Positions 1 through 64,000 of a stretch of DNA of 64,000 bases are shown piece after piece. The position numbers and the translations under genes were made by a program. The notes under the pieces are model-generated. The model made no database searches and had not been told where the DNA came from. It saw only the letters and a list, made by a program, of their open reading frames with translations. The stretch is from Heptranchias perlo (Eukaryota). Numbering within the stretch: the first letter of the stretch is position 1; every line of letters begins with the position of its first letter. The stretch is from contig NC_090363.1 in assembly GCF_035084215.1 (NCBI RefSeq), positions 4,960,001-5,024,000 of the forward strand, in the 5' to 3' direction.

Positions 1-207
1 TTGTGCTCGTCTGGTGACTTCCCAAAAAGGGCTACTGGATGGTGATGAGCTGCAGGATCAATAGCTGACCTACTGCCCCCCCGCCTAAATTAGGGATACG
101 GAGCCCATTGATGTTGCACCAAATGAGATCAAGAAGGTCAGTACAGACTGGTCACTGAACCTGGGAACACCATGGTCTCCAGGGTTATATGGTACATCTG
201 ACTCTTG

Positions 208-652
208 TGTCAGCCGTGGCTCAGTGGGCAGTGCTCTCGTCATGGGTTCAAGTCCTACTCCAGAGTCTTGAGCACATAATCCAGGCTGACACTCCCAGTG
301 CAGCACTGAGAGAGCGCTGCACTGTTGGAGGTGCCGTCTTTCGGATGAGAAGTTAAACCGAGGCTCCGTCTGCCCTCTCAGGTGGATGCAAAAGATCCCA
401 TTTCGAAGAAGAGCAGTGAAGTTCTCCCCTGTGTCCTGGTCAATATTTATTCCTCAACCAACATCACTAAAACAGATTATCTGGTCATTATCCTGTTGCT
501 CTTCGTGGGACCTTGCTGTGCGCAAATTGACTGCCATGTTTTCTACATTACATCAGTGGCTACACTTCAAAAGTATACTTCATTGGCTGCAAAGTGCTTT
601 GGGATATCCTGAGGTTGTGAAAGGTGTTATATAAATGCAAGTTCTTTCTTTC
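208..652 (+). mobile_element. tRNA-derived DeuSINE (SacSINE1/AmnSINE-like)
   Basis: Pol III A box TGGCTCAGTGG and B box GGTTCAAGTCC; Deu-like core GGAGGTGCCGTCTTTCGGATGAG..TTAAACCGAGG; tail ATAAATGCAAGTTCTTTCTTT. Confidence 0.75.
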
Positions 653-2511
653 CCCAAAACCATTGGAGAGTTATGCCTACACCTTTGAATTATTTAAGGT
701 TAGAATGGCCATGCCATCCGTGTGAAATCCTTTCTGTTGTGCCTTCCCTGATTTCCAACCTGGACCTAACCTAGGAGATATTCCACGTTATTGGTCCATT
801 ATTGATTCCATTTTATGTAAGTGGGGATTAAATGGGTAGAGTCCATGTCCATGTAGAGCGTACATGGTCTTTAGAAGGAATGGGCTTAATGGGCGGAAAG
901 TCCACTTCTCGTTCCATACTTCCGTTTAGCCTTGGTGCTCGTCAGAAGCAGCTGAACAAAATGGCTATCGCAGGGTTTAGTTGTGTCTTGAACATTCTGC
1001 TGTTCACATTTAACTTCTTGTTGGACCACAAGTCATCCGTCTTAGTGCTCAGCCTGAACAACACTAAAAATTACCTTGTAAGCGAAGATGATTAATATTG
1101 GGCCCAGTATTACCTGTGCTGGTTACTAAGTAGATATCACATTATCTTCCATTTCTGTAATTGCTTTATCTGATTATGTATGCACCTTAAATTAACTGCA
1201 ACTCTTCTGTTTAAATGTTTACACTATCTAAGGAAGAGAAAATTGAGTAATTTGTACTTGAATAAAATCTACGTTTGATTGCAAAGTTCCTCATTTGCAT
1301 CATTTGTTCAAATTGGGGTGTGTGTGTATATAGAATCGTAGAATGACACAACACAGAAGGAGGCCATTCGGCCCAGTGTGCCTGTGCTAGCTGTTTGTCA
1401 GAACTATTCAATTAGTCCCATTCCCCCTGCTGTTCCCCCATAGCTCTGCAAATTTTTCCCTTTCATGTATTTATCCAATTCCCTTTTGAATGAATATATA
1501 AAACTGGAAAATATGTCTCTAATGGCTGAGAGTTTAACCAGTGAGTAACTGAACCACACAGACTGGGAAGGATCTTCACTATGTGCTAAGCCTTCTAATC
1601 TTGGCAGGGTTAGCAGTATGGGTGCTACAATCGGCCCCTAGGTTAGGAAGGGGAAGCTTCCACTCCTGTTTAGCGACCAGTGACTCTGTTTGAAAGGTGC
1701 ATGTGTTGATGTTGGATGAAAATTTAATGGGAGTCCTGTTGTGATGGCCCCTGGGTAAAACCATTGATGGCTAAGGCTGTTTTACTTTAAAATTGTTTAG
1801 GACATGCTTCTTTAACAATTGTGATTTTTGTATGCGAGTAGCACCAATGACACTTAAAAGTGAGCAAAGTTTTTCCTCCCAATGGTGTGTAAATCCCAAC
1901 TCATTTCCACCCTCCAGAAAGTGCTGTCCCCGATTTTGCAGCCACCCTCCACTACATTGCCAAAGCAATAAAGTTGTTGATTGTTATGTGATAACCACTT
2001 TTGTGTGGAGAAAGCTGGTTGGAGAACCTATCGGGTGCGTCTGGTCCTGATATTTGCAGGCCCAGGAGGTGAAAGATTACCAAACAACAATCAGTTGCAT
2101 TAATATAGAGCCTTTAACATAGTAAAACGGCCCAAGGCGCTTCACAGGATCAATTATCAGACAAAATTTGACACCAAGGCACATAGAGATATTAGGACAG
2201 GTGATAAAAAGCTTGGTCAAAGAGGTAGGTTTTAAGGAGTGTCTTAAAAGGAGGAGAGGTTTAGGGAGGGAATTCCAGGGCTTAGGGTTAGGCAGCTGAA
2301 GCCACCAATGGTGAATCGAAAGAAATCCACTACATGGAAGAGGCCAGAATTGGAGGAACGCAGAGAGCTCGGAGGGTTATCGGGCTGGAGGAGATTAGAG
2401 ATAGGGAGGGGCGAGGCCATGGAGGGATCTGAACACAAGAATGAGAATTTTAAGGCATTGGCGGAATGTGAGCACAGGGATGCTGGGTGAACGAGACTTA
2501 GTGCAAGGTAG

Positions 2512-3042
2512 GATACAGGAAGCAGAATTTTGGATGAGCTCAAGTTCATGGAGGGTGGAAAGTGGGAGGCCAGTATAGAGGCTGCATTGGAGTGTCAGCC
2601 TAGGTTATGCGCTCAAGTCTCTGGAGTGGGACGTTGAACCCACAACCTTCTGACCCAGAGGCGAGAGTGCTACCCACTGAATCACTGCTGGCCAAAGTGA
2701 TGCAGCGTATGTAAAATAGGAGATGGTAGCAGAGGTTGCTCTCAAGAAGCAAGCCAAACCCCATCATGGCTTTGCAGACAATGGTGGGGGATTATACAGT
2801 CATCACTGCCGTGAAGGGGTCAGGGTTTGCGCTAGGCTTGCCAACCCTGGTCGGAGGCATTCCTGGTTTCAGTACATGACGTCCTGCCTCGCACTGTCCT
2901 GCCCCCACCATTGATAACCTAACACGTCCATCCTCACGATACAGGAAGCAGAGTTTTGGATGAGCTCAAGTTCACGGAGGGTGGAAAGTGGGAGGCCAGT
3001 ATAGAGGCTGCATTGGAGTGTCAGCCTAGGTTATGCGCTCAA
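2512..3042 (+). repeat. 105-bp direct duplication (2512-2616 and 2938-3042)
   Basis: GATACAGGAAGCAGA...TAGGTTATGCGCTCAA occurs twice, with about 2 mismatches. Confidence 0.9.
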
Positions 3043-3271
3043 ACAGACTCTTCATGACTCAACTAGATGGTTCTTGACTGTCAAACAGCTTGTTTTTCCC
3101 CCAACTCCTATATTTTTATAACTAATAAACAAAAGCTCAAAGAAAATGAAAATATCCGACAATTTTTTCAATGCCCCTATGATTCCTCCCCCCAAGTGTT
3201 ATTGCAGCAGTGTCCAGGAGATTAATCTTCAATTCCTGGAGACTCCAGACCAATCCTGGAGAGTTGGCAAC
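2834..3271. mobile_element. Putative MITE / non-autonomous DNA transposon
   Basis: Imperfect terminal inverted repeats CTTGCCAACCCTGG ... CCTGGAGAGTTGGCAAC. Confidence 0.45.
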
Positions 3272-3430
3272 GGCTGGTTGGTGCTGAGAGCGGCCTCGGC
3301 ACCGTCTCCTCTTCCATCTGCGGTCCTTAATGTCCCGATGCCGCTGACACCGCAGCAGATCAAAGCCCACAGTCCTGTCCCCGCCATCCTCTCCCTTTCC
3401 CTCCGCTCCTCCCTCTCCCCGAATCCCGGG

Positions 3431-3649
3431 TGAAACTTCTCGCTCTTTCCAGAAGTTTCTCCCCCGGGCTCGCCCCTTCCAGAAGCCTCTCGGCCTCTCG
3501 CGGACTCACCGCGCTGCGATTGGCCGCGGGCCTCAGAACGTTCCCGAACGTCCGACGGTGAGGTCACCGAGCGGCGCTCTGATTGGTCCGCGTCGCCGTC
3601 CATCACCGGTCGGGCGCCGCCCACCCCGCGTCGCTGAGACTATTTAAAG
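3431..3649 (+). promoter_or_regulatory. HSP70 copy 1 promoter: several HSEs, inverted CCAAT boxes, GC-rich, TATA-like box
   Basis: nGAAn arrays tGAAacTTCt (3431), tTTCcaGAAgtTTCt (3446-3460), cTTCcaGAAg (3476) and aGAAcgTTCccGAAc (3535-3549); ATTGG near 3519 and 3582; TATTTAAAG at 3641-3649. Confidence 0.9.
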
Positions 3650-3775
3650 GGGGAGCTGAGAGCAGGAGCGACAATCGAGTGGAGAAGAGACCGGTTGGCA
3701 GCTCGATTATTACCAGCAGAAGACTCGGCTGTAGCTGCACAAGGGACTCAATTAGGCGACTTTATCCAGAGAAAG

Positions 3776-5698
3776 ATGCCTGTAGCCAAGGGAACAGCCA
3801 TTGGTATTGACCTGGGTACCACTTACTCCTGCGTGGGGGTCTTCCAACATGGCAAGGTGGAGATCATCGCCAATGACCAGGGAAACCGCACCACCCCCAG
3901 CTACGTGGCCTTCAACGACACCGAGAGGCTCATCGGGGATGCGGCCAAGAACCAGGTGGCTCTGAACCCACCCAACACCGTCTTTGATGCCAAGAGGCTG
4001 ATCGGGAGGAAATTCGATGACCCAGTGGTCCAGTCTGACATGAAACACTGGCCTTTTGAGGTGGTGAGTGATGCAGGGAAACCCAAGGTGAAGGTTGAGT
4101 ACAAGGGTGAGGATAAAACCTTTTACCCCGAGGAAATCTCTTCCATGGTGCTGACGAAGATGAAGGAAACAGCTGAGGCTTACCTGGGCCACACTGTCAC
4201 CAATGCTGTTATCACCGTGCCGGCTTACTTCAATGATTCTCAGCGCCAGGCGACCAAAGACGCCGGTGTGATCGCTGGTCTCAACGTCCTCCGTGTCATC
4301 AATGAACCAACTGCAGCTGCCATTGCTTACGGCCTAGACAAGAAGGGCAGAGGGGAGCGCAATGTTCTCATCTTTGACTTGGGTGGTGGAACCTTCGACG
4401 TGTCTATTCTCACCATTGACGACGGTATCTTTGAAGTGAAATCGACGGCCGGTGACACCCACTTGGGGGGAGAGGACTTTGACAATCGCTTGGTCAACCA
4501 CTTCATCGAGGAGTTCAAGCGTAAATACAAGAAGGACATCCGTGGGAACAAGAGGGCGGTCAGGAGGCTGAGGACAGCCTGCGAGAGAGCAAAGAGAACC
4601 CTGTCTTCCAGCACCCAAGCCAGTATCGAGATTGACTCTCTGTTTGAAGGCGTAGACTTCTACACCTCCATCACCAGGGCTCGGTTTGAGGAGCTCAATT
4701 CCGACCTGTTCAGAGGCACTCTGGAGCCAGTGGAGAAAGCTCTGAGAGACGCCAAGTTGGACAAATCACAGATCCATGACGTTGTCTTGGTCGGGGGCTC
4801 CACCCGAATCCCCAAGATTCAGAAACTGCTGCAAGATTTCTTCAACGGCAGGGAGCTGAACAGAAGCATCAATCCCGACGAGGCCGTGGCCTATGGGGCA
4901 GCCGTACAAGCGGCTGTTCTGATGGGGGACAAGTCGGAGAATGTTCAGGATCTGCTTCTCCTGGACGTCGCTGCTCTGTCTCTGGGTCTGGAGACAGCAG
5001 GAGGGGTCATGACCACACTCATCAAGCGTAACACCACCATTCCCAGCAAGCAAACACAGAACTTCAGCACCTACTCTGATAACCAGCTTGGTGTCCTTAT
5101 TCAGGTCTATGAAGGCGAGAGAGCCATGACCAAGGACAACAATCTACTGGGCAAATTCGAGTTGAGTGGCATCGCTCCTGCACCTCGCGGAGTGCCGCAG
5201 ATTGAGGTCACCTTTGACATTGACGCCAATGGCATCCTAAATGTTTCTGCTGTTGACAAGAGCACTGGCAAAACAAACAAGATTACCATCACCAATGACA
5301 AGGGCAGGCTGAGTAAGGAGGAAATTGAGAGAATGCTGCAGGATGCAGAAAAGTACAAAACTGACGATGAAGTCCAGCGGCAGAAAATCGCAGCCAAGAA
5401 CTCCCTGGAGTCCTATGCCTTCAATATGAAGAGTGCAGTGGAGGATGAGAATGTGAGAAGCAAGATCAGTGAGGAAGACCAGAAGAAGATCATTGACCAG
5501 TGCAACCAGGCAATATTGTGGCTGGAGAACAATCAGATGGCAGAGAAGGAGGAGTTTGAGCACCAGCTGAAAGAGCTGGAAAAACTCTGCCAACCCATCA
5601 TTGCCAATCTGTACCAAGGAGGAGCAGCAGGGGGATCTTGCAGAGCCCAGGCTGGAAAAGCCACTTCCACAGGTCCAACTGTGGAGGAGGTGGATTAA
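3776..5698 (+). CDS. hsp70: Heat shock protein 70, inducible HSPA1-like, copy 1 (intronless, 640 aa)
   Basis: ORF carries [20 protein letters not shown] and [13 protein letters not shown] and ends in EEVD. First ATG is at 3776 (the ORF track starts at an upstream TTG). AATAAA at 6124-6129. Confidence 0.97.
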
Positions 5699-6605
5699 AA
5701 AGGACTGTAAATCTTTTGGAATCCAAGAAGCCACAATTTTTGAACTCTTCACTTATATTTCTCTGATGCACTGTTATATTTACGGGAGCCTATGACTGAC
5801 AGTGGAGGACATCGCTGTGATAGATGCTGTCATGTAGACACTGAGCGATCTCTTTCAACTGTAATAGCACAATTATGATGACAGTGCCTTTTGTTAGCTG
5901 TCCTGTAGCTTTGTTATGCTGTCTTGTCTAAATTTAAATAACTTGATGTATTGATTTGCCGATTTCTTATCGACAAGGGTCAGGGTATTTAGTATCTTGG
6001 TGTTTTTGAACAGAGGTATTCTTGTACAAATAAGAACTTTACTTTTTGTTAGGTGTTTAATCCTTTTATACTTTTGATGCTTGTAACTGACTTGTTGACA
6101 GCTGGACTGATTTTTAAAAATCTAATAAAAAGTTTATTTATTTATTTGTGGTGCTTTGGGCCAGTGAATCTCCTTTTCCATATATATTTATATATGCGCT
6201 TTGAAATATTGGTCTGTGTTTCTATGTTTTGCCACTGAAAACTCACTTCTCAATTTCCCACATAAGTTTAACACTCTTGCCATGGTGAGGAGCCATTAGA
6301 AACAAAGAACTTGCATTTATATAGCACCTTTCGTGACCTCAGGATGTCCCAAAGCGCTTTGAAGCCTATGTTGTACTGTTCTTAGAAGTCAATTAATAAA
6401 AAGAAATTCTAACAGAACTTGAAAATAAACTTAATTAGCAGAAAAATTACACAGGGAAAAAAACTGCTTGGCATAATTTAAATGATTTTAGAAAGATGCC
6501 AGAGAAACTCCATGATGTGCAAGGCCAAGGATATTGTTTTCTACCCCAAAGTAATCACACTGGACTGGATCTCTCAGTCCAGTTAAAACATTTATACAAG
6601 TGTAA

Positions 6606-7110
6606 ATGTGCCCTGCTGCCCGTATCCTAACTCACAGCAAGTCCTGTTCACATCATCACCTAACTACACTGACCAACATTGGTTCCTGGTCCAGCAACAC
6701 TTCGATATTAAAATGCTTATGCTTGTGTTCAAATCCTTGCGTGGCCTCGCCCCCCCCCGCCCGCCCCTCTCCCTATCTCTGTAACCTCCTCCAGCCCTAC
6801 AACCCTCCGAGATCTCTGCGTCCCTCCAATTCTGGCCTCTTGCGCATCCCCGATTTTAATTGCTCCACCATTGGCGGCCGTGCCTTCAGCTGTGTAGGCC
6901 GTGAGCTTTGGAATTCCCTCCCTAAACCTCTCAACCTCTCCTCCTTTAAGAAGTTCCTTATAACCTACCTCTTTGACCAAGCTTTTGGTCACCTGCCCTA
7001 ATATCTCTTTATGTGGCTCGGTGTCAATTTTTGTTTGATTACGCTCCTGTGAAACTCCTTGTGATGTTTTACCACGTTAAAGGCGCTATATAAATGCAAG
7101 TTGTTGTTGC
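6606..7110 (+). mobile_element. L2-like LINE 3' fragment (related copies at about 2090-2570 -, 10210-10520 -, 37900-38120 -, 52160-52480 -)
   Basis: AARILT...YL.NLLQPYNPPRSLR.SNSGLL.IP....TIGGRAFS....LWNSLP...FKK.L.TYLF, typical of the L2 ORF2 C-terminus. Confidence 0.72.
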
Positions 7111-7571
7111 ACTGGTCAAAAGTACAATATTCATGCAAGCACACCATTGGCACATTATCAGATGCTGTCTGCTGTTCAGAGCTTTGAAGCAAATCAAACC
7201 AAACCAACAGGAACCAATCTTACTGGATGGTACATATTTATCTAATTTATCTGAGCTCTGCAAACAATCTCTAAGTACTTTGCCATTACTCAGCCAGGAG
7301 CATTGTCTGACTTGTGAGCCAGCTCCGCCTCCTATTAAAACAGCCGCTGCTCTGTTCCTGCTAAAGGTCGGCTGAACGATCACTCTCAAGACACCACAGA
7401 ACCAGCAAGTTTCATCAGCACAGGTCTGAAGCATCACTTCCCCTGCCTCGACAGCAGGCGGGCACTGTTGCACTCTGCACCAGTTCACCAAAAAGTGCAG
7501 TCAATGCCAGGAGGTAATAAGGCAATTACAGAGCCCTATGGGTCCTGCCACCTCGAAAGCAGAACAAGATT

Positions 7572-8780
7572 TTTTTTTTTATTCATTCATGGGATGTGGG
7601 CATCGCTGGCGAGGCCAGCATTTATTGCCCATCCCTAATTGCCCTTGAGAAGGTGGTGGTGAGCCGCCTGTGTGGTGAAGGTTCTCCCACAGTGCTGTTA
7701 GGAAGGGAGTTCCAGGATTTTGACCCAGCGACGATGAAGGAACGGCGATATATTTCCAAGTCGGGATGGTGGGTGACTTGGAGGGGAACATGCAGGTGGT
7801 GTTGTTCCCATGTGCCTGCTGCTCTTGTCCTTCCAGGTGGTAGAGGTTGTGGGTTTGGGAGGTGCTGTCGAAGAAGCCTTGGCGAGTTGCTGCAGTGCAT
7901 CCTGTGGATGGTACACACTGCAGCCACAGTGCGCCGGTGGTGAAGGGAGTGAATGTTTAGGGTGGTGGATGGGGTGCCAATCAAGTGGGCTGTTTTGTCC
8001 GAGATGATGTCGAGCTTCTTGAGTGTTATTGGAGCTGCACTCATCCAGGCAAGTGGAGAGTATTCCATCACACTCCTGACTTGTGCCTTGTAGATGGTGG
8101 AAAGGCTTTGGGGAGTCAGGAGGTGAGTCACTCGCCACAGAATACCCAGCCTCCGACCTGCTCTTGTAACCACGGTATTTATATGGCTGGTCCAGTTAAG
8201 TTTCTGGTCAGTGGTGACCCTCAGGATGTTGATGGTGGGGGATTCAGCGATGGTAATGCCATTGAATGTCAAGGGGAGTTGGTTAGACACTCTATTGTTG
8301 GAGATAGTCATTGCCTGGCACTTGTCTGGCGCGAATGTTATTTGCCACTTTTGAGCCCAAGCTTGGATGTTGTCCAGGTCTTGCTGCATGCGGGCACGGA
8401 CTGCTTCATTATCTGAGGGGTTTCGAATGGAACTGAACACTGTGCAATCATCAGCGAACATCCCCATTTCTGACCTTATGATGGAGGGAAGGTCATTGAT
8501 GAAGCAGCTGAAGATGTTTGGGCCTCGGACACTCCCTTGAGGAACTCCTGCAGCAATGTCCTGGGGCTGAGATGATTGGCCTCCAACAACCACTACCATC
8601 TTCCTTTGTGCAAGGTATGACTCCAGCCACTGGAGAGTTTTCCCCCTGATTCCCATTGACTTCAATTTTACTAGGGCTCCTTGGTGCCACACTCGGTCAA
8701 ATGCTGCCTTGATGTCGAGGGCAGTCACTATCACCTCACCTCTGGAATTCAGCTCTTTTGTCCATGTTTGTTCTGCTTCG
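7572..8780 (-). mobile_element. CR1-clade LINE (second family), 5'-truncated, poly(A) tail, 22-bp TSD
   Basis: 370-aa RT ORF (DIKAAFDRVWH, GVPQGSV, MFADD). TSD ACCTCGAAAGCAGAACAAGATT at 7550-7571 and 8781-8802. Confidence 0.9.
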
Positions 8781-9059
8781 ACCTCGAAAGCAGAACAAGA
8801 TTCCTAGATACTTCTGCTGCCAGACTCTAGGAACTAGGCTCTGGAGTTGCCTGCCTAAACGTCTCCACCTCTCCAAATCTCCCTCCTCCTTTAGGACATG
8901 GGAACAACACCACCTGCATGTTCCCCTCTAAGTCACACACCATCCCGACTTGGAAATATATCGACGTTCCTTCATCGTCGCTGGGTCAAAATCCTGGAAC
9001 TCCCTTCCTACCTCAAGGTGCTCATTGGTTCAGCAGGAGCAATGTTTGATCTGAAGACT

Positions 9060-9610
9060 CAGCCTTGGCTGAGTGGCAGCCTCTGACTCCAGAAGGTCGT
9101 GTGTTCAAGCCCCACTCCAGAGACCTGAGCCCATCATCTAGGCTGACACTCCAGATGCTAGTGCTGAGGGAGGGCTGCACTGTCGGGGGGTGGGGGGGGG
9201 GGGGCGTCTTTCGGATAAGATATTAAACTAACTGAGATGCCATCTGCTCCCTCAGCTGGACGTAAAAGATCCCATGGCACTATCCGAAGAAGGGCAGGGG
9301 AATTCTCCTTGGTGATCTGGCCAATATTTGTCCCTCAACCAACATCACTGAAAAAACAGATTATCTGCTCATTTATCTCATTGCAGTTAGTGGGATCTCG
9401 CTGTGTGCAAATTGGCTGCTGAATTTCCTTACATTTTGAAGTGACCACACTTCGAAGAAGAACTTGCATTTATATAGCGCCTTTCACAACCTCAGGATGT
9501 CGCAAAGGTGCTTTACGGCCATCTTTCAAAAGTACCTCAATGTCTGTGAAGCACTTTTCTGACATTCTGAGTTCATGAGAGGTGCTTTATATAAGGGCAA
9601 GGCTTTCTTT
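9060..9610 (+). mobile_element. DeuSINE copy (other partial copies at about 2575-2690 -, 9905-10080 +, 27180-27310 -)
   Basis: Colinear similarity to 208-652. Confidence 0.72.
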
Positions 9611-10759
9611 AACGTAGTTCTTGACTGTCTTCCCCACTTGGACCATTCATCTCATTCCTGCGCTGTATCCTAACCACTTCTAGGTGTTTGTCTACAATGG
9701 AAAGGGTCCTCGGGAGCTCCCAGTGTTGCCACTCCTAAATACTATCCAGTGACATTGTTCAGATTGCATGTACATGGACGGAGAGTGAGAGCAGGATCAA
9801 GCACAGCTTGACATGCTCACACATGAAAAAGGCCCACTTGGGGTAAGGCACCAGAGGTGCCATCAGTACCCATGGAATTTGACACCATCACCTTGAGGAG
9901 AGGTGACAGCCTTGGCACAGTGGGTAGCACTTTCGCCTCGGAGTCTGAAACTTTTGGGTTTAAGTCCCAATCCAGAGACTTGAGCACAAAATGCTGGCTG
10001 ACACTCCCAGTGCAGTACTGAGGGAGTGCTGCATTGTCAGAGGCGCCGTCTTTCGGATGAGATGTTAAAACGAGGCCCCTTTGATTGCTATGTGGTGCCC
10101 ACTCCTGTGTGCGAAGAAAGTTGGTTGGAGAACCGCTTGGATGCGTCTGGTCCTGCACTTTACCAGGCATGATATTTCCAGGCCCAAGAGGTGAAAGATT
10201 ACCAAACAACAACAACTTGTATTAATAAAAAGCCTTTAACGTAGTAAAACGTCCCAGGGCGCTTCACCGCAGTGCTATCAGGCAAAATTTGTCACTGAAC
10301 CACATAAAGAGATATTGGGACAGGTGACCAAAGAGGTAGGTTTTAAGAAGCATGGGTTTTAAGGAGGACAGAGAAGTAGAGTGGCGGAGAGGTTTAGGGA
10401 AGGAATTCCAGAGCTTAGGACCGAGACAGATGAAGGCACGGCCGCAAATGGTGGAACGATGAAAATCGGGGATGTGCAAGCTGCAAGAATTGGAGGAGCG
10501 CAGAGATCTTGGAGGTGCCAGTGAGGAAAATGCAAACTTCTTTCCCTTTTTCCTTTCTGCTTCCCAGGTGAGCTCAGGGGTTCGACATGAAACCTCCCCA
10601 ATGCCCCCAGTCACTGCCGGCCAAAGTCATGCCCTGGGGGTAAAGTGGGAGAGGGTGGCAGAGGCGCCTCTCAGCAACCCCCAGCTGATCAAAGCCCAGA
10701 GTCCTGTCCCCGCCATCCTCTCCCTTTCCCTCCGCTCCTCCCTCTCCCCGGATCCCGGG

Positions 10760-10978
10760 TGAAACTTCTCGCTCTTTCCAGAAGTTTCTCCCCCGCTCTC
10801 GCCGCTTCCAGAAGCCTCTCGGCCTCTCGCGGACTCGCCGCGCTGCGATTGGCCGCGGGCCTCAGAACGTTCCCGAACGTCCGACGGTGAGGTCACCGAG
10901 CGACGCTCTGATTGGTCCGCGTCGCCGTCCATCACCGGTCGGGCGCCGCCCACCCCGCGTCGCTGAGACTATTTAAAG
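10760..10978 (+). promoter_or_regulatory. HSP70 copy 2 promoter, near-identical to copy 1
   Basis: Same HSE array (aGAAcgTTCccGAAc at 10864-10878), CCAAT boxes and TATTTAAAG (10970-10978). Confidence 0.9.
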
Positions 10979-11104
10979 GGGGAGCTGAGAGCAGGAGCGA
11001 CAATCGAGTGGAGAAGAGACCGGTTGGCAGCTCGATTATTACCAGCAGAAGACTCGGCTGTAGCTGCACAAGGGACTCAATTAGGCGACTTTATCCAGAG
11101 AAAG

Positions 11105-13027
11105 ATGCCTGTAGCCAAGGGAACAGCCATTGGTATTGACCTGGGTACCACTTACTCCTGCGTGGGGGTCTTCCAACATGGCAAGGTGGAGATCATCGCC
11201 AATGACCAGGGAAACCGCACCACCCCCAGCTACGTGGCCTTCAACGACACCGAGAGGCTCATCGGGGATGCGGCCAAGAACCAGGTGGCTCTGAACCCAC
11301 CCAACACCGTCTTTGATGCCAAGAGGCTGATCGGGAGGAAATTCGATGACCCAGTGGTCCAGTCTGACATGAAACACTGGCCTTTCGAGGTGGTGAGTGA
11401 TGCAGGGAAACCCAAGGTGAAGGTTGAGTACAAGGGTGAGGATAAAACCTTTTACCCCGAGGAAATCTCTTCCATGGTGCTGACGAAGATGAAGGAAACA
11501 GCTGAGGCTTACCTGGGCCACACTGTCACCAATGCTGTTATCACCGTGCCGGCTTACTTCAATGATTCTCAGCGCCAGGCGACCAAAGACGCCGGTGTGA
11601 TCGCTGGTCTCAACGTCCTCCGTGTCATCAATGAACCAACTGCAGCTGCCATTGCTTACGGCCTAGACAAGAAGGGCAGAGGGGAGCGCAATGTTCTCAT
11701 CTTTGACTTGGGTGGTGGAACCTTCGACGTGTCTATTCTCACCATTGACGACGGTATCTTTGAAGTGAAATCGACGGCCGGTGACACCCACTTGGGGGGA
11801 GAGGACTTTGACAATCGCTTGGTCAACCACTTCATCGAGGAGTTCAAGCGCAAATACAAGAAGGACATCCGTGGGAACAAGAGGGCGGTCAGGAGGCTGA
11901 GGACAGCCTGCGAGAGAGCAAAGAGAACCCTGTCTTCCAGCACCCAAGCCAGTATCGAGATTGACTCTCTGTTTGAAGGCGTAGACTTCTACACCTCCAT
12001 CACCAGGGCTCGGTTTGAGGAGCTCAATTCCGACCTGTTCAGAGGCACTCTGGAGCCAGTGGAGAAAGCTCTGAGAGACGCCAAGTTGGACAAATCACAG
12101 ATCCATGACGTTGTCTTGGTCGGGGGCTCCACCCGAATCCCCAAGATTCAGAAACTGCTGCAAGATTTCTTCAACGGCAGGGAGCTGAACAGAAGCATCA
12201 ACCCCGACGAGGCCGTGGCCTATGGGGCAGCCGTACAAGCGGCTGTTCTGATGGGGGACAAGTCGGAGAATGTTCAGGATCTGCTTCTCCTGGACGTCGC
12301 TGCTCTGTCTCTGGGTCTGGAGACGGCAGGAGGGGTCATGACCACACTCATCAAGCGTAACACCACCATTCCCAGCAAGCAAACGCAGAACTTCAGCACC
12401 TACTCTGATAACCAGCCTGGTGTCCTTATTCAGGTCTATGAAGGCGAGAGAGCCATGACCAAGGACAACAATCTACTGGGCAAATTCGAGTTGAGTGGCA
12501 TCGCTCCTGCACCTCGCGGAGTGCCGCAGATTGAGGTCACCTTTGACATTGACGCCAATGGCATCCTAAATGTTTCTGCTGTTGACAAGAGCACTGGCAA
12601 AACAAACAAGATTACCATCACCAATGACAAGGGCAGGCTGAGTAAGGAGGAAATTGAGAGAATGCTGCAGGATGCAGAAAAGTACAAAACTGACGATGAA
12701 GTCCAGCGGCAGAAAATCGCAGCCAAGAACTCCCTGGAGTCCTACACCTTCAATATGAAGAGTGCAGTGGAGGATGAGAATGTGAGAAACAAGATCAGTG
12801 AGGAAGACCAGAAGAAGATCATTGACCAGTGCAACCAGGCAATATTGTGGCTGGAGAACAATCAGATGGCAGAGAAGGAGGAGTTTGAGCACCAGCTGAA
12901 AGAGCTGGAAAAACTCTGCCAACCCATCATTGCCAATCTGTACCAAGGAGGAGCAGCAGGGGGATCTTGCAGAGCCCAGGCTGGAAAAGCCACTTCCACA
13001 GGTCCAACTGTGGAGGAGGTGGATTAA
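11105..13027 (+). CDS. hsp70: Heat shock protein 70, inducible HSPA1-like, copy 2 (intronless, 640 aa)
   Basis: Same HSP70 signatures as copy 1; I see 3 amino-acid differences between them. AATAAA at 13357-13362. Confidence 0.97.
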
Positions 13028-26444: not shown

Positions 26445-27508
26445 ACCTCTTAAACTACTGAAAGTCGAAACACTCCATTATCCAAGTCACCAATAGTTGT
26501 GACAGCACTATCATTTTAAGTTGTTTTTCCCTCAAATGACAGTGGTGTTTTCGAGAATTTGAGTGCATTTGTAAATCCTGTTGAATTGGTGTTAAGATAA
26601 TGTTGTAAGGATTAGATAAATGATTGCATACATTTCCAAATGGGTGTCTGAATGGTGACAATTAAACTTTTTAGTCGTGGGTTTTTCTGCAAACTTGTTT
26701 CCTGTATGTTTTACATGTCGAGTGATAGACAACCCTATAAGCATTGTCGGAACTGGAATGGGAAAGCATTCTGATAACTTGTTGCTGGCGCCTTCTCAGT
26801 TTTATGCAGAACTACAGAAAGTATTGTATGGTTCAGAGCAAATATTATAGATGTGTCACTTGACAAAGTGTGAGATCCTGAGAACAAGTGAATAATTGAA
26901 TGCTAGGGCATATTATATAGTTAAACTTGCCAGTGTCTATTCTACCTCTTCTTCTATGTAGAACTCATTATAGGGTTACCTAGAGGTGCTCTTGGAATAG
27001 CTTTTCTTTACAATAAATAATACCACAACAGATTTTTTACAATAGCTGATCTTCACCTGAGAGAAGGTGGAGTTATTGACAATTGCCAGGTTCTGTGAGC
27101 TTAATTTGATGGAATTATTGGGAACCCTTTGTTACAAAATGCATAACATCAGAGGTGAAGAGTGCGCAAACAATTCCTCCTTTGGTCCGAAAAACGGCAC
27201 CTCCGACAGTGTAGCACTCCCTCTGTACTGCACTAGGAGTGTCAGCCTGGATTTTGTGCTCAAGTGGGACTTGAATGCACAACCTTCTGACTCGGAGGCG
27301 AGAGTGCTATTACATCTTAAATATTTCTACGTATATGAAAAATCTGATCCAAAATTGAAAATGCACAAAATAAAGTGTCAAAATCAAAAATTTTGATGGG
27401 GGGGGGGGGGGCGAACGGGACAGGAGAAATCTTCTACCTAATTTGAAAAATGCTACTACACCACTGCTGCAAAGCTGCTCTGGTGGGCACTGCAGGGACA
27501 TTATTAAG

Positions 27509-27940
27509 AACATAATAAATAGGAGTAGGAGTAGGTCATATCGAGCCTGCTCTGCCATTCAATTAAATCGTGGCTGATCTTTGACCTCAACTCTACTTTC
27601 CCGCCCGATCCCCATATCCCTTGATTCCCCTAGAGTCCAAAAATCTATCTATCTCAGCTTTGAATATACTCAATGACTCAGCATCCACAGTCTTCTGGGG
27701 TTGAGAATTCCAAAGATTCACAACCCTCTGAGTGAAGCAATTCCTACTCACCTCAGTCCTAAATGGCCGACCCCTCATCCTAGACTCTCCAACCAGGGGA
27801 AACAACCTCTCAGCATCTACCCTGTCGAGCACCCTCAGAATCTTATATGTTTCAATGCGATCACCTCCTAAACTCCAGAGAATATAGGCCAATTCTACTT
27901 AACCTCTCCTCATAGGACAATCCTCTCATCCCAGGATTAT
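27509..27940 (-). mobile_element. CR1 LINE 3' fragment (similar pieces at about 19100-19410, 33430-33960, 35150-35450, 42380-42750, 44030-44395, 49170-49440, 52665-52990)
   Basis: Translation ..YKIL..LDRVDAERLFPL..FTQRVVNLWNS.. is the CR1 ORF2 C-terminus. Confidence 0.8.
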
Positions 27941-28069
27941 AATTTGGGTGTTTATTGCTTGAGGGGCACAAACAATAAAGTGTTAGCTTATTTTGGATGA
28001 TGACATGGGGCAACCCAGAATCTCCTAACCGGTTTAATTAGAAAAGGCAAACCTGCTCTGCTCTAATCT

Positions 28070-28385
28070 TGCCTGCCTACGTCCTCGTGGGCCTGCTCCT
28101 GGGCCTGTCCAAGGTTGCTATCCACAGGTTCAGGTTAGACGCGGCCCGCGGGGGCGGTCGCTCCGACTGTCTGCCTCTCTTCCGCGGCATTCTCCGTGCC
28201 CGGGTGGCCCTGGAGAGGGAGCATGTGGTGTCTCCCGGTACGCTTGAGGCTTTCCGCGACCGGTGCATCCTGGATCCTGACAATAAAATTATTATTTGGC
28301 ACTTATTTTGTTTTTTTCATTTGCTGCACATAAAACACACCCTAACCCCCCCTTATAAAAGGGGGCCTAAACACACAAAAAAGTC
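28070..28385 (+). mobile_element. Tx1/L1-like non-LTR element 3' fragment
   Basis: LLLGLSKVAIH...LFRGILRARVALEREH..SPGTLEAFRDR; related copies at 18660-18880 and 28838-29165. Confidence 0.6.
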
Positions 28386-28837
28386 AACTTGCTTACACAT
28401 CCATGCTACAGAGCAGAGTGTAGAAGAGAAAAAAAAATCTTGCCTGCCTCTTGGCAGTACTTCTCCAAACCTGCTCTTATTTTTTTATTCATAAACAGAG
28501 TTATTTATTGAAGCCAACAATATAGGCAAAAAGATGGAACAGGAATACAGCAAGGATTTCTAAGATTTTATCTTTGCATACGTGCATACCATGGAGCAGG
28601 GGGTACAAAAAGTTTAAATCAATATTCCTATTAGTTGGCATATATCTCTAGTTCTTGATTTTCAGGTTTGAGCTTTATCTGCCAATGACGTAACTGCATT
28701 AGAAAAAGGGATGTCCAAACCTCCAGGTCTACATAATTCAAACAGGACAAACCGACAATTAAGAAATATAAGCACAAACAAGACTGATTCGTCTAGCTTC
28801 GACAACTGGATTTTTTTTCTCTTTTTTTTGCATCAAT

Positions 28838-29165
28838 TCTTTTTTGTTGTGTTTTTAGGCCCTCCCTTTTATAAGGGGGGGGGGTTAGGTGTGTTTATGT
28901 GCAACCAAAAACCAAAACCAAGTGTCAAATTAAGATTTTATTATTTCGGTCCAGGACGCAGTCCAGCCCCGGCGGTGCCCACCCGGTCGCGGAAAGCCTC
29001 AAGCGTACCGGCAGAGACCGCGTGCTCCCTCTCCAGGGCCACCCGTTGCGCGGAGGATGCCGCGGAAGAGAGGCGGACAGTCGGAGCGACCGCCCCCGCG
29101 GGCCGCGCCCAAACCGGACCTGCGGATAGCCACCTCGGACAGGCCCACGAGGACGTCCACAGAAC
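28838..29165 (-). mobile_element. Tx1/L1-like non-LTR element 3' fragment, inverted relative to 28070-28385
   Basis: RVALEREHAVSAGTLEAFRDR on the minus strand and a shared CCCCCTTATAAAAGGG..GCCTAAA 3' end. Confidence 0.6.
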
Positions 29166-29289
29166 TACCCCAGCAACCCCTTCTCCTCCTCCTCCTCTCC
29201 CCCCCTCCTCCTCCTCCTCCCTCACCGGGCGGCCAAAGATCAGGAGTCAGGGCTCCAAACTTGCTCTGTTACCTCTTGTTCCAAAGTGA

Positions 29290-29760
29290 GAGCACGTGGC
29301 CGGGGACAGTGGCTGTCAATCAAATTAAAGGCGGGCGTTGAAGTCTCGCGCGCGCACGCGCGCACTGGGGAGGGCGGGGTCTGAGAAGTTGTCGCGAGAC
29401 CTGGGCCTAGAGGCGGAGCGCGGAGCTCGGAGTTTGAATTTGGTGCGCTCGGAGCCGGACACGCGATGGTGAGAAGCCGGGGGTGGGATCGGTCTCCGTT
29501 CTCTCTCCCTGCCGAGTGTGGGCTTTATGTGACCCTTTACTTACAAATAAGAGCCGGGATTGAGACTCCGGGAGGCGCGCAACGCACGGTATTTCAGCCC
29601 GGCCTCATTCCAGGACCCGCGGGCCGGAGGCCGCGCTGGAGCCGGGTACTTTCCTGCAGGCCTAACCCCGGGAAGTGGTGTAAGCGCCTCCTCGGGGGTG
29701 CGGGGGCGGGACTTGCAGTCTCCATCTGCAGGAATGCGAGGGATTTAAAGCGGGAGTTGC
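29290..29760 (+). promoter_or_regulatory. CpG-island, TATA-less promoter and exon 1 region of LSM2
   Basis: CpG-dense, with GGGCGGGG GC boxes and a TCGCGAGA motif around the ATG/GTGAG first donor. Confidence 0.7.
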
Positions 29761-32700
29761 AATGTTTTCAAATATTTTTTTAAAATACCTCTTTCAAACC
29801 GTGTTAAATGCGCAGTTTTTCGCTTTTCAAGGACCTTGGACAACCAATGGAAACAATTCTCAGCTAATAAATTGCTTGCATTTCTAATAGTCAACGGGAA
29901 ATTGAGGAGCAAATATGTAAGGAGATTACAGACAGCTGCAAGAAAAATAGGGTGGTAATAGTAGGGGACTTTAACTTTCCCAACATTGACTGGGACAGCC
30001 ATAGCATTAGGGGCTTGGATGGAGAGAAATTTGTTGAGTGTATTCAGGATGAATTTCTCATTCAGTATGTGGATGGCCCAACTAGAGAGGGGGCAAAACT
30101 TGACCTCCTCTTGGGAAATAAGGAAGGGCAGGTGACAGAAGTGTTAGTGAGGGATCACTTTGGGACCAGTGATCATAATTCCATTAGTTTTAAGATAGCT
30201 ATGGAGAAGGATAGGTCTGGCCCAAAAGTTAAAATTCTAAATTGGGGAAAGGCCAATTTTGATGGTATTAGACAGGAACTTTCAGAAGTTGATTGGGAGA
30301 GTCTGTTGGCAGGCAAAGGGACGTCTGGTAAGTGGGAGGCTTTCAAAAGTGTGTTAACCAGGGTTCAGGGTAAGCACATTCCTTATAAAGTGAAGGGCAA
30401 GGCTGGTAGAAGTAGGGAACCTTGGATGACTCGGGAGATTGAGGCACTAGTCAAAAATAAGAAGGAGGCATATGACATGCATAGGCAGCTGGGATCAAGT
30501 GGATCCCTTGAAGAGTATAGAGATTGCCGGAGTAGAGTTAAGAGAGAAATCAGGAGGGCAAAAAGGGGATATGAGATTGCTTTGGCAGATCAGGCAAAGG
30601 TGAATCCAAAGAGCTTCTACAAATACATAAAGGGCAAAAGGGTAACTAGGGAGAGAGTAGGGCCTCTTAAGGATCAACAAGGTCATCTAAGTGCGGAACC
30701 ACAAGAGATGGGTGAGATCCTGAATGAATATTTCACATCGGTATTTACGGTTGAGAAAGGCATGGATGTTAGGGAACTTGGGGAAATAATTAGTGATGTC
30801 TTGAGGAGTGTACATATTACAGAGAGGGAGGTGCTGGAAGTCTTAACGCGCATCAAGGTAGATAAATCTCCGGGACCTGATGAAATGTATCCCAGGACGT
30901 TATGGGAGGTTAGGGAGGAAATTGCGGGTCCCCTAGCAGAGATATTTGAATCATCCACCGCTACAGGTGAGGTGCCTGAAGATTGGAGGGTAGCAAATGT
31001 TGTGCCTTTGTTTAAGAAGGGCGGCAGGGAAAAGCCTGGGAACTACAGACCAGTGAGCCTGACATCTGTAGTGGGTAAGTTGTTAGAGGGTATTCTGAGG
31101 GACAGGATCTACAGGCATTTGGAGAGGCAGGGACTAATTAGGAACAGTCAGCATGGTTTTGTGAGAGGAAAATCATGTCTCACGAATTTGATTGAGTTTT
31201 TTGAAGGGGTAACCAAGAAGATAGATGAGGGCTGTGCAGTAGACGTGGTCTACATGGACTTCAGCAAAGCATTTGACAAGGTACCGCATGGTAGGTTGTT
31301 ACATAAGGTTAAATCTCATGGGATCCAAGGTGAGGTAGCCAATTGGATACAAAATTGGCTTGACGACAGAAGACAGAGGGTGGTTGTCGAGGGTTGTTTT
31401 TCAAACTGGATGCCTGTGTCCAGCGGTGTGCCTCAGGGATCGGTGCTGGGTCCGCTGTTATTTGTTATTTATATTAATGATTTGGATGAGAATTTAGGAG
31501 GCATGGTTAGTAAGTTTGCAGATGACACCAAGATTGGTGGCATTGTGGACAGTGAAGAAGGTTATCTAGGATTGCAACGGGATCTTGATAAATTGGGCCA
31601 GTGGGCCGATGAATGGCAGATGGAGTTTAATTTAGATAAATGTGAGGTGATGCATTTTGGTAGATCGAATCGGGCCAGGACCTACTCCGTTAATGGTAGG
31701 GCGTTGGGGAGAGTTATAGAACAAAGAGATCTAGGAGTACAGGTTCATAGCTCCTTGAAAGTGGAGTCACAGGTGGATAGGGTGGTGAAGAAGGCATTCA
31801 GCATGCTTGGTTTCATTGGTCAGAACATTGAATGCAGGAGTTGGGATGTCTTGTTGAAGTTGTACAGGGCATTGGTGAGGCCACACTTGGAGTACTGTGT
31901 ACAGTTCTGGTCACCCTATTATAGAAAGGATATTATTAAACTAGAAAGAGTGCAGAAAAGATTTACTAGGATGCTACCGGGACTTGATGGTTTGACTTAC
32001 AGGGAGAGGTTAGACAGACTGGGACTTTATTCCCTGGAGATTAGGAGGTTAAGGGGTGATCTTATAGAAGTCTATAAAATAATGAGGGGCATAGATAAGG
32101 TCGATAGTCAAAATCTTTTCCCAAAGGTAGGGGAGTCTATAACGAGGGGGCACAGATTTAAGGTGAGAGGGGAGAGATACAAAAGGATCCAGAGGGGCAA
32201 TTTTTTCACTCAAAGGGCGGTGAGTGTCTGGAACGAGCTGCCAGAGGCAGTAGTAGAGGCGGGTACAATTTTGTCTTTTAAAAAGCATTTGGACAGTTAC
32301 ATGGGGAAGATGGGTATCGAGGGATATGGGCCAAGTGCAGGCAATTGGGACTACCTTAGTGGTATAAACTGGGCGACATGGACATGTTGGGCCGAAGGGC
32401 CTGTTTCCATGTTGTAACTTCTATGATTCTATAATAGTGCTTTCATGTCCTCTGGCCATTCCAAATTGCTTCACAATCAATGAATTGCTATGCAAGTGAG
32501 TTCATTATTTAAGCACACATGGCTGCCAAGTACACAGCAAGGTCCCACAGACAGCAAGTGAACGACCAGTTAATCTGATTTTTGGTAGCGTTGGTTGAAG
32601 GAGGAATGTTGGCCAGGACACCAGGAGAACTTCCTGCCTCAGTTCAAATAGTGCCACCGGGTCTTTTATGTTCGCCTGTGAATGGTAGATATAGTTCTTG

Positions 32701-35700
32701 GTTTAATGCCCAATCTGAATGACGGCACCTTTGACAGTGCGGCACTCCCTCAGTACCGCACTGGAGTGTCAGCCTTGATTACGTGTTATCAAACGGTGTG
32801 CATAATGTGAATAAGTGTAGTGGGGCTTGAACCCACACATTTCTGACTTGGTTGAGAGTCCTACCAACTGAGCAGGGGACCCTCAAACCTTCACAAGATC
32901 AACTGTACTTTGCTCATTTTAAAGTTAAGATGATTTGATGTAAAAAGGTAAGCAAGTTTACAACATAAATCTCATGGCTGAAGAATGCCCTGGCTCAATT
33001 TAATCAGTTCCTCTTTTTGTTTTAGTTGTTTTATTCGTTTTTCAAATCCTTGGTTGGGAAAGATGTAGTAGTGGAGCTAAAGAATGATCTCAGGTGAGTG
33101 CAATTTGTTTTGGTCTGTTGCTGACAGCAAGTGATGCTAGTGAACTATAAGCAGTGCCATTTTGTGAAGTTTTCAATGTTCTTATCTGCAATGGGTCACT
33201 CTCGCCTCTTTTAAAGAGTAAAACAGTCCTTTCAATGTAATGCTCTCTTTGCTTTTCCACCTCTTCCCATCCAAGTGATTTTAGGAAATTGAAACTTCCT
33301 ACTTGATGGGGAGAATTCCTAGTTTTAATATTTACTTTTCCTGGTTGAGACCTGATTTCTGGTCTCTGTCTTAATGAAGTCAAAGCCTTGTTGGGCACCT
33401 CTGCAAAGAATCCAATAGATCAGATGGGGCCAATTATAGTATAGAGTGTAGAAGATTGAGGTGATCTAGAATCATAGAATGATCCAGCACAGAAGGAGGC
33501 CATTTGGCCCATTTTGCCTGTTCTGGCTCTTTGAAAGAGTTACCCAATTAGTCCCACTCCCCTGCTCTTTCCCCATAGCCCTGCAGATTTTTCCACTTCA
33601 TGTATTTATATCTAAATGAGGTGTTTAAGATGATTAAAGAATTTGATCGGGTGGAGTCCAGAACAAGTGGCATAAACTTAAAGTTAGAGCTAGGCTATTC
33701 AGGAGTGATGTCAGGAAGCACTTCTTCACATAAAGGGTGGTGGAAATCTGGAACTCTCTTCCACCCCACCCCCCCAAAAAAGCTGAGAGGCTGGGGGGTC
33801 AAATTGAAAATTTCAAAACTGACATTTTTGTTAGGCAACGATATAAAGGGTTATGGAACCAAGGTGGGTAAATGGAGTTAAGATACAGAGCAGCCATGAT
33901 CAATTTGAATGATGGAAAAGTCTCGGTGTTGACTGGCCTACTCCACTTATGTTCCTATGACTTAAACCAGGAAAATTGCATTTGTCCAATTCCGCAGCAG
34001 AAGTTGGGATTTTCCAGACTTGCGTGCGTTTTTATTGATCCCTGTGGCTGGAAATGTGTTTGGTTTGTGGGATTCCTTCTGGACCTGCAGCTGATGTCAG
34101 TGGATTTGCCTTGGTGCACTAGAGGATGAGCCTACACGGGAATGGGAAGAAGTTTAACGGCTAGCAATGTCATCCACTAGGTGGGGGAGATATTAGTGAT
34201 CCTGAAATTTGTTTGGGGGCGGGGGGAGCGATTCTATATCAAAAATGTTGTGCTCCACTATTTCTTTCCCTTTTTTAAAAAAGGACTGGTGATTCAGTTC
34301 AGATACCACTGCGTGCTACAAACTGGATTCAATGACCCTGATCACAGTGGAATTGCCCTCACTTGTATTAACTCCCAAGTTTCAAATCCTTCCAACTGTA
34401 ATCCTGCACCTTTTCAACTGACTTTTTATATTTATAATAATTGTACCCATGTTTGAATTAAATATTCTGTGGCCAGCAGTCAGATCTGATAAACTAGTTA
34501 CAGCTGACTTCAATTCGCTGAACTTTGCTTTGGAATTATCTGGTCAGCCTAGTGACCAGAAAGTAAGAATGGATTAATGGATGAGTTTTGCTCCTCACCC
34601 AAAATATTGCAAAGATGGCAGCAAACTATTTCTTAAACTAAAGGGTGATAAAGTTAACAGTACATCAAAATTACTAGTCTGCACAGGTATACGAACAATA
34701 CAGTTAACTTGAAGTGAATAGAACATCATCTGTGGTCCTTTACCGTACCTCGATATTATGAAGGCTACAAGTTCACAAGACGTTTGAGCATGTTGCAGAG
34801 CAGAAAACGCGGGAAAGTTCTAAATGACTTTCCAGTGTTGCATCGAGCCTACAGCCCAACTGATCTGTGCCGGTGTTTATGCTCCACATGAGCCTCCTCG
34901 CACCCCGTCTTCATTTCACCCTATGAGCATATCCTTCTATTCCTTTCTCCCTCGTGTTTACATAGCTTCTCATTAAATGCATCTATGCTAGTTGCCTCAA
35001 CTACTCATTGTGGTAGCTCATTCCACATTGAAATGGTAACGTTGAGTGGTAACAGAGGTACCGCCCTGCTGACTGTTGCTTAACCCCCTCTACATGTGAA
35101 TCCTGGATCTGTAGGATGACTTGGTTACAAGTTCAAGCTGTGGTGCAATGACCCTGTGGTGGGGGAGTCCAGAACAAGGGGGGGCATAACCTTAAAATTA
35201 GCACTAGGCTGCGCAGAGGTGATGCCAGGCAGTACTTCTTCACGCAAAGGTTAGTGGAAATCTGGAACATTCTCCAAAAGCTCTTGAGGCTGGAGGTCAA
35301 TTGAAAATTTCAAAATAGAGATTGATAAATTTTTGTTAGGCAAAGGGTATTAAGGGTTACGGAACCAAGGATGTAAGATTCAGATCGGCCATGATCTAAT
35401 TGAATGGTGGAATAGATTTGATGGGCTGAATGGCCTCCTGTTCCTATGTTCCCTGTGATTACGTAAGTAGGGAATGAAAAAAAGACCAGGACCCACTGTA
35501 CTCGCCCCTTCCATTGGATTATCTAGATTTTACAACTCTGCAGCTCCAGTGAGTCTCCTGAGGGAGGTGAACAACATCAAAAAGGACAAAATGAATTAAT
35601 TGACTCCCTACCGCCAAAGGCAATTGAGTTTTTTAAGAAAAGGTAGCATTGGAGAGTCATGAGCAGCTTTCCACCTGTCTGTTTTCTGATCTGCAGAGGT

Positions 35701-38700
35701 TTTAGTGAATTTGTAACCTTCACAATATTGAAGAAATGTAACGGGCCACAGAAGATGTCCTATTCACTTCAAGAATTGTTTGCATATCTGTCCAGACTAA
35801 TATTTTTGATGCAGTGTTTACTTGCCTCCCTTTTAATATTCAGGAATGGTTTGTTGCCATGTTTGTAATCTGTTCTTAACTCTCCCTTCAAATTAACTAA
35901 TAGTTTCAGTAAAAATGAGGTGATCATTTGAGGTTCAAGCCATTCTCAGGCTACCAAAAATACAATTAGGCCCAGACTTAGTAAAGGCTCTTTTCCTGCT
36001 GTAACTGACTATGGGTTTCTGATAAAGTTTCTGGGTTGTTTGTACTTTGTAAGTCTTGTAAGAGTGGTGGGGTGCAGGGGAAAGGGTAACTGCGTTGCAT
36101 GTTAGAAAGTAAAAAGATGTGACGTGATTTCTATTGCAAAAATAATAAGGTTGTAATGTAACTTTTTCCCTCCCTTTATTTCAGCATCTGTGGAACCCTG
36201 CACTCTGTCGATCAGGTGAGTGTTACCTATTTGAACAGAGTGATACTGAAATATAGCTTCATTGTAATTAAATATCAAAACTGCACAGAACAATTTTGAA
36301 GGTATAGGTCAGGACAAGCGGCTGTTTATTTCCCTCGAGCTTATTGTTGCTTCATCCAACCTGGATTTAGCCTTTGTTCCCTGTGGAACTTCCGTGTAGA
36401 AAATGTTTAAAGTTCTTGCTTTGCCCCTAGCGAGCCCAGTTACTGACCTTTTTTGAAAACTCCTCTTCGTACTATCTCCTCCCCAATATATTTATGTCGC
36501 CGTCTCCCCCACATTGCTCTCTTTGCTCAGGAGGGTAGGATTGCCCAGGTTGCTGTGAGTGTGCTATTTTGCAACTAGGCCACTGGGCAGATTGAGCAAT
36601 AGATGGATTCTGTCCCTGCTCATTTTTTGCATCTTTTGCCTAACTCTCTCCCTCCTGAGACTGACTTTTTTTTCACCTAATGGGAGCCCAAATCTGAATG
36701 TCTAAGAAAAAATGTCCATAAGAGGTTGATCTTACTGTCGTCTTATCCTTTCAGTACCTGAATATCAAACTGACAGATATCAGTGTCACCGATCCAGAGA
36801 AATATCCACACATGGTGAGTGATGTGAATGTTTATTGAGTCTTTTGTAGGGATTGTGCGCGTTCTAATAGATTTCCACTCCCAGCGATCAGAGGCCGGAT
36901 AATGATAGAGCAGTTGGGGTGGTGGGTGGGGGGGAGGGAGATCTGAGGGTGTTTCTTTCTCCTGATATCTGACTGGAGAGGCTTTGGCAGATCACAGCCT
37001 GCCCTTCGGTTGGGAAACGTAGGTAGTTGGATCTCGTCATTTGGGGGGGAGAAGAAGAAATAATATAAAATTACTGCTGTGTTCCTCAAATGGTTAACTA
37101 CAGACAAAAAATGGACAAAAGAGCCAAAGGAGGAGGTATTAGGAGCAGTGTCCAAACCCGCGACCTCTACCACCTAGAAGGACAAGAGCAGCCGGCACAT
37201 GGGAACAACACCACCTGCATGTTCCCCTCCAAGTCACACACCATCCCGACTTGGAAATATATCGCCGTTCCTTCATCGTCACTGGGACAAAATCCTGGAA
37301 CTCCCTTCCTAACAGCACTGTGGGAGAACCTTCACCACACGGACTGCAGCGGTTCAAGGCGGCGGCTCACCACCACCACCTTCTCAAGGGCAATTAGGGA
37401 TGGGCAATAAATGCCGGCCTCGCCAACGACACCCACATCCCATGAACGAATTTTTTTTTTAAAAAGACAAATGCGAGGAGACATTGAGTTTTGGAGTGCA
37501 GTAAACTGATGTTTACAGGTCTGCCGTTAGTGGGAGCAGTTTGGGATAAGTAAACAATTTGGGCAACTATATATTCTTATTGTCTGGGAGCCAATTACAA
37601 GCTGGAATCTAATGGAGGGATTCAAATTACATAAAATGCAAGAATGAGAATACAGCGATTTTTATAAACATAGCTAAACTCCGCTCGAGACTTTTTGTAA
37701 AATAAATTCTGTAACTATGGTGATGTACCAGTCTGTTGCTTTTGTTCACAATGATGTGAGTTTTAAAGTCTGATTTTTGTTAGGAGATGGAATGCCCGGT
37801 CAGTGGTGGAGGCAGAATCTATAGTAGCTTTTAAAAAGGAAGTGGATAAATATTTGGGGGAGGAAAAAAAGATCAAATGAGTGTGAGGAAAGGACAACAG
37901 CGTGCATTTATACAGCACCTTTTAACATAGAAAGGTCTCCCAAAGTGTTTCAAAGGTATAAGAAAAAATGGACAAAAGAGCCAAAGGAGGAGGTATTAGG
38001 AGCGGTGTCCAAAATCTTGGTCAAAGAGGTGGGTTTTAAGAAAGGAGGTGGAGGCAGAGGGGTTTAGGGAGAGATTTCCATAGTTTGAGACCTAGGCGGC
38101 TAAAGTCACGGCCGCCAACGGGAGAAGACACCGGATGGCATCGCAGGAATGTGTTGAGATGTTCTCGCAGGATTGCAATACGTGAATGAAGGCTAAATGT
38201 TGTGTTGAGCAGAAAAATATTTGAGGCGGGGGAGGGGGGAAACTGAAAGCAACCCTTTTTCACTGAGGTTAACACTCACTCTTGCCAAAAGTGAATTATT
38301 CTGACCCACCTGTAAAACACGTGTCCTGAAATTAGCATTCCCACGTTCGAGGTGCTTTTAACTGCACCCCTCTCCTTACTGCCTCTTGTCTCCCACCCTT
38401 CCCTCCCAGCTCCAGGCTCCTACGCAGTTACCTGTAGAAAGAGTGTATCTCACCTTCCCGTTAATACTTTTGGAGGAAAGTGCATTTCTTGGACCCCCTC
38501 CTCTTTGAGTTTGGAGAGGCAAACCTCTGATTAGTGCAACCCCCCTCCCCCAGTGGGTTAGCTCACTTTAACCTGTGAAGTGAAAATGCAGGGCCAGCAC
38601 AAAGGAGGAAACTCCTTGGGGGTCCACTGCCTACCTGGTCTCTTGGTCCCTTCTGTTCCTCTCCCTTCTACCTTGCTTCCCACCTCTGCTTGAGCTAATC

Positions 38701-39063
38701 ACTCCCCAAGTGCATAGCCACAGGAGATGGACTAGTGACGTCCATAGCTACCCCAGCCCTCTTAAACTTAGTAGTGGGGTTACTCTGGTACAAAATGGAC
38801 ATGGCTCATAAAGGAAAAGTGTTACTACTTTATTAAAAGGGTTTTAGTTTTGTTTCTTTAAAATCCTCTTGATTTGATTGCCTGTACAACGCTTGCACTC
38901 CAATGAGGGTATTAATGCTGGACCTTCTCCCTCCCAGCTCTCCGTGAAGAACTGCTTTATCCGTGGTTCAGTGGTGCGTTACGTGCAGCTCCCAGCTGAT
39001 GAGGTGGATACACAGTTGCTACAGGATGCAGCGAGGAAAGAAGCCATGCAGCAGAAGCAATGA
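29466..39063 (+). CDS. LSM2: U6 snRNA-associated Sm-like protein LSm2 (95 aa, 5 coding exons: 29466-29468, 33026-33093, 36185-36215, 36755-36814, 38938-39063)
   Basis: All introns are GT-AG. The exons total 288 nt and translate to MLFYSFFKSLVGKDVVVELKNDLSICGTLHSVDQYLNIKLTDISVTDPEKYPHMLSVKNCFIRGSVVRYVQLPADEVDTQLLQDAARKEAMQQKQ*, essentially vertebrate LSM2. AATAAA at 40064-40069. Confidence 0.97.
29885..32438 (+). mobile_element. CR1 LINE, 5'-truncated, with an uninterrupted 821-aa ORF2 segment (part of the APE endonuclease plus RT), in LSM2 intron 1
   Basis: GDFNFPNIDW, SDHN, YRPVSLTS, GVPQGSVLGP, KFADDTK; TTCTATGATTCTAT tail; candidate TSD TAATAGT at 29885-29891 and 32432-32438. Confidence 0.93.
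32439..32872 (-). mobile_element. Decayed DeuSINE copy whose tail is interrupted by the LSM2-intron CR1
   Basis: GACGGCACCTTTGACAGTGCGGCACTCCCTCAGTAC core; the tail resumes as CTTGCATTTC just before 29885. Confidence 0.6.
37152..37462 (+). mobile_element. 3' fragment of the second CR1-clade family, in LSM2 intron 4
   Basis: Matches the 3' end of the 7572-8780 element (GGGCAATAAATG...CCCACATCCCATGAA). Confidence 0.8.
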
Positions 39064-51635: not shown

Positions 51636-53065
51636 CTGTTCTGTGAGCAATCTCATTCCTCAGTCTGCACAAATCACCAGTCAGATATTAATCATAGATA
51701 CAACGCAAAAGGAGGCCATTCGGCTCATCGTGCCAGTGCCGGCTCTTTGAAAGGGCTTTCCAATTATTCCCACTCCCCCCTGCTCTTTCTCCATAGCCCA
51801 GCAAATTTTTCTCCTTCAAGTATTTATAACCCCCCCCCCCCGCCTCTCCCCTGCTCCCCCAGTTACTAGCAGATTTTTCTCTGCAAGGGACCCAGCTAAG
51901 AGAATGGCAGGGGAGAGAGGCTTAAAGCACAATTCATGCACGAAAATGCAGTTTATGCCAGATTTTGCGATAAGCACTTGCACCCCACCGAGTTAATCCC
52001 GGGTGCTGAAGAGGGAAATCTGCCCCTAGATTGTTAGTTACATCATAGAATACATTTGTTAAGCTGGCCTCCTCCACCTTTGACAAGAAATCAATTCAGG
52101 GCTGTTTATACAAATATAAACTCATTCTTTCAAGGCTAGAAATTACTACTGGTGTTAACAGCAACAACAATTTGCATTTATATAGTGCCTTTGATGTAGT
52201 AAAACGACCTAAGGCGCTTCACAGTAGCGATTATTAAACAAAATTTGACACAGCCACATAAGGAGGTTTGACAGGTGATCAAAAGCTTAGTCAAAGAGGT
52301 AAGTTTTAAGGAGCGTCTTAAATGAGGAGAGAGCGATAGAGAGGTGGAGAGGTTTAGGGAGGGAATTCCAGAGCTTAGGATCCAGGCAGCTGAAAGCACG
52401 ACCGCCAATGGTGGAGCGATTAAAATCGGGGATGCTTAAGAGACCAGAATTGGAGGAGTGCAGAGATCTCGGAGGGTTGTAATGAGTCCTATCTGGGATC
52501 TAGTTATTTCCCTACCCTGCACTCACTTATCTAGTTTAAATGATTCTTAATTACTGCCTCAATGTTATCCACATGTCTACTTTTTTCCTACTTTGTTTTG
52601 GTTCAGACCATACAGGAAGAAGAAATGGTTAGCAGACCGAGAAGGTCAACCCACAAGGGAGGTCATATTTATCCAATTCCCTTTTGAAAGTTACTATTGA
52701 ATCTGCTTCCACCGCCCTTTCAGGCAGCGCATTCCAGATCATAACAACTCGCTGCGTAAACAAAAATCTTCATCTCCTCCCTCCCCCCCCCTCTTTTGTC
52801 AATTATCTTACATTTGTGACCTACGGTTACTGACCCTCCTGCCAGCGGAAACAGTTTCTCCTTATTTACTCGATCAAAATCCTTCATAATTTTGAACGTC
52901 TCTACTAAATCGCCTCTTAACCTTTTCTGCTCTAAAAACAACCCCAGCTTCTCCAGTCTCCCCACATAACTCTTATTCCTGGTACCATTCCAGTAAGCCA
53001 CATCAGTATTTCCCATTTAAAAAAAAAATCGATATTTACAACCAAACCCATCTACATTCGAGCAA

Positions 53066-53105
53066 TCTCTTTTTCTGAAGGACTTTGGTGGCTCTGAAAA
53101 GAGCC
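53066..53105 (-). terminator. Histone 3' stem-loop and HDE of the Arg-rich H1-like gene
   Basis: Minus strand AAAA-GGCTCTTTTCAGAGCC-ACCAA (53090-53105), then AAAAAGAGA. Confidence 0.93.
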
Positions 53106-53133
53106 TTTTTTTTTGTTCCCACAATATTTTTGC

Positions 53134-53829
53134 TCAGATTGTTTCCGCTCGGATTCCACCCTCGCGGTTATCCGCCTTGGCCGTTTCATCACTTGGGTAT
53201 TGCTGGGCTTCTTGCTTGCGGAGTTGACCGTCCGCTGGCGGCAGCTCCTTGGCCGCTCTCCTGGGCCGCCCGACGCCCCTCCTCACCGCCTTCCGGACAC
53301 CACCACCACCGCCACCCTTGATCCTGACCCTTCTCTGGCCAGGACCGCCGCCGGCTCTCCCGTTCTTCCTCTGAATCCTCGGCTTGCTCTTCCTGGCGGG
53401 ACTCCTTTTCCTCCTGCTCCTCTTGGCGGCCGCCGCCTTCCTCTGGTAGCGGCCCCGGGAGGCGGCCCGTCTCCTGCCGGCCGCCAGGCGGCTCTTGGTC
53501 TTCACGTACCGCCGCCGGTTGACTTTGAAGGAGCCGTTGGCCCCGGTGCCCGCCGTTTGCAGCAGCGAGCCGCTGGTCACCAGGCTCCTCACCGTCTGGT
53601 TCACCCGCGAGTTGTTCTTGGACACGTCGAAGCCGGCGGCCGACAGCACCTTCTTGACAGCGACCAGCGACAGGCCGCGGCGCTCCTTGGAAGACGCCAC
53701 CGCCTCCATGATCTGACCGGCCAGGGTGGCGGAGGCGCGCCCGCCCGCCTGCCGCGCCCGGGGCGGGCTCCTCCTCTTCCTCGCCTTCTTGCCTCGGGAG
53801 GGGTCTCCGGCCGGATCGCCCCAGCCCAT
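53134..53829 (-). CDS. Arginine-rich linker histone H1-related (protamine-like) protein, 231 aa
   Basis: H1 winged-helix core IMEAVASSKERRGLSLVAVKKVL..GFDVSKNNSRVN..VRSLV..GSL.Q..GTGANGSFK. Tails are Arg-rich; hand count about 41 R versus 21 K. Confidence 0.88.
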   Translation of the reverse strand: MGWGDPAGDPSRGKKARKRRSPPRARQAGGRASATLAGQIMEAVASSKERRGLSLVAVKKVLSAAGFDVSKNNSRVNQTVRSLVTSGSLLQTAGTGANGSFKVNRRRYVKTKSRLAAGRRRAASRGRYQRKAAAAKRSRRKRSPARKSKPRIQRKNGRAGGGPGQRRVRIKGGGGGGVRKAVRRGVGRPRRAAKELPPADGQLRKQEAQQYPSDETAKADNREGGIRAETI

Positions 53830-54042
53830 TTGGTTGTGACGGCGCGACGTTCAGCACCTTTTCCCTCCGGCTCGTCCGCGCTCGACGCCGCGGTGACCGA
53901 TTCTCCGAAGGGGGCGGCGGCGGCGGCGCCATTTAAAATCTCAAGGCGGACGTTTCAGAGTCAACTCCTCCCCCGGGGACCCGGCGCGTGGCCGAGCGGC
54001 GCGCGGCCCCAGGGGTTTATTATTTGCCTTTCTCTGTCTGTC

Positions 54043-54312
54043 AAAAGCATCCAATTTGGTTGCAAGATCTTCAAATCTCCGAAACCTTCAACCCTCCCAG
54101 GAGGGTGCATCGGTGACGCGCACTGGCCCTACGCGCGCTGTGATTTTGTTTTTTTCCCCGAGGCGGTCCCGTGTTTTAAAATATGACCCTTGGGTGCAAT
54201 AAGACAGAGCCTGCACTGAAAGTTTGCACCGTGCGTGTCATCGATGCACCCGCCTGGGAGGGTTGGGAGGTTTTGGAGATTTGAAGATCTTGCAATCAAA
54301 TTGGATGCTTTT
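54043..54312. repeat. Inverted repeat, about 80-bp arms and about 107-bp spacer (MITE-like)
   Basis: AAAAGCATCCAATTTGGTTGCAAGATCTTCAAATCTCC... (54043-54123) is the reverse complement of 54231-54312, with a few mismatches. Confidence 0.88.
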
Positions 54313-55199
54313 CATACGCATGCATATAGTGACACCACGAGTCCTGGACAGAATGGGTAACTCCCCCGTCAATCACGCCTAGAGACCACACTGCTGCAAG
54401 TGGCAACTCATTGGCTCCCGCAGTGGTGTCAATCCTCACTTCGTTATTTATTTCTTCCTCCAAACTATTCCCAGGGCGAAACGCTTTGAGTGAGATTGGC
54501 ACTTTTATTCGCAACGGATAAGGAATGATCAACGTTTCACCCACAAATCATTTCATTATTAATGCAAAAGATTTTTTTATATAGCTTAATGACAAGGGCA
54601 CGGTAACACAAGACTGAAGATTAAAGCGATCTGCTGATGAAACCAACAGTATAAGACAAAGGAAGACCTTGAGGCGGGAGAAATTTCACACCTTATTCAA
54701 TTTTAGACGTATTAAAGATTTTCAATTTGTACTAGAGTAAAAACACGTTCAAGGCAGGTTTTGGTCATTAAAACAGTCTCCAATTGCAAATTTCTGGATA
54801 TATATGACATTAAAGCAAAAAACTTTTTTATTTGCATGCGTAAGTGACTTCAATATTGAAGGGGCTTATTGCAGTATTTTCTATCTATAATGCACATGGT
54901 ATAAATTAATTTTCTGTACGATGCTGAGGACAGAACCAGCGATATGCGGCGGCGAGTCGCGATATTTGGCACCTCCGTTCCTTTGGCGGCTTTTTTTTGG
55001 TTAACGACGACGTTACAGATTTTTTTTCTTGATTAACATATTGCACGAAAAACGGAAGTCTTCTGAAGATTAGAGGAAAATATTTGTTAATTCATTCACG
55101 TTTTCTATATTAGCAGGGTTGATTTTGTGGCGCAGTACTCTTGTATCCTCGTAACATTTTTAAAATTTACACTTGTCGATCGTTAAGATTCATCATTTT

Positions 55200-56100
55200 G
55201 AAAACATGTTTGACCGTTCAGTCTATGGGCGCAGAATTTGCTGCAACCGAGAACACCATGCAGATCAGTCAATCTTTTGGACGTTGTCTGCAGCAGATAC
55301 ATTTAGTTCACCCCTTGTACTCTGCCTATTCCCCAAGATCACTCATGCATCGTTGAAACTTTTCTGAGTTCCTGGAGGATAACGAAATTGCAATGTAATT
55401 GACATATTGTGAGGAAGCCCAACTCTTTGTTCAGATTTTGGAATGTCACTAATGTGAATTTGGAACAGAAGTGGGCTGAAGTCCCGAGGAACTCTCGCCA
55501 TTGGGCGAAACCTGGTGGAAATTGTTGAGTTCATTCTGACACCAATCTTTGCCAGGAAATTTGCTATTCTTTGGATCAGCTTACTGGGAGATGGCGTATC
55601 ACAGTCCTTTTTGGCAATTCTTGTTGAAAGCCTTTCTCACCTCCAGCAACATTGCCAGTGTGCACTCTTTCCTACTAAAAAACTACGGGGACGTGCCCTG
55701 ACAGTCACAGCAAGTTGTTACTGGCGCTTCCTCCTCTCCTGTATTGAAGAAGTTAATGCTCTCGAGGTGGTGGAATATGATGATTCTCTCCAGCATGTAT
55801 TTGGTGATAATATTCACTCCCGGAGCTTTCTCTCAATGTAGAGATCCAGAGGTAGATTTTTCTGGCCGGTTGCTAAGGACGACCCATGGTTTGTTACCAT
55901 TTTGACATCCTTTTTCTTATCAAATGGTTTCAAATTTGCAACAGTCTGGTTTGATAAGGTCTGTGGATTTCGGTGCCGGCAGGAGCAAATTCAGTCCAAT
56001 TGTGTAACCATTCTGTTACATGGCTGTGCAGAAAAATCTTTAGTGTCAGCCTTCGCAGGATGAAGCTGAAAAAATACGGAGAATGAGCCTTAACACTGCC
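55200..56100 (-). mobile_element. Heavily decayed non-CR1 LINE reverse transcriptase remnant
   Basis: Minus-strand pieces AMLLEVRKAFNK (DxxKAFD-like) and ARVPRDFSPLLFQIHISDIPK (GVPQG..LSPLLF.IY..D.P-like), with many stops. Confidence 0.5.
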
Positions 56101-56307
56101 ATTGAACAAGCTTCTAATGTGAACTATCCGTTATTATGCAAGGCTCTTTCGCGAACGCCAAAGCAAAACTTCTGGAGAGATATTTGGGGTACCAGAAAAA
56201 AATAAACTTGTACCAAACTTCCCAAAATGCAAGAAGCAATTGTCTTGTACAGCTAAGGGTATGTACAACTTAGAGCCAAAGAGAAACTGGTGAACACCGA
56301 GGTTTTA

Positions 56308-57478
56308 ATCATAGAATCATAGAAATTTACGGCACACAAGGAGGCCATTCGGCCCATCGTGTCTGTGCCAGCCAAAAAAGAGCTACCCAGCCTAATCCCA
56401 CTTTCCAGCTCTCAGTGCGTAGCCTTGTAGGTTACTTCAAGTGCATATCCAAATACCTTTTAAATACAACGAGGGTTTCTGCATCTACCGCCCTTTCAAG
56501 CAGTGAGTTCCAGACCCCCACCACCCTCTGGGTGAAAAAATTCCTCAACTCTATTCCTTCTACCAATTACTTTACATCTATGCCCCCTGGTCACTGACCC
56601 CTCTGTTAAGGGAATAAGTCCTTCCTATCCACTCTATCTAGTCCCGTCATTTTATATACCTCAATTAAATCTCTCCTCAGCCTCCTCTGTTCCAAAGAAA
56701 ACAACACCAGCCTATCCAATCTTTCCTCATAGCTAAAATTCTCCAGTCCTGGCAACATCCTTGTAAATCTCCTCTGTACCCTCCCTAGTGCAATCACATC
56801 TTTCTTGTAATGTGGTGACCAGAACTGTATGCAGTACTCTAGCTGTGGCCAAACTGGTGTTTTATACAGTTCTAGGATAACTTCCCTGCTCTTATATTCT
56901 ATGCCTCGGCTAATAAAGGAAAGTATCCTGTATGGCTTCTTAACCACCTTATCTACCTGTCCTGCTACCTTCGGGGATCTGTGGACATGCACTCCAAGGT
57001 TTCTCTGTTCTTCTACATTTCTAGTATCCTCCCATTTATTGTGTATTCCCTTGCCTTGTTTGCCCTCCCCAAATGAGTTGCCTCACACTTCTCCGGATTG
57101 AATTCCACTTGCCACTTTTCTGCCCACCTGACCAGTCCATTGATAACTTCCTGCAGTCTACAGCTTTCTTCCTCACTATCAACCACATGGCCAATTTTTG
57201 TATCATCTGCTAACTTCTTAATCATACCCCCTACATTTAAATCTAAATCATTGATATATACCACAAAAAGCAAGGGACCTAGTACTGAACCCTGTGGAAC
57301 CCGCCTGGAAACAGTCTTTCAGTCACAAAAACACCCATCGACCATTACCATTTGCTTCCTGCCACCGAGCCAATTTTGGATCCAACTAGCCACTTTCCCT
57401 TGGGTCCCATGGGCTTTTACTTTCCTGACCAGTCTGCCATGTGCGACCTTGTCAAAATCCTTGCTAAAATCCATGTAG
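56308..57478 (-). mobile_element. Decayed CR1 LINE RT fragment
   Basis: YINDLD..KKLADDTKIG and LEYCIQFWSPHY; ATAGAATCATAGA tail. Confidence 0.85.
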
Positions 57479-60400
57479 CATGCATCAAACGCATGAAAGA
57501 GATAATGAAAGACATACCGAAGTTAGATTTATGAAGCAGGAAAGAACATCTTTGGTAAAGATTTGAACACCATCTATATGGATTCACACCCTTTGTCCTT
57601 CACTTTCTTGTCACTTTTTTACTATTTTGATGCAATACAGTGTTGTATTATGCCTCCTAATTTAGTTACATATTACAGGTTTAGATTTATCTCTCACCAC
57701 TCATTGCTGCCTAGGGCCATTCAATGTATCCTTCACCATCAAAGTGGTCTCAAGCAAGACTTCAATCCGGGACTAAATTACCTCTGGTAAGAAATCTCAG
57801 CAAGGTGGATTTGATGCCATGCAATGTAAATCTGTAGCTACACATCTGCTAGGAATCGAGCTGTTTGGACTCACAGTAAGGATAAACAAAGTCTATCTCC
57901 ATAATGGGTCAACATTGGAAAGATGATTGCTGAATCATTGGACATGAATTTAGATTTGAGGTTAGGATCAGATCAGCCATGATCTTATTGAATGGCGGAG
58001 CAGGATCGAGGGGCCGATTGGCCTACTCCTGCTCCTATTTCTTATGTTCTTATGTTCTTATGAATAGGTAAGTGTGATTCACCTTAGACATGACTGTATT
58101 AGAGGGAAGGTGGGGGAGGGGAGAATGGGGGGAAGGGTGGGGGGATTGGTTGGTAGCGGCTTATGGAAGAATTCCATATTCCCCATGTTGCAGATCCCAA
58201 GGAAGCAGATAGAATAAATCCCCAAAGATAAAAAAATACCATTTCTGGGAGATACTGAGTAGCGACATCTGAATCTAAACCAGACTAATCCCATACTAGA
58301 GCTATATACGTGTAGAAATAAAGTTAACTGAATGCTCCTGCAGTACTTGGACAGCAAAGGCTGTCTTTGTTGTTTTTTTTTAACCTGTCCTTCAAGTTCG
58401 ATTTGAACTCCTATATATCAAATGGAGAGGAAAGAATCCGCTGATTTCCAAGCAGGGGGTTTGATTCCAAGTGTTTGATTGTTGAAATGTAGACCAGAGA
58501 CAACCATGCTGGAAACAAGCTGCTAGATCAAAGAAGTGAGAGTATCAAACCTTTAATTCAAGAGCTCCTGCCACTATTCCCCTTACCTCTGGGAGTACTT
58601 GGTTTGGGGGCTTTGAAGTTCTCCAAGTAGTGCAGAGACGACACCACTCAGATCCATAAAAGATCAAACAGGAATCATTTTGTAACCCACTTCAAACATC
58701 GCCTTTGAATACAGTGGTGAAAGATGAGAGACTAGGAAAGTCAAAGGATACTGTATGACGCGAATGGTGACCATTTCCCAGAGACAGCATTAATATTGTA
58801 CAAGGCCAGTGACAAAATCTTTTGATGGGGAATAGAGCCTTACCCACGCACTTATGGCAAGTGGAGGAACCAACTTTGTTCTCAATTATCTCCAATGCCT
58901 CACTACCAATATCAGATACTAACCTGTACCTGGATATCTCCCAGTGCTGCTTCCTGAGATGAAAGCTCTCAGCTAATTTGTCTTGGTGTGTAAGATTGGG
59001 GCCTTGATCAGATGATAGGGGTTGATGCCAGCTGGCCCATGTCTGTAGACAACTCTATCAGACCTGAGTTGAGTTCTCAGACAGTAGGAGAGGCTGTTTC
59101 CAGGATTTGCTAGCCGATTTGTGGCATCTAAAAACTGGAGGTCAAAGTTGCTGGTGGTACCAATGGTGTGGAATGATACCAGTGTCACAGACTTCACCCT
59201 TATCAAACAAGGCAAAAGTGAAGCTGGCTGTATCCAAGGGTGCTGGTTGACATTTTCTGCTGTAGCATCTTTTAGTCTAGTTTGGTGTGGGCAAAAATAC
59301 CCGGATAACTACCATATGCTTCAACATCCCATTTGCAAAATAAACCTTAAAGATGTCAGGGACATCCACCACACTAAACGCTTCAGAGCATTTGGAACAA
59401 TGCTTAAAGCCAGGTGATCATGCTGCCTATTTGATTAATGGTTGTTTTAAAAAAAATATTTTGATGAGAGGGAAAACCTGCGGGTGAAAACCTGAGAGAG
59501 AAATATCTGGGGGTGAAATTCAACTGGGGCGTGGGCGCGAAACGGCCGATCCGCTACCACCCATTTTGCACCCCAGCCGAAGTTACATTTCATCCTCCCT
59601 CTGTCTCTTTAATGGTGCTACAATTAACCAGTGAGGCGTGCACAAGATCATCAGATATGCTGCTGCTGCTGGGGGGGAAGGGGGTCGGGAAGAAACTGAT
59701 GCTTCAGGGCAGGTTAGGTTTTTACAACGTAGGCGTGAGGAGTATCACGCCGTCAACACAGTGACATCACAAAACGTGTGTTTTTCCTAGTGTGATGTGC
59801 CGCGATGTCAAGGCACTCCGGCGGATGTAAAGCATGGGAACTTATAGATAAAATAAAGGAACATTTGACTAGTCTCTAATTTTACCACTTTTCTTTTATT
59901 CCTTGTATCGATGATGAAATATGACTATACCATTCATATTTGGGGACTGACACGGGCCAGCAAAACAAGCCCAGAGGTTGAAAATGATATTAGTGGACGA
60001 ATGCTTAATGTTCTCGCACGACATTAATTATGTATCTCTCACTTTTTACACAATTTAAGAGAAACAAAACAAGTTCAGAACTTTCGGACACGACAATAAA
60101 ATAATATGCTTTTACTCCACAATTAAAAGGTCTGAAATCACCATCGTCAAGAGGCCTTTAAGATAGCAAAAGCTTTAGAAAAGAGTAACTCTGCAACATT
60201 ACTGCAAACTGAACTGTAACAGTGGGACAGGTTCCAACTGGGGAGGCAAATTTAGAACTGTCAGGAAATTCTTGAAAAAAAAGCTGGGAATCATTTAAGA
60301 ACTAACATGCTACGATGGGCTATAGATTTTTTCTGGTGAATGAGTTGAATTTATGCTAACTCTTCATCTTGCCAAATATATGCATCGAAAAAAAAGATCT

Positions 60401-60747
60401 TCACCGCAGCCTTTTTTCAATTAAACTTAATTAAAACTACGACATATTTGGATAATTTGCACGGCGGACATTAAGATGTGTTGTTGATACAGGTTCCCGA
60501 AAAGCTAGAACTAGGAAGAAAGCGTTCTAGCCTCCGATAGCTGGAAATCAGATTGGCCAGTGACACGGAAAATGGCAAGCGGCTTCACTCCAAACTGTAA
60601 CTAACAAACTGGATCACTTTTTTCAACATTTTAAAAATAAACATACTTCATACGTCTTAATTTCCCTTTTATTAAATCTTTTTTTAACACGTATGGCTGC
60701 TACATTAACGTCTTGTGACTTGTTTTGGCCCCTTTGTTTGAGTCAGT

Positions 60748-60763
60748 GGCTCTAGGAAGAGCC
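60748..60763 (-). terminator. Histone stem-loop with non-consensus loop (UCCU)
   Basis: Minus strand AAC-GGCTCT TCCT AGAGCC-ACTGA; minus-strand AATAAA at 60668-60673. Confidence 0.85.
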
Positions 60764-60787
60764 GTTCTTTCAATTTTCCAAGTCTTT

Positions 60788-61417
60788 CTACTTCGCGCTG
60801 GACGATGGGGTCTTTGCCGATTTTGTTTCAGTTGGGCACCTGGATACCCTCCTCATTCTTGCAGCTTTCCACTTGGCTGCCATTCTGAACACGGTCGGGG
60901 TTCTCCGACCCACGCCCGTTTTCTTCTGCGCTTTCGCTTTCTTTCTGCCCGTCGACGGTCTCCTCGGCATTTTAGGGAGTCTCTTGACCACCACTCGTCG
61001 CCTGGTGGCTTCTTTTCCCGACGCCGTCACCCCCGCTGTGATCTCCAGGTCTTTGCTGAGCTTGACCGAACCGGAGGCGCCGGTGCCCGCCGTGTGTACC
61101 AGCGAGCCTCTGCTTAACAAGCTCTTGATCGCCCGGTTGACCCGCGAGTTGTTCTTCTCCAGGTTGTAGCCGCTGGCCTTCAGCGCCTTCTTCATGGCGG
61201 CCACCGACAAACCGCGGCGCTGCTTGGTGGCCGCCACAGCCTTCATGATCTGCTCGGCCACCGTGCAGCCGAACTTCTTGTGCCGGTAAGGCCTCCTCTT
61301 CTTCTTCACAGCAACCGCAATGTCCACCGCCTCGTCTGGAGGCGGAAGCGGCGGCGGTGGTAGCGCTGGTGCCGCCGGAGCGGGAAGGTCCATCCCGACC
61401 GGCTCAATATCCGCCAT
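60788..61417 (-). CDS. Linker histone H1 variant, 209 aa, Pro-rich/acidic N-tail
   Basis: H1 globular domain [69 protein letters not shown]; ATG at 61417. Confidence 0.9.
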
Positions 61418-63004
61418 CAATCCAAACGACGTCTCCCCTCCTCCTCCGCTCCCGTCGGCAGCGACAGCTGCAATGTGGAGGCGGCGCCGGCAAAGTGATA
61501 CTTAAAGCCGCGACGCGGACGCGGTAGACTCAACCCGCCGCCCAGCCGCACGCGGGCGGCCCGGGGCTCCGCCCACTTTGTGCTTTCGCTCCGCTGAAAG
61601 AGGCTTTGGTTCGCGGAAAATCGAGCGCCGGGGAAGCCGCGCATCGCTCACTCCTATCCCACGCAATCCAATTCGTCGCACGGGCAATGCTTTGCATTTG
61701 AAAAACGCGGCGGGGTTATTTTTAACACTCCATAATTGCACCGCCTCCCCCTTAAAAAACCGCCCTGGGTCTGCTTTTTTGCTCTTTCCTGGTTGGAATA
61801 CCGCAACGACCTGATACTTGGGCGGGCATTAAGCCTCGAGGTTGCAGGAGAAGGGTCGTTGTTCATATTCCAGAGGAAGCCCTTGTTTTAACGTGTTAAG
61901 GGACTTGAAAAGATCTTGTTAAGTCTGATCTCAGTAACACAGATAGATTGCGCGGTCAAGGTTGATTTTAATCAGAGGGGTTTGCCACAAGGGGATCAAT
62001 TTTGCGGTTCTCAATACAAGTTCTTCGCATAAACCAGGTTTATAATCAAATTTTACAAGTGGGTGTCCAACAAATTCCACCCTGTCTCAAAAACATAAAT
62101 ATGTTAACATTAGGAGCTAAAGCATTTAAAGGGCAGCTGGATAAGCACATAAGGGAGAAAGGAATAGTGGGATATGCTGATAAGGTAAGATGAAGTAGGG
62201 TGTGAGGAGGCTCGTGTGGAGCATAAGCACTAGCATGGACCAGTTGGGTCGAATGGCCTGTTTCTGTGCTGTGGATTCTATATGTAGCTAGTCATCAGCC
62301 TCGGTGCTTCATCTTCATTTGCTACTTTACGCCTCAATAACTCCTCCACGTCGATAACCTAGACGGTTCAATGATCTTTTTAAGGTAGCAAATTAAAGTG
62401 TTAACCACAAGAATCATTGGGGTTAAAATTCAACTTCGGCGAGGGGGGCACAGAACAGGCGGTAGCGGATTGGCCCCCCGTTATACACCCCACACAAACC
62501 CCGATTCTCCTTTCCAATGGCCCTATGTTGTCTGCAAGAAGCTCAGCTTCTTCTCTTGTGTTAAACAACCCATTTCCTCCTCACCAACTCTTAAATCTTT
62601 ACAAAGCCCTTGTCTGGAATACTGCTCCCATGCTGGGGGTGGGGTGGGGAAGGGGGATCTGATGCCTCTCGTGCTCTTAGACAGGATTCAAGATACTTAT
62701 CGCTGATATATGAACCATTTTCACCTCTAGTCTCCAAACTCAGTCTCTTGGTTGCAACCTTTCTTGTCTCTATACTTTATTGCACTATAAGTCAATGCTT
62801 CTCTCAACTTACTTTTTGATTCTCCCAAGCTGCACATATATCAATCTGCATGGCTCCTCCCCCTTACATCATCAAGATTCAGCGAGCTATCTTCTACTCC
62901 AACCCATTTCCTAGGATATCAAAACTACGAAACTCCTTAATCTTAATCATTTAAAGTGTTTTATTCCTCATGTGAGCTGCAGTGCATTTAATCCTAAGCT
63001 CTTT

Positions 63005-64000
63005 AAAAAAAATTCTCAGGATGTGGGCAAAGCCAGCATTTATTGCCCATCCCTAGTTGCCCTTGAGAAAGTGGTGGCGAGCTGCCTTCTTGAACCGCTG
63101 TAGTCCTTGTGGTGAATGTACTCCTATAATGCTGTTAGGTCGGGAGTTCCAGGATTGTGACCCAGTTATGAAGGAACGGCCGATACATGGCCAAATCAGG
63201 ATGATGTGTGACTTGGAGGCAAACCGGGAGGTGGTGTTGTTCCCATGTGCCTGCTGCCTTTGTCCTTCTAGCTGGTAGAGGTCATGGGCTTGGGAGGTGC
63301 TGCCGAAGAAGCCTTGGTGGATTGCTGTAGAGCATCTTTTAGATAGGACACACTGCAGCCACAGCATGCTAATGGTGGAGGGGATTTATGTTTCGGCTAG
63401 TGTATGAGGTGCTGATCACACAGGCTGCTTTGTCCTGGATGGAGTAGAGCTTCTTGAGCGTTATTACAGCTGGATTCATCCAACGAAGTGCAATATGACC
63501 CTAATCTCATGGGTTGTGTAGGTGCCACTTCAGTGATAGGAATGTATCAGGTTGCTGGTTGCTGTGTATCAGCACGAGCCTCTTGGGAATAAGGTGACCT
63601 TCCTGGCAGGTGAATTCTGAGAAGGACTTGATGTAGCACTTTCACTGCTGCTTGGGAAGCCTGTGTGATTTCTAGCATGCATGGGCCTTGCGGGAGGGTT
63701 ACGGTGGGTTGGCATCCTGAGAAAAACCACCATCATCCATGTCCATTTAAACCACGGCATTTATGTGGCTGGTCCAGCTGAGTTTCTGGTCAATGGCAAT
63801 CCCCAGGATGTTGATGGCGGGGGATTCAGCAATGGTAATGCCATTGAATGTCACAGCGATAGTTATGCTCTCTCTTGTTGGAGATGGTCATTGCCTGGAA
63901 CTTGTGTGGCCTGAATGTTACTTGCCACTTATCAACTCAAACCTGGTTGTTGTCCTGGTCTTGCTGCATGTGGGCACGGACTGCTTCATTATCTGCAGAA
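63005..64000 (-). mobile_element. Decayed copy of the second CR1-clade family, running off the window end
   Basis: Similar to 7572-8420 at 63010-63490 and 63735-64000, with an unrelated intervening segment. Confidence 0.75.

What the first reader, a model, noticed from the sequence alone, without database searches (positions are those of the whole stretch)
53066..53940. Arginine-rich H1-derived protein with a protamine-like middle and an acidic C-terminal extension, retaining a perfect stem-loop and HDE
Seen: an H1 winged-helix followed by NRRRYVKTKSRLAAGRRRAASRGRYQRK..KRSRRKRSPARK..RRVR..VRRGVGRPRR (hand count about 41 R versus 21 K). It then has a ~37-aa tail with many acidic residues (ELPPADGQ...DETAKADNREGGIRAETI) and a Trp near the N-terminus. 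Established: somatic H1 tails are K/A/P-rich with almost no Arg; PL-I proteins are Arg-enriched H1 derivatives, some proteolytically processed. Inference: a PL-I-like precursor whose C-terminal part could be released as a transition protein or protamine. It is worth aligning to the dogfish spermatid intermediate proteins S1/S2, which I recall as basic N-terminally and acid-containing C-terminally.
Basis: partly seen in the sequence, partly recalled or inferred. Interest (0 to 1): 0.75.

Follow-up and report, generated by a model that had tools for sequence, protein, structure and literature searches.

The report
Shark-specific arginine-rich linker histone variant
This is a real, intact shark gene for an unusual linker histone (arginine in place of lysine, an acidic tail, several lost DNA-gripping residues) from an old family of cartilaginous-fish H1 variants, and it more likely loosens chromatin, perhaps in germ cells, than serves as a protamine precursor.

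Summary
Observation confirmed: an intronless 231-aa ORF (53829-53134, minus), 41 Arg/21 Lys, H1 winged helix, 37-aa tail of net -3, perfect stem-loop and HDE. It is not an indel artefact: a 229-aa twin is recorded on a contig of the same length, and orthologues in galeomorph sharks keep the layout. It belongs to one of at least four divergent H1 subfamilies of sharks, rays and chimaera, set apart from the bony-vertebrate H1s sampled (99/92). The PL-I/S1-S2 reading is weakly supported. The globular domain is H1.1-H1.4-like, not H5-like. Net charge is lower than somatic H1, Arg runs are at most 4, and Trp3 is not conserved. The tail search found no short relative. New: the wing lysine matching H5 K85 is non-basic in 41 of 41 variant rows, S/TPxK motifs are nearly gone, and two variant promoters share an H4-box-like element. 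Best reading: an intact, weak-binding linker histone working like H1t/HILS1 but of separate origin, probably germ-line. Tissue expression and cleavage are untested.

The parts
53946..53964 (-). Promoter element shared with the neighbouring variant H1 gene; resembles the H4 box / H4 site II (consensus recalled, from no call)
   Evidence: same 19-nt pattern at 53946-53964 and 61515-61533 only; the pattern was derived from these two sites, so the shuffle control is circular
53932..53937 (-). TATA-like TTTAAA; no sense-strand CCAAT within 400 nt upstream of the ATG
53134..53829 (-). Intronless CDS, 231-aa variant H1 (subfamily A); GC3 0.83
   Evidence: protein present in the collection as P0052
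53737..53829 (-). N-terminal tail, residues 1-31, 7 R + 3 K; Trp3 not conserved
53518..53736 (-). Winged-helix globular domain, residues 32-104; E42, N77, S86 and A93 replace H1.4 K46, K81, K90 and K97 (A93 at 53553-53551 matches H5/H1.0 K85)
53248..53517 (-). Arg/Lys/Gly-rich middle, residues 105-194, net +38; ends in a degenerate AT-hook-like GRPRR (53271-53257)
   Evidence: no Pfam AT-hook hit in 16 of 16 proteins
53137..53247 (-). Acidic C-terminal tail, residues 195-231, net -3; charge, not sequence, conserved in orthologues
53090..53105 (-). Canonical histone 3' stem-loop
53066..53074 (-). Histone downstream element (purine-rich)
   Evidence: judged by eye against a recalled consensus
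60788..61417 (-). Neighbouring variant H1 (subfamily C), 209 aa, imperfect stem-loop at 60763 plus AATAAA at 60673
51093..51500 (-). Neighbouring divergent H2B, 135 aa, with stem-loop; a 98%-identical twin is recorded on a contig of the same length

Best explanation
An intact linker-histone variant specific to cartilaginous fish (subfamily A), derived from replication-dependent H1, that binds chromatin as a whole protein but more loosely than somatic H1. Shown: the gene, its 3' processing signals, its conservation across both shark superorders, the Lys-to-Arg swap without added charge, the loss of four basic globular-domain residues, near-absence of S/TPxK motifs and an acidic tail. Inferred: the weakened globular domain grips the nucleosome dyad poorly, and the acidic tail folds back on and damps the basic middle. 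The protein then keeps chromatin open and exchangeable, as H1t and HILS1 do. Inferred with less support: this happens mainly in the male germ line (spermatocyte to early spermatid), alongside the linked variant H2B, under a CCAAT-less promoter with an H4-box-like element.
For: Orthologues in Heterodontus, Carcharodon, Cetorhinus, Scyliorhinus, Hemiscyllium, Chiloscyllium and Stegostoma; 9 of 9 subfamily-A rows form one side of a branch, 99/95. Last 35 residues net <=0 in 11 of 13 A rows against +12 to +16 in 10 of 10 canonical H1. Whole-protein net charge +31 to +49 (8 rows) against +52 to +59 (10 rows); S/TPxK 0-1 against 2-5. K97-equivalent basic in 0 of 41 chondrichthyan variant rows against 141 of 156 others; A rows also lack K46, K81 and K90 (0 of 15 each). 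H5 K85 is placed at the dyad in docking models (PMC1963316, one passage). H1t and HILS1, poor in S/TPXK, are poor condensers (PMC6069787, passages). The H4 box is described as a mark of differentiation-dependent H1 genes (PMC6027317, passage). Language-model neighbours bear germ-line H1 names for two orthologues.
Against: No tissue-resolved expression was obtained, so the germ-line step is inference. Arg binds DNA more tightly than Lys (general knowledge), so binding could be strong despite the lower net charge. The Heptranchias copy is the most basic of the group (+49). The atlas names are automatic and had no control. The H4-box match rests on a recalled consensus. The trees use 72 columns and hold no named canonical shark H1 and no H5, HILS1 or bivalve PL-I row. 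One paper states that sharks use PLs (PMC13148410, citing Bloch 1976; passage).
Confidence: 0.5

Rival explanations
1. PL-I-like precursor: made in spermatids and cleaved so that the basic middle acts as a transition protein or protamine, with the acidic tail as a removable propeptide.
For: A winged helix plus an Arg/Lys-rich disordered stretch is the PL layout, and some PLs are cleaved (PMC13148410, passages). Sharp charge boundary at residue 194/195. Atlas top hit 'protamine-like protein', 0.93. The wing hairpin is described as dispensable in Mullus PL-I (PMC4584325, passage), which fits wing-lysine loss.
Against: Domain is H1.1-H1.4-like, not H5-like. Stem-loop gene, whereas Mullus PL-I is listed polyA+ (PMC4584325, table passage). 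R+K 18-27% in 13 A rows, not above canonical 27-30%. Arg runs <=4 and no Cys in 8 of 8 full-length rows. 0 of 52 short candidates matched the C-terminal part (low-complexity query, limited sensitivity). AU test rejects grouping with the flounder SP-repeat/teleost group, p 0.014.
Confidence: 0.12
2. Somatic, differentiation-linked variant, for example an H5-like Arg-rich histone of nucleated erythrocytes, or a low-level variant in many tissues.
For: H5 is Arg-enriched and somatic (PMC4584325, passage). An H4-box-like element and no CCAAT fit differentiation-dependent H1 in general. CpG-rich, unmethylated-looking locus (CpG o/e 1.0).
Against: Lower net charge and an acidic tail are the opposite of H5's condensing design. 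Tails diverge quickly (48-55% identity between sharks), as germ-line chromatin proteins often do (general knowledge).
Confidence: 0.2
3. Oocyte or early-embryo linker histone, functionally like H1.8/B4, which by my recall also carries acidic residues and condenses weakly.
For: Acidic tail and reduced charge.
Against: Fold search ranks H1.8 far lower (21% identity, E 0.02) than H1.1 (55%, E 1e-8). H1.8 genes have introns and polyA (recalled); this gene has neither.
Confidence: 0.1
4. A dispensable H1 copy whose Arg/Gly richness comes from GC-biased mutation or gene conversion rather than from a new function.
For: GC3 0.83; 18 of 41 Arg codons are AGG, one step from Lys AAG. Near-identical twins within species point to conversion or recent duplication. 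One Hemiscyllium copy reads through into the stem-loop and the Mobula row is truncated.
Against: Intact ORF and same layout across Squalomorphii and Galeomorphii. The globular domain is well conserved. The three base differences in the laid contigs are all synonymous and the indel is in frame.
Confidence: 0.08

Closest known systems
Mammalian H1t (H1.6)
   Same: Intronless stem-loop gene from the replication-dependent lineage (recalled), Arg-enriched tail, few S/TPXK motifs, poor condenser (PMC6069787).
   Different: Not orthologous: AU test rejects A + H1t-like rows as a clade, p 0.00014 (the three rows were labelled H1t because they group with Tupaia H1t). H1t-like rows have a basic tail end (+12).
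HILS1 (H1.9) and H1T2 (H1.7)
   Same: Divergent, S/TPXK-free spermatid linker histones; nearest atlas clusters by features.
   Different: HILS1's domain is much more diverged from somatic H1 and its tail is short (PMC6069787). No sequence of either was aligned here.
PL-I (Mullus surmuletus, bivalves, tunicates)
   Same: Winged helix plus Arg/Lys-rich tail.
   Different: PL-I is H5-derived, polyA+ and more basic; this protein is H1.1-H1.4-derived, has a stem-loop, is less basic than somatic H1 and has an acidic end.
Dogfish spermatid proteins S1/S2 and scylliorhinines Z1-Z4 (recalled; sequences not seen)
   Same: Basic-then-acidic polarity, as recalled for S1/S2.
   Different: No short relative found; the catshark orthologue's tail lacks Tyr and Cys.
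HMGA proteins / plant GH1-HMGA (recalled)
   Same: A GRPR motif followed by an acidic tail; full PRGRPRK in Carcharodon and Cetorhinus rows.
   Different: One motif only, GRP[RK] in 6 of 13 A rows, about 7-12% expected per row by shuffling; no Pfam AT-hook hit.
RefSeq 'histone H1-like' XP_067829793.1 (Heptranchias perlo)
   Same: 99% identical twin, two glycines shorter.
   Different: Automatic name only; no function or subfamily assigned.

Membership tests
Linker histone H1 | Winged-helix globular domain between disordered tails | tested here: met
   (rmsd 1.0 A to H1.1, predicted model)
Replication-dependent-type histone gene | Intronless, stem-loop plus HDE, no polyA signal | tested here: met
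   (no AATAAA/ATTAAA in 700 nt after the stop)
Canonical somatic H1 | Lys-rich C-terminal domain with few acidic residues and S/TPXK motifs | tested here: not met
   definition from PMC13510831 and PMC6069787 passages
Canonical somatic H1 | CCAAT box in the proximal promoter (recalled) | tested here: not met
PL-I | Globular domain of the H5/replication-independent lineage | tested here: not met
   H1.1-H1.4 E about 1e-20; H1.0/H5 5e-7 to 2e-4; no PL-I sequence itself was available
PL-I | Basic content raised above H1 | tested here: not met
   R+K 26.8% against 27.4-30.4% in 10 canonical rows; net +49 against +52 to +59
PL-I | 30-50-residue Arg/Lys-rich stretch in the C-terminal half | tested here: inconclusive
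   residues 105-194 hold 38 R+K, but at most 11 Arg per 30 residues and Gly/Ala-diluted
PL-I | Trp inside the globular domain (recalled for bivalve PL-I) | tested here: not met
   Trp is residue 3 and occurs there in 2 of 8 full-length rows, both Heptranchias copies
PL-I | Sperm-specific, displaces histones, may be cleaved | not testable with these tools
   no tissue-labelled RNA or proteome reachable
Dogfish S1/S2 and Z protamines | Sequence contained in the orthologue | tested here: inconclusive
   sequences not obtainable; indirect search negative
H1t (H1.6) | Orthology | tested here: not met
   group named after an earlier tree was seen, 72 columns
AT-hook proteins | Full RGRP core | tested here: not met
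   window has VGRPRR; full core in 3 of 13 A rows

The most novel reading that the evidence does not exclude
Cartilaginous fish evolved their own germ-line chromatin kit: at least four clustered stem-loop H1 subfamilies that all dropped the dyad-binding wing lysine, plus a variant H2B. It arose independently of H1t and of H5-derived PL-I. In subfamily A the acidic tail is a built-in chaperone whose removal turns a loose linker histone into an Arg-rich condensing protein. That would be a separate vertebrate route from replication-dependent H1 towards sperm proteins.
Probability: 0.15. Interest if true: 0.8.

Novelty: new variant of a known kind. Interest (0 to 1): 0.52.

Why it matters
The origin of vertebrate sperm proteins from H1 is an old open question, and sharks are the outgroup to bony vertebrates. 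A lineage-wide set of variant H1 genes with a shared change at a key DNA contact, known to me only under automatic 'H1-like' names, gives concrete candidates. They can be tested directly in the catshark, whose testis is zoned by stage (PMC11607694, passage) and for which a 31-tissue expression table exists (PMC11979771). Even if somatic, an H1 with a built-in acidic tail and a natural K85 loss is a useful probe of how linker histones tune compaction.

Tried and rejected
No whole genome is held, so the second copy and its flanks were not read. Expression: no RNA holder listed; the five rows are guessed RNA with no library or tissue on record. In the four runs laid (one sample, one study) the unique stretch 54672-56007 had no cover, and depths differed between runs for the neighbour gene. 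The tool says neither shows transcription, level or tissue, so I draw nothing from them. All four contigs carry the 229-aa twin's deletion, so they do not show that the window's own copy is read. Catshark 31-tissue TPM tables (PMC11979771) could not be opened; they bear directly on the main claim. Supplements of PMC11083954 (one file, no 'histone' in it) and PMC12318234 gave nothing. PMC10751288 and PMC10707392 gave nothing usable, so MHC linkage is not claimed. PMC384709 is not held. Frameshift origin of the Arg tail rejected: neither other frame gives a Lys/Ala/Pro tail. The overlapping 247-aa frame from ATG 53932 rejected: that ATG overlaps the TATA-like box and has no Pfam hit. Multi-domain hits P0060-P0064 set aside: named proteins of bony fish, frog and tree shrew with repeated H1 domains. 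AT-hook kept only as a weak lead. The 179-row careful tree did not finish (quick tree used); the 48 rows were my selection from about 200 proteins. Earlier scan findings: none.

Full report
1. Observation. The minus strand carries one intronless ORF, 53829-53134, of 231 aa with 41 Arg and 21 Lys. Residues 40-104 match Pfam PF00538 at E 1.1e-16. An AlphaFold model has the three helices and wing of H1 with disordered flanks, and its best solved match is H1.1 at rmsd 1.0 A. Residues 105-194 have net charge +38 and no acidic residue; residues 195-231 have net -3. A canonical stem-loop starts 28 nt after the stop (Rfam RF00032, 38.3 bits), followed by a purine-rich downstream element, and there is no polyA signal in the next 700 nt.

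2. It is not an assembly artefact. The window's protein and a 229-aa twin (XP_067829793.1, Heptranchias perlo) are both recorded on a contig of 21,079,719 bases, as are two copies of the neighbouring H2B variant and two of another variant H1; I read these as paralogues. Contigs of 4 of 4 runs laid (one sample, RNA only guessed) cover most of the gene, including the acidic tail, in the same frame. All four show the twin's in-frame 6-nt deletion; two base differences occur in 4 of 4 and a third in 3 of 4, all synonymous. Three of the four run on about 335 letters past 53068 with sequence unlike the window. They therefore confirm the frame but fit the twin rather than this copy. Neither alternative frame encodes a Lys-rich tail.

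3. It is an old subfamily inside a larger radiation. A first search gave 11 hits among 4736 candidates, 7 from sharks. A profile search gave 51 among 8000 scored, and an unfiltered search 893, of which 150 were listed. Orthologues occur in Heterodontus, Carcharodon, Cetorhinus, two Scyliorhinus species, Hemiscyllium, Chiloscyllium and Stegostoma, with a truncated Mobula row. That spans Squalomorphii and Galeomorphii. In a careful tree of 48 globular domains that I chose, 9 of 9 subfamily-A rows group at 99/95. All 27 variant rows, whose named members are all shark, ray or chimaera proteins (three rows are unnamed), plus one long-branch alligator row, are split from canonical, H1t-like and teleost rows at 99/92. 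Three further subfamilies appear: B (85/49), C (79/40, including the neighbour at 60788-61417) and D (99/97). Several share contigs in Carcharodon, Rhinoraja, Hemitrygon and Callorhinchus. Limits: 72 columns, no named canonical shark H1, no H5 or PL-I row.

4. What is conserved. The C-terminal domain has R/(R+K) 0.47-0.69 in 13 A rows against 0.00-0.07 in 10 canonical H1s, but total R+K is 18-27% against 27-30%. The last 35 residues are neutral or acidic in 11 of 13 A rows; the two misses are a Hemiscyllium copy that reads into its stem-loop and the truncated Mobula row. They are +12 to +16 in 10 of 10 canonical rows, and neutral or acidic in 4 of 8 B rows. Net charge is +31 to +49 in 8 full-length A rows against +52 to +59; S/TPxK motifs number 0-1 against 2-5; the longest Arg run is 2-4; none has Cys; Trp3 occurs only in the two Heptranchias copies. 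A GRP[RK] motif precedes the tail in 6 of 13 A rows and occurs in 5 of 8 D rows, but shuffling gives it in about 7-12% of those A rows and Pfam finds no AT-hook in 16 of 16 proteins.

5. Globular-domain changes. By ungapped offsets to solved structures, residue 93 corresponds to H1.4 K97 and H1.0/H5 K85. It is basic in 0 of 41 variant rows and in 141 of 156 other rows; one of those 15 misses is itself a Carcharodon B copy. Subfamily A also lacks K46, K81 and K90 (0 of 15 each) while keeping R54, K63, K64, K106 and K109 equivalents in 15 of 15. K85 is modelled at the nucleosome dyad (PMC1963316, one passage). The domain is much closer to H1.1-H1.4 (E about 1e-20) than to H1x, H1.0 or H5 (1e-7 to 2e-4).

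6. Promoter. There is a TATA-like TTTAAA at 53937 and no sense-strand CCAAT in 400 nt. Just upstream of that box, this gene and the subfamily-C neighbour share a 19-nt pattern found nowhere else in the window (the pattern came from these two sites). It resembles the H4 box as I recall it. A review calls the H4 box a unique feature of differentiation-dependent H1 genes (PMC6027317, passage).

7. How it most likely works. Taken together these features describe a linker histone built to bind less tightly, not a super-condenser: fewer dyad contacts, no S/TPxK repeats, lower net charge and a tail that can mask the basic middle. The mammalian parallels are H1t and HILS1, both poor condensers thought to keep germ-cell chromatin open (PMC6069787, passages). 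Language-model neighbours for the window protein and the Heterodontus orthologue carry germ-line H1 and 'protamine-like' names at 0.90-0.93; these are automatic names without a control. A variant H2B lies 1.6 kb downstream. I put an intact, weak-binding, male-germ-line-biased H1 at 0.5, a somatic differentiation variant at 0.2, a cleaved PL-like precursor at 0.12, an oocyte H1 at 0.1 and compositional drift at 0.08. Weak binding, tail auto-inhibition and tissue are all inferred.

8. Comparison with known families. It is an H1. It is not a canonical somatic H1. It is not an H1t orthologue (AU p 0.00014) and does not group with the flounder SP-repeat/teleost set (p 0.014); both groups were named after an earlier tree was seen. 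It fails the PL-I tests of H5 lineage and raised basicity as those are described in PMC13148410, PMC13251019 and PMC4584325 (passages). Against this, PMC13148410 says sharks use PLs, and PMC4584325 says the wing hairpin is dispensable in Mullus PL-I. S1/S2 and the scylliorhinines could not be fetched. A search of residues 105-231 against 30-126-aa proteins scored 0 of 52 candidates at E <= 10, and the catshark orthologue's tail lacks Tyr and Cys; the comparison of composition rests on my recall.

9. Novelty. Ten full-text searches listed no paper whose title or abstract start describes these subfamilies; large result sets were only partly listed (25 of 148, 20 of 93, 30 of 131) and most subscription papers, including the 1980s-90s dogfish biochemistry, are outside the library. 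Databases name the members only 'histone H1-like', with subtype-style variants of that name, or uncharacterised. Papers seen: passages of PMC11083954, PMC4584325, PMC13251019, PMC8857922, PMC13148410, PMC11607694, PMC8812575, PMC11979771, PMC10751288, PMC10707392, PMC6027317, PMC13510831, PMC6069787 and PMC1963316; supplement searches for PMC11083954 and PMC12318234; none read whole. Verdict: a new variant of a known kind, interest 0.52. The catshark expression tables that I could not open would settle the main uncertainty.

Noticed in passing
window 50520-50535 (-): A perfect histone stem-loop with a good AAAGAG downstream element and no gene of its own, 526 nt past the H2B stem-loop, whose own downstream element looks poor. 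It may be a second 3' end for H2B or the remnant of a lost gene; tblastn with H3 and H2A pieces found nothing in the window.
   Followed up: partly
window 60788-61417 (-): Second variant H1 (subfamily C, related to Leucoraja and Callorhinchus proteins) with a Pro-rich acidic N-terminus, an altered stem-loop loop and an AATAAA 115 nt after the stop, so possibly dual 3' processing.
   Followed up: partly
window 51093-51500 (-): Divergent H2B with a Ser/Thr-rich N-terminal tail; its twin is named 'H2B type 1-A-like' by RefSeq (automatic name).
   Followed up: partly
window 54043-54312: About 270-nt inverted repeat (arms 90% complementary), MITE-like, just upstream of the promoter.
   Followed up: no
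window 3776-26444: Four intact HSP70 ORFs about 25-50 kb from the histone genes; HSP70 next to histone genes recalls the mammalian MHC neighbourhood, not verified.
   Followed up: partly
window 45076-45675 (+): CALHM-family ORF (Pfam PF14798, E 1.5e-17), probably a first exon.
   Followed up: no
proteins P0002/P0054, P0012/P0053, P0003/P0004, P0013/P0016, P0069/P0203: Variant H1 genes come in near-identical pairs within several shark species, suggesting an inverted or tandem duplication kept alike by gene conversion.
   Followed up: no
protein P0182 (Alligator): An Arg-rich 157-aa H1 of alligators also lacks the wing lysine and falls with the chondrichthyan variants on a long branch: shared origin or attraction, unresolved.
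   Followed up: no
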